The notes under the pieces are model-generated. The model did no database searches, had not been told where the DNA came from, and worked only from the letters and a program-made list of their open reading frames with translations. From positions 1,757 to 65,756 of the forward strand of contig JBEKKN010000008.1 in NCBI GenBank assembly GCA_050010675.1: a DNA stretch of 64,000 bases. Direction: 5' to 3'. The translations under genes and the position numbers were made by a program. Below, piece after piece: positions 1 to 64,000 of this stretch; within the stretch, counting starts at the first letter, position 1; the number at the start of each line of letters is the position of its first letter. The stretch is from Verrucomicrobiota bacterium (GTDB taxonomy: Bacteria; Verrucomicrobiota; Verrucomicrobiia; Limisphaerales; UBA11358).

Positions 1-1107
1 CCCGGCCGGCCACCAGCTTGGACGGTTCGGGCCGTGCTTCGACCGGAAAGCCTGCCAACCATGATGAATCGCGAGGCCGGCGCCGTGGAACAATCCCCAG
101 AGGACAAAGGTCCACGCTGCCCCGTGCCACAAACCACCGAGGGCCATCGTCACCATCAGGTTCACATAACGCCGAAATTGACCATGCCGGTTTCCACCCA
201 GCGGGATGTAGAGATAATCCCGCAGGAACCGGGAAAGCGTCATGTGCCACCGCCGCCAGAAATCGCTGATATTGAGAGATTTGTAAGGTGAATTAAAATT
301 CTGTGGCAGGACAATGCCGAACATCCTGGCCAGGGCAATGGCCATGTCTGAGTAACCTGAGAAATCGAAGTAGATCTGGAATGTGTAGGCAAACACTCCC
401 GCCCACGCGTCCTGCGGATGGAGCCCGCCGCCTGAAGCCGCGGCGCCAAACACCTTTCCGACATACCCGCTCATCCCGTCCGCGATGACGACCTTCTTGA
501 AAAGACCCAGGGAGAAGAGACCCAGGCCGACGGCCAGATTGCTCCATTGAAAATGATAGGTCCGCGGTTCGGCAAACTGCGGCATCATTTCCGAATGATG
601 GATGATCGGGCCGGCAATCAGGTGCGGAAAGAAGGTGACGAACAACAGGAAATCGCCCAGGTCATACTCGCAAACGACGCCCCGGCGGACGTCCACGAGA
701 TAAGCGATCTGCGTGAAGGTAAAAAAGGATATGCCCAAAGGAAGCATGACCTTGCCCAGGACCCAGTGGGCGCCGAACACCCCGTTGACATTGTGGATGA
801 AGAAATTGGCGTACTTGAAATAGCCCAGCAGCAGCAGATTCACCGCGACGCCCCAAAACAGCGCGCCTCCCGCCCGCTCACCCAACCGCACGCGCCGGCC
901 GATGTGGCGTCCCACCCAGTAATTGAACATCATGGATGCCAGGATCAGGCCCACATAGAAGGGGTTCCACCAGCCATAGAAGAAGAGCGAAGCCAGAACC
1001 AGCCAGAGCTTGGCCGCTTTCGGACCCTGATACCGCGACAGAAGACCGAATCCGACCAGGGTTATCGGCAGGAAGAAAAAGAGGAAGATATACGAACTGA
1101 ATAGCAT
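1..1107 (-). CDS. MBOAT-family membrane O-acyltransferase (AlgI/DltB-like); C-terminus lies beyond the left window edge
   Basis: Not in the ORF track because there is no stop in the window. Manual minus-strand translation from the ATG at 1107-1105 gives MLFSSYIFLFFFLPITLVGFGLL...GISFFTFTQIAYLVD...NISDFWRRWHMTLSRFLRDYLYIPLGGNR, which carries MBOAT hallmarks including the conserved His. The listed + ORF 547..1104 is its antisense shadow. Confidence 0.85.
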   Translation of the reverse strand, partial: MLFSSYIFLFFFLPITLVGFGLLSRYQGPKAAKLWLVLASLFFYGWWNPFYVGLILASMMFNYWVGRHIGRRVRLGERAGGALFWGVAVNLLLLGYFKYANFFIHNVNGVFGAHWVLGKVMLPLGISFFTFTQIAYLVDVRRGVVCEYDLGDFLLFVTFFPHLIAGPIIHHSEMMPQFAEPRTYHFQWSNLAVGLGLFSLGLFKKVVIADGMSGYVGKVFGAAASGGGLHPQDAWAGVFAYTFQIYFDFSGYSDMAIALARMFGIVLPQNFNSPYKSLNISDFWRRWHMTLSRFLRDYLYIPLGGNRHGQFRRYVNLMVTMALGGLWHGAAWTFVLWGLFHGAGLAIHHGWQAFRSKHGPNRPSWWPAG

Positions 1108-1303
1108 TAAATTGGAGGAGTTCGCATTGGGACTCTTCGCCCTTCACCTGCATCCATACTGCGCGGGAACCGGCAACTCGTCAAAACGGATTTTCAACAG
1201 GATGACAGAATTTGGAGGATCATCTTTGAATCCTATCCATCTTGTAAATCCTGTCGCAACCTTCGTTCGTGGCTGACGACTCTGTGAGCCGTCGCACGCA
1301 AAG

Positions 1304-1332
1304 TTGACAGGATTGGCCTGGCTGACCATGCT
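1304..1332 (+). promoter_or_regulatory. candidate sigma70-type promoter TTGACA-N17-CATGCT, 11 nt upstream of ATG 1344
   Basis: Hexamers and spacing read directly. The same extended module (caaagTTGACAgg..gacCATGCTg..ATGCTTGAGC) recurs at 2593-2646. Confidence 0.4.
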
Positions 1333-1343
1333 GGTCTTCGGCC

Positions 1344-2516
1344 ATGCTTGAGCTAAACCCGAAGCGTTCAGTGAAAATTTCCAATGATCAATGGTTCGGC
1401 CGGCTCAGTCTGGCAATTGTGGCGGGTTACTTCGTAGTGGGCCTGTGGCCGTTCGACTTCCGACCGCACAACCGGGTTGACTGGTCAGGGAACAGCGTCG
1501 GCCTGCATTTTCAACCTTACAGCATCGCCTACGATCCCGCGCCGCTGCCGGCACTCCCGGAATCGGGCGTCGCTCCCGGAATGCCCGCCCATTTTACCGC
1601 GGAATTGTGGGTGGCCACCCGCCGCGAACCCGCCAACAACGTTTTTAACATCGTGACCATCCACAACCCCCGGTTGCCGCTCGATTTTGTCCTGGGCCAA
1701 TGGAAACAGGATTTTCTGTTGCGAGGGACCACCTGGCAACCGCAACCGGGAGATGCCATCCGCGAAGTGGGCGTGTACCATGCGCTGCCGAACCAGTCGG
1801 CGCGATTCATCACCATCCGAAGCGATGGGGCCGGAACTGATTTTTATATGGATGGCGCGGTGACCGGGCACTTTCCCCAATTCGTCTTGAATGCGCGGGC
1901 ATTGGACGGACAGCTCATTTTAGGCAACAACGCGTCGGGAAAAACCCCATGGACCGGCTGGCTGTTTGGATTGGCCCTGTACAATCGGGCTCTCAGTCCG
2001 GCGGAAATCGGCTGGCACCGCGCGCTGTGGACGCAGGGCCGCGCCCGGCAACTCACGAGGGCACCCGGCCTGACGGCGCTCTACCTCTTCGACGAGGGCC
2101 GCGGGCAGCAGGTGAAAGACTACTCCGGCAACGGCCACCGCGTGATCATTCCGTCCAGCTTTCAGCCGATCCACCGGGACCTGTTGCTCGCACCCTGGAA
2201 GGACGTGTCTTACAACCGGCCGGATTATTCGGACATTGCCATCAACGTTCTGGGTTTCCTGCCGTTTGGATTCTGTTTTTTCCTTTATCGCCACGCGCGC
2301 CGGCCGCAGCGACTGGTCACCAACGCCTTGCTGGTGGTGCTTGCCGGGGTCGCGGTCAGCCTGACGATTGAAGTCATGCAGGCCTGGCTGCCCAACCGGA
2401 CATCTTCCCTGAATGACTTTATAACTGACACGGCCGGCACCCTGCTCGGCGTGGCCCTGGCGCTGGCCGTCCGGCACAAGTTTGTGGGAACCGAATCCGT
2501 TTCCAAGACCAGTTGA
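1344..2516 (+). CDS. membrane protein with LamG/concanavalin-A-like domain fused to a C-terminal VanZ-like domain
   Basis: 390-aa ORF with an N-terminal TM segment (LSLAIVAGYFVVGLWPF). LamG-like block: FTAELWV...LILGNNASGKTPWTGWLFGLALYNRALSPAEI. VanZ-like tail: NVLGFLPFGFCFFLY...SLNDFITDTAGTLLGVALA. Confidence 0.6.
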   Translation: MLELNPKRSVKISNDQWFGRLSLAIVAGYFVVGLWPFDFRPHNRVDWSGNSVGLHFQPYSIAYDPAPLPALPESGVAPGMPAHFTAELWVATRREPANNVFNIVTIHNPRLPLDFVLGQWKQDFLLRGTTWQPQPGDAIREVGVYHALPNQSARFITIRSDGAGTDFYMDGAVTGHFPQFVLNARALDGQLILGNNASGKTPWTGWLFGLALYNRALSPAEIGWHRALWTQGRARQLTRAPGLTALYLFDEGRGQQVKDYSGNGHRVIIPSSFQPIHRDLLLAPWKDVSYNRPDYSDIAINVLGFLPFGFCFFLYRHARRPQRLVTNALLVVLAGVAVSLTIEVMQAWLPNRTSSLNDFITDTAGTLLGVALALAVRHKFVGTESVSKTS

Positions 2517-2597
2517 CACAAGGGGGTGGATTTTTTGGGTGGGGCGAGGAGGTTTGTCCCACCGAAAGTTCAAAGCGTGCCACCCGCACACCCAAAG

Positions 2598-2626
2598 TTG
2601 ACAGGTTCGCCCTTGGCGACCATGCT
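2598..2626 (+). promoter_or_regulatory. candidate promoter TTGACA-N17-CATGCT, 10 nt upstream of ATG 2637
   Basis: Read directly. It is near-identical to the module at 1304-1332 and supports ATG 2637 as the pyrK start. Confidence 0.4.
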
Positions 2627-2636
2627 GACGGCGCCG

Positions 2637-3422
2637 ATGCTTGAGCAAACCGTCCAGATTGTTTCCAACGAGCGCGACACCGATTCTTATTTCCGCCTGG
2701 TCCTGCGCGCGCCGCAAATCGCGCCGCTGGTCCAACCCGGCCAGTTTGCCCACGTCCGCGTGTTGCCCCTGAAGGACGCACTGCTGCGGCGGCCATTCAG
2801 CATCTTCCAGGTCGGCCGTGACACGTTTTCCATCCTCTACAAAACCATCGGCAAGGGTACCGACGCCCTTGCCCGGATGGGCCAGGGCGAGGAACTCAGC
2901 GTCATCGCGCCGCTCGGCCATGGTTTTACCGTGCCCAAACGCGGCGGCGACACTCCCCTGCTCGTCGCGGGTGGTTACGGCATGGCGGCCATGTACCTGC
3001 TGGCGCAACGTTCGCCGCAAAAAGGCATCGTCTTCGTCGGCGGACGCAAACGGATTGACATTCTGTGTGAGCAGGAGTTTCAGGCGCTCGGTTGGGACGT
3101 GCGCGTGACCACCGAAGACGGCAGCCACGGCGAAAAGGGCCTGGTGACCAAACCCTTGCTGGCCGAACTGAAACGCCGCACGAAAGGCCGGAAGCTGTTT
3201 GCCTGCGGTCCAACCGGAATGTTGAAGGCGGTCGGCAAAATCGCCGGGGACGTTGACGTGCCGGCGGAACTTTCGATGGATGAACACATGTGTTGCGGCG
3301 CGGGTGTCTGCCTGACGTGCGTGATTCCGGTCAAGATCGGCGGCGGCTGGGAATATCAGCGCACCTGTACCGAGGGCCCGGTGTTTGATTCACGCCAGGT
3401 CGAGTGGGAGGAGGCCAAATGA
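2637..3422 (+). CDS. pyrK: dihydroorotate dehydrogenase (class 1B) electron-transfer subunit
   Basis: FAD/NAD-binding fold and a C-terminal 2Fe-2S Cys cluster (MCCGAGVCLTCV). Track ORF is 2526..3422; I chose ATG 2637 (MLEQTVQIVSNE) because of the upstream promoter-like module. Its stop overlaps the pyrD ATG (ATGA). Confidence 0.85.
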   Translation: MLEQTVQIVSNERDTDSYFRLVLRAPQIAPLVQPGQFAHVRVLPLKDALLRRPFSIFQVGRDTFSILYKTIGKGTDALARMGQGEELSVIAPLGHGFTVPKRGGDTPLLVAGGYGMAAMYLLAQRSPQKGIVFVGGRKRIDILCEQEFQALGWDVRVTTEDGSHGEKGLVTKPLLAELKRRTKGRKLFACGPTGMLKAVGKIAGDVDVPAELSMDEHMCCGAGVCLTCVIPVKIGGGWEYQRTCTEGPVFDSRQVEWEEAK

Positions 3423-4387
3423 AGTCCAGAGTCCAGAGTCCAAAGTCCAAAGCCCCAAAGGCTGAAGACGGCGTGAATTTGTCCGTCCGGATCGGCGGCC
3501 TGACCCTGCAAAACCCGGTGATGGTCGCGTCGGGCACCTTCGGTTACGGCGTCGAATACGCGCAACTCCTGGACTTGAACCAGCTGGGCGCGGTGGTCGT
3601 GAAAGGTATCCGGCTGCATCCGGTTCGGGGCAATCGCACGCCGCGCACGGTCGAGGTCGCCAGCGGACTCATCAACGCCATCGGCCTGCAAGGACCCGGC
3701 GTGGACGGGTTCATCAAGAAATACTGGCCGTTCCTGAAGACTTTGAAGGTGCCGACCATCATCAACATCTGGGGCACCACCGTCGAAGAATACGCCGACG
3801 TGGCGCGGCGCTTCGACGCGCTGGGCGGCGTGGGCGCGCTGGAACTCAACGTCTCCTGCCCGAACATCAAGGCCGGCGGCGCGCAATTCGGCACGGACTT
3901 GAGATTGATTGCCCAGGTCGTGGCGGCGTGCCGCAAAGTGACGAAGCTGCCGCTCATCACCAAGATGAGTCCGAACGTGGTGAGCATTGCGCCGTTCGCC
4001 CGGGCGGCGGCGGATGCGGGCAGCGACGCGTTGTCCATCATGAACAGCTATCCGGCCATGGCGATTGACATCGCGACGCGCCAGCCGAAGCTGGCCAACG
4101 TCACTGGCGGCCTGACCGGGCCCTGCATCAAGCCGATTGCCATCAAACTGGTCTGGGAAGCGGCGTCGGCCGTGAAAATCCCCGTCATCGGCATGGGCGG
4201 CATTCAGGACGCTGCGGATGCGATTGAATTCATGGTGGCCGGCGCGGCGGCGGTCGCGGTGGGCACGGCCAATTTCTACGAGCCACAGACACCGTTGCAG
4301 GTGATTGCGGGTCTGCGCGAATTTTTGAAGCAGCACGGCCTCAAGGACGTGCGGGAGATTGTTGGCACCGTGCAAACCGGCAAGTGA
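3419..4387 (+). CDS. pyrD: dihydroorotate dehydrogenase catalytic subunit (class 1B)
   Basis: LSVRIGGLTLQNPVMVASGTFGYG...LELNVSCPN...GMGGI, a typical PyrD 1B sequence. ATG 3419 lies in an ATGA overlap with pyrK. An alternative in-frame GTG at 3473 would place the heptamer array in the intergenic spacer. Confidence 0.9.
   Translation: MKSRVQSPKSKAPKAEDGVNLSVRIGGLTLQNPVMVASGTFGYGVEYAQLLDLNQLGAVVVKGIRLHPVRGNRTPRTVEVASGLINAIGLQGPGVDGFIKKYWPFLKTLKVPTIINIWGTTVEEYADVARRFDALGGVGALELNVSCPNIKAGGAQFGTDLRLIAQVVAACRKVTKLPLITKMSPNVVSIAPFARAAADAGSDALSIMNSYPAMAIDIATRQPKLANVTGGLTGPCIKPIAIKLVWEAASAVKIPVIGMGGIQDAADAIEFMVAGAAAVAVGTANFYEPQTPLQVIAGLREFLKQHGLKDVREIVGTVQTGK
3423..3457. repeat. tandem heptanucleotide array, 5 units (AGTCCAG AGTCCAG AGTCCAA AGTCCAA AGCCCCA)
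   Basis: Read directly, immediately after the pyrK stop / pyrD ATG. It encodes KSRVQSPKSKAP if pyrD starts at 3419. Confidence 0.85.
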
Positions 4388-4395
4388 CAGCTGTA

Positions 4396-4450
4396 GCGGC
4401 GGTCTGTGACCGCCGCATTTCGTCGATTTGCGGCGCTCACCGAGCACCGC
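4396..4450. repeat. REP/BIME-like pair of GC-rich palindromes
   Basis: GCGGCGGTC-tgt-GACCGCCGC (4396-4416; 9-bp perfect stem) and GCGGCGCTC-acc-GAGCACCGC (4430-4450; 8/9) lie between the pyrD stop and ATG 4462. Confidence 0.7.
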
Positions 4451-4461
4451 TACAAGAAGTT

Positions 4462-4833
4462 ATGTTCGAGCATCGCTCAAAACCGTTGTTGCCGCGCCGG
4501 CAGTATTACGTGCGCCTGGCCCGAGGCGTGGGGATTGGCCTGATCGTCATCGCGTGCGCGCTCGGCATCGGAATGGTGGGTTACCGGACCTTCGAAGGCA
4601 TGTCCTGGGTGGACGCCTTCGTGAATGCGGCGATGATTTTGTCCGGCATGGGCCCGGTGTCATCACTGCAAACCAACGGCGGGAAAATTTTTGCCGGGTT
4701 CTACGCGCTGTTCAGCGGGTTGGCCTTCATCGCCATCCTCGGTATCATTTTTGCCCCGGTGTTCCACCGGTTCCTGCACCGGTTTCATGAGGACGAAGCG
4801 AAGCGCGCCGCCAAACCTCCGGACCAGCCCTGA
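4462..4833 (+). CDS. small integral membrane protein; layout loosely resembles a 2-TM pore; function unknown
   Basis: Starts MFEHRSKPLLPRRQYY. TM1 is GIGLIVIACALGIGMVGY, followed by a short re-entrant-like segment AAMILSGMGPV and TM2 FAGFYALFSGLAFIAILGIIFAPVF. The GTG 4384 extension in the track is encoded by the palindromic repeat, so I rejected it. Confidence 0.5.
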   Translation: MFEHRSKPLLPRRQYYVRLARGVGIGLIVIACALGIGMVGYRTFEGMSWVDAFVNAAMILSGMGPVSSLQTNGGKIFAGFYALFSGLAFIAILGIIFAPVFHRFLHRFHEDEAKRAAKPPDQP

Positions 4834-4839
4834 TTCTGT

Positions 4840-4868
4840 TTTGCGCTTCGCGGGCGGCGGGGTATGCT
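4840..4868 (+). promoter_or_regulatory. candidate promoter TTTGCG-N17-TATGCT, 6 nt upstream of ATG 4875
   Basis: Read directly. There is no Shine-Dalgarno sequence in the 6-nt gap. Confidence 0.35.
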
Positions 4869-4874
4869 GGATTC

Positions 4875-5732
4875 ATGTTGTGGGCATTCACCAAGTATCA
4901 CGGACTGGGCAACGACTACCTCGTCATTGACCCGAAGAACCTGCCGGCGCCGCTGACCGCCGCGCAGATCAAGACGATCTGCCATCGCAATTACGGCATC
5001 GGTTCGGACGGCATCCTGCTGGGACCGTTACCTTCCAAAAAAGCGAAGTTCGCGGTGCGCATTTTCAATCCCGACGGCAGCGAGGCGGAAAAAAGCGGCA
5101 ACGGCCTGCGGATTTTTTCGCGTTACCTGTGGGACAAAAAGCTGGTGGACAAGGACGAGTTTGCCGTCGAAACCGCCAGCGGCCTGGTGAAGGCCACGGT
5201 GACGGAGCGCGGCAAAATTGTCCGCGTCGAAATGGGCCGGGTCAGCTTCTGGAGCGATGAAATCCCCGTGGCGGGCCCGCGCCGGGAGGTCATCAACGAA
5301 CCCATCCACCTGCGCGGGGAACGATTCAACTTTTGCGCGGCGACGGTGGGCAATCCGCATTGCGTGCTGCCCATGGCCAAAATCAGCGCGGAACTGGCGA
5401 AACAAATCGGCCCGCTGTTGGAGACGCACCTGCGTTTTCCCAAGCGCACCAATGTGCAATTCATGAAGGTGATCGACCGTAACAACATCCAGATTGAAAT
5501 CTGGGAACGCGGCGCGGGTTACACGCTGGCCAGCGGCAGCAGCAGCAGCGCGGCGGCGGCGGTGGCCCACAAACTCGGCCTGTGCGATCGCGCCATCTCC
5601 GTGCACATGCCCGGCGGCATCATTGAAATCGAGATTGGCGACGATTATGCGATTCGCATGACCGGAGCGGTGACCAAGGTGGCCGATGGCGTGATCGCGA
5701 AGGAAATGTTCACCGCGCCCATCGCGGCCTGA
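4875..5732 (+). CDS. dapF: diaminopimelate epimerase
   Basis: FTKYHGLGNDYLVID...SGNGLRIF...GNPHCV...ERGAGYTLASGSS, covering the two catalytic Cys/Ser regions typical of DapF. Confidence 0.9.
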   Translation: MLWAFTKYHGLGNDYLVIDPKNLPAPLTAAQIKTICHRNYGIGSDGILLGPLPSKKAKFAVRIFNPDGSEAEKSGNGLRIFSRYLWDKKLVDKDEFAVETASGLVKATVTERGKIVRVEMGRVSFWSDEIPVAGPRREVINEPIHLRGERFNFCAATVGNPHCVLPMAKISAELAKQIGPLLETHLRFPKRTNVQFMKVIDRNNIQIEIWERGAGYTLASGSSSSAAAAVAHKLGLCDRAISVHMPGGIIEIEIGDDYAIRMTGAVTKVADGVIAKEMFTAPIAA

Positions 5733-5797
5733 CGGTTGCCAATGCCCGGGGCGGTTGGAGGCACGCACCTTTCCCTGCCGGTCCAGCAAGCTGGCGC

Positions 5798-5826
5798 TTG
5801 ACTTTGGCGCTTATTTGGGAGATTAT
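5798..5826 (+). promoter_or_regulatory. candidate promoter TTGACT-N17-GATTAT, 11 nt upstream of ATG 5838
   Basis: Read directly. Confidence 0.4.
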
Positions 5827-5837
5827 ACACCCTTACC

Positions 5838-7967
5838 ATGAAGCAAAAACTGCTGTTTACGGTTCTTGGGATTCAGTGGCTCTTTTCCGTTACGTTCGCG
5901 ATGGCACAGGTCAATATATTGACCTACCACACCGATAACAACCGCGACGGACAAAACACGAACGAGATCATTTTGAGTCCGGCCAACGTCAACGCCAGCA
6001 CGTTCGGCAAACTGTTTTCCCATGCAGTGGACGGGTATGTCTATGCCCAGCCCCTCTATGTGTCCGGCGTGAACATCCCCGGCCAGGGCCAGCACAACGT
6101 CTTTTACGTCGCCACGGAACATGACACGATTTATGCCTTCGACGCCGACAACACCAACGGGCCGTCCGGCGGCGTGCTGTGGCAAACGAACCTGGGGCCG
6201 TACGCGGTGACCACCATTGCCGGCGTTTATACGAACAAAAACTTTGGCTGCCGCTATAACAACGGTGTGTCCACGCCCGACAACAGCGGCCAATACACCG
6301 ACATCGTTCCGTCGGTGGGCGTCACCGGCACCCCGGTCATCGACCTCGCCTCCGGGACGCTGTATGTGGATGCCTTTACGGGTGAAATCTCCGGCGGGGT
6401 CACCAATTATTATCATCGGATTCATGCTTTGAACCTCGCCACCGGCGCCGAACAGCCCAACAGCCCGGTGGTGGTGACCGCTTCGGTCCCGGGCACGGGG
6501 GTGGACAGTGTTGGCGGGGTGGTGACGTTCAATGCCACGCAAAGTTTGCAACGCGGCGCGCTGACGCTGGCGGGCGGAAAACTGTTCGTGCCTTACACCG
6601 GCTACGCGGATACCGATCCCTACCACGGCTGGGTCATCGGTTTTGACCAGGTGACACTCCAGCAACTGACCAATTACGTTTTTAACACCACGCCCAACGC
6701 CACGGTCGGCACTTTCGGGGCGCATGCGGCCGAGGGCGGAATCTGGGGCGGCGGCGGCGGGATCGCCGTGGACGCGAACACCAACCTGTATTTTGAAGTC
6801 GCCAACGGCAGCTTCTCGGCCACGAACGGCTCCGGAGGAATTGATTTCGGCGATTCGTTCATGAAACTTTCCACGACGAATGGGCTGGCGGTCGTCGACT
6901 ACTTCACAGTGTACAATCAGGCATCCCTGCAGAGCGGCGACCTGGATCTCGGCTCCGGCGGATTGATACTGCTTCCGGATCAAACGGGGCCCTACACGAA
7001 TCTGCTGCTCGGCGCCGGCAAGCAGGGTAAAATTTATGTGGTTGACCGCGACCAGTTCACCTCGGACACCCATCACTTCGATTACGCCTTTGATTCCGTG
7101 GTGCAAACCACCGCGGCCAGCGTGATCGGCGGTTCCTTCGGCACACCGGCCTATTTCAACGGGGAAATCTACTACGGCGGCACCAGTGACAAATTGAAGG
7201 CCTTTTCGCTCACCGCCGGCGTATTGTCGGGCAGCCCCGTGTCCACCGCCTCGCGCTCCTATGGTTTTCCCGGAGCAACTCCCAGTGTGTCCGCCAACGG
7301 AACCAACAACGGCATTGTCTGGGCGTTGCAGAATGCAAGCCCGGCCGTGTTGGTGGCCTATGCCGCCGGCAATCTGACGTCGGAAATCTACAACAGCAGC
7401 CAGGCGGCGGGAAACCGGGATCAACTGGCCAGCGGCGTCAAATTCGCCGTGCCCATGGTTGCGAACGGGAAGGTTTACTTGGGCAACCAGCTGTCGGTTT
7501 CGGTGTTCGGGCTGTTGGATCCGTATCTGAATTGGAAGTACTTTTATTTTGGCAACAACGCCACCAATCCGTCCGTCGCCGGCGATCTCGCCGACCCGGA
7601 CGGCGATGGAGTCGTCAACCTGATGGAATACGCCCTGGCGACCAACCCGACCGTACCCAACGCCACCCCATCGGTAACGGGCCTCGTGGCGGGAAACCAA
7701 TTCCAGTTTAATTTCCATCGAAACACCAGTGCCACCAACCTGACCTATGTGGTGCAAACCACGAGTGCACTGGGTGGAACCTGGACAAACCTGATGACTT
7801 ATACCAGTGCTTCGGGATGGGTTGCAAATGTGGCCGGAGCCACCGCCTCGGAATCCACCCCCCAGAGTGTTCCGCCCAATCAATATGTGGCGGCCACCAT
7901 CACCGACCCGGCCGATCTGACCACCTCGGGCGCGGGCAGCCGCTTTTACCGACTGGCCGTGCATTAG
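5838..7967 (+). CDS. secreted beta-propeller (PQQ-repeat-like) protein with a C-terminal DPDGDG/LMEYALATNP motif region
   Basis: Signal peptide MKQKLLFTVLGIQWLFSVTFAMAQ. Repeated YAFDA/GKIYVVD-type blades, then DLADPDGDGVVNLMEYALATNP. The long minus-strand ORF 5823..7964 is an antisense shadow. Confidence 0.6.
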   Translation: MKQKLLFTVLGIQWLFSVTFAMAQVNILTYHTDNNRDGQNTNEIILSPANVNASTFGKLFSHAVDGYVYAQPLYVSGVNIPGQGQHNVFYVATEHDTIYAFDADNTNGPSGGVLWQTNLGPYAVTTIAGVYTNKNFGCRYNNGVSTPDNSGQYTDIVPSVGVTGTPVIDLASGTLYVDAFTGEISGGVTNYYHRIHALNLATGAEQPNSPVVVTASVPGTGVDSVGGVVTFNATQSLQRGALTLAGGKLFVPYTGYADTDPYHGWVIGFDQVTLQQLTNYVFNTTPNATVGTFGAHAAEGGIWGGGGGIAVDANTNLYFEVANGSFSATNGSGGIDFGDSFMKLSTTNGLAVVDYFTVYNQASLQSGDLDLGSGGLILLPDQTGPYTNLLLGAGKQGKIYVVDRDQFTSDTHHFDYAFDSVVQTTAASVIGGSFGTPAYFNGEIYYGGTSDKLKAFSLTAGVLSGSPVSTASRSYGFPGATPSVSANGTNNGIVWALQNASPAVLVAYAAGNLTSEIYNSSQAAGNRDQLASGVKFAVPMVANGKVYLGNQLSVSVFGLLDPYLNWKYFYFGNNATNPSVAGDLADPDGDGVVNLMEYALATNPTVPNATPSVTGLVAGNQFQFNFHRNTSATNLTYVVQTTSALGGTWTNLMTYTSASGWVANVAGATASESTPQSVPPNQYVAATITDPADLTTSGAGSRFYRLAVH

Positions 7968-8175
7968 AGCGTTTTAAATAAAGCGGTGGCCTGACTCGGA
8001 AACCCGATCGGAAAATTCCGCGAGGTTTTGGACTGCGGCAGTCCTCTGCCGCTTTGCGTTCGCCGGCCTTGCGGGAGAAATAGCGGCGGAGGGCTGCCGC
8101 AGTCCAAGACGCTGACGCGCCATCCGCTTAACTCAAGCCAGCTTGCCGGCTACAGTATTTTTGAAACTGCCGTGG
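7967..8175. mobile_element. MITE-like element, copy 1 (about 209 bp), imperfect terminal inverted repeats, flanked by TA
   Basis: About 90% (left 80 nt) and about 80% (right 66 nt) identical by hand to 28418-28562. Left end is GAGCGTTTTAAATA; the right end is degenerate. It has an internal 24-bp hairpin (8030-8053 with 8082-8105, 2 G-T pairs). TA occurs at 7965-66 and 8176-77. Confidence 0.65.
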
Positions 8176-8225
8176 TAGATTTCTGATCCACACGCGGCGA
8201 AATCGCGCCAAGGGCCTTCAGTCCG

Positions 8226-9410
8226 TCAAGTTGCTGGCTGTAATTTGGCGCGCAGGACGTGGATGAGCGCCTTGACGGTCAGTTCGATGAAGAGGAAGGG
8301 CTTGGCGATGAAATCGTTGCCGCCAGCCATCATGGAACTGGTGCGGCTGTCGAAGTCGCTGAGCGCGGTGACAAAGACGACGGGGGTCTTCTTATATTTT
8401 GGCATGGCCCGCAGCTTGGTGCAGAGTTCAAAGCCGGTCATGCCGGGCATGTCCACGTCCAGGAACACGAGATCGTAAGCGGTTTCGGTCAGCAGCTTCA
8501 GCGCGGTGTTGGGGTCGGCGGTGCTGGTGGATGGCAATTGCGCTTTTTCCAGCGCGTAAACCACGGCGCGCTGCGAGATCGGTTCGTCGTCCACCACCAG
8601 AATGTTGACGGCGGGCGGATCCGGGTTGTCCGGTCGTTTGCCGCGCTCGAAGAGAAAGCCGAGAAAATCCACGGCGGCGGCTACGGTCCGGAGGGTGGAG
8701 GTGTTGATGCCCTTCGGTTTTTCGTAGAGTTCCTTGAGCAACGCCTCCAGGGCGGAGGCCATGTGCGCCACGTGCATGAAACCGGCGAGGCCGGCGTTGC
8801 CGCCGAGGGCATGGCTGCGGCGGTAAAGTTCGTGGATGTCGCGGAGCTGGATGGTTTCGGTGTTCGCCTTGATGAGATTTTGCAAACCGGCGCGCAACGC
8901 GGCCAGATTCGCGGGCTGGCCGTCAATGAAGGCCTGTCGCAATTCGGTCAGGAATTTTGTGTCGCCTTCGATGTGGCTGAAATCAGGCTTGGCGGGGGCA
9001 GGCGGTTTACCTGGTTTGGGAGCGGCCTCCGGTACGGCCACACCGCCGCCGATAGTCTGGCGCACGATATCCAGCACGTCCTTGGGCGTGCAATTGGTCT
9101 TGGAAAGGCATTTGCTGGCACCGGCCTTCCAGGCTTCCTGGATCATGTTGGTCAGGTAGGTGTTGGAAAAAACGATGATGGGTATCTTGGTAAATTCCGC
9201 CTCACTACGGACGTTGATGATGAAATCCACGCCTGACATCTTGGGCAGGACGAGATCCAGCAGGAGGATGTCGGGCTTGAAGGTCCGCAGGGTTTTCAAG
9301 CCGCTTTCGCCATCGTACGCCACCTCGGTTTGATAACCCTCAACCGCGAATTTATTACGATAAATGTTCGCAATGACGTGGTCGTCTTCGATGATGAGGA
9401 CTTTTTTCAT
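8226..9410 (-). CDS. response regulator, REC-Hpt-REC architecture (phosphorelay protein)
   Basis: Starts at [10 protein letters not shown] (ATG 9410). REC1 has [14 protein letters not shown], the central Hpt-like block is [15 protein letters not shown], and REC2 has NILVVDDE...[14 protein letters not shown]. Its ATG overlaps the kinase stop (ATGA, 9407-9410). Confidence 0.8.
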
Positions 9411-11878
9411 GAATGAACCGGGGTTGCGATCGTCCCCGCCAGGGCGGGATGCTGGCTCAGAAAATCCTGGGCATGTTTGAATTCGTGCGCGAGGTCCGCG
9501 TGCAATTTTTCCGCGCCGCTCAACTGGCCGGCCTTGCCCTGCCGCTCCAGTTCCCGCAACAGCGGCACGAGCCGGGTCATGCCGAGGGTGGCGCTGGCGC
9601 CGGCGCAACTATGCGCCACGTGGCGAACCACCTCGGTTTGATTCGCGCGGATTGCCGACTCCAATTGCGCAAGCTGTTCCGTGGTCTGCCGGGAGTAAAG
9701 GTCCAGCAATTCGCGCAGACTTTCCGTACTGCCGCCGCTCAAATCCATCAACCGATCCATCTCCACCGGCGGTCCCTCCGCTTCCGGCGGAGCCGCGGGA
9801 ACAGCGGAGGCGATGGTACTGGCGGGAGCGGTTGGGGGCGTGGACCGGGCCGGCGCCGACTGACCTATTTGCGCACTCCAGCGTTCGATGGCGACGCGCA
9901 CGTCTTTGGGACGAATGGGCTTGGACAAATAATCGTCCATGCCCGCTTCGAGACATTTCTCGCGATCGCCCTGCATCGCCTGGGCGGTCATGGCAACGAT
10001 GATGATGTGGGAGTTAAAATTGACGCTGCCGCCGCTCGCCTCAAGCTTGCGGATCATGCGCGTGGCTTCCAGCCCGTCCATTTCCGGCATCATCACGTCC
10101 ATAAAAACCAGATCATAGGGCTTCCGGTCAAGCGCTTCGAGCGCTTCCCGGCCATTGGCCGCCAGGTCCGGCTCGTAGCCCAACTGCTGTAAAATGCGCA
10201 GGGCAACCTTCTGGTTGATCGTGTTGTCGTCGCAAAGCAGCACGCGCAGGGGCTGGCGGCTGGCCATGGTTTCCCCGGCCTGAACCGGGGCCGGGGCCGG
10301 CTCGGGCGGGAGTTGGGTATTGGAAAAGACGCGGGTCAGGACCTCAAAAAACTGGGAGGGTTTGAGGGGTTTGTTGGCAAAGGCCACCCGCGGAATATTT
10401 GCCGTCAACGAGGCTTCGTGGCGCAGGCCGATGGGGGTGAGCAGCACCAGCGGCAGGGTGGACAGCGCGGACCGTTGATGGATTTCGGCGGCCAGGGTGA
10501 AACCGTCCGTGCCCGGCAGTTGCACGTCGAGGATGGCCAGGTCAAAGGGACTGCCCGGCTGGAGCAAATTGATTGCCTGCTGCGCGTCTGCGGCCTCCTG
10601 GGGAATCATGCCCCAACCGGTCACTTGTTCGACCAGCAGCCGGCGGCTGGTCGCATTCGATTCCACAATCAAAACCCGCCGTCCGGCCAACTGGTCCTGC
10701 CGTCCGGCCAGCGCGAACGGCGCCGTTTGCGACTGGACCAGCACGTTGATGGTGAAGTGGAACGCCGAGCCTTCGCCCGGCACGCTCTCGGCCCACATTT
10801 TGCCACCCATCAGTTCGACGAGTTGTTTGCTGATGGCCAGGCCCAGCCCCGTGCCGCCGTAACGGTGCGCCGTGGAGGGGTCCGCCTGCATGAAGGGTTT
10901 GAACAGGCGCGCCAGACGATCCGGCGCAATGCCAATCCCGGTGTCCCGCACGGAAAAATGAACGTGAAACAGGGAGTGTTTTTGTTTTTCCTCCTCCCGG
11001 GCTGAAACCAATTTGATTTGCACCTGGATTTCACCGGTCTTGGTGAACTTGATGGCGTTGCTCAACAGATTGACCAAAACCTGGCGCAGGCGCAAGGCGT
11101 CGCCTTCCACCAGCGCGGAAATCCGGTCGTCCATCTGGTAAACCAGTTCGAGATTCTTTTCGAAGGCCCGCGCGGCCATCAAATCCAGTGTTTCCTCCAC
11201 ACACCCGCGCAAATCGAAGGGCCGCGAATCCAGCTCAAGCTTGCCCGCCTCGATTTTTGAAAAATCAAGGATGTCGTTGATGATGGTGAGCAACGCCTCG
11301 CTGCTGGCGTGGATGGTTTCCAGGTAACCGCGCTGCTCGGCGGTCAGCGGCGTTTCCAGCAGCAGGCCGACCATCGCCACCACGCCGTTCATGGGCGTGC
11401 GGATTTCATGGCTCATCGCCGCCAGAAAATCCGATTTGGCGCGGGCGGCGGATTCGGCGGCGATCCGGGCGGCCATCAACTCGCGCTGATGGCGGAGCAG
11501 TTCGGCGAACTGCCGTTTGATTTTCAGCGCGGCGTACAGGCGCGCCCGCAGTTCCATGGCGTCAAACGGCCGGGTCACACAGTCGTGCGCGCCCAGTTCA
11601 AATGCGCGCAGCATTTCCGCCGGCGCCTCTGCGGAGGTGAACACAATGACGGGGATGGTCTCGGTGGCCGGCACCTCCTTGAGTTCCTGCAGCAAGGCCA
11701 TGTCGGTGGCTCCCAGGAGGACGAGATCGGCCGGGTGGTCGCGCAGCAACTCGAAAATCCCGTCGCCGGGTGGCACCCGCCGGATGGCAATATCATCCGC
11801 CCGCAGCAATTCGGATAACACCGCCGGCAATTCCGGGTCGTTGCCAACCAGAAAGATTTGAGCTGCGGCATGTCTCAT
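9407..11878 (-). CDS. cytoplasmic hybrid sensor histidine kinase (pseudo-REC, HisKA, HATPase, REC, REC, Hpt)
   Basis: H-box [13 protein letters not shown]; G-boxes DTGIGI...GGTGLGLAI; receivers with [14 protein letters not shown] and [14 protein letters not shown]; C-terminal Hpt [14 protein letters not shown]. The N-terminal receiver-like domain lacks the acceptor Asp (DLVLLGATD). No TM segment was seen. Confidence 0.85.
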
Positions 11879-12011
11879 GACGGTGATTTCAATGTGATTC
11901 CGATGTCTATTTTAAGGACGCTGGTGCTCAGAATGCTCATTCAACATCAGTTTGGCCATTTTAGCCAACCCGTTTTTTTTGTTTACCGCAATTCCAATGC
12001 CGAAAGAAACA

Positions 12012-12040
12012 TTGCCGGTGCGGAGTATTGCCGATAAAAT
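12012..12040 (+). promoter_or_regulatory. candidate promoter TTGCCG-N17-TAAAAT, 6 nt upstream of ATG 12047
   Basis: Read directly. The spacing predicts a TSS at or next to the A of the ATG (leaderless). Confidence 0.45.
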
Positions 12041-12046
12041 CGGGCC

Positions 12047-13096
12047 ATGCTGCAAACGGTGCTTGAGCCTGGCACGGCGGAAAACGCGGCTATGTTTCGT
12101 GAAACGTATCTGGCCGCCTACCGCTTCATGTTGCAGGCAAGGTTGTTGGATGACAAATTCGCGGCGCTTTGGCGTTCCGGCAGAATTCACGGTGGCGTCT
12201 TCCTCGGACGCGGCCAGGAAGCCTTGAGCGCGGCCACCGGTGTCGTGTTGCAAAAAGGCGACGTGTTCGCGCCGTTAATTCGTGACGCGGCGGGGCGGCT
12301 GGCCTTCGGCGAGACCATCCGGGACGCCGCCCGCACCTATCTCGGCTCGGCGCTGGGACCGATGCGCGGCCGCGACGGCAACGTCCACCGCGGCAAGCCC
12401 CGGGAAGGTTATCTGCCGATGATCAGCCATCTTGGCGCAATGATTTCCGTCGTGAACGGCATTTTGCTGGCGCGCCGGTTCAAAAAGATCTCCGGCACGG
12501 TCGGCGCGGCCAGCATCGGCGACGGCGCGACCTCCACCGGCGCCTTTCACGAAGCGCTCAACCAGGCGGCGGTGGAAAAATTGCCGCTCGTGCTGGTGGT
12601 GGCCGACAATCAGTACGCCTATTCAACCCCCACGACGCGCCAGTTTGCCTGCCGCGACCTGGCGGACAAGGCGGCCGGTTACGGTGTGGAAGTGGAATCG
12701 CTGGACGGCACTGATTTGAATGCGTGCCTGCAAACCATCGGGCGGTCGGTCGCGCAGGCGCGCACCGGCCGGGGCCCACAGCTGGTGGTCGCCACGTTGC
12801 TCCGGCTTTGCGGCCACGGTGAACACGACGACGCCGGCTACATCGATCCCCAGTTAAAAGCGTCCCCCACCGGACGTGACTGCCTGAAAGTGGCCGAGGA
12901 ACATCTGGTCCGCCAGAAATGGGCGGACGCCGCGGCCCTCGCGGCCTGGCGCGGTGAAGTCATTCATGAAATCGACGAAGCCATCGCCCAGGTGCAGCGC
13001 GAGCCCGCGCCGGATCCATTTACCGAGGAGTGGCGGGCGATTTCTTCCCGGCACTTGAGCGAAACCCACGACGAAAATGAGGTTGATCCGGCATGA
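12047..13096 (+). CDS. TPP-dependent 2-oxoacid dehydrogenase E1 component, alpha subunit
   Basis: TPP motif GDGATSTGAFHEALNQAAVEKLPLVLVVADNQYA. Followed by E1 beta with an ATGA overlap. Confidence 0.85.
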   Translation: MLQTVLEPGTAENAAMFRETYLAAYRFMLQARLLDDKFAALWRSGRIHGGVFLGRGQEALSAATGVVLQKGDVFAPLIRDAAGRLAFGETIRDAARTYLGSALGPMRGRDGNVHRGKPREGYLPMISHLGAMISVVNGILLARRFKKISGTVGAASIGDGATSTGAFHEALNQAAVEKLPLVLVVADNQYAYSTPTTRQFACRDLADKAAGYGVEVESLDGTDLNACLQTIGRSVAQARTGRGPQLVVATLLRLCGHGEHDDAGYIDPQLKASPTGRDCLKVAEEHLVRQKWADAAALAAWRGEVIHEIDEAIAQVQREPAPDPFTEEWRAISSRHLSETHDENEVDPA

Positions 13097-14058
13097 GTGT
13101 CACCTACCTCGAAGCCATCCGCGAGGCGCAGGCGCACGCGTTGCGCGATGATCCGCGGGTGTTCATCTATGGGCAGGACGTCGGCGCGTTTGGCGGCGCG
13201 TTCAAGGCCACCAAAAATCTGGCCGCCGAATTTCCCGGCCGGGTGCTGGATTCGCCCATCAGCGAGGATGCGATCATGGGACTGGCTGTGGGCGCGGCCA
13301 TCGAAGGCATGCGGCCGATTGTGGAAATGCAATTTGCGGATTTTTCGACCGTGGGCTTCAACCAGATTGTCAACCAGGCGGCGACCCTGTTCTGGCGCAC
13401 CAATGTGCCCTGCCCCATCACGGTGCGCCTCCCGTTTGGCGGCACTTCGGGCAGCGGACCGTTCCACAGCCAGTGCCTGGAAACCGTGTACGCGCATTAC
13501 CCGGGATTGATCGTATTGACGCCCGCCACGGTCGAGGACGCTTATAGCATGCTGCTCGAAGCGGTGGCGATTGACGACCCCGTGATTTTCTGCGAACACA
13601 AATTTCTTTATTACCATCTCAAGGCCGAAAAATTACCGAGCGAGGCCCTGCCCGTCGGCAAGGCCCGCATCGCGCGCGAAGGCCGCGACATGACCATCGT
13701 GACCTACAGCGCCATGGTGCATGAGGCGCTGGAAGCGGCCAAGGAACTCACGCCCGAAGGCTGGGAGGTCGAAGTGGTGGATCTGCGTTCCGTGAAACCG
13801 ATTGACACCGACACGGTGATGGCCAGCGTGGCGCGCACGGGACGGTTGCTGTGCGTCGGCGAAGCCTGGCCCTGGGGCGGGGTGACGGCGGAAATCATTG
13901 CACGGGTGGTGACTGAAGGTTATGGCCTGCTCGACGCGCCGCCGCAACGGCTCAACGCCAAGGACACGCCCGTGCCGTATCACCCGAATTTGTGGGCCGC
14001 TCATCGTCCGACCGCGCGTGCCATCGCCGCCGCCGCCCGGAAACTCCTCAGGCTCTAA
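13093..14058 (+). CDS. 2-oxoacid dehydrogenase E1 component, beta subunit
   Basis: MSVTYLEAIREAQ...VFIYGQDVG..GGAFKAT..L...DSPISEDAIMG, the transketolase-like pyrimidine-binding and C-terminal domains. Confidence 0.9.
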   Translation: MSVTYLEAIREAQAHALRDDPRVFIYGQDVGAFGGAFKATKNLAAEFPGRVLDSPISEDAIMGLAVGAAIEGMRPIVEMQFADFSTVGFNQIVNQAATLFWRTNVPCPITVRLPFGGTSGSGPFHSQCLETVYAHYPGLIVLTPATVEDAYSMLLEAVAIDDPVIFCEHKFLYYHLKAEKLPSEALPVGKARIAREGRDMTIVTYSAMVHEALEAAKELTPEGWEVEVVDLRSVKPIDTDTVMASVARTGRLLCVGEAWPWGGVTAEIIARVVTEGYGLLDAPPQRLNAKDTPVPYHPNLWAAHRPTARAIAAAARKLLRL

Positions 14059-14068
14059 AACCACCATT

Positions 14069-15262
14069 ATGCCGCAGATTCCCATCATCATGCCGCAACT
14101 GGGCGAATCCATCGCCGAGGCCAATATCATCAGCTTCCTGGTGAAGCCCGGCGACACCATTGAGGCCGGTCAGGATTTGATCGAGGTCGAAACCAACAAG
14201 GCGACCATGACCGTCACCGCGCCCTGCGGCGGGCGCATTGAACGGTTCACGGCGCAATTGAACGAAAGCTACGCCGTCGGGGCCACCCTGGGCCGCATTG
14301 AAACCACGCAGGAAGAAGCCGTGCGGCTGGGTTTGGAGACTTCGGCTCCCGCCAAACCGGGTGATACCGACCGGGTTTCCCGGTCGGACGCGAACGGCAG
14401 CCGGAGCCGCGTGCAGCCGACGGTGCGCGGCCTGCCCGTGCCGGCGAACGCCGCCGGCGCCAGTTTTCTCTCGCCCCGGCTCAAGGCGCGCATGACGGAA
14501 CTGGGCTTGAGCGCCGCCGACTTGGCGGGCGTGGCGGGCAGTGGCGCGGCGGGGCGCGTAACCGTCGAGGACTTTGAAAAATTCATCGCCCATCTCGAAA
14601 AACAAAAAATGAGCCAGGCCTCGACGATGCGGGTGGCCGTGGCGGACGCGATGCGGCGCAGCTGGACCCGGCCACTGGCCCACGTGGGCATGCCGGTGTG
14701 CCTCGACCCGCTGTTCGCCTACCGCAAGGTGGCGCGGCCCAAACCCGGCCCGGCGCTTTGTGCGTTACGCGCACTGGCGGTGGCGCTGGCGGAAAATAGC
14801 GCGCCAGCCGGCCGCCTGGTCGGCAACAAAATCGTCCACCCGTCCGCCATCGACATCGGATTTGCCGTCGAAGCCGAGGATGGTGTGCTCGTGCCGGTGA
14901 TTCGAAACGCGGACCAGCGGTCGCTGAAGGATCTGATCGCGCCTTACAACGAGCTGGTGGAAATGGCCCGCGAACGCAAATTGCCGCCCAATGCGACGGG
15001 CGGTTCCATCGCCACCGTCACCAATTTCGGCACCTTTGGCCTGGAATGGGCCACGCCGATTCCGCTGCCGGAACAGACGCTCGTGCTGGGCATGGGCGCC
15101 GCGCGCCACGCACCGAGTTGGGATTCCGTAAAAGGCCAGTTTGTGCCGATCATGGAAGCAAACCTGACTCTGAGTTTTGATCACCGGGTCATCGACGGCG
15201 GCGCAGCCGGAAGATTGCTCCAGCGCGTCGCGGCCCTGATCTCCAAGCCGGAGGAGCTTTGA
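14069..15262 (+). CDS. dihydrolipoamide acyltransferase (E2) component
   Basis: ATG 14069 (MPQIPIIMPQLGESIAEANI). Lipoyl-Lys context is VETNKATMTV and the catalytic motif is SFDHRVIDGGAAGRLL. The track ORF start at 13922 overlaps E1 beta and was rejected. Confidence 0.9.
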   Translation: MPQIPIIMPQLGESIAEANIISFLVKPGDTIEAGQDLIEVETNKATMTVTAPCGGRIERFTAQLNESYAVGATLGRIETTQEEAVRLGLETSAPAKPGDTDRVSRSDANGSRSRVQPTVRGLPVPANAAGASFLSPRLKARMTELGLSAADLAGVAGSGAAGRVTVEDFEKFIAHLEKQKMSQASTMRVAVADAMRRSWTRPLAHVGMPVCLDPLFAYRKVARPKPGPALCALRALAVALAENSAPAGRLVGNKIVHPSAIDIGFAVEAEDGVLVPVIRNADQRSLKDLIAPYNELVEMARERKLPPNATGGSIATVTNFGTFGLEWATPIPLPEQTLVLGMGAARHAPSWDSVKGQFVPIMEANLTLSFDHRVIDGGAAGRLLQRVAALISKPEEL

Positions 15263-15326
15263 CGGCCGCGCGGGTCTTTGGCTTTTCATTCTTCGAGCCG
15301 TCTGATAAAGCTTACCCGTACATACC

Positions 15327-16454
15327 ATGAATTTTATTAAAGCAACACTCGCCGCCTTGACGTTGATCGTCCTGTTTGATTCGTTGGGAAACAGCCAGCC
15401 GGTCGCGGCCGGGGACGGGCTGCTGGCGAGCCAGACGCGCCCGTTCGATTCCAAGCTCGCCCCTATGCTTCTCCACACCGAAGGAACCCGGGTTCTCGAT
15501 GCGAACGGCCATCCGGTCCGGCTTCACGGCGTCAACATCGCGTCGCTGGAATACCGGACCGACGGTGACCATGTGCAGGAATCGGTGAACCGCGCCATCA
15601 ATGACTGGAAGGTAAACTTCATCCGCCTGCCGCTGGTCCAGGACCGCTGGTTCGGCAAAATGGAAGACCAAACCGATAGCGGCGCGGCTTATCGCGCCAT
15701 CGTGGACCACATTGCGGACACCTGCGCGGCGGCGCATGTTTATATCGACCTGGATTTGCACTGGTCGGACTGCGGCACATGGGTCAATGACGGCGGCCGG
15801 CTCGGTCAGCACAACCTGCCGGACCAGAACTCCGTGGTCTTCTGGCACGACATGGCCGCGCGGTACAAAAATCATCCCTACGTCATTTTCGGACTCTACA
15901 ATGAGCCCCACGACGTGCCCTGGGACGTGTGGCGCAACGGCGGCACGGTTACGGACATCCCGGCCCGATGGAACCCCGACCAGACCAATATCACCTACGA
16001 GGCGGTGGGGATGCAGAAGTTATATGACACCGTCCGCGCCGCCGGCGCGGAAAATGTCGTGACCGTGGGCGGCCTGAACTGGGGATACGATCTGAGCGGC
16101 GTGCTGCAAGGCCAGGCGATCACCGGCACCAACTTCGTCTATGAAACTCATCCCTATCCGAACAAAAAGGATTGGGACAAATGTTTTGGCGAGGTCAGCA
16201 GCCAATACCCGGTGTATGTGGGGGAATGGGGTTTTGGCGGACGGAACCTGGGTGAGACCGACGGTCTCGCCTATGGACAACGGATGATGGATTACATAAA
16301 AGCGCACGCCATCCCCATGTGGACGGCGTGGGATTTCAGCGCGACCGCGGGGCCGACCATGTTTAAAAACTGGCGGTATGAGCCGACGCCGTTCGGCGAA
16401 TTCGTCGGAAAACAACTGGCCGGGACAGCCGCGGCCCGCGGCTCAAAAAATTGA
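15327..16454 (+). CDS. secreted glycoside hydrolase family 5 (cellulase/mannanase-like)
   Basis: Has a signal peptide. Contains GVNIASLEY...FIRLPL...FGLYNEPHD (acid/base Glu)...VGEWGF (nucleophile Glu). Confidence 0.8.
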   Translation: MNFIKATLAALTLIVLFDSLGNSQPVAAGDGLLASQTRPFDSKLAPMLLHTEGTRVLDANGHPVRLHGVNIASLEYRTDGDHVQESVNRAINDWKVNFIRLPLVQDRWFGKMEDQTDSGAAYRAIVDHIADTCAAAHVYIDLDLHWSDCGTWVNDGGRLGQHNLPDQNSVVFWHDMAARYKNHPYVIFGLYNEPHDVPWDVWRNGGTVTDIPARWNPDQTNITYEAVGMQKLYDTVRAAGAENVVTVGGLNWGYDLSGVLQGQAITGTNFVYETHPYPNKKDWDKCFGEVSSQYPVYVGEWGFGGRNLGETDGLAYGQRMMDYIKAHAIPMWTAWDFSATAGPTMFKNWRYEPTPFGEFVGKQLAGTAAARGSKN

Positions 16455-16472
16455 AGCATTCCAAATGAAAAA

Positions 16473-16492
16473 GGCGGGACCGAAGTCCCGCC
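16473..16492 (-). terminator. rho-independent terminator hairpin downstream of rplS (convergent with GH5)
   Basis: GGCGGGAC-cgaa-GTCCCGCC is a perfect 8-bp stem. The AAAAA run at 16468-72 becomes a U-tract on the minus-strand transcript. Confidence 0.7.
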
Positions 16493-16517
16493 GGAAAGAT
16501 CTGGACAGATTCGCGAA

Positions 16518-16898
16518 CTACTTGGCCGCCGGTTCGGGAGTCGCCCGGTCCTCTTTTTCGCGGACGAGGGTTGCACCCTTGCCAAGTCGCTTGCGCAGGT
16601 AGGTCAGTTTGGCCCGGCGGACTTCGCCCTGGCGTTCCACTTCAATTTTGTCCACGCGCGGCGAATGCAACGGGAACACGCGCTCCACGCCTTCACCATA
16701 GCTGATGCGGCGGACGGTGAAGGTCTCATTCAAGCCATGCCCGCGTTTGCCAATCACGACGCCGGAGAAGATCTGGATGCGCTCCTTGTCACCTTCCACC
16801 ACCTTGGTATGCACGCGGATGCTGTCGCCGACCGCGAATTTCGCGTCGTCCTTGCGATACTGCTCCGATTCGATTTTTTCCTGTAATGCCTGGTTCAT
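16518..16898 (-). CDS. rplS: 50S ribosomal protein L19
   Basis: [49 protein letters not shown]...; start taken at M26 of the track ORF. Confidence 0.95.
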
Positions 16899-16911
16899 AA
16901 ATCTCTCCGAT

Positions 16912-16988
16912 GGTGACAAGTGGCACGTGTCATGTGACACGATCGACATGCGCGGGTTCTTGTCACCTGTCACCCGTCACCTGTCACT
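16912..16988. repeat. inverted pair of 4-unit heptamer arrays with no enclosed ORF
   Basis: Left arm GGTGACA AGTGGCA CGTGTCA TGTGACA (16912-39) and right arm TGTCACC TGTCACC CGTCACC TGTCACT (16961-88), separated by 21 nt. About 21/28 complementary by hand. Lies between the trmD stop and the rplS start. Confidence 0.75.
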
Positions 16989-17659
16989 TACAACAAATCC
17001 GGCCGCCGTTCCCGCGTCCGCAACTTCGCCTGTTCGCGCCGCCACTTTTCAATCTCGGCGTGGTTGCCCGACACCAGAACGTCCGGAACCGGCATGCCGC
17101 GAAATTCCGCCGGCCGCGTGTACTGCGGATATTCCAATCCCGGCTCGCCGGGACTGAACGACTCGTCGCGCGAACTTTCATCGTCGCCCAACACCCCGGG
17201 CAGCAACCGGACCACGGCGTCAATCACCACCATCGCGGGCAATGCCCCGTTCGTCAGCACATAGTCGCCGATGGACAACTCGTCGTCCGCCAGCGCGTCC
17301 CGCACACGCTCGTCAAAACCTTCGTAATGACCGGTGACGAGCAGCAAATCGTCCCCTTGCGCCAGTTCGCGCGCGATGGCCTGGCGAAACGGCCGCCCGG
17401 CGGGCGACAGCAAAATCACGCGCGTCTTTTCGCGCTTCAAACTTTCCACGGCCTCAAAGAGCGGCTCCGGCTTCAGCAACATTCCCGGGCCGCCGCCAAA
17501 GGGCCGGTCGTCCACGGTCTTGTGCCGGTCATGCGTCCAGTCACGGAGATTGTGGATCTTCAAATCCAACAAACCGGCTGTCCGCGCGCGCTTGACGATG
17601 CTCTCGTCCAGCGGTCCGGCAAACATCGCCGGAAACAAAGTGAGCACGTCGATTTTCAT
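16988..17659 (-). CDS. trmD: tRNA (guanine37-N1)-methyltransferase
   Basis: [25 protein letters not shown]...GGGPGM...[13 protein letters not shown], a typical TrmD. Start taken at M13 of the track ORF. Confidence 0.95.
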
Positions 17660-17698
17660 GTTGCAGCGTGCCCGGCGGTGGCAGACCGCCGCCACCCA

Positions 17699-17944
17699 TC
17701 AAGCCGCCGGCTGGTCCTCGACGATTTCCACCGAACAACGCAGCCCCTTTTTGGCGCTGCCGGCGAGCAACAGGGACCGGATGGCGTTGATCGTCACCCC
17801 GTGCCGACCGATGATTTTGCCGACATCCTGCTGGTCCAGGCGGAGTTCATAAACCGTCATGCCCTCGCGTTCCACCGGGGTAACGGAAACCGCCCCGGGA
17901 TTTTGCACCAGTCCCTTGACGACGTATTCCAAAAACGCCTGCAT
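17699..17944 (-). CDS. KH-domain RNA-binding protein (YlqC/UPF0109-like)
   Basis: 81 aa with DVGKIIGRHGVTINAIRSLL (GxxG KH motif). Located between rpsP and trmD. Confidence 0.85.
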   Translation of the reverse strand: MQAFLEYVVKGLVQNPGAVSVTPVEREGMTVYELRLDQQDVGKIIGRHGVTINAIRSLLLAGSAKKGLRCSVEIVEDQPAA

Positions 17945-17960
17945 GACGCCAAAAAAACAA

Positions 17961-18215
17961 TCAGGCCGCCGCCGTGACCTTGCCGGCCTTCTTGATAAAG
18001 CTGGCCACGGTTTCGCTCGGTTGCGCGCCCTTGCCCAGCCAGTATTTGGCGCGATCGAGTTTAAGCGAAAAATTGTCGCCCTTTTTCAAAGGCTGATACG
18101 TGCCGATTTCCTCGATGAACTTGCCATCGCGCGGACTGCGGCTGTCAGCCACCACAATGCGAAACACCGGGGCATTCTTGGTCCCCACGCGTTTCATGCG
18201 AATTTTTACTGCCAT
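17961..18215 (-). CDS. rpsP: 30S ribosomal protein S16
   Basis: [42 protein letters not shown]. Confidence 0.95.
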
Positions 18216-18328
18216 AAATTATTCAAAAGAGCACAGAGACTAACGTCACCCGGCGCGCTTGGCAAGCCTTGTTTTCAACGAAAAAGGCTGCTTGCCGGCC
18301 TCGCCAATCGCTGGTTTGCTGTGGTGAC

Positions 18329-18814
18329 ATGAGCCGGCCCTATGAAGAAATTTTGAGCGGTGAGACCCTGCCGCGCTCCGCCCCGGGCACGCGGCATGAA
18401 ATGATTTGTGACCGCTTGCACCGGTTGATGACCGCCAGTGTCGCGAACCTGCCCGCCACGCAATTGCTGGCGCCGCGCACAAAAGTCAACGTTTCCCGCG
18501 CGACGGCCATCTGCCCCGATCTGGCCCTCGTCACCGTGGCCACCGGGAAACTCTGGCTCGCCGCGGAAATTATCAGCACGGACGATCATCAAGCTGACAC
18601 GGTCATCAAGAAACAGCTGTACGAAGACATCCGCGTGCCCCGGCTCTGGATGGTGGACCCCCGTTACGACAACGTGGAGATTTATCAGTGCACGGAATGG
18701 GGGCTGGCCTTGAAGGGCATTCTGGCGGGAAGCGAGGTGCTCGGCGAGGCGTTGATTCCTGAATTTCAGATTGTCATCGCCCACTTGTTCGCCGCGCCGT
18801 CCCCAACGCATTAA
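18329..18814 (+). CDS. Uma2-family (DUF820) putative endonuclease
   Basis: MSRPYEEILSGE...ICPDLALV...LAAEIISTDD...KKQLYEDIRVPRLWMVDP, a PD-(D/E)XK-like pattern typical of Uma2. Confidence 0.7.
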   Translation: MSRPYEEILSGETLPRSAPGTRHEMICDRLHRLMTASVANLPATQLLAPRTKVNVSRATAICPDLALVTVATGKLWLAAEIISTDDHQADTVIKKQLYEDIRVPRLWMVDPRYDNVEIYQCTEWGLALKGILAGSEVLGEALIPEFQIVIAHLFAAPSPTH

Positions 18815-18891
18815 TTTCCAGTTTTTTTGCTTGAATGAAAACCCTTGCGGGGTTGTCTTAAGGTCGATAACTGGAAACTATAAACAAACCT

Positions 18892-19239
18892 ATGAAAAAA
18901 TCCTCACTGATATTGACCCTGGCGGCCGGCCTGCTGCTGCTGGGCTTCGGCGCGGCGCGCTTGTCCGCGGCGGACGCGAGTGCGCCGGTCACCATCACCG
19001 GCACCATGGTCTGCGGCAAATGCACGCTGCACCTGACCGACTCCTGCCAGAACGTGGTGCAGGTTCAAAAGGACGGCAAGACCGTCAATTACTTCCTCGA
19101 ACAAAACAATGTGAGCAAGGCCGAGCACAAGGCGGTTTGCGGCGGTGATTCGGAGAAGGTGACTGTCACCGGCACCGTCACTGAACAGGGCGGCAAGGAA
19201 ATGATGACGCCGACCAAGATCGACGTGAACAAATCCTGA
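18892..19239 (+). CDS. small secreted Cys-containing protein, function unknown
   Basis: Signal peptide MKKSSLILTLAAGLLLLGFGAARLSAA; CGKCTLH...SCQ...VCGG. Confidence 0.55.
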   Translation: MKKSSLILTLAAGLLLLGFGAARLSAADASAPVTITGTMVCGKCTLHLTDSCQNVVQVQKDGKTVNYFLEQNNVSKAEHKAVCGGDSEKVTVTGTVTEQGGKEMMTPTKIDVNKS

Positions 19240-19262
19240 TTTCAAATCCTGATTTTTACCAC

Positions 19263-20039
19263 TCAACCGCCGCCGGGCTCGGCCAACTGGCGGCGGTTGA
19301 ATTTTACCACGTCGGCGTAGCGGACGCCGGTGCCGCCAAAGATATCCAACGCCGAACCAACGGTCAGATCCACTTTCCCTCGCCCCAGCCGGGTGACTTC
19401 CTCCAGATCGCCCAACGCATTCGCGCCGCCGGCGTAGGTGGTGGGCAGGGGTGTCCATTGCCCGAGTTTTTCCACGAGTTCCCGGTCAATGCCATGGCAT
19501 AAACCTTCCACGTCCACCGCGTGAATCAAAAATTCCGCACAGTTCCGGGCGAGTTGTTGGAGTGCATCCGATGAAATGGCCAATTCCGTAAACTGTTGCC
19601 AGCGGTCGGTGACCACCCAATAATTCCCGTCCCGCCGGCGGCAGCTCAAATCCAGCACCAGCCGGGATTTGCCGACGGCTTTGACCAATTCGCCCAACCG
19701 CCCGGCATCCACGCGGCCTTCGCGAAACACCCAGCTGGTGGCGATGACGTGGGACGCGCCGGCGTCGAGCCAGGCCCGCGCGTTTTCCGCGTTGATGCCG
19801 CCACCGATCTGGAGTCCGCCGGGAAATGCCGCCAGCGCCGCGCGGGCTTCGGTCTCATTGCCGGGACCGAGCATGATGACGTGGCCGCCGGTGAGCCCGT
19901 CCCGCTGGTAGAGTTCGGCGAACCACGCCGCGGGTTTTTCGGAGACAAAGTTCGTCCGCAGGCGGACGGCCTCGCCGAGCGAGCCGCCGACAATTTGCTT
20001 CACTTTGCCTTCATGCAGGTCAATGCAGGGACGAAACAT
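19263..20039 (-). CDS. hisA: ProFAR isomerase (HisA), eukaryote/His6-like subtype
   Basis: MFRPCIDLHEGKVKQIVGGSL...GGHVIMLGPGN...GGLQIGGGI...AGGA. No other his genes in the window. Confidence 0.8.
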   Translation of the reverse strand: MFRPCIDLHEGKVKQIVGGSLGEAVRLRTNFVSEKPAAWFAELYQRDGLTGGHVIMLGPGNETEARAALAAFPGGLQIGGGINAENARAWLDAGASHVIATSWVFREGRVDAGRLGELVKAVGKSRLVLDLSCRRRDGNYWVVTDRWQQFTELAISSDALQQLARNCAEFLIHAVDVEGLCHGIDRELVEKLGQWTPLPTTYAGGANALGDLEEVTRLGRGKVDLTVGSALDIFGGTGVRYADVVKFNRRQLAEPGGG

Positions 20040-20083
20040 GCGTCCAAGCTAAATTCGCGCGGGGAAAATGCACACTTAAAAAT

Positions 20084-23026
20084 TTGACGCCGCGCCGGGA
20101 ACAGAGAATCTTGTCCGTGTTTGAATTCGTGAAAAGGCTGTTTTTGATCCCTCCGGCGGGTGGCAAATGGATTTTTGCCCTCGCGTTGGTTCTGTGCCTT
20201 GATTTTTCCGTCAACGCCAAACCCTACGGATTGGACCCGTCCCCGGCCATCGGACCGTTTCTGAACGGCACGATGCCGGAAACCGCCCCCGGCATTTCTG
20301 GCGACTGGTCGGCGGTGGCGGCCTTTCCGAACCTGCTGTTCACCAACTCCGTCGGCCTGACGTTCGTGCCGGGTACGGACCAGTTGTGCGTCTGGGAACG
20401 CGAAGGCCGCATCTGGACATTTGTAAATGATCCGGGCGTGACGCAAAAAAAACTCGTGCTCGACCTCAGCCACCAATGCCAGGGTTGGGACGATTCCGGT
20501 CTGCTGGGCGTGGCGTTTCACCCGGGCTTCGCGACCAACCATTATGTTTTCGTCTATTACACCTGGTGCCCGCCCGGCACCGTCGCCGGCAGCCCGACCA
20601 CCCGGCCACCCTCCACCGGTGATTATCACGACCGGCTTTCACGCTTTACTCTGGACCCGGATGGGGTCGCCATTCCGGGGTCGGAAGTTGTGTTCGTGGA
20701 TCTCAAATGCGACACGATCTGGCATCACGGCGGCGGCATGTTCTTTCACCCCAAAAACGGGTTTCTGTACTATACCGACGGCGACAGCTCCAATGGCGAC
20801 AATGACCAATACATCGACAAAAGCCTGTTCTCCGGCGTGTTCCGGATTGACGTGGACTGCCGCGGCGGCGCCATCAGCCATCCCATTCCGCGCCAGCCAG
20901 CCAACGGTCGCACGGCACATTATTTCATCCCCAACGATAATCCTTTCGTCGGCCAATCCAACGTTCTTGAGGAATTCTTCTGCCTCGGCCTGCGCAGTCC
21001 GCACCGCATGACCTACGACCCGGTCACGGGCCGGATTTTCATCGGTGACGTCGGCGAAAGCGCGCGGGAAGAAGTGGACGTGATTGAGCCGGGTGAATCC
21101 GGCCTGAATTTTCAGTGGAATTACTGTGAAGGGACGTTGGGCAAAATGCCGACTACGTACATCGGCATCAGTCGCGGACCGGTGCTGGATTACCCGCACA
21201 CCGACGGGCGCGCGGTCATCGGCGGTTATGTCTATCGCGGCAAAACATTCGCCGCCGATCTGGGCGGCAAATACATCTTTGGTGACAACGTCATGCGAAT
21301 CATCTGGGCCATGGACGAAACCACCACGCCCGTCAAAAAGATTGTCCTGTGCGTCATGCCCAAAGGCACCGGACCGAATTCCGGTTCCGATTACACCGGG
21401 CTTTCGTCGTTCGGCGTGGATGCCGGCGGCGAAATTTATTTTTGCCAGATGAGCAGCATTGGCGGTCGCATTTTCACCCTGGCCCGCGGCGGACCCCCGC
21501 CGCCGAGCCATCCCTTTCCCAAACTGCTCTCGCAAACCGGCGTGTTCTCCGACCCGGCGCAACTCACCCCGGAACCCGGTTTGATCCCCTACACCGTCAA
21601 TGCCCCGCTGTGGTCGGACGGCGCGGTCAAAACCCGCTGGATGACGCTGCCCGCCGGCACGACCATCCATTTCGCGCCGAATGGCGAATGGACCTTCCCC
21701 GCCGGCACCGTGTTCGTGAAACATTTCGAGCTGCCGGTGGACGACACGAATCCAAAAATTCTGCACCGGCTTGAAACCCGTCTGCTCGTCCGCGACACGA
21801 ACGGCACGGTCTATGGCGCCAGCTACAAATGGCGCGCCGATCACAGCGATGCGGACCTGATCACGGCCGGGTTGACCGAGAACATCACCATCAAAACCGC
21901 CGGCGGCACGCGCACCCAGCGCTGGTTTTATCCCGGACGCCAGGATTGCCTGACCTGCCACACGCCCGTCTCGGGCGGCGTGCTCGGCGTCAAGACCTGC
22001 CAGCTCAACGGCGATTTCCAGTATCCGAACGGCGTGACCGACAACCAGCTTCGCGCGTGGAACCACCTCGGCCTCTTCGACACCAAGCTGGATGAAAACG
22101 ACATTCCGCGATTTGCCCGGCTGGTGGCCGTGACCGACCCGGCCGCACCGCTGGAACTCCGCGCCCGTTCCTATCTCGACGCCAATTGTGCGCAATGTCA
22201 CCGGCCCGGCGGCGTCGAGGCATTTTTTGACGCGCGTTTTGACACGCCCCTGGCAAAACAGGCCCTGCTTAACGGACCGGTTGCCAATCCGCTCGGAATT
22301 CCCGGCGCAAAAATTGTCGTGCCGGGGAACCCGGCCAAATCCGTTCTCTATCATCGCATCAGCATTGTCAGTGACCTGCAAATGCCGCCGCTGGCCAGAA
22401 ACACCGTGGACCAGCCGGCGGTTGCCACCATGGCGGAATGGATTAATTCCCTGTCCCCCGTGCCACCGTCGCTGCCGCCCGGTTGGACGCACGCGGATAT
22501 TGGCACGGTCGGTCTGGCCGGTGACGCCAGCTTTTTGAATGACCGTTTCAACCTCATCGCCTCCGGCGCCGATATTTGGGACACCGCCGATGGCTGCCAC
22601 TTCGCCGGCACGCCACTGACCGGCGACGGGCAAATCATCGCGCGCGTCGTTACCATGCAATACACCGATCCGTGGGCCAAGGCCGGCATCATGTTCCGGG
22701 AGAATTTCTCACCCGGTGCCAGAGACGCCTTGATGGTCCTCACGGCCAGCGGCGGCTCGGCCTTCCAACGACGCGTGAAAACTGGTGAACTGACCTGGAA
22801 CACCGACGGCCTGCCGGCTGGCGTTCCGTACTGGGTGCGACTCGTCCGCGCCGGCGACATGTTCACCGGTTACGTTTCAAAGGATGGCCAGAATTGGAAA
22901 CCGGTGGACAGTATCGCCGTCCCGATGGGCCGGACCGTTTATGTCGGCCTCGTCATCACCGCACACAACAATGTGGAACTCAATTCCGCGCTCTTCGACC
23001 ACGTCACCGTCACGCCCGCGCCTTAA
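20084..23026 (+). CDS. secreted multidomain protein: PQQ-dependent sugar dehydrogenase-like beta-propeller, two c-type haem motifs, and a C-terminal concanavalin-like domain
   Basis: GLLGVAFHPGFATNHYVFVYYT (GSDH-like); CLTCH and CAQCH; C-terminal ADIWDTADGCHFAG...WAKAGIMFRE...VSKDGQNW. The start is uncertain (TTG 20084 or GTG 20117). Confidence 0.7.
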   Translation: MTPRREQRILSVFEFVKRLFLIPPAGGKWIFALALVLCLDFSVNAKPYGLDPSPAIGPFLNGTMPETAPGISGDWSAVAAFPNLLFTNSVGLTFVPGTDQLCVWEREGRIWTFVNDPGVTQKKLVLDLSHQCQGWDDSGLLGVAFHPGFATNHYVFVYYTWCPPGTVAGSPTTRPPSTGDYHDRLSRFTLDPDGVAIPGSEVVFVDLKCDTIWHHGGGMFFHPKNGFLYYTDGDSSNGDNDQYIDKSLFSGVFRIDVDCRGGAISHPIPRQPANGRTAHYFIPNDNPFVGQSNVLEEFFCLGLRSPHRMTYDPVTGRIFIGDVGESAREEVDVIEPGESGLNFQWNYCEGTLGKMPTTYIGISRGPVLDYPHTDGRAVIGGYVYRGKTFAADLGGKYIFGDNVMRIIWAMDETTTPVKKIVLCVMPKGTGPNSGSDYTGLSSFGVDAGGEIYFCQMSSIGGRIFTLARGGPPPPSHPFPKLLSQTGVFSDPAQLTPEPGLIPYTVNAPLWSDGAVKTRWMTLPAGTTIHFAPNGEWTFPAGTVFVKHFELPVDDTNPKILHRLETRLLVRDTNGTVYGASYKWRADHSDADLITAGLTENITIKTAGGTRTQRWFYPGRQDCLTCHTPVSGGVLGVKTCQLNGDFQYPNGVTDNQLRAWNHLGLFDTKLDENDIPRFARLVAVTDPAAPLELRARSYLDANCAQCHRPGGVEAFFDARFDTPLAKQALLNGPVANPLGIPGAKIVVPGNPAKSVLYHRISIVSDLQMPPLARNTVDQPAVATMAEWINSLSPVPPSLPPGWTHADIGTVGLAGDASFLNDRFNLIASGADIWDTADGCHFAGTPLTGDGQIIARVVTMQYTDPWAKAGIMFRENFSPGARDALMVLTASGGSAFQRRVKTGELTWNTDGLPAGVPYWVRLVRAGDMFTGYVSKDGQNWKPVDSIAVPMGRTVYVGLVITAHNNVELNSALFDHVTVTPAP

Positions 23027-23271
23027 AGTAGCAGCGGACGTAAGTCCGTTCACTCTTGAGATGGAGCCGACTCACGTCGGCGGCTACAAACCGCGCTTGC
23101 CCATTTCCTGTTAATGGGCTGTCAGGAGTCGCAGGGCACAACATAGCTAACTTCGAACCGGGTCCTTAACCTCAACGGACAATCTGCGGAACCTTTCCAA
23201 TCCTCGACAAGCGGCAAATTATTCTTAAATTGTGGGGATGTCGTTTCGATTGGCGCGGCTGAAAACCGGCC

Positions 23272-23299
23272 AATCGTAAATCGTCAATCGTAAATCATA
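23272..23299. repeat. tandem heptanucleotide array, 4 units (AATCGTA AATCGTC AATCGTA AATCATA)
   Basis: Read directly. It ends 1 nt before the thiG ATG. Confidence 0.8.
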
Positions 23300-23300
23300 A

Positions 23301-24080
23301 ATGAACCAGCCATTGACCATCGCCGGACGTGAATTCCGATCGCGCCTGATTCTGGGCACGGGGAAGTTTTCCTCGCCGGAAGCCATGCGCGACGCGCTCG
23401 ACGCCAGCGGCACGGAATTGGTCACCGTCGCCTTGCGCCGCGCGGATTTGAGCGGCCGGCGCGACCCGTTCGCAAACATTCTGGAGTTCATTGACCCGAA
23501 AAAGTTCCTGTTGCTGCCCAACACCAGCGGCGCCATGAACGCCGATGAAGCCGTCCGGCTCGCGCGCCTCGCCGCCGCCGCCGGCCTGCCGAAATGGATC
23601 AAACTCGAAATCCATCCCGACCCGCGTTATCTGCTGCCCGATCCGGTGGAAACATTCAAGGCCGCTGAAATCCTGGTGAAGGAAGGGTTCACCGTCCTGC
23701 CGTACATCAACGCCGACCCGGTGCTGGCAAAACGGTTGCAGGACGCCGGTTGCGCCACCGTGATGCCGCTCGGTTCACCCATCGGCTCAAACCGCGGCAT
23801 CCAGACGCGCGACCAGATCCGCATCATCATCGAGCAGGCCACCGTGCCGGTGGTCGTGGATGCCGGGCTGGGGGCGCCGAGCCATGCCGCGGAGGCGATG
23901 GAGCTGGGCGCGGACGCCGTGCTCATCAACACCGCCATCGCGGTCTCGAGCGATCCGAATCGCATGGCGGTCGCTTTCAAAACCGTGGTCGAGGCCGGTC
24001 GTGCCGCCTACGAAACCGGTATGGTGGCGCAACAGGAAACCGCCAGCGCCACGAGTCCATTGACCGCGTTTCTGGATTAG
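23301..24080 (+). CDS. thiG: thiazole synthase
   Basis: [19 protein letters not shown]...TVALRR...LLPNTSG...[13 protein letters not shown]...[21 protein letters not shown]. Confidence 0.95.
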
Positions 24081-24321
24081 CCCAAAAAAACGTCCGCGCC
24101 GGACCGGGAATTTACCAAGACAGTGAAATGAAATTGTAGGCACCGGCGCGAGCCATTCCAGAACACAACCGGAACGCCTTGTCCTTGGGCGAATCGGGAA
24201 ATTCTCCGACGATCTTCAGCCGTAGGTCACACCTGAATTCTTAAACCGTCTTTTGAGTGTTCGGCTGCGGGAAATATTCGCATAAAAGTGTCGTGGCATT
24301 AGAGTTGCTATTGGCTGGGCA

Positions 24322-25215
24322 ATGAAAATGGACGTTCGTTCAATTACCATTGCCGGTGCCATTCTCGTCATGTCCAGTGTGGCTGGATTCGCACAGGATT
24401 GGACGAAAAGCCCGCAAGATTGGTCAAAGAATTCTCAAAGTCAGACTCCTCCAAGTCAGACGCAACCTCCTGCCACGCAGGTGCAGACGCCTCAGCCGGC
24501 GCCGCAGACCAGTCAACCGCAAATTCCCCAGAATCAGACGCCTCCCGCACAAAGTTGGACGCAGACACCGTCACCCCAATATCAGACGCCGGATTCCGCA
24601 GATTGGACACAAAGCCTGTACTCCCGGGTGAAGCTCGGCGGCTTTTTTCAACAAGATGCAACCTTGGATACAACGAGATCTTCAGGCGTATCGAGCCTAT
24701 CGACAAATGGAACTGCAACGTTCAATTTTGGTTTTCGGGGAGATGTTGTTCTGGGTTACAATATCAATAAATCACTGGCGGCGGAATTTGACACGGGTTT
24801 GCTTTGGAATTCCGCGGATACAGTTCTGGGCAATCCGTTGAGTTCCCAGAACGTGAGCTTCGACACCTATACCATTCCCATACTGCTGAACTTCATTTAC
24901 AAGATCCCGATGAAGGGTCACTGGTCTTCCTATGTCGGAATCGGAATGGGTGGAGCGGCTTCCCTACTCGATTATAACATAGGCGGATCGGACCTGACCG
25001 ACTTCAATTTCGTATTCGCCTATCAGGCGGAGGCCGGTTTGAAATACAAGTTCAGCCAAAACGCCTCCGTTGGCATTGCCTACGATTTTTTGGGCACAAC
25101 GGACCCAAGCTGGAACGTCAGCCAAACCATTGGCGCGCCTACAACCTTTATACACTTTAAAGAGAAAGGCTTTTACACCCATTCCATCACCCTCAGCTTT
25201 ACCTGGGATTTCTAA
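24322..25215 (+). CDS. outer-membrane beta-barrel protein with an N-terminal Q/T/P-rich low-complexity region
   Basis: Has a signal peptide, then a QTPPSQTQPPATQVQTPQPAPQTSQPQ tract, alternating beta-strand pattern and a C-terminal ...SITLSFTWDF (terminal Phe). Confidence 0.7.
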   Translation: MKMDVRSITIAGAILVMSSVAGFAQDWTKSPQDWSKNSQSQTPPSQTQPPATQVQTPQPAPQTSQPQIPQNQTPPAQSWTQTPSPQYQTPDSADWTQSLYSRVKLGGFFQQDATLDTTRSSGVSSLSTNGTATFNFGFRGDVVLGYNINKSLAAEFDTGLLWNSADTVLGNPLSSQNVSFDTYTIPILLNFIYKIPMKGHWSSYVGIGMGGAASLLDYNIGGSDLTDFNFVFAYQAEAGLKYKFSQNASVGIAYDFLGTTDPSWNVSQTIGAPTTFIHFKEKGFYTHSITLSFTWDF

Positions 25216-25333
25216 ATCCGGTCAGTCTCCATTCGTGTCTTCGCTCCACGGTTCCGTTGTCCGCGTGCCGGCCGCTTACAACTCAACGGCGTTCAATTCT
25301 TTGTTTCCCTAACCGGCCAATACGGGTTAAAAG

Positions 25334-26353
25334 ATGGCTGTGAATCACACCACGTTATCGGTTGGGCGTGTCCGAAAACTGCTGGCCGCCGCCCGTCAGG
25401 CCCGTGTTCTGGTCGTCGGCGACGTGATGCTCGATCAGTTTATCTGGGGCGGCGTGTCGCGCATTTCACCGGAGGCGCCGGTGCCCGTGGTGGAATTCGA
25501 GCGGGAAAGCTTCATGCCCGGCGGCGCGGCGAACGTCGCGCGCAACCTGGCTGCGCTCGATGTCCCCACGGAACTGTTCGGCATGATCGGCCAGGACGAA
25601 AACGGCCGGCGTTTGAAGAAACTGCTCTGCGGACAAAACATCCATTGCGGCGGCCTGCTGGCCAACGCCACGCGCCATACGAGCGTCAAAACCCGCATCG
25701 TCGCCCACCAGCAACAGGTCGTGCGCATTGACCGCGAAACGCGCGATGGCCTGGATGCGCGCCTGACCGGCCGGTTGCTGGCGGAAATCAAATCGAAACT
25801 CCCCAAAACTGACGCCGTGATCATCGGCGATTACGGCAAAGGGGTCATCACCCAGCCGTTGCTCAACGAAATCAAATCGCTTTGCCGCGCACGCGGCATC
25901 TGGTTGAGCCTCGACCCCAAGCCGGTCCATCACCTGAATCTGGCCGGGCTTTCGCTGATTACTCCCAATCGCAAGGAGGCCTTCGAACTCGCGAATCTGG
26001 CTGACGAGACGCGCTGCGCCCATCCGCTCGCGGACAAAAACCTGATGCTCGTGGCCGAACGGTTGCTCAACGAACTCCGTCCCGCGGCGCTGTTGATCAC
26101 GCTCGGCGAACTGGGGATGTTGCTCTGCCGGCGGGGGCAAAAGCCCTTCCATATCCCGACGGTGGCGCAGGAAATATTCGATGTTTCCGGCGCCGGCGAC
26201 ACGGTCATCGCCACGTTCACGCTGGGGATTGCCGCGGGCGCATCGTCGCTGGAGGCGGCGATGTTGTCGAATCACGCCGCCGGCATCGTGGTCGGCAAGG
26301 TCGGGACCGCCACGGTCTCACCGGAGGAATTAGTCAAAAGTTTTCGAAGGTAG
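25334..26353 (+). CDS. D-glycero-beta-D-manno-heptose-7-phosphate kinase (RfaE domain I type, PfkB family)
   Basis: VLVVGDVMLDQFIWGGVSRISPEAPVPVV...DVSGAGDTVIATF. Confidence 0.85.
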   Translation: MAVNHTTLSVGRVRKLLAAARQARVLVVGDVMLDQFIWGGVSRISPEAPVPVVEFERESFMPGGAANVARNLAALDVPTELFGMIGQDENGRRLKKLLCGQNIHCGGLLANATRHTSVKTRIVAHQQQVVRIDRETRDGLDARLTGRLLAEIKSKLPKTDAVIIGDYGKGVITQPLLNEIKSLCRARGIWLSLDPKPVHHLNLAGLSLITPNRKEAFELANLADETRCAHPLADKNLMLVAERLLNELRPAALLITLGELGMLLCRRGQKPFHIPTVAQEIFDVSGAGDTVIATFTLGIAAGASSLEAAMLSNHAAGIVVGKVGTATVSPEELVKSFRR

Positions 26354-26414
26354 GGACGCCACGCTGTCCCGATAAATCGGGAGTCGCCGCAACGCGCCGA
26401 CCCCACCACGGCCA

Positions 26415-27179
26415 ATGAATTCCAAAGTCACCGTCGAAACGATTCGCGCGATGAAAAGCCGCGGCGAGAAAATCGCCGCGTTGACGGCCTACGATTTCCC
26501 CATGACGAAATTGCTCGATGAGGCGGGCGTTCCGCTCATTCTCGTCGGCGATACCCTCGGCATGGTGGTGCTGGGCCATCCCGACACCACCCCGGTGACG
26601 ATGGCGGACATGGAACATCATGTGCGCGCCGCCGCCCGCGCCAGGCCCCAGGCACTGCTCGGCGCGGACATGCCGTATCGTAGTTATGAAACACCGGCCG
26701 GGGCGGTTGAAAATGCGAAACGCCTGATTGCCGCTGGCGCGGAATTCATCAAGGCCGAAGGCGGGCGCGAAATCCTGCCGCAGGTGTCGGCCATCCTCTC
26801 GGCCGGCATCCCGTATTGCGGGCATGTGGGGATGCTGCCGCAACATGTCCTGGAGGAAGGCGGCAAATATCACATCAAAGGCCGTGACGACGCGGGCCGG
26901 TTGAAACTGTTTGACGACGCGACGGCGCTGGCCAAGGCGGGCGCGTTCGCTCTGGTTCTGGAAATTGTGACGCCGCCGGTCGCCAGGGAGCTGACCCGGA
27001 CACTTCCGATGCCGACGATCGGAATTGGCTCCGGCCCGGATTGCGACGGGCAGATTCTGGTGATTTCCGATTTGATTGGCATGTTCCCCTGGTTTACGCC
27101 GCGCTTTGTGAAACCGCGGATGAATGGCGCGGCGGAAATCAAGTCCGCCGTGACCGCCTGGAAAAATTCCCTGGTTTAA
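26415..27179 (+). CDS. panB: 3-methyl-2-oxobutanoate hydroxymethyltransferase
   Basis: KIAALTAYDFPMTKLLDEAGVPLILVGDTLGMVVLGH...IKAEGG...GHVGMLPQ. Confidence 0.95.
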   Translation: MNSKVTVETIRAMKSRGEKIAALTAYDFPMTKLLDEAGVPLILVGDTLGMVVLGHPDTTPVTMADMEHHVRAAARARPQALLGADMPYRSYETPAGAVENAKRLIAAGAEFIKAEGGREILPQVSAILSAGIPYCGHVGMLPQHVLEEGGKYHIKGRDDAGRLKLFDDATALAKAGAFALVLEIVTPPVARELTRTLPMPTIGIGSGPDCDGQILVISDLIGMFPWFTPRFVKPRMNGAAEIKSAVTAWKNSLV

Positions 27180-27230
27180 TCCGGGAACTTTTTAATGGCC
27201 CAAGTGTTGCTTTACACAGTCTGAAATCGC

Positions 27231-28418
27231 ATGGAATTGGAATCATTGATTGAATCCGCAGCGGCCAACGGCGCCAGTGATCTGCACCTGGAAGCCGGCA
27301 TGCCGGCGGCCTTGCGCGTGCGGGGCACCCTCCGGGTGGCCGGCGAACCGGTGGCGCCGAAATTGTTGATGGACATGGCCCGGACGCTCATCGGCGAAAA
27401 CCAGTGGCCGGTCTTCCTGGAACGACGTTCGTATGACCTGTCCAAAACCGTCCGCGGCATCCGTTGCCGGATCAACGTCCTGCAAACATCGCGCGGCGTC
27501 GGCCTAGCCATCCGCCTGCTCAGCCCCTTTCAGGCGACGGTGGAGAAGCTCAATCTGCATCCGGACCTGAAAAAACTCGTCAAGAACACCCACGGCCTGA
27601 TTCTGATTTGCGGCCCCACCGGCAGCGGCAAATCCTCGACGTTGGCTGCCCTGATCCAGGAAATCAACCTCACCGAAACCCGGCACATCGTCACGGTGGA
27701 AAGCCCCATCGAATACACCTTTCGGCCACGCCGCGCCTATATCCGCCAGCGCGAAGTCGGGCGCGACACGCCCAGCTTCGAGCAGGCCCTGCTGGACGCC
27801 TTGCGGGAGGATCCGGACGTCCTGATGGTGGGCGAAATGCGCGACCCGGAAACGATGCGCCTGACCCTGAGCGCATCGGAGACGGGTCACCTCGTTCTGG
27901 CCACGGTGCATTCCTCAAGCTGCGCCGAGGCGCTGCAACGCGTGGCTTCGGCGTTCCCGGCGGAAATTCAAAGCGCCGTCTGCGCCCAGCTGTCCGATTG
28001 CCTCGTCGCGGTCGTCTCCCAACGCCTCCGTTTCCGACAGGATTTGAACATCGTGGTTCCCGAGTGTGAAATCCTGATGGCCACGCACGCCGTGAAAAAT
28101 TTCGTCCGCACCCGTGAATTCTTCAAAGTCATCACCGCCATTGAGACCGGCGCCGATCACGGCATGTGGACCTTCCAGCGCTATGCCAAATGGCTGGAGA
28201 CCCGGAGCAATTTCTTCATGCCCGCGCCGGATGCGGAACCGCCCGACAGCGAACCGGCCGAATCCCTGCCGGCGACCACAGCGCTGCCCGCCCTGATCAC
28301 CAGCACGCCCAAGGTGGAAACGAAAACCAAGGCGCCCGCCGTTCACGAAAGCGGGCGGATTGAAATCGAACCGGTCGAAGGCGAATTCGGAAAGATTCTC
28401 AAGATCAAAAAATCCTAG
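27231..28418 (+). CDS. pilT: type IV pilus retraction ATPase PilT-family protein with about a 60-aa C-terminal extension
   Basis: ASDLHLEAG...GPTGSGKSSTLAALI (Walker A)...DPDVLMVGEMRD...TGHLVLATVHS. Its TAG stop coincides with the MITE-like insertion point. Confidence 0.85.
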   Translation: MELESLIESAAANGASDLHLEAGMPAALRVRGTLRVAGEPVAPKLLMDMARTLIGENQWPVFLERRSYDLSKTVRGIRCRINVLQTSRGVGLAIRLLSPFQATVEKLNLHPDLKKLVKNTHGLILICGPTGSGKSSTLAALIQEINLTETRHIVTVESPIEYTFRPRRAYIRQREVGRDTPSFEQALLDALREDPDVLMVGEMRDPETMRLTLSASETGHLVLATVHSSSCAEALQRVASAFPAEIQSAVCAQLSDCLVAVVSQRLRFRQDLNIVVPECEILMATHAVKNFVRTREFFKVITAIETGADHGMWTFQRYAKWLETRSNFFMPAPDAEPPDSEPAESLPATTALPALITSTPKVETKTKAPAVHESGRIEIEPVEGEFGKILKIKKS

Positions 28419-28562
28419 AGCGTTTTAAATAAAACTGTGGCCTGGCTCTGAGGCCCGATCGAAAAATTCCGCGAGGTTTTGGACTGCGGCAGTCCAAGAC
28501 GCTAGGGCGCCTTCCGATTAACCCAAGACACCTTGCCGGCCAAAGTATTTTTGAAACCGCTC
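28418..28562. mobile_element. MITE-like element, copy 2 (about 145 bp), TIRs GAGCGTTTTAAATA / TATTTTTGAAACCGCTC, flanked by TA (CTAG...CTAG)
   Basis: Homologous to 7967-8175 but lacks one hairpin arm and the loop; only the palindrome GGACTGCGGCAGTCC (28481-95) remains. TA occurs at 28416-17 and 28563-64. Confidence 0.7.
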
Positions 28563-28644
28563 TAGCCCGTGGACCGGTAAGCAAGCCGGTGGGAAAAATC
28601 TTGTCTCGGCACCACGGACTGCGCTAATCCTCTGAGGAAGCACT

Positions 28645-30363
28645 ATGCACCGACGCGAATTTTGCAAACTCATGGCTGCCAGCGCCGGACTGGCTGCCTC
28701 CTTCCCCATGGCCGTCAACCTCGCGCCGGCGGCGGAGGTTACGGGTCCTCCCGATACCGGCTCGCCCACCAGCTTCCCCATCTCCGACTGGGAGGCGGTG
28801 GTCAAGGAAGAATGGGGCACCGCCGGCCATCAAGCCGGGCCGGATACCTGGGACGGTGTGCCGCTGAAATCACCGGCCATCCCGGGACTGGCGGGAGACG
28901 GACCGTTCACGGCGGACTGGCCATCGTTGCTCAACTATGACGTGCCCGAATGGTATCGCGATGCCAAGTTTGCCATCTGGACCCATTGGAGTCCCCAGTG
29001 CGTTCCCGAAGACAGCGACTGGTACGCCCGCAACATGTATATCCAGAACCAGGGGCAATATAATTACCAGCTGAAGCATTACAATCACCCGTCAAAATCC
29101 GGCTACAAGGACCTGTGCGCTCAATGGACCTTGTTGAACTGGGAACCGGAAGCCTTGATGGAACGTTACCAGCGGGCGGGCGCGAAGCTGTTCCTTGCCC
29201 TGGCCAATCACCACGACGGTTTTGATGCCTGGAACTCCAGGCATCATGCCTGGAACGCCCAAAACATCGGCCCGCACCGGGACGTCATCGGCGCTTGGGC
29301 CGCGGCGGCGCGTCAACAGGGCCTCCGCTTCGGCGTGACCGTCCACGCCGCCCGCAACTGGTGGTGGTTTCAAGTGGCCCATCTGTGTGACCGGATCGGT
29401 CCGCTGGCCGGGGTGCCATACGACGGCCACCTGACACTGGACGATGGCAAGGGCCAATGGTGGGAGGGCTACGACCCGCAGGAACTCTATTGCCGCAAAC
29501 ACGGCATCCGCGAAAACCCGGATGACGCCTACGTCGGCAATTTCTACGACCGGGTCCGCGACCTGATTGATCAACACGACCCGGACCTGCTCTATTTTGA
29601 CAACGACCTGCCGCCGCTGGGCTGGGCGGGCATGAACATCGCCGCTTATTTTTACAACCACAACCTGAAGCTGCGCGGCGGCAAGGTGGACCGGGTGCTC
29701 AACGTCAAGCACGTGCCGGACGATCTGGTCAAGGCCGTCGTGCCCGATTACGAGCGCGGCGTCACCAACCGCATCATGCCCTATACCTGGCAGTCCGAAA
29801 CCTGCATCGGCGACTGGCATTACAATCGGGAACGCTTTCTCCAGCATTCCTACATGAAGCCGGGACAGGTCATCCATTGGATGGTGGACGCCGTCAGCAA
29901 GAACGGCATCTTCGTTCTCAATATTCCCGGCAAACCGGATGGCACGCACGATGCCGACGAACTCGCCATCCTCGATGCCATCGGCGGCTGGATGCGCATG
30001 AATGGCGAGGCCATTTACGCCACGCGGCCCTGGAAGGTTTTCGGGGAAGGCGCGCACGAGGCCAAGGGCGGTTCTTTTTCCGGGCACAGCACCAGCGTGC
30101 TGGACGCCCAGGACATTCGGTTCACCCGCAACAAACAAGGCGACGTGGTGTATGCCATCGTCCTCGGCTGGCCCGACGGCGACATCGTAATCAAGAGCCT
30201 CGGCACCGCATCCCCGGTGCAGCCCGGCAAGATTCATCACGTGGAGATGCTCGGCAGCGAGCACAAGCTCAAGTGGAACCAGTCCGCCGGATCACTCACC
30301 ATCCGCAAGCCAAAAGTAAAGCCGTGTGATTTCGCCTGCGCGCTCAAGGTCAGCCTGGCCTGA
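28645..30363 (+). CDS. alpha-L-fucosidase (GH29-like) with a Tat signal
   Basis: MHRREFCKLMAASAGLAASF (twin-Arg); DAKFAIWTHWSPQCVPE..DWYARNMY; size and C-terminal beta-domain fit GH29. Confidence 0.7.
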   Translation: MHRREFCKLMAASAGLAASFPMAVNLAPAAEVTGPPDTGSPTSFPISDWEAVVKEEWGTAGHQAGPDTWDGVPLKSPAIPGLAGDGPFTADWPSLLNYDVPEWYRDAKFAIWTHWSPQCVPEDSDWYARNMYIQNQGQYNYQLKHYNHPSKSGYKDLCAQWTLLNWEPEALMERYQRAGAKLFLALANHHDGFDAWNSRHHAWNAQNIGPHRDVIGAWAAAARQQGLRFGVTVHAARNWWWFQVAHLCDRIGPLAGVPYDGHLTLDDGKGQWWEGYDPQELYCRKHGIRENPDDAYVGNFYDRVRDLIDQHDPDLLYFDNDLPPLGWAGMNIAAYFYNHNLKLRGGKVDRVLNVKHVPDDLVKAVVPDYERGVTNRIMPYTWQSETCIGDWHYNRERFLQHSYMKPGQVIHWMVDAVSKNGIFVLNIPGKPDGTHDADELAILDAIGGWMRMNGEAIYATRPWKVFGEGAHEAKGGSFSGHSTSVLDAQDIRFTRNKQGDVVYAIVLGWPDGDIVIKSLGTASPVQPGKIHHVEMLGSEHKLKWNQSAGSLTIRKPKVKPCDFACALKVSLA

Positions 30364-30508
30364 GTGTCAAAGCCGTGTTAAAGCGACCAAAACGCAAAGC
30401 GAATAAGGCCGACGGAGCCATTACAAATTTAAGCGGCGTGGATTTTATGGACGCTTTGCGGGCACTGCTCAATACCCCGTCACCACGCTCCGAGAAGCGC
30501 AGACCAAA

Positions 30509-31138
30509 TTGAAAACGCGGATAAAACGCATTGGCAATATTCTCTGGCACCATAAATGGGCATTCTTGTTATTTCTAGTCGGTACACTTTTGGAAGGTGC
30601 TGCCCTAGCCTTGGAGTTTTCCGACGCCCTGCATCCACTCTATCGGGTTATTGCACCCACTTATTGGCACGTTTCCGCTGCCTATAATAAATTAGCGCAA
30701 CCAGGATATGTACTGCCCACCGATAACGGGTATAAGGAATTGAGCAAAATTCTATGCTCTCTGCCAGAAGTGGTTGAATGGGCCGGCTCTGGTAGCCATA
30801 CGAATGGGGGCGTCCTTAAAAACAACCTCAGACTTGAGATTGCCGCTCAAGACCCAGTTTTTCGGAGGGCCGGGGTTGCCTTTTATGACAATGTTATTGA
30901 TTTTAAAATTAGTTGCACTTCCCGAAAAGACCTCTTTATAGGGCAATGCCCAAAGACTTGGTTGAAGGACACGATTAGCGACACAAAAACTCTCTGGATC
31001 ACGGTCTGGGCATTTCTCTTGTTTGTAATCGGAGCAGCGTTAGAATTTTTTACGCTCATTTTTGAGCTTTCTCAGAAAGAGGGCGAGCCTACCAGTAATT
31101 TGGATCAATTTTCTGATAGTGAGCCAAGTTCCTATTAA
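30509..31138 (+). CDS. hypothetical membrane protein in an AT-rich islet (two near-duplicate TM helices flanking a domain of about 130 aa)
   Basis: The only available start is TTG and the 209-aa product has no internal Met. TM1 is WAFLLFLVGTLLEGAALALEFS and TM2 is WAFLLFVIGAALEFFTLIFELS. I recognise no family. Confidence 0.4.
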   Translation: MKTRIKRIGNILWHHKWAFLLFLVGTLLEGAALALEFSDALHPLYRVIAPTYWHVSAAYNKLAQPGYVLPTDNGYKELSKILCSLPEVVEWAGSGSHTNGGVLKNNLRLEIAAQDPVFRRAGVAFYDNVIDFKISCTSRKDLFIGQCPKTWLKDTISDTKTLWITVWAFLLFVIGAALEFFTLIFELSQKEGEPTSNLDQFSDSEPSSY

Positions 31139-31343
31139 GGCCACAATGGCGAACGATAGAACGATAATCGCTCTGGGCCACCAATTTATGTGATTATCCA
31201 CGTATTTAGGGTCTAAATCTCCGCAGGGCACCTTATCGTGTTCGTCTCAGAAAAATACTTCTGCCAAACTAACTTATTTGTAATCTGAATGTTACTTTAA
31301 CCGTTTGGGTTTGTGAAATATACAATCCCGTTCTTCTTTTAGC

Positions 31344-31616
31344 TTGGACAGCCTTTGTCCAACCCCACCCGCTAGGATGTCGTCGAAAATGAAAGGCAAT
31401 ATGAACAACGAACAACTCGAACTCGGCATCCACGGCAGCAAATTACAACTGAACGGGAACGGTCATCCTGTAGCCCGGGACCGGCGCACCCGGGCCCAGT
31501 GGTGGTTCACCCAGATGCGAAACATCGTGGGCCGCGCCATGGATTGGGAAACCACCGGCACCCCGCGCCCGGAACAAATCTGGATTCCCGGCGCGCACCG
31601 CGAAGTGGAAGTCTGA
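31344..31616 (+). CDS. small basic hypothetical protein (likely start at one of the internal ATGs, for example 31377)
   Basis: ...NNEQLELG...RDRRTRAQWWFTQMRNIVGRAMDWE...PRPEQIW. The motif looks familiar from small PVC-group hypothetical proteins (recollection only). Confidence 0.45.
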   Translation: MDSLCPTPPARMSSKMKGNMNNEQLELGIHGSKLQLNGNGHPVARDRRTRAQWWFTQMRNIVGRAMDWETTGTPRPEQIWIPGAHREVEV

Positions 31617-31684
31617 CAAAGCGGATGGTTGGATTGTTGGATTATGGGATTGATGGTTTTGGCCCGCACCAATCCATTCGTCCA

Positions 31685-32314
31685 TTAATCCATCAATCCC
31701 TTCCCATACCCGGCACTCACGAAGTCACGGACCACCGTGATTTCCTCTTCGATCATGGTGTGCGGCTTGGCGAATTCGCGCCATTCGACGTTGAGGCCCG
31801 CGGCTTTGAGCAGCGGTATTTGCGGACGGACCTGGGCAATCGGTATCAGGGGATCGCCGGTGCCGTGCGTCATGAGCAGCCGTTGTTGCCGGGCCACCGG
31901 TGGCAGTTCCGCCAGCAGCTTGTCCGGTTCATGCACCCAGCCGCTGATGCCGACAATGACGGCCAGCCGATGCGGATAACGCAAGCCCACGTCAACCGCC
32001 ATCAGACAGCCCTGCGAAAAACCGCCCAGAGTCGTTTGTTCCGCCGGAAATCCGCGCGCGGGCAAATCATCGAGCAACTCAAACAGCAATGTCCGGCTGC
32101 GCTGCACACCCGGCAGGATATTGTTCAAATCGAACCATGCGTACCCGCCATAATAATCGTCCGGGGCGTTGACCAGCAGATAGTTCAGCCACGGCAGGTT
32201 CAGCGCCTCCGGCAACCAGCGATAACCTTCGATGCTGTCGCCCAGGCCGTGCAGCATCACCATCAGACGCCGGGAATTTTTCTCCCGGGCCGGAATCAGT
32301 TCGCTGTGCAGCAT
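31685..32314 (-). CDS. alpha/beta hydrolase, phospholipase/carboxylesterase family
   Basis: LMVMLHGLGDS...GGFSQGCLMA (nucleophile elbow)...THGTGDPLIP. Confidence 0.8.
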   Translation of the reverse strand: MLHSELIPAREKNSRRLMVMLHGLGDSIEGYRWLPEALNLPWLNYLLVNAPDDYYGGYAWFDLNNILPGVQRSRTLLFELLDDLPARGFPAEQTTLGGFSQGCLMAVDVGLRYPHRLAVIVGISGWVHEPDKLLAELPPVARQQRLLMTHGTGDPLIPIAQVRPQIPLLKAAGLNVEWREFAKPHTMIEEEITVVRDFVSAGYGKGLMD

Positions 32315-32318
32315 GGAA

Positions 32319-32792
32319 TTATTTTCCGGCCGGCGCGGCGGCTTTCAAGCGTTTGGCCTCCTGATCGAGCCATTGCGTCAATTGCTGGCGCTGGGCGTCG
32401 GTGAGCCGGGCCAGCGGATGCATGATTTTGTACTGGCCCGGCGGCATTTCCTTGTAGCCCAGTTCTTCACTGGCGTTTTCCAGCCGCTTGGCAGCCCGTT
32501 CCGGATCGTCCACCGGCCAGTCGGAAAAATTCAAATGCCGGCGCCCGCCCTGGACGTCGCTCGCGATCAACCACGATACCGGTGCGATGTGGCTGTACCA
32601 TGGCCATTGGGTTTCGTAGGAATGACAATCGTAGCACGCCCCGCGGAACAGGGCGGCGATGGGTGGCGGCGGCGCCTCGGCGGCCAGGAAATCGTGAACC
32701 ACCGGCGGGTTCGTGCGGGCCGGATTGGCGAATTGCAACAACGCAAAAATCACGACCAACCCTCCCAAAATCCATTTTAATTTCGTTTTCAT
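32319..32792 (-). CDS. haem-binding-domain protein (Haem_bd-like), membrane anchored
   Basis: N-terminal TM; CYDCHSYETQWPWYSHIAPVSWLIASDV motif; stop lies 4 nt upstream of the esterase start. Confidence 0.75.
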   Translation of the reverse strand: MKTKLKWILGGLVVIFALLQFANPARTNPPVVHDFLAAEAPPPPIAALFRGACYDCHSYETQWPWYSHIAPVSWLIASDVQGGRRHLNFSDWPVDDPERAAKRLENASEELGYKEMPPGQYKIMHPLARLTDAQRQQLTQWLDQEAKRLKAAAPAGK

Positions 32793-32840
32793 TTTATTTC
32801 ATCGGACAGGCCGGGGCGCAAAATGTTCGCTGCCGACGTA

Positions 32841-32905
32841 GCGGCGCCTCGGCAAAGCGCCGCAAACTCCAAAATCATTAAGTGCGGCTTTCTGCCGAAA
32901 GCCGC
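32841..32905. repeat. REP/BIME-like pair of GC-rich palindromes
   Basis: GCGGCGC-ctcggcaaa-GCGCCGC (32841-63) and GCGGCTTT-ctgccg-AAAGCCGC (32884-905), in the intergenic spacer. Confidence 0.65.
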
Positions 32906-32935
32906 TACGCCCATTTGGCAAAGAGTTCGTCATCG

Positions 32936-33796
32936 TCATTCAAAAAGTTTCCCGGAGTTCGTCTGGCACGGCAAAAAGCTTCGTACGCGCCGAACTTCGG
33001 TCAGCCGGCCGCGCGACCATTTTCGCAACCGGTAAATCGTGCCGAACGCGAAATCCGGCGCCCCCCCGCCCTGCCCGCCGACCCGTTCCGCGCCGCGCCG
33101 TACATTGTCAATCATCCACGCCGGCAACCTTGCGTGATACGGATTGCGCCGCACTTCGCCGGTGTGGCACGCCAGCGCCGCGACCAGATCGCCAACCTCC
33201 GCAACACCCAGCTCCACCAGCAGATTGGGGTCCGTCATTGGGCCCCAAAATTCCGTCTCCACGACGTGGCATTGGAAACCGGCCGGCAAGGTTTTGAGCG
33301 CGTCCAAAACCAGAAAATGCGTGCCGACATGCGTAGGATGCCAGTCATTCTCGTGCGGAATAAATATAACGCGTGGATGCTGCTCCGCCAGAATCCCGGC
33401 AACGATTTTGACCGCCGCCTTCCAACGCGTCCAATCTTGCTTGCGTGATTTAAGAGTAATGTGCTCCAGACCTTGTTCCCGCAACAGAATCAAACCAAAG
33501 CCCAATGACGCGCAGGCGTTGCGCAATTCCCGCAACCGGGCCGCCCGCCGGCCAGCGTTGCTGCCGCGGGTCACCGCAACATTGACGACGTTCCACTTCG
33601 ATTCGCGCAACAACCGCAAGGCGAGGCCGCCGACGATGCATTCGTCGTCCGGGTGCGGTGAAAAAATCAAAACGTTGGGCGCGTCCACCCGCATCCGCGG
33701 CGGCCGCAGGATTTTTGGCGGACGGCCCGGCGGCAGCTTGCGTCCCCGGTGCAGCAGCCGGGCATGTTCGGAAACGAATTGTCGAAAAGGATTCAC
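32936..33796 (-). CDS. PIG-L/LmbE-family deacetylase
   Basis: VLIFSPHPDDECIVGGLALRL...HP.H, the zinc-binding motif of the PIG-L family. Confidence 0.8.
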   Translation of the reverse strand: MNPFRQFVSEHARLLHRGRKLPPGRPPKILRPPRMRVDAPNVLIFSPHPDDECIVGGLALRLLRESKWNVVNVAVTRGSNAGRRAARLRELRNACASLGFGLILLREQGLEHITLKSRKQDWTRWKAAVKIVAGILAEQHPRVIFIPHENDWHPTHVGTHFLVLDALKTLPAGFQCHVVETEFWGPMTDPNLLVELGVAEVGDLVAALACHTGEVRRNPYHARLPAWMIDNVRRGAERVGGQGGGAPDFAFGTIYRLRKWSRGRLTEVRRVRSFLPCQTNSGKLFE

Positions 33797-33936
33797 TGAT
33801 TCAACCGGCCTTGATTAAACACGGTCAAAACCGGGATGAACAGAAAAGATTGCCGGCCGGCTGCAGCGGGACAACCACCCGAGAGCGCACACAGCTGGCT
33901 TTATCGGGGTCCATCCTTGTGAATCCGTGGTGACGA

Positions 33937-36267
33937 TCATTTTTGTTTGACCATTGTGCCGCCAAACAACAATCGCAGACTGTTCATCACCACCACCACG
34001 GTGCTGCCCTCATGGCCGACCACGCCGATGGTCAGCGGAATTTTTCCGAGCATGGCAAAGGTCACCAGCACCACCACGGTGCCGAGCGAAATGACCAGAT
34101 TTTGCCGGATGACACGCCGCGCCCGCTGGCTCAACCGGAACGCGGCGAGAAAATTCTCCAGCCGGTCGTGCATCAGCACCACGTCCGCCTGCTCCAGCGC
34201 GGCGTCCGCACCGCGCGCGCCCATGGCCACGCCGATGTACGCGACGGCGAGACTCGGCGCGTCATTCACGCCGTCGCCAATCATCGCCACGCGCCTGCCT
34301 TGTCCGCTCAATTCCTGGATGGCCGCAACCTTTTGCTCCGGCTTTAACTCGGCGCGCACGTCGTCCAGCTTCAATTCCGCGCGCAAATGTTCGGCGGCGC
34401 CCTTGCGGTCACCGGTCAACACCACGCTGCGCAACCCTTCGTGCCGCAATTCCTCCACCACCGAGGCGGATTGCGGACGGATGTCGTCGCGCAGAATGAC
34501 GCGCCCCAGCAAATCACCGGCGGAAATCCAGACCTCGGACGTGCCGGCGCCGGACTGCGGCGCGGCAAATCCGGCCCGGCTGACCAGCGATTCAACCCAG
34601 GCGCGTTTGCCGAGGAAGATTTCCCGGCCGTCGCGCCTGGCTTTCAAGCCCTCGCCGGTGACGGATTCAAAGTGCGGGAATTCGATGACTTCCAGTCCGT
34701 GCTGCTTCCCATGGCGGGTGATGGCGCGGGCGAGCGGATGCGTCGAAAGTTTTTCCAGCGAATACGCGAGCTGGATGATTTCCGCTTCGCGTCCGGGCGG
34801 GAAACCCTCGACGGTTTCCACTCTCAATTCGCCGGTGGTGAGCGTGCCGGTTTTGTCGAGGCAGACGGTGTCGACCTCGGCGAGTTTTTCCACCGCCGCG
34901 CCGCCGCGGAACAGGATGCCGTGCCGCGCACCCCAGGCGATGGCGGCGAGCACCGCCGACGGAATGGACAGCACCAGCGCGCACGGCGATGAAACCACGA
35001 GCAGCGTCATCGTCCGGTAAAATGCGCTGTTCGACTCGACCGTGGATTTGAAGGCCTGCAGGCCGAAGCCGAGCCACCACACAAAAAACATGGTGAACGA
35101 CAGGCCAATGACGCCGTAGGTATAATAGGTGCTGAACCTGTCAGCGAACACCTGCGCGGGTGCTTTTTGCTGCTGCGCCTCGCGGATGAGGGTGATGATT
35201 TTTTGGAGCGAGCTTTCGGCGGCAGGCCGGGTGACGACCACCTCGACCACGCCCCACAAATTGATGGTCCCGGCCAGCGTGTTGTCGCCAATTTTTTTCT
35301 CAACGGGCGTGGCTTCGCCGGTCAGATTTGATTCATCCGTGGCGGTATTGCCCCGGGCGATTTCGCCGTCCACCGGAAACTGCTCGCCGGGCTTGATGAG
35401 CAGGCGCATCCCCGGTTTGAGTTGTTCGACTTTGACCTCGCGTTCCTGTCCCTGGGCCTCGATCACCGTGGCGACTTTGGGCGTGTCGCGAAAGAGCGAC
35501 CGGATTTCCTTCTGCGTGCGGCCGAGCGCGTAATGTTCGAGGGCCCCGGAGAGCGAAAACAGAAACAACAACGTGGCGCCTTCCGCCCAGGCGCCAATGG
35601 AGGCGGCGCCGGCGGCCACAAAAAGCATTAAAAAATGGACGTCAATCGTGCGCTTCTGCAGCCGTTCCCAAACTTCCACGGCCGGATAAAAACCACCCGC
35701 CAGGCAGGCCGCCACAAAACCGGCAATGGCCGGCGTGTGAAAACCAAATCGACCCAGGAAAAAGCCGGCCAGCCCAAAAACGCCGCACAAAATCGCGGCG
35801 GCCAGCTGGGCTTTCCACTCGTCAATTTCCCCGACGTGTTCAAGAAACTCGACGTCGCGCGGAACCACCTTGGGAAACGGCATGTCCCGCCAGCGCCAGA
35901 ATTTCGGCGCGGTCGGGCAGGTGATGCGGGCAATCGTTGTGGTCGGGCCGTCGTTTTGGATCGTGATTCTTTTCCGCTCGGCCTCGGACAACGGCGTGTC
36001 GCACGACCGGCAATCGCCGGCGCCGCTCAACAGGGAACAGGCCTGGCCGGCGTCGGCGGACTGGGCGGCCTGGAACTGGGTCGTGATGCGCTCCGTCAGC
36101 TTGACCACGTCGGTGCGGCCCAGCGTGGCCACGGAAATTTTCTGATGCGCCCGGTCAATGGTCACCGCCTCCAGCGTCGGCTCCTCGGCCAGCGCCTCCA
36201 CGACGGAGCGCGCGAGGCAGGGGTCGGCCCCGGGATGGTCAATGCGCTTGGCGGACGGCAAATTCAT
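33937..36267 (-). CDS. heavy-metal-translocating P1B-type ATPase (SPC motif)
   Basis: CLDKTGTLT, SSPCALV (TM SPC), STHPLA, GDGVNDAP. Start taken at MNLPSAK (M20 of track ORF 33937..36324). The N-terminus has no canonical GMxCxxC but contains CRSC. Confidence 0.85.
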   Translation of the reverse strand: MNLPSAKRIDHPGADPCLARSVVEALAEEPTLEAVTIDRAHQKISVATLGRTDVVKLTERITTQFQAAQSADAGQACSLLSGAGDCRSCDTPLSEAERKRITIQNDGPTTTIARITCPTAPKFWRWRDMPFPKVVPRDVEFLEHVGEIDEWKAQLAAAILCGVFGLAGFFLGRFGFHTPAIAGFVAACLAGGFYPAVEVWERLQKRTIDVHFLMLFVAAGAASIGAWAEGATLLFLFSLSGALEHYALGRTQKEIRSLFRDTPKVATVIEAQGQEREVKVEQLKPGMRLLIKPGEQFPVDGEIARGNTATDESNLTGEATPVEKKIGDNTLAGTINLWGVVEVVVTRPAAESSLQKIITLIREAQQQKAPAQVFADRFSTYYTYGVIGLSFTMFFVWWLGFGLQAFKSTVESNSAFYRTMTLLVVSSPCALVLSIPSAVLAAIAWGARHGILFRGGAAVEKLAEVDTVCLDKTGTLTTGELRVETVEGFPPGREAEIIQLAYSLEKLSTHPLARAITRHGKQHGLEVIEFPHFESVTGEGLKARRDGREIFLGKRAWVESLVSRAGFAAPQSGAGTSEVWISAGDLLGRVILRDDIRPQSASVVEELRHEGLRSVVLTGDRKGAAEHLRAELKLDDVRAELKPEQKVAAIQELSGQGRRVAMIGDGVNDAPSLAVAYIGVAMGARGADAALEQADVVLMHDRLENFLAAFRLSQRARRVIRQNLVISLGTVVVLVTFAMLGKIPLTIGVVGHEGSTVVVVMNSLRLLFGGTMVKQK

Positions 36268-36406
36268 AACCGGTTCATGGGTAACATAACGACGAACCCG
36301 CCGCGACGCAAAAGGGGCGCACAAAAATTTAGTTTTGACTGTTCAATTCCTCGCGCCTTTGGCACGTTGCGAGGGCATCCATGGCTTGGAACCGGCATTC
36401 ATCTCA

Positions 36407-38221
36407 ATGAGCAAAGCATACGACAAACCGCAGACTGCCAATCAAAACATTCTTAATTGGGTCCGGCAAATGGCCGAGCTCTGCCGGCCGGACGGTGTCC
36501 ATTGGTGCGATGGTTCGGAGGCGGAAAATCAGATGTTGTGTGACCAGATGGTCAGGAGCGGCACGTTCATCAAGCTGAACGAAAAGAAACGTCCCGGCTC
36601 GTATCTGGCGCGCTCGCACCCGAGCGACGTGGCCCGCGTGGAAGACCGGACGTTCATCTGCTCCAAAACCAAGGACGAGGCCGGCCCGACGAACCATTGG
36701 GCCGACCCCGCCGAAATGAAGCAAAAGCTGCTCGGCCTGTTCCAGGGCTGCATGCAAGGCCGCACGCTGTATGTCATTCCGTTTGCGATGGGGCCGCTCG
36801 ATTCACCCATCTGCAAAATCGGCGTCCAAATCACCGATTCGCCTTATGTGGTCGTCAACATGCGCATCATGACGCGCATGGGCCGGACCGTGCTGGACAA
36901 ACTGGGCGTGAACGGCACGTTCATCCCCTGCATGCACTCGGTGGGCGCGCCACTGGCACCCGGCCAAAAGGACGTTCCCTGGCCCTGCGAAGGCGACCCG
37001 AAAAAAAAATACATCGTTCATTTTCCCGAGGACCCTTCGATCTGGTCGTACGGCTCCGGTTATGGCGGCAACGCGTTGCTGGGCAAAAAATGCCTCGCGC
37101 TGCGCATCGCTTCCACCGTGGCGAAAAAGGAAGGCTGGATGGCGGAACACATGCTCATTCTTTGCCTGACTTCGCCCCCGGGCAAAAAATATTACATCGC
37201 CGCCGCGTTTCCGAGTGCGTGCGGAAAGACGAACCTGGCCATGATGCAGCCGACGCTGCCGGGCTGGAAAGTCACCACGCTGGGCGACGACATCGCCTGG
37301 ATTCGCATCGGCAGAGACGGACGGCTTTACGCCATGAATCCGGAGACCGGCTTTTTCGGCGTTGCGCCGGGCACTTCCGCGAAATCCAATCCCCACGCAT
37401 TGGCAGCCTGCGCGAAAAACACGATTTTTACCAACGTCGTGCTGACGCCGGACAACGATGTCTGGTGGGAGGGCATGGGTGTGCCCGCCCCGGCCAAGGG
37501 CATTGACTGGCAGGGCAATGAATGGACGCCCGGCAGCGGCAGGAAGGGCGCACACCCGAATTCACGTTTCACCGCGCCCGCAGCACAATGTCCGGTGATT
37601 GACTCCGACTGGCAGAATCCCGAAGGCATGCCGCTCTCGGCGATTTTGTTTGGCGGACGCCGGCCCCACACGATCCCGCTGGTGAATGAAGCGTTTGACT
37701 GGGAACACGGGGTGTTCATGGGTTCGGCCTGCGGTTCGGAAACCACCGCCGCGGCGCTCGGCCGGGCCGGCGTGCTGCGGCGCGATCCCTTCGCCATGTT
37801 GCCGTTCTGCGGTTACAACATGGGCGATTACTTTGCCCACTGGCTTTCCTTCGCGCAGCGGACCGACCGCGCCAAATTGCCCAAGGTCTATTTTGTGAAC
37901 TGGTTTCGCAAGGATGCGAACGGCCGATGGCTCTGGCCCGGGTACGGCGAGAACAGCCGTGTGCTCAAATGGATTTGTGAACGGGTCGAAGGCACCGGCA
38001 AGGCGCAAGAAACGCCGATCGGCAATCTGCCCACCCCGGACGCGATCGACCTTTCGGGGTTGAACCTGGCTGCCAACGATCTTCCGCAACTGCTCGCCGT
38101 AGACGCGGCCGGCTGGAAAGAGGAAGTCGAGGACGTGGCCGTGAACTACGCGAAATTCGGCGGCACACTGCCGCAGGCATTAAGCAAACAGCTTGCCAGT
38201 TTGCGCAAGCGGCTCGGTTGA
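36407..38221 (+). CDS. pckG: phosphoenolpyruvate carboxykinase (GTP)
   Basis: MSKAYDKP...; [13 protein letters not shown] (kinase-1a), [20 protein letters not shown], typical of GTP-PEPCK. Confidence 0.95.
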
Positions 38222-38393
38222 GCTTCTTCCCTTTTGATGGCGTTATTGGTGTCTTGAAAGTTGTCCGGTGCGGCTGGCTGAGATCCAGAAGGCTTAAGTT
38301 AGACTTCTCACACTCGTTGGAGACGGGTGGTTTGGCTTGTTTTATCCGAAAAAATATGTCAAACAATGGGTTGGAGCAAACACGCTGTCTAAC

Positions 38394-39146
38394 ATGAAAT
38401 TTCAATCTTTCATTCTGGCCTCAGCCATCCTCGGCTTCAGCCTTGTCCCCGTTCACGCCCAGTTTGGTCCGCGCTTCACCGGTGCCATCACCAAGCTGTT
38501 CGGCGACCACCAGGACTTTTCCGCAACGGTGATTCTGGAGACCAAGGACCCCTCGAACGGGAGCATCATAACCATGCCAAGCCGACTCGCCTTCGACACC
38601 GGCCGATCCCGTTTTGAAGTGGACCTGAATCAGACCCAAGGCGGCCAAATGCGACCGGCCGCCCTCGCCCAGATGAAATCCCTGGGCATCGACCGCATGG
38701 TGGTGATTGCCCGGCCGGACAGAAATGTTGCCTACCTCATCTATCCCGGCGCGCAGGCTTACGCGCAGAATCAACTGCCGGTGGCAAAATCGACAAACCA
38801 GCCGGTTGATTTCAAGGTTAAAACCACCGGACTGGGCCGGGACACCGTGGACGGCCATCCCTGCGTGGAAAACGGGGTTATGGTGACCGACCAGGAGGGA
38901 ACGGCGCGGGAATTCACCGTTTGGAAAGCGACGGATTTAAAACAATTTCCCGTCAAAATCGTGGAAACTGAAGAAGGTCGTCAAGTGACCATGTTGTTCA
39001 AAAACATCAGTCTTTCCAGGCCGGATGCCGCGCTGTTCGAGCCTCCGTCCAATTATTCAGCCTACCGCGAAGTGTCGGTCATGATGGAAGCCATCGTTGT
39101 GAAGCACTCGGGCGGCGGGGCGGGACACTCGCCACTCAGCCAGTGA
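38394..39146 (+). CDS. secreted hypothetical protein
   Basis: Signal peptide MKFQSFILASAILGFSLVPVHAQ. No motif recognised. Confidence 0.55.
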   Translation: MKFQSFILASAILGFSLVPVHAQFGPRFTGAITKLFGDHQDFSATVILETKDPSNGSIITMPSRLAFDTGRSRFEVDLNQTQGGQMRPAALAQMKSLGIDRMVVIARPDRNVAYLIYPGAQAYAQNQLPVAKSTNQPVDFKVKTTGLGRDTVDGHPCVENGVMVTDQEGTAREFTVWKATDLKQFPVKIVETEEGRQVTMLFKNISLSRPDAALFEPPSNYSAYREVSVMMEAIVVKHSGGGAGHSPLSQ

Positions 39147-39184
39147 CTCATCGAACCGGAGCATTCCAACGCGGGGCAACGCAA

Positions 39185-39731
39185 TCAATGAAACTTGCTG
39201 CCCCGGTGTCCGTTCCGGCGTTCGATCCGCTTGGGATGTTCTTCCAGGTTTCGCAACAAATAAACATGCCGGGTTTCCTGGCCAAAGCCCGTTTGGCGCA
39301 GGAACGCCAGGGTGTCATCGTTGTCTTCGTCGGTGTCCACCAGCATGCATGATACGTGCTTCCCGGTCAATGAAGGGCTGCGTCAACTGGTTTAGTAATC
39401 GCCGGGCTACTCCGCATCGCTTGTAACGCAGCGCCACGCCCAGCCATTCCAGCCAGCCGTAACGCCAGGCGCTACGCGGCTTCTCCATCATGCAGCCCAG
39501 TGCAAATCCGACAATCTTGCCGTCGTCCTCCGTCGCCAGACAGGTTTCTTCGTCTGACCGGAACAATTCCAAAATCTCATGTTTGTCCCAACTGCGATAC
39601 AGTGCCGGCAGGTCTTCCGCCGTGAAAAACCTTTGTCCCAATCGAAACACCGCGGTCAAATCCTTTAACTGCACCCGCCTCAATTCAATATTGCCATTGG
39701 GGACTTTGTTCAGCCTGCGTTTCAGTTTCAT
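39185..39731 (-). pseudogene. GNAT-family N-acetyltransferase interrupted by a frameshift near 39355-39365
   Basis: ORF 39315..39731 carries ...IVGFALG...WLGVALRYKRCGVARRLLNQL (acetyl-CoA motif A). The expected C-terminus (GKHVSCMLVDTDEDNDDTLAFLRQTGF) continues in another frame (ORF 39185..39370). The switch is at a CCGGG run. Confidence 0.7.
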
Positions 39732-39911
39732 ACCGGCTGAATTTTAGAACGGCGGATTATCCGGCAACAGGAAAAAAGAGAAACCAAGGCCTAAGTGACC
39801 GATAATCAGAAAAAAACTACGCATGACTGCCAATGGCAGATTTTGGCCAAAATTGGTGGTATCCGCGTTAAAACCGCAAAAAGACAATCAAACTGAGCAT
39901 GCTTTTGGTGC

Positions 39912-42702
39912 TTAACCCAACAACGTTTTCACTTGTGCCAGGGCTTCATCCAGCTTGCTGGCATCCTTGCCGCCGCCGCGGGCATTGTCCGGCTTGCCCC
40001 CGCCCTTGCCGCCGACAATCGGCGCAATCTGCTGGATGATTTTGCCCGCCTGAAACTTCCAGGCGAAATCGGGCGTGACCGCGGCAACGAGCGCCACGCT
40101 CCCGGCCTCCGAACCGCCGCCCAAAACAATGACTCCCTTGAAACTTTGCTTCAGTGCATCGGCCACCGATTGGAGAAAATCGCCATCCACCGCGCCCAAA
40201 TTGTGAATGATGACCGGTATGTCGTTTATTGTTTGAACTTCTTCCAGTAACAGGCTGGCGGCATTGGAAGCTTCGCGTTGCTGCGCCGACTTGAGCTGTT
40301 TCTCCACCGCTTTCTGGTGTTCGAGCAGCAACTCGATTTTCTTTTCCAGTTCGTGCACGGGTGAATTGACCTTGCCCGCCAGCAACTTGATCAGCTGCAC
40401 TTCGTCAGTGGCCTTGCGATAGGCTTCCAAACCGGCAACGGCTTCGATGCGCCGGACGCCGGCGGCAATCGCGCTTTCCCCCACGATGCGGAACAAACCA
40501 ATCTCGCCCGTCGCGCGCGTGTGCGTGCCGCCGCAAAGCTCCATCGAATAACCATTTAACTCCCCTGCTCCACCGCCGATCTGGACGACGCGGACGGTGT
40601 CGCCGTATTTGTCACCGAAGAATTGCATCACGTCCTTGCGCGATTTCACGCCGGCGTAGGGTACTTCCGTCCAGCTTACGCCGGAGTTTTCGAGGATGCG
40701 TTCATTCACCAGCTTTTCGATGTCGGCCACCTGTTGCGGCGTAAGCGCCGCACTGTTGAAATCAAAAGTTAATTTGTCCGGACCGACGAAGGAACCTTTC
40801 TGGGGGTTTATCGACGATCAGAAAGACCTCATCTCCTAAAGCAGCGACATTTTCCGAATCAACAAAATGAAGCCATGTGTTGCCCGATTTTTGCGTGTTG
40901 GTGATTCGGATTCGGCTTTCTGCACCAGCTGAAGCCGGAAAGATGATGTCTGAAACTGGAATGATTTCCCCGGTATCTCCAACCTGCCCACCCATTTCTG
41001 CGTAGCAGGCACTTTCATCCAAAATAACCGCGGTCTTGTCCTTGAGCGACACGACTTCGAGCACCCTGGCCGGCGTCTCCAGCTTGTCGAAACCAATGAA
41101 CTTCGTGGGCGTGGTGGTCTCGATTTGCGAAAGGGAAATGATTTCCTTCTTCTGCGCCGCCCGGGCGCGGGTACGCTGCTCTTCCATCAACTTTTCAAAG
41201 CCAGCCGTGTCAACGGTTAAACCGCGTTCACGTGCCATTAACTCGGTCAGGTCGAGCGGGAAACCATAGGTATCGTAGAGTTTGAAAGCAAATTCACCCT
41301 TAAGAACTTTCCCACGTTCCATTTTAATGAGGGATTCCATCTCGCCAAATACGATGATTCCAAGATCCAACGTCTTGTTAAACGCCTCTTCCTCTCGTTG
41401 GATGACTTCCTGCACTTGCTTTTTCCGGGCGCGGATTTCAGGAAAGACGTCACCCATCGAACTGGCGAGTACGTCCACGAGCTTGTAGAAAAAGGGTTCC
41501 TTGAAACCGAGTGTGCGACCGTAGCGCACGGCCCGGCGCAGGATGCGGCGCAGCACATAACCGCGTCCTTCGTTCGAAGGCTGGATTCCGTCGGCAATCG
41601 CAAAACTCAACGTACGGATATGATCGGCAATCACGCGGAAGGCGATGTCGAGCTGGATTTGTTCCGCGCCCGGCGTGACGACGGGAAAATCATCTTCGTC
41701 ATCGCACGGCGAACTGGAATGCGCACCGAGCTCTTCGGCTTCGACTTCAATGATATTTCCCCGCGCCTCGCCGGAGGATTTTAACGGCTCGCCGGATTCG
41801 ACATTGGCGATGGCATCGCCGGGCAACGTGCTGCCGTATTTCTTTCCGCTCAATTTTTCCAGCGTGTCAAAAATCGGGCGGAAAATGTCGGTTTCGTAGT
41901 TGGAGATCTTGGCGTGGGCAAAATTCTTAAAACCCTTTGTGCCCTGGATGATGCTGGTGACGCGCTCGAAACCCATCCCGGTATCCACATGCCGGGCCGG
42001 CAGCGGGCTGAAACTGCCGTCGGGATTCGCGTTGAACTGGATGAAAACCAGGTTCCAGATTTCGATGCAGCGGGCGTCGCCTTTGTTCACCAGGCTGCCC
42101 TGGGTGTCGCCGGCGGGCGTGAGATCCACGTGCAATTCGGAGCACGGGCCGCATGGGCCGGTTTCGCCCATCATCCAGAAATTGTCTCTTTTGCCGCCAT
42201 GAACAATGTGGACGGCGGGGTCGAGTCCGGCGGTGCGGAATTTTTCCGCCCAACAATTCCATGCCTCCTCGTCGCGCTCGGAAGGATCGCCCTGGGATTT
42301 GTCCGGGTTGTAAATCGTGGCGTAAAGGCGCTCCTTGGGAAACTTCCATTTCTCCACCACCAGTTCCCACGCCCATTCGATGGCTTCCTTTTTGAAATAA
42401 TCGCCGAAGCTCCAGTTGCCGAGCATCTCGAAAAACGTGTGGTGATAGGTGTCGAGGCCGACGTCCTCGAGGTCATTATGTTTGCCACCGGCGCGAATGC
42501 ATTTCTGGGTATCGGCCGCCCGGCCCGGCTGGTAGGGGCATTTGACCTGGCCGAGGAAAATGGGCACGAACTGGTTCATGCCGGCGTTCGTGAACAGGAG
42601 GTTCGGCGAATCGGGCAGGAGACTGGACGACGGCACCAGGGTGTGCTGCTTCGACTTGAAAAAGTCGAGGAACGACTGCCGGATTTGTGACGAGGTCATC
42701 AT
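39912..42702 (-). pseudogene. alaS: alanine--tRNA ligase, disrupted (internal deletion plus frameshift at about 40800-40810)
   Basis: N-part ORF 40762..42702 (class II motifs, FTNAGMNQF...) ends ...FLIVDKPPERF*. The C-part frame resumes ...QKGSFVGPDKLTFDFNSAALTPQQVADIEKL... (ORF 39912..40730, with ELCGGTH). About 28 aa including the editing-domain HxxxH block are absent in all frames. Confidence 0.8.
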
Positions 42703-42725
42703 TTAAATAAACCATCAGAGGCAGG

Positions 42726-42766
42726 GTCATCGCGCGGCGATGACCGGACGGCGCGGCCCGCCGTCC
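42726..42766. repeat. two adjacent perfect 8-bp GC-rich hairpins 25-65 nt upstream of the alaS start
   Basis: GTCATCGC-gcg-GCGATGAC (42726-44) and GGACGGCG-cggcc-CGCCGTCC (42746-66). Confidence 0.7.
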
Positions 42767-43181
42767 CTACCAGACTGATGCGGCGAGTCTAAATCAATCC
42801 ACCGCTTTTAGGCGAGTTGGAAGTTTGACCGGCATTTTGCCAGCAAACGGACGGGATGGCGTAACCAAATATTTACAAAATATTTCTTGAGAAAACCGCC
42901 GGAGCGGGCGATGTTGTCATCGTCAGAAAGCAAACTTGATCTTTGATCGAAAACCCGATTTACCCTGCCCTGTTCGTGATTAGCAGCAAATCCTTGAACC
43001 GTAATTAAACGATCAATGGGGCCCGCTTGTGACTGCGGCCGACACGCCTTCACTGGAAGTCGAAAGCAACCCGGCGGCTCCGCATGTTGTAAAACATGTT
43101 CAAAGGATCATGTCGCGCACGGCAATGGCGGGGTTTTTTATTTTCGATCTGCCTGTTGATTTTCGGTCCTGGTTCCGGCAA

Positions 43182-43210
43182 TTGCGGTCAGTCGGCAAAC
43201 GGATTACTCT
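43182..43210 (+). promoter_or_regulatory. candidate promoter TTGCGG-N17-TACTCT, 6 nt upstream of ATG 43217
   Basis: Read directly. It predicts a leaderless rarA mRNA. Confidence 0.4.
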
Positions 43211-43216
43211 TTCCCC

Positions 43217-44590
43217 ATGCCGCGCGATGATTTGTTTTCCGCCCCGGTGGACCGCCAGCCGGAACCAAAATCCCCGCCGGCGCCCGCAACCCTTTCCCGG
43301 AACCAGCCGCTCGCCGCGCGGATGCGTCCGCGCCACCTTGACGAATTCGCCGGCCAAACCCACATCCTTGCCCCCGGCCAGTTGCTGCGCCGGGCCATCG
43401 AGGCCGACCGGATTCAATCATTGATTTTTTTTGGGCCGCCCGGCACCGGCAAGACGTCGCTCGCCCAAATCATTGCGCACCAGACCAAAAGTAAATTCGA
43501 CCGCCTGAGCGGCGTGGAATCCAATGTGGCCGACATGCGCCGGGTTTTGGCCGCCGCGGCCAATCGCCTGGAAAACACCGGCCAGCCGACCATCCTGTTC
43601 ATTGACGAAATCCACCGCTTCAACAAGGCGCAACAGGATGTCCTGTTGCCGGACGTGGAAAGCGGCGTGGTGCGGCTCATCGGCGCGACAACGCATAATC
43701 CCTTTTTCTTCGTCAACTCGCCCCTGGTCTCGCGCTCGCAAATTTTTGAACTGCGCCCCTTGACCGAGCAGGACTTGTTTTCCCTGCTGCAGCGCGCCCT
43801 GGCCGACCCCGAACGCGGCCTGGGCTACCTGAAAATCCAGGCCGATGAAAACGCGCTGCGGCATCTGGCCAAAATGGCCGACGGCGACGCGCGCAAGGCG
43901 TTGAACGCACTGGAGATCGCCGCGCTCACGACCGCGTCGGATGAGAAGGGCGTGGTTCAGATCAACCTCGCCGCCGCCGAGCAAAGCATCCAGAAAAAGG
44001 CCGTGGTGTACGACGACGAAGACGCGCATTACGACACGATCTCCGCGTTCATCAAATCCATGCGCGGCAGCAATCCCGACGCCGCGTTGTACTGGCTGGC
44101 CAAGATGATTCATGCCGGTGAGGACCCGCGCTTCATTGCACGACGGATTGTGATCTGCGCCGCGGAAGATGTCGGCCTCGCTGATCCAATGGCGTTGGTG
44201 CTGGCCAACGCGGCGTTGTCGGCGTCGGAATTTGTCGGCTGGCCGGAGGCGCGCATCCCGCTGGCGGAGGCGACGATCTACATCGCCACCGCCAACAAAA
44301 GCAACAGCGCCTATCTGGCGATTGACGCCGCGCTGAAGGACGTGAAATCGGGCCGCACGCTGCCGGTGCCGGAGCATTTGCGCGACGCCAATTATAAAGG
44401 CGCGGAACGGCTGGGCCATGGCCAGGGCTACGAATATGCGCACGACCATCCGGACCATTTCGTGGCCCAGGATTATCTTGGGTCGGACGCGATTTATTAC
44501 CAGCCGACCGAACAGGGTGTGGAAAAGAAAATCAAGGAGCGCGTTGAAAAATGGCGTGCGCAATTCGCCAAATCAAAAAAACCAAAGTAA
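43217..44590 (+). CDS. rarA: replication-associated recombination protein A (AAA+ ATPase)
   Basis: PLAARMRP..LDEF.GQ.H....G..L........SLIFFGPPGTGKTSLA...LFIDEIHRFNK.QQD.LLP..E.G...LIGATT.NP; C-terminal MgsA domain. Confidence 0.95.
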   Translation: MPRDDLFSAPVDRQPEPKSPPAPATLSRNQPLAARMRPRHLDEFAGQTHILAPGQLLRRAIEADRIQSLIFFGPPGTGKTSLAQIIAHQTKSKFDRLSGVESNVADMRRVLAAAANRLENTGQPTILFIDEIHRFNKAQQDVLLPDVESGVVRLIGATTHNPFFFVNSPLVSRSQIFELRPLTEQDLFSLLQRALADPERGLGYLKIQADENALRHLAKMADGDARKALNALEIAALTTASDEKGVVQINLAAAEQSIQKKAVVYDDEDAHYDTISAFIKSMRGSNPDAALYWLAKMIHAGEDPRFIARRIVICAAEDVGLADPMALVLANAALSASEFVGWPEARIPLAEATIYIATANKSNSAYLAIDAALKDVKSGRTLPVPEHLRDANYKGAERLGHGQGYEYAHDHPDHFVAQDYLGSDAIYYQPTEQGVEKKIKERVEKWRAQFAKSKKPK

Positions 44591-44592
44591 AC

Positions 44593-44619
44593 CACGGATG
44601 GACACGGATAAACACGGAT
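44593..44619. repeat. three 10-nt-phased CACGGAT units (solo arm)
   Basis: CACGGAT at 44593, 44603 and 44613. The same unit builds the inverted repeats around the GxxExxY ORF at 51031-51468. It overlaps the first codons (MDTDKHGS) of the next gene. Confidence 0.75.
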
Positions 44620-45185
44620 CGGACCAAAAGAAAACAAAGCTGCGCTCTGATATCCGGAGGGTTCTGAAAAAATTATCGCCGGAACACCGGGCGGTGGATT
44701 CGTTGAAAATCCGCGCTTTACTATCGCAGCAACCCTTTTGGAAGGACGCTGCCGCGGTCCTGTTTTTCGCACCCTTGCCGGACGAAGTGGATGTCTGGCC
44801 GTTGCTGGCAGAGGCGCTGGCCGCCGGAAAAACTGCCGCTCTGCCCCGGTTTGATTCTGAAAACAACGATTACCTTGCCTGCCACGTGCAGAATCCGCAA
44901 ACCGAAGTTGGGCCCGGGCAATTCGGCATTCGCGAGCCAAAGAACGGTTGTCCTGAAATTCCACTGGAACGCCTGGGGTTGATCCTCGTACCCGGCGTTG
45001 CGTTTGACCTGCGCGGAGGCCGGCTGGGCCGGGGCCGGGGGTTTTACGATCGCTTGCTGGCCGGATTCCACGGGATCAAATGCGGTGTTGCCTGGGGCGA
45101 ACAAATGGTGGAGGAAGTGCCGACGGGAACACTCGATGTCCGCATGGATTTTGTTCTGACACCAACCCAATGTGTAGAAGTTTGA
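44598..45185 (+). CDS. 5-formyltetrahydrofolate cyclo-ligase
   Basis: KLRSDIRRVLKKLSPE...VLFFAPLPDEVD...PRF......Y......G.FGI.EP...LILVPGVAFDLRGGRLGRGRGFYDR. Start ATG 44598 (M61 of the track ORF). Confidence 0.85.
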   Translation: MDTDKHGSDQKKTKLRSDIRRVLKKLSPEHRAVDSLKIRALLSQQPFWKDAAAVLFFAPLPDEVDVWPLLAEALAAGKTAALPRFDSENNDYLACHVQNPQTEVGPGQFGIREPKNGCPEIPLERLGLILVPGVAFDLRGGRLGRGRGFYDRLLAGFHGIKCGVAWGEQMVEEVPTGTLDVRMDFVLTPTQCVEV

Positions 45186-45210
45186 CGCGGTGAGATGATT
45201 TCCCGCCACC

Positions 45211-45231
45211 GATCACTCGTCACTTGTCACA
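45211..45231. repeat. short heptamer array (GATCACT CGTCACT TGTCACA), same unit family as 16961-16988
   Basis: Read directly in the spacer after the 5-FCL stop. Confidence 0.55.
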
Positions 45232-45384
45232 TTATTGGTGCTGCTGATTGAGCATCGGCGAGTTGCCTTCCCAGCTTTGCGGAGAGTTCCAGGGACGAAC
45301 CGACGCATTGTCAGGTTCATTCGTTTCGCAACCAGTAACACCCAAAAGCAGGAAACCCAACAGAAGCAGTAAAAGCCATTTCAT
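45232..45384 (-). CDS. small lipoprotein (50 aa)
   Basis: MKWLLLLLLGFLLLGVTGC (lipobox LGVTGC). Starts 17 nt after the stop of the upstream coiled-coil gene. Confidence 0.5.
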   Translation of the reverse strand: MKWLLLLLLGFLLLGVTGCETNEPDNASVRPWNSPQSWEGNSPMLNQQHQ

Positions 45385-45400
45385 GGCTGGACCTCCCATT

Positions 45401-46168
45401 TCAAGAGGCGGGATGCGCCGGGGTGACCTCATCCCCTTCGATGACGTCTCCGAGCTGCCAACCCGGAACGATGTTGGCGATGCTGCGGTCCTTTTGAACA
45501 CTGCGAACAATGACCTTGGCCACGAGCTTGCCATCACGGCTCACGAGCATTTCCCCGTCATTCAACACGCCCTGGTCGCCACCTATGTTCAGCACCACAA
45601 AATTCCATTTGGGATCCACGGCGATGATCTGGCCTTTCAAGTCGGCGCGCAACGTGACGACATAATTGGTTCCGATCAATTCAGCCAGTTGGGTGCTCAA
45701 GCGATTGACCGTGCGTTGCAAAACCCCATTCTCCTCCTGGACGGCCGCCAGTTCGTTTTGGGTGAATTTAAGCGTCTTGTTCAAACTGCCCACCTGGTCC
45801 GGGTTCAGGCCGGTGGCTTTGAAGGCCGCCAGTTGATTCTGCGCGTCATCCCGTTCCTGACTGGTTTTGGCCAGTTTATCCGCCAGATCATCCGCGCGTT
45901 TTTGCTGGGTCGTGGCGGTGAGCACCGCGTTGGTGAGCTGCGTTTGGGTGTCGGCCAGTTGCTGCTGGGTCTGGCTTAAATCATCCTTGGTTTTGGCCAG
46001 CTCCTGCCGGGTGCTGGCCAGTTCGGTCCGGGCCTGGTCCCGTTCGGTGTGGAAGCCGTCGCGTTCGGTGATCAAGCCGTCAATCTTGTCCCTAATTTCA
46101 AAAACGTTCAGTGCGCCCGCGGCCAGGGCCGCGACAATCGCTACAATCAAGCTGATGCGAATCAACAT
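45401..46168 (-). CDS. membrane-anchored coiled-coil protein, function unknown
   Basis: N-terminal TM MLIRISLIVAIVAALAAGAL, a heptad-rich Q/E/L/T region of about 150 aa, and a C-terminal beta-rich domain. Confidence 0.6.
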   Translation of the reverse strand: MLIRISLIVAIVAALAAGALNVFEIRDKIDGLITERDGFHTERDQARTELASTRQELAKTKDDLSQTQQQLADTQTQLTNAVLTATTQQKRADDLADKLAKTSQERDDAQNQLAAFKATGLNPDQVGSLNKTLKFTQNELAAVQEENGVLQRTVNRLSTQLAELIGTNYVVTLRADLKGQIIAVDPKWNFVVLNIGGDQGVLNDGEMLVSRDGKLVAKVIVRSVQKDRSIANIVPGWQLGDVIEGDEVTPAHPAS

Positions 46169-46399
46169 GGATGGGTCACTTCAATTTTGCCAAAACTATA
46201 CGTTTGCGCCCGGAATGTCAACGCCGGTTTACATCTTGCCAAACATTGATTTCGTACCATCTTTAAGCATGGATCGGAAGCGGCCCTGGCGGTTGTCCGT
46301 CCCTCCGGATGCCGCACGCACCGGCGGTTGCTCCCAGCCGGGCAACGGGTTGCGGGAACCGGGACCGAAGCAAATCCGAACACCTGACCACGACCGGTT

Positions 46400-47626
46400 A
46401 TGCGATTAAATCACGGCCTGCATCTCGCCTACTGCACCAACATTCACCGCGGCGAGACGTGGCGCGAGACGTTTGCGTCGTTGGAAACCTACGCGCTCGC
46501 GGTGCGCGAACGGGTTTGCCCGAAACGGCCGTTTGCCATCGGCCTGCGCCTGAGCTACCGCGCCGCGCACGAATTGAGCGACCCCGGCACGCTGCTGGCG
46601 TTTCAACGCTGGCTCGTGCAAAAGGATTGTTACGTTTTTACAATCAATGGTTTTCCGTATGGCCAGTTTCACGGCACGCGGGTGAAGGAGCAGGTTTACC
46701 TGCCGGACTGGACCTCGCCGGAGCGGCTGGCCTATACCAACCTGCTGTTCGACCTGCTGGCCAAATTGCTGCCCGTCGGCGTCGAAGGCAGCGTCAGCAC
46801 CCTGCCCGGTTCCTTCAAAGGATTCCGGCTCAACGCCGATGCGCTGAAGGCAATCCGCCAGAACCTCTGGTATGGCATCGAGCACATCGCGCATCTGGCC
46901 GAACAGACGGGCCGTAAATTGCACCTCGGTCTGGAACCCGAGCCGCTGTGCCTGTTGGAAAGCAGTGCCGAAACCATCCATTTTTTTGACCGGTTGCGTA
47001 CCGAACATCCGCGGGATCCCCGTCTGGCCGAACATCTCGGCGTGAATTATGACACCTGTCACTTCGCCGTGAATTTTGAGGACCCCAAAAATGCCCTGGC
47101 CTGCCTGCATCATCACGGCATCAAAATCAGTAAAATCCACCTGAGCTCCGCGCTCAAAGTGCGGCCCACGGCGGCAGCCCGCCAGGCGCTCGCCACCTTT
47201 GCCGAGGACGTTTACCTCCATCAAGTCGTGGTCCGCGATCCGGCGGGGAACCGGAAAATCTATTACGACCTCCCCGACGCGCTGGCCGACCCGGAAGCCG
47301 GAGACCAGATGCCAGAGGCCGGAGGCCAGACCCCAGATGCCAGACCCGAGACGCCAGACGCCAGCCTGCCCGAATGGCGGATTCATTTTCATGTGCCGCT
47401 GCACGCGCCGGCCGTGCCGCCGCTCGACAACACCATCGACCACCTGCTCGGCGTGCTGGATTTACTGTCGGAAAATCCCCACCTCTGTTCCCATCTGGAA
47501 ATGGAGACCTACACCTGGGAAGTGCTGCCGCCGGAATTGAAAAGCCTCAGCGTGGTGGTACAACTCGCGGCGGAATACGCCTGGCTGCTCCCGCAACTGG
47601 CGGAACGCGGACTCGCCAACCGGTGA
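46400..47626 (+). CDS. eboE: xylose-isomerase-like TIM-barrel protein, EboE-like
   Basis: LHLAYCTNIHRGETW...PFAIGLRLS..AA.EL....L..F..WL......VFTINGFPYGQFHGTRVKEQVYLPDW...RL.YT..L...LA.LLP matches my memory of the EboE family. Contains a repeat-encoded insert (see 47291-47367). Confidence 0.6.
   Translation: MRLNHGLHLAYCTNIHRGETWRETFASLETYALAVRERVCPKRPFAIGLRLSYRAAHELSDPGTLLAFQRWLVQKDCYVFTINGFPYGQFHGTRVKEQVYLPDWTSPERLAYTNLLFDLLAKLLPVGVEGSVSTLPGSFKGFRLNADALKAIRQNLWYGIEHIAHLAEQTGRKLHLGLEPEPLCLLESSAETIHFFDRLRTEHPRDPRLAEHLGVNYDTCHFAVNFEDPKNALACLHHHGIKISKIHLSSALKVRPTAAARQALATFAEDVYLHQVVVRDPAGNRKIYYDLPDALADPEAGDQMPEAGGQTPDARPETPDASLPEWRIHFHVPLHAPAVPPLDNTIDHLLGVLDLLSENPHLCSHLEMETYTWEVLPPELKSLSVVVQLAAEYAWLLPQLAERGLANR
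47291..47367. repeat. tandem heptanucleotide array, about 11 units (CCRGANN), inside the eboE-like CDS
   Basis: CCGGAAG CCGGAGA CCAGATG CCAGAGG CCGGAGG CCAGACC CCAGATG CCAGACC CGAGACG CCAGACG CCAGCCT. Encodes PEAGDQMPEAGGQTPDARPETPDAS. Confidence 0.8.
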
Positions 47627-47648
47627 CTTTTCTGATTTGCTCCGCGCG

Positions 47649-48518
47649 ATGAACCGGGATTTTTTCCGTCGCCTTCGCACGCTGCTGATATTGGGGCGTG
47701 TCTCCAACCTGCCGACCGTCTGGTCTAATTGCCTGGCGGGCTGGTGGCTCGGTGGCGGCGAAAACTTTGCGAACCTGCCCTACCTGTTTTTTGGCGTCAG
47801 CGCGCTGTATGTCGGCGGCATGTATTTGAACGATGCGTTTGATGCGGATTTCGACCGCCAACACCGCCCGGAACGGCCGATTCCCTCCGGCGCGATTTCG
47901 CTGCCGGCGGTCTGGGGCTGGGGACTGGCGTGGCTGGGGCTGGGTGCGTTAAGCCTGATTTTTATCGGGAAAACCACGGGCGCGCTGGGGCTGGTGCTGA
48001 TTGCGTGCATCCTCCTTTATGACGCCACACACAAGGTCATCACCGCCTCGCCGTGGCTGATGGGGGCGTGCCGGTTCTGGATCTACGTCATTGCCGGCTC
48101 CGCCGCCGGCGGGGGTTTGAATGGCTGGCCGATCTGGTGCGGCGTGGCGCTGGCGGTTTACGTCGCCGGCCTGAGCCACATGGCGCGGCTGGAAAGTTCG
48201 CGCGCAACGATTCCCCGCTGGCCGTTCGCGCTGCTCGTCGCGCCGGTCTTCCTGGCCCTGCTGATGGATTCCGGCGATAACCGCGTTCCGGCCCTCTGGC
48301 TGTCGCTCATCCTGGTGCTGTGGATTGCGCGTTGCGTGCGCCCCATGTTTCAAGGAGGCCAGGTGAACGTGGGACGGATCGTTTCCGGCTTGCTCGCCGG
48401 AATCGTATTTGTGGACTGGCTGGCGGTCGCCCCGGGCGGTCCACCCGCGTTGAACGTGGTGTTTTTAATCCTGTTCGGCGCGACCCTGGGGTTGCAATGG
48501 TTCGTGCCAGCCACCTGA
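47649..48518 (+). CDS. UbiA-family prenyltransferase (EboC-like by context)
   Basis: NDAFDADFD (NDxxDxxxD) motif, about 8 TM segments, 22 nt downstream of the eboE-like gene. ATG 47649 (M5 of the track ORF). Confidence 0.75.
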   Translation: MNRDFFRRLRTLLILGRVSNLPTVWSNCLAGWWLGGGENFANLPYLFFGVSALYVGGMYLNDAFDADFDRQHRPERPIPSGAISLPAVWGWGLAWLGLGALSLIFIGKTTGALGLVLIACILLYDATHKVITASPWLMGACRFWIYVIAGSAAGGGLNGWPIWCGVALAVYVAGLSHMARLESSRATIPRWPFALLVAPVFLALLMDSGDNRVPALWLSLILVLWIARCVRPMFQGGQVNVGRIVSGLLAGIVFVDWLAVAPGGPPALNVVFLILFGATLGLQWFVPAT

Positions 48519-48541
48519 GACAGGGAAAAATTTGCTGTTTC

Positions 48542-48569
48542 AGCGTTTAGCCTTCAGCCTTTAGCCTTT
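48542..48569. repeat. tandem heptanucleotide array, 4 units (AGCGTTT AGCCTTC AGCCTTT AGCCTTT)
   Basis: Read directly in the spacer upstream of cysI. Confidence 0.7.
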
Positions 48570-48591
48570 CAAAAAGCTTCACAAGCCGCGC

Positions 48592-48620
48592 TTGAACCGG
48601 CAATCACCTTCGGTTATTCT
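48592..48620 (+). promoter_or_regulatory. candidate promoter TTGAAC-N17-TATTCT, 12 nt upstream of ATG 48633
   Basis: Read directly. Confidence 0.4.
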
Positions 48621-48632
48621 AGTGGTTCGTAT

Positions 48633-50297
48633 ATGAGTACCGAGGCTCCACGCGAGTTGACGCATAATGAAGAGATCAAGGAAGCGATTCCAACGCTCGC
48701 CGGCACCATCGCGTCCCGGCTGGCCGACCCGACCGCCGACTCGTTTTCGGGCGACGACAACCAGTTCCTCAAATTTCACGGCTGCTATCAACAGGACGAC
48801 CGCGATTTACGCTCGGGCGGCAAAAAATACATCATGATGATTCGCGGGCGGATTCCCGGCGGCGTGATGACCGCCAATCAGTGGTGCGTGTTCGACGAGC
48901 TCGCCTGGCTGTACGGCAACAACACGCTGCGCATCACGACCCGTCAGAGCATCCAGTTTCACGGCGTGGTGAAGGCGAACCTGCGCCTCGTGATCAAAAA
49001 AATCAACGAGTCACTGCTGTCCACGTTGTCTGCGTGCGGCGACGTGAACCGCAATGTTCTGGCCCCGCCGACGCCCGCCTACACCCAGGCACGCGATGAG
49101 GTCTATTGGGATTGCGTGCGGGTGGCGGATGCGCTCAAGCCGCAGACCCGCGCTTATTACGCCATCTGGATTGACGGCTACCAGCTCAAGATTGACGACC
49201 CGTTCAATCAAGCGTTCACCGACCCGCTTTACGGCAAAACTTATTTGCCGCGCAAATTCAAGGTCGCCTTTGCCATTCCACCGGTGAATGACCTGGACGT
49301 TTTCACCAACTGCCTCGGCTTCATTGCCATTGTGGAAAATGACCGGCTCATCGGCTACAACGTCACGGTCGGCGGCGGCATGGGTCGCACGCACGGAAAC
49401 CAGGAAACGTATCCGCGTCTGGCGAGCGAACTTGGTTTTTTGACGCCGGACAAATTGATTGATGTCGCCAAAGCCGTGCTGAGGATTCACCGCGATTTTG
49501 GCGATCGCACCGACCGCAAGCATGCGCGGTTCAAATATGTTGTCGAGGAACGCGGCGTGGATTGGACGCGCGCCGAAGTTGAGAAACGCGCCGGGGTCAA
49601 ATTCGCGCCGGCCAGGCCTTATAAATTCACAACCACCGCCGATTTGCTCGGCTGGCACAAGGCCGTGGACGGGAAAAACTTTTTCACCCTGTTCGTCGAA
49701 ACCGGCCGCGTGAAAAAAGAGAAAAAAATCGCGCTGCGCGAAATCGCGGAGACGTTTCCGCAAATCGAATTCCGCCTGACCACGAATCAAAATGTGATTC
49801 TGGCCAAGGTCGGGGAAAACGAGCAGGCGGGAATCAATTCCATTTTTGCGGCGCACGGAATTCCCGTGGAAAACCAGGCGAGCGTGCTGCATGCCGCCGC
49901 CATGGCGTGCCCCGCCATGCCCACTTGCGGTCTGGCCCTCGCCGAGAGCGAACGCATGTTGCCCGGACTCATTGACCGCATCGAAAAACTTTGCGGTGAT
50001 CTCGGATTGGGCGACGAGGAAATCATCATCCGCTCAACCGGTTGCCCGAACGGGTGCGCGCGTCCGTACATGGCGGAGATCGCGTTCGTCGGCAAGGCGC
50101 CCGGGCGTTATCAGCTCTGGCTCGGTGGCAACGTTTCCGGCACACGGCTCAACCGCGTGTGGAAGGAAACGGTCAAGGATCCGGACATTGAAAATGAACT
50201 GCGTCCGGTGCTCGCGCGTTACGCGAAGGAACGCCACCCCGGCGAACGCTTCGGCGACTGGTGCGACCGCGTCTTTCTAAACGAGAAGATGAATTAA
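48633..50297 (+). CDS. cysI: assimilatory sulfite reductase hemoprotein (sirohaem/4Fe-4S)
   Basis: FHGCYQQDDRD...; Cys cluster ACPAMPTCGLA...STGCPNGCARPY. Confidence 0.9.
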   Translation: MSTEAPRELTHNEEIKEAIPTLAGTIASRLADPTADSFSGDDNQFLKFHGCYQQDDRDLRSGGKKYIMMIRGRIPGGVMTANQWCVFDELAWLYGNNTLRITTRQSIQFHGVVKANLRLVIKKINESLLSTLSACGDVNRNVLAPPTPAYTQARDEVYWDCVRVADALKPQTRAYYAIWIDGYQLKIDDPFNQAFTDPLYGKTYLPRKFKVAFAIPPVNDLDVFTNCLGFIAIVENDRLIGYNVTVGGGMGRTHGNQETYPRLASELGFLTPDKLIDVAKAVLRIHRDFGDRTDRKHARFKYVVEERGVDWTRAEVEKRAGVKFAPARPYKFTTTADLLGWHKAVDGKNFFTLFVETGRVKKEKKIALREIAETFPQIEFRLTTNQNVILAKVGENEQAGINSIFAAHGIPVENQASVLHAAAMACPAMPTCGLALAESERMLPGLIDRIEKLCGDLGLGDEEIIIRSTGCPNGCARPYMAEIAFVGKAPGRYQLWLGGNVSGTRLNRVWKETVKDPDIENELRPVLARYAKERHPGERFGDWCDRVFLNEKMN

Positions 50298-50350
50298 CCA
50301 CCGGGAATCGAGGCACCCAGATTTCCCGCCGGGCAGCTTTGTTATTTCAA

Positions 50351-51013
50351 ATGACCTCCGATCAAATCATCAAAGCCAACGCCGGGTTGCGTGACCAATC
50401 GCCGCTCGAAATCGTCCGCTGGGCCGTCCAGCAGGCGAACGGGCGCGCCATTGTCTCGACGAATTTTCGGCCCTACGAAGCGGTGATTCTGCACCTGTGC
50501 GTGCAGGTGCAACCGGACATGCCGGTGCTGTGGGTGGACCACGGTTACAACCGGCCGGCAACCTACCAGCACGCGGAGGAGCTGAAGCATCAGCTCAAGT
50601 TGAATTTAAAGCCGTATCTGCCAAAAATTTCCGCGGCCCATCGCGACGCGATTTATGGCGGGATTCCGTCCACCGCTGACGAAGCCGGTTTGAAGCAATT
50701 CAGCGCCTTGATGAAGCTGGAGCCGTTCCAGCGCGGCATGAAGGAGCTGGCGCCAACGGTCTGGATCACCGCCCTGCGCAAGGTGCAAAATCCGAACCGC
50801 GCCGGGCTCGACATTGTTTCCGAGGACAAGAATTTTGGCGCACTGAAGGTCAGTCCGGTTTTCTATTGGAGCGATGCGGACATGGAGACCTACCTGAAGC
50901 AGCACCAGTTGCCGAACGAATGGGATTATTTTGATCCGGCGAAGGCCGACGACAAACGCGAGTGCGGCCTGCACGCGACCTGGGGTTCGCAAACGCTGGG
51001 CTCCGGCATCTAA
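50351..51013 (+). CDS. cysH: phosphoadenosine phosphosulfate reductase family protein
   Basis: SPLEIVRWA......IVSTNFRPYEAVILHL...; C-terminal KRECGLH motif. Start ATG 50351 (M31 of the track ORF). Confidence 0.85.
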   Translation: MTSDQIIKANAGLRDQSPLEIVRWAVQQANGRAIVSTNFRPYEAVILHLCVQVQPDMPVLWVDHGYNRPATYQHAEELKHQLKLNLKPYLPKISAAHRDAIYGGIPSTADEAGLKQFSALMKLEPFQRGMKELAPTVWITALRKVQNPNRAGLDIVSEDKNFGALKVSPVFYWSDADMETYLKQHQLPNEWDYFDPAKADDKRECGLHATWGSQTLGSGI

Positions 51014-51030
51014 AACAAAGACACAGGCCT

Positions 51031-51059
51031 GGACACGGATTACACGGATTTTCACGAAT
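51031..51059. repeat. left inverted-repeat arm of the GxxExxY module (CACGGAT x2 plus CACGAAT)
   Basis: 24/29 complementary (by hand) to 51440-51468. Confidence 0.75.
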
Positions 51060-51065
51060 TTTTTC

Positions 51066-51440
51066 ATGAGTGAACTGCTCTATCGCGAAGAGACGCGCCG
51101 GTTGATTGGCTTTTGCATGGAGATTCACCGCGAACTGGGCAAAGGACATGACGAAGTTATCTATAAGGACGCGTTGGTCGTGGAATTGAGCCGGGAGAAA
51201 ATTCCTTTCGCCCGCGAGAACAAATACGAAGTGAAATACAAAGGTGTGGTTCTTCCACATTCTTATCGCGCTGACTTCGTGGTCTCGGACAAAATTTTGT
51301 TCGAGGCAAAGGCAGTTGAGCAACTGACCGACGCGCACATCAAGCAGGTCTTAAACTATCTGGCCGCCTCGAAACTTCGACTGGGATTGCTTGTTAATTT
51401 CGGCGCGGATTCGCTAGAATGGAAGCGCGTCATTTTATGA
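51066..51440 (+). CDS. GxxExxY-family protein (PD-(D/E)XK-like small protein)
   Basis: MSELLYREETRRLIGFCMEIHRELGKGHDEVIYKDAL..EL......F..E....V.YKG...ADF.V...I..E.KAV. GHDEVIY is the GxxExxY motif. Confidence 0.8.
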   Translation: MSELLYREETRRLIGFCMEIHRELGKGHDEVIYKDALVVELSREKIPFARENKYEVKYKGVVLPHSYRADFVVSDKILFEAKAVEQLTDAHIKQVLNYLAASKLRLGLLVNFGADSLEWKRVIL

Positions 51441-51468
51441 ATCCGTGTCAATCCGTGAAATCAGTGTC
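51440..51468. repeat. right inverted-repeat arm of the GxxExxY module (ATCCGTG x2 plus ATCAGTG)
   Basis: Complement of 51031-51059. Ends 3 nt before the cysD ATG. Confidence 0.75.
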
Positions 51469-51471
51469 AAA

Positions 51472-52374
51472 ATGAACAGCTATCACCTGGACCATTTGCA
51501 GTACCTGGAAACGGAAGCGATCCACATCATGCGTGAGGTGGCGGCGGAATTTGAGCACCCGGCCCTGCTGTTCTCCGGTGGCAAGGATTCCATCTGCCTG
51601 CTGCGGCTGGCCGAAAAGGCGTTTCGTCCGTCGGACATTCCCATGCCGCTGCTCAACATTGACACCGGACATCATTTTCCCGAGCTGAATGAATTCCGTG
51701 ACCGGCGCGCCGGCGAGCTGGGCGCGAAGCTCATCGTCCGCAGGGTCGAGGACGCCATCACCAAGGGCATTGCCACGCCGAGGTCCGGTGAAATCAGCCG
51801 CAATCAGCTGCAGATTCCCACCCTGCTGGCGGCGATTGAGGAATTTCGCTTTGATTGCCTGATTGGCGGCGCGCGGCGCGACGAGGAAAAGGCCCGCGCC
51901 AAGGAACGGTTTTTCAGCTTCCGCGACGGTTTCGGCCAGTGGGACCCCAAAAACCAGCGGCCCGAAATCTGGAACCTGTACAACGCCCGCGTCAATCCTG
52001 GCGAACACATGCGCGTTTTCCCGTTGAGCAATTGGACGGAAATGGACGTGTGGGAATATATCAAACAGGAAAAACTTCAGGTGCCGACGATTTATTTCAG
52101 CCACACCCGAAAGTGCGTCCGCCGCAACGGCCAGTGGCTGCCCCTCACCGATCTGCTGCCAGCCAGGGACAAGGAGCCGGTGAAGGAACTGGTCGTGCGC
52201 GTCCGCACCATCGGTGACATCATCAGCACCGGCATGGTCGAGTCGCCGGCTGACTCCGTGGACGACATCCTTGCCGAAATCGCCGCCGCGCGCGTGACCG
52301 AGCGGGGCTCCCGCGCCGACGACAAGGCAAGCGAAGCGGCGATGGAAGACCGCAAGAAAGCCGGATATTTTTAA
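51472..52374 (+). CDS. cysD: sulfate adenylyltransferase subunit 2
   Basis: LDHLQYLETEAIHIMREVAAEFE.PALLFSGGKDS (PP-loop)...RVFPLSNWTE.DVW.YI. Confidence 0.95.
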   Translation: MNSYHLDHLQYLETEAIHIMREVAAEFEHPALLFSGGKDSICLLRLAEKAFRPSDIPMPLLNIDTGHHFPELNEFRDRRAGELGAKLIVRRVEDAITKGIATPRSGEISRNQLQIPTLLAAIEEFRFDCLIGGARRDEEKARAKERFFSFRDGFGQWDPKNQRPEIWNLYNARVNPGEHMRVFPLSNWTEMDVWEYIKQEKLQVPTIYFSHTRKCVRRNGQWLPLTDLLPARDKEPVKELVVRVRTIGDIISTGMVESPADSVDDILAEIAAARVTERGSRADDKASEAAMEDRKKAGYF

Positions 52375-52376
52375 TC

Positions 52377-52404
52377 GGAGATGGGAGTTCGAAGATGGAA
52401 GATC
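52377..52404. repeat. left heptamer-array arm of the four-helix-bundle module (GGAGATG GGAGTTC GAAGATG GAAGATC)
   Basis: The 13-nt core GGAGATGGGAGTT is perfectly complementary to 52794-52806. Starts 3 nt after the cysD stop. Confidence 0.8.
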
Positions 52405-52781
52405 GGAAAAACATGGCAACCCCAAAGACATTTGAAGATTTAGACGCTTGGAAGTCCGCACGCGATTTAACCAACGAAGCTTATCGTCTTGCGCGCCGCG
52501 AGCCAATGTCGCGGGTTTTTGGCCTTTGCGACCAGTTCAGACGTGCGGCGCTTTCAGTGATGAACAATATCGCTGAAGGTTGGGAAAGTCTTCATGTGGC
52601 GGAAAAAAAACAGTTTTACAATTGGTCACGCCGTTCCTGCGGAGAAGTCCGGTCCATGAGTTACGTCCTGCTCGACAACTTATTCATTACCTCCGAAGAG
52701 CAACAAGCCTTGCTAAAACTTTGCATTCGTGCTGGCAAACTCGTAAGCGGCCTGATTCGCTCGCTGGACAATCGCAACTAA
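52395..52781 (+). CDS. four-helix-bundle protein (23S rRNA intervening-sequence protein family)
   Basis: ...TFEDLDAWKSARDLTNEAYRL...CDQFRRAALSVMNNIAEGW......K.QFYNWSRRSCGEV, typical of this family. Alternative start at ATG 52413. Confidence 0.8.
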   Translation: MEDRKNMATPKTFEDLDAWKSARDLTNEAYRLARREPMSRVFGLCDQFRRAALSVMNNIAEGWESLHVAEKKQFYNWSRRSCGEVRSMSYVLLDNLFITSEEQQALLKLCIRAGKLVSGLIRSLDNRN

Positions 52782-52785
52782 ACCC

Positions 52786-52813
52786 AATCTCCAAACTCCC
52801 ATCTCCTATCTCC
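52786..52813. repeat. right heptamer-array arm of the four-helix-bundle module (AATCTCC AAACTCC CATCTCC TATCTCC)
   Basis: Inverse complement of 52377-52404. Ends 7 nt before the cysN ATG. Confidence 0.8.
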
Positions 52814-52820
52814 CGAGAAA

Positions 52821-54140
52821 ATGCCCCACACTCAACATCCCGTCGAAATCCTGCGCCTGAACACCTGTGGTTCGGTGGATGACGGCAAGTCCACGCTCAT
52901 TGGCCGGCTGCTTTACGATTCCAAAAATTTGATGGAGGACCAGCTGGAGGCGCTGGAACGTTCCGCCGACATCACGGGCGGCGGCCAGATCAACCTGGCG
53001 AACCTCACCGACGGTCTCCGCGCCGAGCGCGAACAGGGCATCACGATTGACGTGGCCTACCGTTATTTTGCCACGCCCAAGCGGAAGTTCATCGTCGCCG
53101 ACACGCCCGGCCACGTCCAATACACGCGCAACATGGTCACCGGCGCCTCGACCGCGAATCTGGCCATCGTGTTGGTGGATGCACGGCAGGGTGTGATCGA
53201 GCAAAGCCGCCGCCATACCTACATCGCCGCGCTCCTTGGCATTCCCCACCTCATCATCGCGGTGAACAAAATGGACCTGGTGGATTGGAGCGAGGACCGT
53301 TATTGGGAAATCCGCGATGAGTTCGAGGGTTTCCTGCCCAAACTGGACGTCTTTCGCGACGTGAAATTCATCCCCATCAGCGCGCTCAATGGCGACAACG
53401 TCGTGGACGCCTCGAAACACACGCCGTGGTTTGAAGGTCCCACGCTGCTCGCGCATCTCGAAAATGTCCATATCGCCAGCGACTGGAACCTGAACACCCT
53501 CCGGTTCCCGGTGCAATGGGTGAATCGTCCGAACACTCCGACCGACCCGAAGCTGCACGATTTCCGCGGCTTGAGCGGCCAGATCGCCAGCGGCATTGTG
53601 CGCAAAGGCCAGTCGGTGGTGGTGCTGCCCGCCGGCATCCGGACAACAATAAAGGACATCTGGACCTACGACGGCCCGCTGGCGGAGGCCTTTTGCCCGC
53701 AATCGGTGACGCTCTGCCTCGAACATGACATCGATGTCAGCCGCGGCGACATGATTGTGGGTCTGGAAAATCTGCCGGGTCAAAGCTCCGAATTGCACGC
53801 GCACGTCTGCTGGATGCACCAGCGGCCGCTGCAAGCCGGCAGGAAGTTTTTTCTCAAACACACCACGCAAACCGTGCAGGCCGTGGTTACCAAACTGGAA
53901 AGCCGCATCGACATGGCCACGTTCGAGCCGGAACCGGAACCGCCGGCGCTGGGCATCAACGACATCGGGGTTATTCGCCTGAAAATCTCCAAGCCCCTTG
54001 TGTATGACGGTTACAACACCAACCGGCTGACCGGCTCCTTCATTTTGATTGAGCAAGGCACGAACGCGACCGCCGCCGCCGGCATGTTGTCGCCACCCAC
54101 CGAACCCGTGAAGCCGGAGTACACCGATTTCGCGATTTGA
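52821..54140 (+). CDS. cysN: sulfate adenylyltransferase subunit 1 (GTPase; no APS-kinase domain)
   Basis: LRLNTCGSVDDGKSTLIGRLL (G1)...DTPGH...NKMD. Confidence 0.95.
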   Translation: MPHTQHPVEILRLNTCGSVDDGKSTLIGRLLYDSKNLMEDQLEALERSADITGGGQINLANLTDGLRAEREQGITIDVAYRYFATPKRKFIVADTPGHVQYTRNMVTGASTANLAIVLVDARQGVIEQSRRHTYIAALLGIPHLIIAVNKMDLVDWSEDRYWEIRDEFEGFLPKLDVFRDVKFIPISALNGDNVVDASKHTPWFEGPTLLAHLENVHIASDWNLNTLRFPVQWVNRPNTPTDPKLHDFRGLSGQIASGIVRKGQSVVVLPAGIRTTIKDIWTYDGPLAEAFCPQSVTLCLEHDIDVSRGDMIVGLENLPGQSSELHAHVCWMHQRPLQAGRKFFLKHTTQTVQAVVTKLESRIDMATFEPEPEPPALGINDIGVIRLKISKPLVYDGYNTNRLTGSFILIEQGTNATAAAGMLSPPTEPVKPEYTDFAI

Positions 54141-54307
54141 GTTCCGTTCAACGGCAAGGCAATGCTTGGGACGAACCGCCTGCGTGAACCGGGGATATGC
54201 CGGCAATATGTCCATCCCGGGAACCGACCCGCCAACGGAAAAGTTGAATTCAAAAAAACTTTGGATGCAAACCCGGGAATGATAGCTTCTGAAACCATTC
54301 ATCTTTT

Positions 54308-55948
54308 ATGATAAAAAAATCAAATTCATTCCGGCCGTCGCAAATCCTGGTAATCATGATGGTGGCCATGGCCGGCGCCGGTCTTCGGCCCGGACTTTCG
54401 GCGGCGGCGGAAGCATCGAATGACAACGGGTCAGGCGCGCGCGATCGGATCATCGCGGTGGATGTGAACCAAATCCAGGGGCCGCTGGACACGTCCTTCA
54501 AAGTCTGCGTCGGGGCCGGTCGCGCCAACGAGGGGCTGCGGGCGGACTGGCAGGAGCAGTTGCGCGTGGCGCGGCGCGAATGCGGCTTCCGATACATCCG
54601 CATGCACGGACTGCTCACGGATGACATGGGCGTTTACAAGGAGGACGCGCACGGCAACCCCATGTACAACTGGCAATACATCGACCGGCTTTACGATTTC
54701 CTCTTGAGCATAAACGTCAAACCCTTTGTCGAGCTTTCGTTCATGCCCAAGGATCTGGCCAGTGGCAGCCGGACCATTTTCTGGTGGAAGGGCAACGTCA
54801 CGCCGCCAAAATCGTATGACAAGTGGGCCGACCTGATCCGCCATCTGGCCGCCCACTTTCAGGAGCGCTACGGGCATGACGAGGTGAAAACCTGGTACTT
54901 TGAAGTTTGGAATGAACCCGATTTGCATGATGGTTTCTTTACCGGCACGCAGGAGGATTATTTCAAGCTGTATGCCGTCACGGCCAGGGCCATCAAAAGC
55001 GTCTCGTCGGATTATCGCGTGGGCGGTCCGGCCACGGCGATAGGCCAGTGGGACAAATCGTTTATTGATTTTTGTCACACCAACAACGTGCCGCTCGACT
55101 TCGTGTCCAGCCATGCTTATGGCGTCAGGAGTGGATATTTGGATGAAACCGGCCAACGCGGAACGGTAATTGATTCCGATCCCAATTCGGTCATTGGCCG
55201 GATGGTCGGCGAACGCAGGATGATTGACCAATCACCGACGCCCGGCCTGCCGTTGCATTTCACCGAGTGGAGTTCGGCCTACACGCCCACCGACTTCATG
55301 CACGACACCTACCAGCAGGCCGCGTTCATCCTGAGCAAGGTCAAAGGCGCCTATCAGTCCGTGGACTCGATGTCCTACTGGACGTTCACCGATATTTTCG
55401 AGGAGAACGGGCCACGGATGACTCCGTTCCACGGCGGTTTCGGGCTGATCAATTACGAGGATTTGAAAAAACCCGCGTTCTACGCGTTCAAGTTCCTGAA
55501 CGAACTGGGCGAGTCCGAACTTAACAATACCGATCCAGCTTCCTGGGCATGCATAAACCCGGACCATTCCGTCCAGGCGCTTTTTTGGAATTACACGCCC
55601 ATCGTCCCATCGGCGGGAGAAAACGACCAGCAGTTCTATCAACGGGAGATTCCGGCCAAGGAAAACGGCCGGGTCCAGCTGTGCATCACCAACCTGCCTG
55701 CCGGAAGTTATACCCTGGAGATTTACCAGACCGGCTACCGCGCCAACGATGTCTTCACGGGTTATCTGGATCTCGGGTCACCCTCGCAATTGACGCCGGC
55801 CCAGGTCGGGATTCTGCGCGAGCAAAGCAGCGGATCTCCGCAAACCGTCGAGACCATCCAGATTGAAGACGGCAAACCATTTGTCCGGACCTTCCCCATG
55901 CGGCAGAACGACGTCTATTTCGTCAAATTTCTGCCCGAGAAGTCATGA
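54308..55948 (+). CDS. secreted glycoside hydrolase family 39 (beta-xylosidase-like)
   Basis: FRYIRMHGLLTDDMGVY...FEVWNEPDL (acid/base)...LHFTEWSS (nucleophile). Confidence 0.8.
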   Translation: MIKKSNSFRPSQILVIMMVAMAGAGLRPGLSAAAEASNDNGSGARDRIIAVDVNQIQGPLDTSFKVCVGAGRANEGLRADWQEQLRVARRECGFRYIRMHGLLTDDMGVYKEDAHGNPMYNWQYIDRLYDFLLSINVKPFVELSFMPKDLASGSRTIFWWKGNVTPPKSYDKWADLIRHLAAHFQERYGHDEVKTWYFEVWNEPDLHDGFFTGTQEDYFKLYAVTARAIKSVSSDYRVGGPATAIGQWDKSFIDFCHTNNVPLDFVSSHAYGVRSGYLDETGQRGTVIDSDPNSVIGRMVGERRMIDQSPTPGLPLHFTEWSSAYTPTDFMHDTYQQAAFILSKVKGAYQSVDSMSYWTFTDIFEENGPRMTPFHGGFGLINYEDLKKPAFYAFKFLNELGESELNNTDPASWACINPDHSVQALFWNYTPIVPSAGENDQQFYQREIPAKENGRVQLCITNLPAGSYTLEIYQTGYRANDVFTGYLDLGSPSQLTPAQVGILREQSSGSPQTVETIQIEDGKPFVRTFPMRQNDVYFVKFLPEKS

Positions 55949-56002
55949 GCCGGTGAGAGCCGAAACACCCCGGCTTCGCGATTTGAGCGGCGGGCCCGGC
56001 GA

Positions 56003-57025
56003 TTACGAAATGGCGAGCACCACCCGGAACCGCGCCTTGCCACTCTCCATGCGCTCGTAAGCCTCGGCTACTTTTTCCAGCGGGTAGACTTCATTCATCG
56101 AACGCACCCCGGAAAGCACGCTGAACGCCAGCGTCTCCTGCGAATCGTTCGCCGTTCCGGAATACCAGCCCTTCACCGACCGGCAGCCGGTTATCAACAC
56201 CAACGGCGAAATCTGCATCGACTGCGCCGCGCCGATGACCATCAACGTGCCATTGACGCCCAGGCCACCCTGGACCGCGCTCATGGCATCGCCGTTCGTC
56301 ACGGTAGCCATGATGACTTTCGCGCCGCCGAGTTTTTGCAGTTCCGCCGCCGGGTCCTGCGACTGGCTGTCAATGTAATGATGCGCGCCCAATTTCCGCG
56401 CCAAAGGTTCCTTGTCCTTGCCACGCGCGATGCCCACCGTTTTGAAACCCATCTTCACGGCGTATTGCACGCCCAGATGGCCCAGCCCGCCCAGACCCAG
56501 CACGGCGACGACATCGCCGGCCCGGGCGCCGCTGTTCCGCAGCGCGTTGTAAGTGGTGATGCCCGCACACATCAGCGGCGCCGCTTCCACAGCGGACAAA
56601 TCGTCCGGCACCAGCGCCACCGCGATGGCGGGAGCCACCAGGTATTCCGCGTAACCGCCGTCAAAAGAAATGCCGGTGACCTGCAGCGCCACTTTGCAGG
56701 CGAAGAAATCGCCGTTGCGGCAGGCATCGCAATAACCGCAATGGCCGCCATGCCAGCCCCCCCCCACGCGCTGGCCCGGTTTCCATTGGGCGACCCCGGC
56801 GCCGACCGCATCCACCGTCCCGACCACTTCATGGCCGGGAATGCGCGGATATTGAATACCCGGCCAATGGCCTTCCTTGACCAGCGAGTCACTATGGCAA
56901 ATGCCACAGGCCTGGACCTTGATCCGCACCTGGCCGGCGCCGGGTTGCGGAATTTCACGTTCAACCAGTTCAAACGGCCCGCCGGGCCGGGCGATTTGGG
57001 CAGCACGCATTTTTGGCATAATCAT
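56003..57025 (-). CDS. zinc-dependent alcohol dehydrogenase
   Basis: VKVQACGICHSD.....HW....YP.IPGHE.VG; GLGGLGHLGVQYA (NAD fold). The start may be M1, M3 or M6. Confidence 0.9.
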   Translation of the reverse strand: MIMPKMRAAQIARPGGPFELVEREIPQPGAGQVRIKVQACGICHSDSLVKEGHWPGIQYPRIPGHEVVGTVDAVGAGVAQWKPGQRVGGGWHGGHCGYCDACRNGDFFACKVALQVTGISFDGGYAEYLVAPAIAVALVPDDLSAVEAAPLMCAGITTYNALRNSGARAGDVVAVLGLGGLGHLGVQYAVKMGFKTVGIARGKDKEPLARKLGAHHYIDSQSQDPAAELQKLGGAKVIMATVTNGDAMSAVQGGLGVNGTLMVIGAAQSMQISPLVLITGCRSVKGWYSGTANDSQETLAFSVLSGVRSMNEVYPLEKVAEAYERMESGKARFRVVLAIS

Positions 57026-57142
57026 CTCCAGTTTTTCTATCCTCGAAACGAGGACGCCGGTGAATCTGTCACATTTTTTTCCAATGACAACCGGAAATGT
57101 TTTGGCGTCTGTTTGGCACCAGTCGGTTCGCCTCCGAAAGAG

Positions 57143-57171
57143 TTGACGGTGCGCACGTTTCGGGGGATGCT
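57143..57171 (+). promoter_or_regulatory. candidate promoter TTGACG-N17-GATGCT, 14 nt upstream of ATG 57186
   Basis: Read directly. Confidence 0.35.
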
Positions 57172-57185
57172 CTTGCGACGGAATA

Positions 57186-60100
57186 ATGAAGTCTCACCCT
57201 GGCAGTTCGGTTTCGCCCCGACGGCACAAATTCGTGCGTTGGATCGTCGGCCTGCTGTTGTTCTACGCCATTCTCGGTTTCTTCATCCTGCCGCCAATCA
57301 TCCGCGCCGTCGCCGTCAAACAGTTGTCCCGGCAGCTCGACCGCGAGGTTTCGATTGAAAAGGTCAAAATCAATCCGTTCGTGCTTTCAACCACCGTGCG
57401 CGGGCTGCTCATCAGGGACAAGGACGGCCAGCGCTTCATCTCGTGGGACGAGGTTTATGTGAACTTCCAGTTGTCGTCCTTCCTGGGCCATGCCTGGGTC
57501 TTCAAGGAAATCCGCGTGACCAAACCCTATGCCCGGATGCAGATCAACAAGGATTACACGCTGAACTTCTCCGACCTGGTCGCCAAATTCTCGACGAATG
57601 CGCCCGATGCCGCGCCGGCCAAGCCGGCCAAGCCGCTCGCGCTGCGCGTCGGCCGGCTGCAAATCACCGGCGCCTCGGCCTCGTTCAGCGACTACACCAC
57701 GCGCGAACCGTTCAAGCGGGTCATCGGCCCGCTCAATGTAACGCTGCAAAATTTCCGCACCGACCCGGAAAATAAAAACCCCTATTCGTTCGCCGGCACC
57801 ACGGACGCCGGTGAACGGTTCGCGTGGAGCGGATATTTTTATCTGGACCCGCTGCGTTCCGAGGGTGCCTTGACACTCGACGACATCACGCTCAACAAAT
57901 ACGCGCCGCTCTACCAGGATTTCGTGCGCTTTGAAATCCGCAGCGGCGTGATTGGCGTGCAGGCAAACTACCGCTTTGAACTCAGCGCCAGCAACCGCGT
58001 CGCGGCCGTCACGAACACCGCCTTTTCCCTGCGCAATTTCAAGCTCGCCGGACCCGGCGGCAGCAACGACATTGCCGACCTGGCGTACTTTGCCATGACC
58101 GGCGCGAGCCTGGACCTGGAAGCGCGCCAAGCCGAAGTGGATTCGGTGTCCGCCATCGGCGCGCAGTTGTTTTTGCAACGCGACAAGGACGCTTCCATCA
58201 ACGCCCTGGAAGCCGCCAAACCCATTGCCAACGCGACGAACGCGCCCGGCGGCATTTTGCTGCTGTTGCGCTCGGTCACCAACGCCGTCGCGATGCTGCT
58301 CAACAGCACGAACCAGTGGAGCGGCACGGTGCACGCCGTGGATTTCACAAATTGCGCGTTGCAGCTTGAGGACCTGGTGAATTCGCGCCCGGCCAGACTG
58401 GATTTGAATGACATCACGTTCACGGCCAGAAACATTTCGAATCTCCCGCACACGAACCTGACCGCCAACCTGTCCCTGCGCTGGAATACCAACGGCGCCA
58501 TTGACACGGAAATTACCGCCTCCCTTTCACCACCGACCGCCGACCTCCACCTCTCGCTCTCCAACCTGGACCTGGGCACGCTTGATCCCTATCTCGAACC
58601 CAAAGTAAACCTGTTCATCCTCGGCAGCCGGCTCGGGCTGGACGGCGACATCCATTTGCGCACGCCGGAAAACGAACTGCCACAGGTCACGTTCAACGGC
58701 GACGCGAGGCTCGATGATTTCCGCACCGTGGACGGCGTCCTGGGCCAGGATTTGTTGAGATGGGATTCGCTGCGATTCAATGGCATCGCGGCGAACCTGA
58801 ATCCCCAAACCGTCGCCATCAAGGAAATCGCCCTGGACAACGCCTACGCGCGCGTCGTGATCGAAACCAATCATGTCATCAATTTGCTGGCGGCACTGCG
58901 TCCGGCCACAACCAATGCGCCCGCCGTCACCAACGCGGTCAGCGCCGTCAAAATTTCCGCGGCCACGAATTCCACAACCCCGGCCCCGGCGCTGCCGGAT
59001 ATCTCCGTTGATAACATTGTCATTTCCAATGCCACGCTCAGCTTCACCGACCGCTCGCTCACGCCGAATGTGCATCTGACGGTTCTGCAGGCGGGCGGAA
59101 CGATTGCGGGCATTTCTTCCAAGGAACTTCAGCACGCCGACGTGAAGCTGCACGCGGCCGTGGACGGCGTCGGCCCGGTGAGCGTCACCGGTCGGATCAA
59201 TCCGTTCAGCGGGACGGAGACAAACCATTTGCAGGTTTCGGTGAAGGACGTGGATTTGACACCGACGAGTCCCTACGCGGCGAAGTTTGCCGGCTACCGT
59301 ATCGCCATGGGCAAACTGAACATGGACCTGGTGTACAATCTGGTCGGCCCAAAATTGCAGTCCAAGAACGTCATCACCCTGGACCAGTTCACTTTTGGCG
59401 AAAGGGTGAACAGCCCCGACGCCACCCATCTGCCCGTGCGGCTGGCCATTGCGATTCTCAAGGACCGCGACGGAAAAATCGTGCTGGACGTGCCGGTGGA
59501 TGGCAGTTTGGACGACCCGAAATTCCGCATCAGCAAGGTGGTCACGCGCGCCATCATGAACATTCTCACCAAGGTCGCCACGTCACCGTTCTCGCTGATC
59601 GGCGCCGCCTTCGGCGGTGGTGAGGAATTGGGTTACGAGGATTTCGCCCCGGGCAACGCGGAATTGACCCTGGCGGACAAACAAAAGCTGGATACCCTGG
59701 TGAAGGGACTCTTTGCGCACCCGGCCGTAAACCTGGAAATTTCCGGCAGTGACGATCTGGTCGCCGACAAAGACGGGTTGCAGCGCGTCTTCCTGGAAAA
59801 ACAACTGCATACCAGAAAATGGCTGTCGCTCCGTAAATCCCAGCAGGCCACCCTGACGCCCGAGCAGGTCACGCTGACACCGGAAGAGCACACGAGTTTG
59901 GTGAAAATACTTTATGCCGAAGCGTGGGCCGATGGCCAGATCACGCCAGCCGTGCTGGCCGCGAATACGAATCTCGTGGCCGCGATGGCTCAAATCCAAT
60001 CCCGATCACCAAAAGTTCAAAAAGACGTGACGATTATGCTGAACAGCTTGCACCCCTCCGCGTCATCCACTTCCGGCAACATGACTGCCGCGCCGGGACA

Positions 60101-60323
60101 GCCGAAACTCGCGCCACCCGCCGACCCGTTGGAGGTTTTATTGCTGGCATCAATTCCCGTCACCGACAACGATTTTGAAGCACTGGCGACCGAACGCGCC
60201 AAGGCGGTGCGCACGTATATTCTTGGGACCGGTAAGGTGGAGGCGTCGCGGCTGTTCCTGACGGAGAATCAGACCGGCGGCGTCCGCGGCGACGGCAGCC
60301 GCGCTTACTTGCAGTTCCGATAA
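57186..60323 (+). CDS. DUF748-domain (AsmA-like) large envelope protein
   Basis: N-terminal TM WIVGLLLFYAILGFFILPPIIR, then VKQLSRQLDREVSIEKVKINPF.L...V.GL.I.D, typical of DUF748. Long beta-rich repeats; 1045 aa. Confidence 0.7.
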   Translation: MKSHPGSSVSPRRHKFVRWIVGLLLFYAILGFFILPPIIRAVAVKQLSRQLDREVSIEKVKINPFVLSTTVRGLLIRDKDGQRFISWDEVYVNFQLSSFLGHAWVFKEIRVTKPYARMQINKDYTLNFSDLVAKFSTNAPDAAPAKPAKPLALRVGRLQITGASASFSDYTTREPFKRVIGPLNVTLQNFRTDPENKNPYSFAGTTDAGERFAWSGYFYLDPLRSEGALTLDDITLNKYAPLYQDFVRFEIRSGVIGVQANYRFELSASNRVAAVTNTAFSLRNFKLAGPGGSNDIADLAYFAMTGASLDLEARQAEVDSVSAIGAQLFLQRDKDASINALEAAKPIANATNAPGGILLLLRSVTNAVAMLLNSTNQWSGTVHAVDFTNCALQLEDLVNSRPARLDLNDITFTARNISNLPHTNLTANLSLRWNTNGAIDTEITASLSPPTADLHLSLSNLDLGTLDPYLEPKVNLFILGSRLGLDGDIHLRTPENELPQVTFNGDARLDDFRTVDGVLGQDLLRWDSLRFNGIAANLNPQTVAIKEIALDNAYARVVIETNHVINLLAALRPATTNAPAVTNAVSAVKISAATNSTTPAPALPDISVDNIVISNATLSFTDRSLTPNVHLTVLQAGGTIAGISSKELQHADVKLHAAVDGVGPVSVTGRINPFSGTETNHLQVSVKDVDLTPTSPYAAKFAGYRIAMGKLNMDLVYNLVGPKLQSKNVITLDQFTFGERVNSPDATHLPVRLAIAILKDRDGKIVLDVPVDGSLDDPKFRISKVVTRAIMNILTKVATSPFSLIGAAFGGGEELGYEDFAPGNAELTLADKQKLDTLVKGLFAHPAVNLEISGSDDLVADKDGLQRVFLEKQLHTRKWLSLRKSQQATLTPEQVTLTPEEHTSLVKILYAEAWADGQITPAVLAANTNLVAAMAQIQSRSPKVQKDVTIMLNSLHPSASSTSGNMTAAPGQPKLAPPADPLEVLLLASIPVTDNDFEALATERAKAVRTYILGTGKVEASRLFLTENQTGGVRGDGSRAYLQFR

Positions 60324-60383
60324 GCCTGACGGCAGGGACTCCGCGACGTCCGCTTAACCGAAAGTTACATCCAATCAAATCGC

Positions 60384-60412
60384 TGGACAAAATTCAGTGG
60401 TGGGCGTATTCA
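60384..60412 (+). promoter_or_regulatory. candidate promoter TGGACA-N17-TATTCA, 31 nt upstream of ATG 60444
   Basis: Read directly. Confidence 0.3.
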
Positions 60413-60443
60413 GCCAACCAATCCGAGAACATGGGCCTTCAGA

Positions 60444-61568
60444 ATGCCATCTTTCAAGCCAACAAAATTGTGGGAAGCGCCGCCGCACACTTTGGCCAAA
60501 TTGGAAATCGTCGGACGTTACCTGTACTTGTGGTTCACAATTGTAGGAAGCAATCCCAAGAATCATCGTTTGGTATATATTGATGGCTTTGCCGGTCCGG
60601 GACGGTACACGAACACCGAAACGAGCTCTCCTCTGGTCGCGCTTCAGGCCGCGAAAGACGCATTGGAAATATTTCCAGAGAAACTTCGTAAAACGGAATT
60701 TTGTTTCCTGTTTGTCGAAAAAAAGCCGGAATTTGCCAATAGTTTAAAAGAAGCCATCTCGGCAATTTCCTGGCCTTCACAATTCAAATGGGCCGTCGAA
60801 AATTGTTCATTCGAAGAAAAGGTTGGTGGCATGTTGGAGGATTTCCAGCACGAGGGAAAACAACTGGCACCAACATTCGCTTTTATTGATCCGTTTGGTG
60901 CAACCGGACTTCCGTTCAAAGTCATTGCTAAAATCCTCCAGCACTCCACTTGTGAAGTTTTGCTGAACTTGGATTCCGATGGAATTGGCAGGTTGGTCAC
61001 CGCTCAAACAGCTGAAAAGAACCAGGCACATCTTGATGTATTGTTTGGCAACTCAAGCTGGCGCACGGAATTGAATCCCCACCTGCCGATGCCGCAACTT
61101 TCGGCCCAAATTCTGGCTCTTTACAAAAAACGGCTACGCTCCACCGCGCCATATGTATACGCGTTTGCTATGAATTCTCGCGAAGGTCAGTTGAATTACC
61201 ATCTTGTATTTGCCAGCCAGTATTATTTGGGGTTGGAGAAAATGAAGGAAGCCATGAAAGCGGTTGACCAAACTGGAACGTGTTCCTTTTCCGACGACAC
61301 GGTCGGACAGGAACTGCTGGTGTTTGATTTTAACGCGCCGGCGGTTTGGGCGGAGAAAATGCAACAGACACTCGGCGGAATATGGAGACCATATTCCGAT
61401 TTCCGAGACTTTGCCTTGAATGAAACACCATTCACCAACCCAAAAGCGATGTTGCGGCATTTGGACGACAAGCGTTTGGTAGAAATTGAAGCCGAGGCGA
61501 ACAGGCGAAAAGGGTCTTTTCCGGAAGAAAAAATCGGGAGAATTATCATCCAGAAAACTCTTTTGTGA
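60444..61568 (+). CDS. three-Cys-motif partner protein (TcmP)-like; MTase-fold motifs; function unknown
   Basis: 374 aa and AT-richer than its flanks. N-terminal LWEAPPHTLAKLEIVGRYL..W, YIDGFAGPGRY (aa 45-55) and FAFIDPFG (aa 145-152). The family call is from memory of TcmP proteins that pair with DUF5131. Confidence 0.6.
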   Translation: MPSFKPTKLWEAPPHTLAKLEIVGRYLYLWFTIVGSNPKNHRLVYIDGFAGPGRYTNTETSSPLVALQAAKDALEIFPEKLRKTEFCFLFVEKKPEFANSLKEAISAISWPSQFKWAVENCSFEEKVGGMLEDFQHEGKQLAPTFAFIDPFGATGLPFKVIAKILQHSTCEVLLNLDSDGIGRLVTAQTAEKNQAHLDVLFGNSSWRTELNPHLPMPQLSAQILALYKKRLRSTAPYVYAFAMNSREGQLNYHLVFASQYYLGLEKMKEAMKAVDQTGTCSFSDDTVGQELLVFDFNAPAVWAEKMQQTLGGIWRPYSDFRDFALNETPFTNPKAMLRHLDDKRLVEIEAEANRRKGSFPEEKIGRIIIQKTLL

Positions 61569-61625
61569 AGCATGGACCGCATTTGTCCTACCTTTTGTGC
61601 AAAACTGAACCTATGATTTGAATCT

Positions 61626-62420
61626 GTGAGCGCCAATTCAAAAATCGAGTGGACAGATGCAACATGGAACCCGGTTCGCGGCTGCACCAAAGTCAGCCCT
61701 GGTTGCCTCCATTGCTACGCAGAGACGTTTGCCGAGCGTTTTCGCGGCGTGCCCGGCCATCCGTTTGAATTTGGCTTCGATTTGCGCCTCGTGCCCGAAA
61801 AACTAGGCGACCCGCTGCGCTGGTCGACGTCCCGCATGATTTTCGTCAATTCCATGAGCGACCTCTTCCACGAAAATGTGCCGGACGAATACATCGTCAA
61901 AGTGGCACGCGTGATGAGGGCCGCCAACTGGCATACCTACCAGATTCTCACCAAACGCGCTGGTCGGATGCAGAAATTATTAAAAGGCAAACTCCGTTTC
62001 GCAGCGGAGCAATCGCACATCTGGTGGGGCGTGAGCGTGGAAAACCGCCGGCACGGATTGCCGCGGGTTGATCTGCTCCGCGACTCGCCAGCACAGGTTC
62101 GATTCCTGTCCATCGAACCCCTGCTGGAACATCTCGGCCCGTTCAATTTGGCAGGGATGAATTGGGTCATCGTTGGCGGCGAAAGTGGACCGGGCGCGCG
62201 GCCGATGGATGCTCGCTGGGTGCGCGACATCCGGGCACAATGTTTCCGCGCAAAAGTTGCTTTCTTTTTTAAACAATGGGGTGGTGTCCGCAAATCAGAG
62301 GCCGGCCGGGAATTGGACGGACAAACCTATGACGAATTTCCCGCACGACAGCAGGTTCCGGTTCCCAATTTGGAATTCAGGCGGAATGCGTTGGAACAGT
62401 TGGAAGCGGAATCGGTTTGA
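61626..62420 (+). CDS. phage Gp37/Gp68-family (DUF5131) three-Cys protein
   Basis: GTG start. SKIEWTDATWNPVRGCTKVSPGCLHCYAETFAERF...MIFVNSMSDLFHE...VSVEN......R...L........FLSIEPLL....L....I.WVIVGGESGP.ARPM...W.R.IR.QC....V.FFFKQWGG. Confidence 0.8.
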   Translation: MSANSKIEWTDATWNPVRGCTKVSPGCLHCYAETFAERFRGVPGHPFEFGFDLRLVPEKLGDPLRWSTSRMIFVNSMSDLFHENVPDEYIVKVARVMRAANWHTYQILTKRAGRMQKLLKGKLRFAAEQSHIWWGVSVENRRHGLPRVDLLRDSPAQVRFLSIEPLLEHLGPFNLAGMNWVIVGGESGPGARPMDARWVRDIRAQCFRAKVAFFFKQWGGVRKSEAGRELDGQTYDEFPARQQVPVPNLEFRRNALEQLEAESV

Positions 62421-62445
62421 TACGGATCGGGACAGTAGCCGGCGT

Positions 62446-63478
62446 TTACATGTCAAAAATGGCGTGGATAATTTTCTTTCCGCCAAAAATCCAGATCGTC
62501 GCGGCCATCGCAATGTAGGGTCCATACGGCATCCGTGACGACCATTCGCGCCGTCGCATGATAATGAGCGTGATGCCGGCCGCCGCGCCGATCATCGAAC
62601 TGACCATCAGCGAGAACAGCACCCCCTGCCAGCCGACGAACGCGCCGATGGCGCCCATGAATCAGCCGTTCCCCGCCGATTTCCAGCCAGCCCGACCGGA
62701 GGGCCAGCCGCACCATCACGTCCCGGTAACCACGGTCCACGAGTTCCACGGTCCGCGCCCGCAGCGCAATCACGTCGGACTGGCGGTAGAACAATTCGTC
62801 GTAGGGAATCTCCCGGTCGGGCAGATGCACGGACGTTTCGGTGAAGACAATTTTCGTGTCCACCGGCAATTTCAACCGCTGCCGGCCGAACAACAGCTTC
62901 CCCAACCGCAAAATTGCGTAAATGATTCCCGCCCCGGCGCCGAGGCCGAGCACGCTCTGCCACATTCCCGCAGTCAGCCTGGAAACATCGTGCAGCACCG
63001 GAAAAAGAAACGACACGATGAGACCGACGGCCATGCCGCCGTACGTGATTTCATCGGGGATGATAAAATGCTCGAAGTCAATGAACGTGGCCGCAATCAG
63101 TCCGGCGAGCAGGATGGCGTACAGGATGGCGATGACCGGCGACACCTTTCCAAAGGCCAGCCAGCAGCCTAAAAAGGCCACGCCCGTCAGTAATTCGACG
63201 ATGAAGTAACGCGGTGAAATCGGCGCGCCACAGTTTTTGCAGCGGCCGCGCAGCGCCAGCCAGGTCACCAGCGGAACATTGAGATACCACGGGATGGAGT
63301 ATTGGCAGTGCGGGCAATGCGACGGCGGCGTGACAATGCTCATGCCCAGCGGCAGCCGGTAAATGCACACATTCAGGAAACTGCCGACGATGCACCCGAA
63401 CACGAAGAAGACCAGCGACCAAAAATGGAACGGCACCAGCTCCCAGTTGTGCGCGTCAAAAATCGGGTCAATGCCCAT
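62446..63478 (-). pseudogene. pilD: prepilin peptidase (A24 family), frameshifted near 62655-62665
   Basis: ORF 62453..63478 has CPHCQ...CKNCG and IDFEHFIIPDE (first Asp box) and stays plausible up to ...WLEIGGERL. The conserved tail MGAIGAFVGWQGVLFSLMVSS...PYGPYIA is in another frame (ORF 62446..62658). No GxGDxKL second Asp box in any frame. Confidence 0.75.
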
Positions 63479-64000
63479 AAATATTTTGTTCCAGCGCGCG
63501 GCGCATCACGCCAAGCGGCGCGGGTTTGCCCGTCCAGATTTCAAACGCCTTCGCGCCCTGATGCAGCAGCATGCCGAGGCCGTTGGCGTTTTTGCACCCG
63601 GCCTTCCGGGCGGCCTTCAACAATGGCGTTTCCGCCGGACGATAAATCATGTCGTAAACCGCCCCCGCCTGTTTCAGCGAAAATTGCCTGTCATCCAACG
63701 GCAAGGCATCACCCGGCTGCAGACCCAGCGACGTCGCGTTGATCAGCAAATCCACCGCCGACCCGGGGTACCCCACCGTGACGCGTACGGTCGGAAATTT
63801 ATTTTTGATTTCACCCGCCAGGGCTTTGGCTTTGCCGGGAGTGCGGTTGACGAGGAAAAGTTCCATGACTTTTTCCGCCGCGAGCCTCAACGCCGCCGTC
63901 CGTCCGGCCCCGCCCGCTCCGAGCAACAACACCCGGGCCCCGCGCAACGCCACTTTCAAATCTTCGCGCAATGCCGTTGTCAGCGCGTCGGCATCCGTGT
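63468..64000 (-). CDS. aroE: shikimate dehydrogenase; N-terminus beyond the right window edge
   Basis: ...(N)TDADALTTAL....L.GARVLLLGAGGAGRTAA..L......L.LVNRT..KA..LA...NATSLG...MIY.P..T.LL..A...G....NGL.ML..QGA.AF..WTG. The frame stays open to position 64000. Its stop overlaps the pilD start by 11 nt. Confidence 0.85.
   Translation of the reverse strand, partial: TDADALTTALREDLKVALRGARVLLLGAGGAGRTAALRLAAEKVMELFLVNRTPGKAKALAGEIKNKFPTVRVTVGYPGSAVDLLINATSLGLQPGDALPLDDRQFSLKQAGAVYDMIYRPAETPLLKAARKAGCKNANGLGMLLHQGAKAFEIWTGKPAPLGVMRRALEQNIYGH

Follow-up and report, generated by a model that had tools for sequence, protein, structure and literature searches.

The question raised by this locus is what two small genes are doing between the genes of a sulfate-assimilation operon, and how they came to be there. 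In the source organism, a peat Verrucomicrobium, both spacers of cysH-cysD-cysN are each occupied by a small-gene module, within a stretch of 64,000 nucleotides (64 kb) that was analysed as a whole and is called the window here. We consider the best explanation, with a probability of roughly 0.6, to be that the modules are cassettes of the intervening sequence (IVS) type, otherwise known from rRNA, which lie in operon junctions of the cys mRNA. The features concerned are as follows.

48633-50297, + strand: cysI (gene call)
50351-51013, + strand: cysH, PAPS/APS reductase, the host gene 5' of module i (NF002537, PF01507; gene call on the source contig)
51020-51027, + strand: an additional, degenerate unit, GACACAGG, past the cysH stop and ahead of the left arm, read from the sequence
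51032-51060, + strand: module i left arm, GACACGGATT-A-CACGGATT-TT-CACGAATT, three units in a phase of 9-10 nt
51066-51440, + strand: GxxExxY gene, 124 aa, PD-(D/E)XK superfamily (TIGR04256, PF13366)
51440-51468, + strand: module i right arm, AATCCGTG-TC-AATCCGTG-AA-ATCAGTGTC, overlapping the TGA stop of the ORF
51472-52374, + strand: cysD, sulfate adenylyltransferase small subunit (NF003587, 428 bits)
52374-52406, + strand: module ii left arm, GGAGATG GGAGTTC GAAGATG GAAGATC, from the stop codon of cysD on
52395-52781, + strand: four-helix-bundle (FHB; 23S rRNA IVS protein/S23p/Avd-like) gene, 128 aa, alternative start 52413
52784-52813, + strand: module ii right arm, a pyrimidine-rich heptamer array including AACTCCCATCTCC
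52821-54140, + strand: cysN, sulfate adenylyltransferase large subunit (TIGR02034, 546 bits)

As the first-pass annotation had it, cysI, cysH, cysD and cysN all lie on the + strand. Module i begins 18 nt past the cysH stop and leaves 3 nt ahead of the cysD ATG; module ii begins 0 nt past the cysD stop and leaves 7 nt ahead of the cysN ATG. The families first proposed for the two ORFs are borne out by profile search, the GxxExxY protein scoring 138 bits against TIGR04256 (1.7e-40, cutoff 35) and 125 bits against PF13366 (PDDEXK_3; 2.5e-36, cutoff 22), with matches that span residues 8-123, and the FHB protein scoring 86.1 bits against TIGR02436 (1.7e-24, cutoff 24) and 94.6 bits against PF05635 (5.2e-27, cutoff 33.8). 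The motif residues G27, E30 and Y33 and the catalytic triad D70, E80 and K82 of the former are invariant in an alignment of 26 sequences. Its AlphaFold model is poor (pLDDT 40.6) because the alignment is shallow, holding 26 close homologues, and a sequence search found no solved structure homologous to it. The FHB protein matches PDB 2GSC (XCC0516, five chains; E = 2.9e-10, residues 2-108), which makes it a homologue of that solved four-helix-bundle pentamer; its longest ORF reading, from ATG 52395, overlaps the heptamers. PADLOC gave a weak similarity of the GxxExxY protein to the Cas4b core and PHROGs one marginal match, and neither resource assigned the module proteins to a defence system.

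The surroundings hold little else of this kind. An Rfam search of 44000-54500 gave no match at E <= 1, to rRNA or otherwise, and among the window ORFs and gene calls there is no transposase near either module. The notion that such modules are a genome-wide filler was rejected for the window, where the other junctions are devoid of a module, one half array excepted:

44591-44619, + strand: half element ACCACGGATGGACACGGATAAACACGGAT, abutting the stop of a rarA/mgsA-like gene, with neither partner arm nor ORF

In relatives, ORF-less palindromes have left ends of this same form. Promoters or terminators belonging to the modules themselves were likewise discounted, the counts of such sites being at chance level. 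A lone promoter-like site at 51391-51420 lies inside conserved coding sequence, and synonymous sites there are not conserved.

Inverted arrays around the two genes

A 29-nt imperfect inverted repeat had been claimed for module i, and 51032-51060 is indeed complementary to 51440-51468 at 24 of 29 positions. Its description as a series of CACGGAT units facing ATCCGTG units is exact for the copies at 51034 and 51043 on the left and at 51441 and 51451 on the right, but fails for the third unit of each arm, which reads CACGAAT at 51053 and ATCAGTG at 51460. Many relatives have a first unit that shares bases with the upstream stop codon (TAG-ACACGGATT). The left arm of module ii carries its four 7-nt units at 52377-52404, a design that recurs in relatives, and the perfect 13-nt core ascribed to this module is present as GGAGATGGGAGTT (52377) and AACTCCCATCTCC (52794).

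Chance can be dismissed as the origin of these arrays. Dinucleotide shuffles of the flanks reached the inverted-repeat score of module i once in 2000 trials and that of module ii in none of 2000, and the energies of the arm-arm duplexes are -33.6 kcal/mol for module i and -32.7 kcal/mol for module ii, against -19.7 +/- 3.4 kcal/mol for shuffled sequence. The terminal stem foreseen for each module is closed in its minimum free energy fold. Flanking inverted arrays are, moreover, a general property of both families, with mean scores of 15.7 against 6.6 for shuffles over 80 GxxExxY loci and 14.2 against 7.0 over 49 FHB loci, where the shuffle tests again rejected chance.

The arms are also conserved. 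Across 30 orthologous modules the unit positions are 80-100% conserved, and the right arm beside the cysD ATG is nearly invariant. At least two Watson-Crick pair types occur in 7 of 29 arm columns, with intermediates almost absent; unit positions co-vary between the arms, and in 33 of 38 modules the bases between the units do not match. Where unit position 4 switches between A and G, it does so in all three units at once, and all six unit copies of a cassette change in concert. Such a joint switch is better accommodated by protein recognition or by homogenisation of repeats than by independent covariation of RNA pairs. A pairing signature specific to RNA was sought as an excess of G.U over A.C among sense-strand arm mismatches and was rejected, the counts being 63 vs 61 at GxxExxY loci and 50 vs 75 at FHB loci. 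We think it likely that the arms are functional and paired.

The RNA data are assembled metatranscriptome contigs of low depth, which may contain DNA. Contigs fall within both ORFs, among them a perfect match over 51162-51367 in the GxxExxY gene and two over module ii, at 52660-52817 and 52679-52834. In these low-depth data, one contig crosses the right arm of module ii unbroken into cysN, and three start within the right arm of module i, at 51444, 51455 and 51462.

Occupancy and age of the two spacers

Among related Verrucomicrobia, a gap may be empty or may hold a GxxExxY or FHB cassette, an ORF-less palindrome of the same units, a half array or an internally deleted cassette. In 57 relatives seeded with CysD, gap 1 (cysH|cysD) contained a GxxExxY cassette in 4 and an FHB cassette in 6, and was short in 22 and of middle size in 21; gap 2 (cysD|cysN) contained an FHB cassette in 7, and was short in 26 and of middle size in 9. 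The insertional nature first suggested for the modules is upheld by close relatives whose empty junctions measure 1-20 nt and by an empty gap-2 allele in the same peat community, in which an arms-only allele occurs as well. A contig that would have represented a same-species allele with alternative cargo (L003) was set aside because it looks chimeric, its cysI-cysH being duplicated and its cysD broken.

Cassettes stretch from the stop codon of the preceding gene to within a few bases of the following start and are always oriented with the operon, 82 of 82 occupants being co-directional with it. They decay to ORF-less palindromes, many of which begin at the stop codon, and to half arrays, and sometimes another family member replaces them; internal deletions are seen in the GxxExxY module of L007 and in the FHB modules of L089 and L120. 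No direct repeat stands beside the arms as a target-site duplication, in the window or in relatives, and no insertion mechanism was found for the modules.

Over 37 comparisons, pS ranges over 0.34-0.98 in the GxxExxY gene and over 0.33-0.79 in cysH and cysD, and recent horizontal transfer of the GxxExxY gene was rejected on this similarity. Its pN/pS is about 0.1-0.2, and FHB orthologues behave alike. The cassettes, rather than being recent invaders, have long resided in the operon and are passed on with it, and both their ORF and their arm units are under purifying selection. To call them selfish, as was done at first, is doubtful, since their synonymous divergence equals that of the host genes, purifying selection acts upon them and their arms are conserved. 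Purifying selection and fidelity to the site are also compatible with a function for the host.

Insertion, pairing and the competing explanations

That both modules are inserted cassettes of the IVS type appears to us very probable. Each would consist of a small promoterless gene flanked on both sides by arrays of short tandem units in inverted orientation, and would have entered the tight, translationally coupled cysH-cysD-cysN junctions long ago. The cassette is presumably transcribed within the cys mRNA, where its arms may pair as three 8-9-bp helices separated by conserved mismatches of 1-2 nt; such pairing would loop the cassette out and bring the upstream stop to the downstream start. 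By homology to the Coxiella 23S IVS, the arm helix could furthermore be a substrate for RNase III, and such processing would explain why the insertion was tolerated. Cutting of the arm helix might split the operon into separate mRNAs, and the role of RNase III sites or insulators first suggested for the stems is hypothetical; we regard RNase III cleavage in the cys operon as possible, if somewhat short of an even chance. Finally, the strict conservation of the units and the concerted change of the six copies suggest that a protein also reads them, which may be the product of the cassette itself or a factor of the host.

The alternative that fares best, although we hold it unlikely, moves the activity from RNA to DNA and proposes a partnership resembling that of REPINs and RAYTs. 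The GxxExxY nuclease would bind the phased units as duplex or extruded hairpin DNA and would make, move or maintain ORF-less arrays elsewhere, the GxxExxY gene being a vertically inherited, domesticated enzyme flanked by its own recognition repeats and RNA pairing being incidental. Arrays of three CACGGAT units do occur as ORF-less palindromes at more than 120 loci in many phyla; among the matches listed, 6 of 120 such loci have a GxxExxY ORF, and the loops fall into two size classes, of 9-176 nt and of about 378-521 nt. We did not find these cross-phylum palindromes in the searchable literature, and they may constitute an undescribed repeat family. The unit type, whether CACGGATT, CACGAATT or ACGCGAATT, tracks the GxxExxY subclade, and this explanation also accommodates the joint change of six units, the lack of an RNA wobble signature, the invariant catalytic D...ExK residues and, as in RAYTs, vertical inheritance under purifying selection. 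Against it, FHB cassettes share the architecture but have no nuclease fold, so that the enzyme mobilising a cassette may be other than its cargo protein; the 64-kb window contains no identical multicopy palindromes; and a genome carries several GxxExxY paralogues, where RAYTs are single-copy.

A distinctly less probable proposal is that the small proteins are working members of sulfate assimilation, perhaps as regulators or as accessory factors that bind RNA, with the arms as cis-regulatory sites that balance cysH, cysD and cysN against one another in translation or stability. In its favour, a search of 185,579 species genomes found 40 FHB relatives with 56% identity or more, each of which occupies either gap 1 or gap 2 of a cys operon, and FHB sublineages keep to their gap, the nearest neighbour sharing it in 48 of 49. 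Purifying selection that matches the strength seen in the host genes and the near-invariance of the right arm beside the cysD ATG would fit as well. However, either gap, taken singly, lacks an ORF in about 80% of related operons, whose junctions are coupled, GxxExxY and FHB are interchangeable in gap 1, GxxExxY cassettes that are very similar sit in unrelated junctions (leuA|leuS, 3' of nuoH and purC|xerC-like), and each family is multicopy and is found in rRNA as well.

Least probable of these is a free-standing homing endonuclease, in which GxxExxY would cut empty cysH|cysD junctions and recombinational repair would copy the cassette into them, keeping it intact and site-specific: a nuclease-fold ORF with patchy presence between highly conserved genes, filled and empty alleles in one community, and GxxExxY copies more conserved than host genes (in L291, 92% identity vs 73-78%) would suit it, but at synonymous sites GxxExxY has diverged about as far as the genes on either side, so that the element is no younger than its flanks and shows no trace of recent transfer, and homing leaves the terminal arrays, the ORF-less palindromes and the nuclease-free FHB cassettes unexplained.

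Comparison with known systems

The IVS-type cassettes that we favour share with REP/REPIN-RAYT systems a gene between inverted repeat copies, repeats that also occur as ORF-less palindromic doublets, vertical inheritance, purifying selection on the gene and intergenic sites in operons. They differ in that the RAYT is a Y1/HUH transposase whereas the genes of the cys modules encode a PD-(D/E)XK or an FHB protein, in that a REPIN arm is a single REP hairpin and a module arm an array of 7-10-nt units, and in that the unit sequence is common to several phyla and paralogues are several per genome. Neither a target-site duplication nor a cognate transposase, the marks of MITEs and TIR transposons, accompanies the modules. 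Correia elements of Neisseria and ERIC sequences are short, TIR-bounded elements between operon genes, whose transcribed hairpins can be targets of RNase III or RNase E. The modules resemble them in size, termini and position; in contrast to these MITEs, no target-site duplication was found beside them, their copies within a genome are not near-identical, they are old and site-faithful, and some have an ORF. Eukaryotic foldback (FB) transposons have long inverted termini of tandem short subrepeats, most copies being noncoding and a few having an ORF in the loop. We know of no homology between these and the modules, and the likeness is an analogy of form only, in another domain of life and at another size.

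The closest parallel remains the ORF-bearing IVS of 23S rRNA (Coxiella burnetii, Leptospira; PF05635/S23p), with which the modules agree in a length of about 430 nt, in the terminal inverted repeats that form a stem and, for module ii, in the FHB ORF of the loop. This parallel, drawn at first pass, is real: in the Coxiella burnetii IVS, 3-4 tandem heptamers GACAGAT, whose number differs among strains, precede the S23p (FHB) ORF, and the 5' cut of RNase III falls at the first repeat (PMC4990558). Module ii likewise has four heptamers upstream of ATG 52413 and an ORF of the same family. The Coxiella IVS was acquired horizontally and then retained vertically (PMC4990558); its ORF is decaying, whereas those of the cys modules are under purifying selection. 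The 23S IVS sits in an rRNA helix (helix 25 or 45) and the modules in the cysH|cysD and cysD|cysN spacers of an mRNA operon, a setting in which GxxExxY or FHB cassettes are not described in the searchable literature. The RNase III cut is experimental in Coxiella, while the cys modules are known from sequence and low-depth RNA contigs, and only the modules add a second, unrelated cargo family, GxxExxY, with an IVS-like layout and units phased at 9-10 nt.

The nature and origin of rRNA IVS, and the role of their S23p/Avd-like ORF, have been in question since about 1990 (PMC4990558), and TIGR02436 and TIGR04256 are abundant families without known function. As a speculation, and one we think rather doubtful, the rRNA IVS could be the best-known face of widespread prokaryotic elements of foldback type: palindromes of phased 7-10-nt units, mostly ORF-less and sometimes with a GxxExxY nuclease or Avd-like FHB gene, that settle precisely at stop/start junctions of conserved operons and in rRNA helices, the cargo protein reading the units so that the cassette would recognise itself and act on its arms in their DNA or RNA form. 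In any case, the cys locus places the IVS architecture outside rRNA, in an ordinary biosynthetic operon whose relatives offer every evolutionary state, from empty and filled to gutted, halved and replaced, and in which selection is visible on both the ORF and the units.

The two modules in the cys operon

The DNA examined comes from a contig of 431 kb assembled from a JGI metagenome of peat or soil; near-identical DNA is present in many peat metagenomes, and its CysD is 86-94% identical to that of uncultured Verrucomicrobiia. Gene calls and HMM matches bear out the order cysI-cysH-GxxExxY-cysD-FHB-cysN, all on the + strand, and place both small ORFs in the families proposed for them by the first-pass annotation:

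51066-51440, + strand: ORF i (GxxExxY, module i, in the cysH-cysD gap or gap 1), 124 aa; TIGR04256 138 bits, PF13366 125 bits
52395 or 52413 to 52781, + strand: ORF ii (four-helix bundle or FHB, module ii, in the cysD-cysN gap or gap 2); TIGR02436 86 bits, PF05635 95 bits

ORF ii also matches 2GSC, a pentameric four-helix-bundle protein (E = 2.9e-10). PF13366 is catalogued as of unknown function. The inverted arms lie where they had been placed, and the perfect 13-nt core claimed for module ii is exact. For module i the array of CACGGAT units is present, with the correction that, on both sides, unit three differs by a single mismatch (CACGAAT, ATCAGTG). The inverted-repeat score was equalled in 1 of 2000 (module i) and 0 of 2000 (module ii) dinucleotide shuffles of the flanks, the arm duplexes of both exceed shuffles in stability by about 4 sd, and the terminal stem is closed in both MFE folds. 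The initial observation is real, and richer than first stated.

The window holds no further such module besides these two and a half element, a lone left-type array (ACCACGGATGGACACGGATAAACACGGAT, 44591-44619) with neither partner arm nor ORF, which abuts the stop codon of a rarA/mgsA-like gene and overlaps the called start of a 5-formyltetrahydrofolate cyclo-ligase gene. A separate palindrome at 8025-8110 (GTTTTGGACTGCGGCAGTCCTCTGCCGCT..., 29-nt arms, 90% complementary, 28-nt loop) looks REP-like and is not made of short phased units.

Insertion, residence and turnover

Relatives were sampled as cysD loci from species-representative genomes and metagenomes, together with loci reached via the two small proteins; occupancy was counted over 57 non-redundant CysD-seeded loci. 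GxxExxY occupied gap 1 in 4 loci and FHB in 6, while 22 loci had a gap 1 of at most 60 nt and 21 had one of 61-300 nt; for gap 2, 7 loci carried FHB, 26 had a short gap and 9 a mid-size one. The search for empty sites returned tight, unoccupied cysH/cysD/cysN junctions, typically of 1-20 nt or an ATGA overlap, such as tatttttaaTTCTatg in a locus (L087) whose CysD is 94% identical to that of the window; compared with such a coupled junction, both 440-nt fillings are therefore insertions. In the same peat communities, contigs carry a gap-2-empty allele (joint 52376->52830, with CCATGCCAAAT between the sides) and a form of module i that lacks the ORF, its two arms being fused (joint 51059->51438). 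All 82 ORF occupants are co-directional with the operon.

The mid-size gaps are derivatives for the most part. One gap 1 (L007) holds a GxxExxY cassette whose interior is deleted and both arms kept, two others (L089, L120) hold gutted FHB cassettes, and some short gaps retain a single arm. Many gaps contain ORF-less palindromes that are built alike but differ in unit type, with CACGGAT, CACAGAT, CGCAGAT, CACGAAT, CGCTAAT, GTTAAAT, GTTACAT or GGGTCTG units, often starting at the upstream stop codon (e.g. TTT-TAA-CCACGGAT...ATCCGTGGTTGAA).

Other occupants were also encountered. A further hairpin family (TGTAGGGCGGG...CCCGCCCTACA and GGTAGGGCGCG...) lies in cys gaps of L011 (3353-3500) and L027 (3367-3500) and in gap 2 of L291 and L302, nested in L291 in the loop of a CACGAAT palindrome. 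A conserved ORF of ~121 aa (MKTPSKGKTFLFHWEK...), with no Pfam match and no inverted arrays at its flanks, fills gap 2 in three lineages (L008, 4404-5133, where a 120-aa membrane-like ORF precedes it; L374 and L091, ~370 nt). In L003 (6175-7053), from the window's species, the FHB cassette of gap 2 is replaced by two ORFs, one Bro-N-like (158 aa) and one of 78 aa; this contig may be a chimeric assembly, with cysI-cysH duplicated and cysD broken. Cassettes between cysD and cysN extend to distant lineages: an Opitutaceae MAG (L033, 4407-4896, CysD 63%) carries there an FHB ORF (PF05635 1.6e-28, bAvd-like match) with CAGGGGACAGGAGAC arrays, and a Bacteroidetes MAG (L032, 4407-4954) carries a GxxExxY ORF that has TCGAGGCCAC arms and shares only 30% identity with that of the window.

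Synonymous divergence from the window (Nei-Gojobori) was compared at 37 loci with GxxExxY adjoining cysD (in gap 1 at every locus that also includes cysH). GxxExxY pS was 0.34-0.98, against 0.33-0.79 for cysH/cysD, with pN/pS of ~0.1-0.2 as in the host genes, and gap-2 FHB orthologues (79-91% identity) follow a like pattern of pS and pN/pS, from which it follows that the cassettes have long travelled with the operon and that purifying selection acts on the proteins they encode. There is turnover as well: in five lineages whose host genes are 84-93% identical to the window's, the gap-2 FHB is only 50-53% identical, and L087, the closest relative, has FHB in place of GxxExxY in gap 1. FHB sublineages are gap-faithful (for 48 of 49 the nearest neighbour shares the gap; between-gap mean identity 61%), and the genome collection has 40 FHB relatives with identity of 56% or more, every one of which resides in a cys gap.

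Arm anatomy and transcription

Relatives bearing the same ORFs without flanking repeats were looked for, and this was not the pattern found: mean best terminal inverted-repeat scores were 15.7 (shuffled, 6.6) for 80 GxxExxY relatives of 73-94% identity, and 14.2 (shuffled, 7.0) for 49 FHB relatives. GxxExxY units are phased at 9-10 nt and vary with the subclade (CACGGATT, CACGAATT, (A/G)CGCGAATT); those of FHB are heptamers (e.g. GGAGATS/GAAGATS, GGGGTCT/GGCGTCT, CGCAGTT).

Across 30 orthologous cysH-GxxExxY-cysD modules, the left arm often starts inside the stop codon of cysH (TAG-ACACGGATT), the right arm is overlapped by the TGA of the ORF (TGA-ATCCGTG) and stops 3-4 nt short of the cysD ATG, and unit positions are 80-100% conserved at pS ~0.5, with variable left-arm spacers. 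At 7 of the 29 arm columns, a set of 38 distinct modules divides between two Watson-Crick pair types, intermediates being nearly absent (column 4: A-T 27, G-C 11, non-pairs 0), and the spacer columns carry mismatches in 20-33 of the 38, which together indicate that the arms pair into three helices of 8-9 bp, with conserved interruptions of 1-2 nt. All three units switch between A and G at position 4 simultaneously, and on the sense strand G.U mismatches in the arms are not in excess over A.C (63 vs 61 for GxxExxY, 50 vs 75 for FHB); these two features argue that the arm sequence is read, beyond its pairing. The CACGGAU unit is similar to the consensus bound by CsrA/RsmA, (A/U)CANGGANG(U/A), and each left arm would offer three such candidate sites in the sense RNA, in a stem instead of loops.

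Both cassettes are transcribed: four metatranscriptomes yielded perfect-match contigs, which lie within the GxxExxY ORF (51162-51367) or cover the 3' portion of the FHB gene together with its right arm. Three RNA contigs from three samples start inside the module i right arm (51444, 51455, 51462), compatible, at low depth and with short contigs, with a 5' end arising there by processing or by initiation. They extend ~200-240 nt into cysD (51444-51692), the remainder of which is barely covered; a promoter-like site lies just 5' (51391-51420), although such sites occur at chance frequency. One contig (52679-52834) crosses the module ii right arm into cysN, compatible, with the same low depth and short contigs, with at least some RNA remaining uncut.

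Beyond the cys operon, and likeness to the 23S IVS

Close GxxExxY paralogues occur between leuA and leuS (~20 MAGs), after nuoH, and between purC and an xerC-like (integrase) gene. The leuA-leuS subclade (L307, L317, L321, L325 and ~20 others, ~1440-1990) is ~80% identical to the window's protein, has arms of ACGCGAATT units, and occupies a second conserved junction, with a leuA-like gene (HMGL-like and LeuA_dimer) on one side and, on the other, a tRNA synthetase of class I that contains a leucyl editing domain.

The pattern CACGGAT-N2-4-CACGGAT-N2-4-CACGGAT was found at at least 120 loci in 596 Gb, where we estimate ~2 by chance, in Verrucomicrobiota, Planctomycetota, Acidobacteriota, several proteobacterial classes, Bacteroidota, Leptospirales and others. 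Among the 120 matches listed, 6 have a GxxExxY ORF and 0 an FHB ORF; most of those listed are convergent array pairs, with bimodal loops (9-176 nt, or ~378-521 nt with an ORF). Spacer complementarity in these arrays is 54%, against 25% by chance. An uncultured deltaproteobacterium MAG (L193, 1013-1768) has a CACGGAT palindrome, ORF-less, in six tandem copies at a period of ~131 nt, with two alternating loop variants.

The main rival explanation is a REPIN/RAYT-like system acting at the DNA level and centred on the GxxExxY nuclease. The best reading is that both modules are IVS-type cassettes resident in mRNA operon junctions, and for these the evidence establishes or strongly supports insertion, co-transcription, a long residence, and selection on the ORF as well as the arms. 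To judge from the Coxiella homologue and the geometry, the cassettes may undergo processing by RNase III and their stems may mediate coupling, and the conservation of the units suggests that a protein may read them.

Our literature searches returned no paper on either cassette design in operon junctions, nor on CACGGAT palindromes. The 428-nt IVS of Coxiella 23S rRNA encodes S23p, of the FHB family, carries three or four tandem GACAGAT heptamers 5' of the ORF, depending on the strain, is cut by RNase III at the first heptamer repeat, and was acquired horizontally and then retained vertically (PMC4990558). rRNA insertions of CPR bacteria also carry PF05635 ORFs. Module ii matches the 23S IVS in design feature for feature and differs in its host site; module i is a parallel design with a different cargo.
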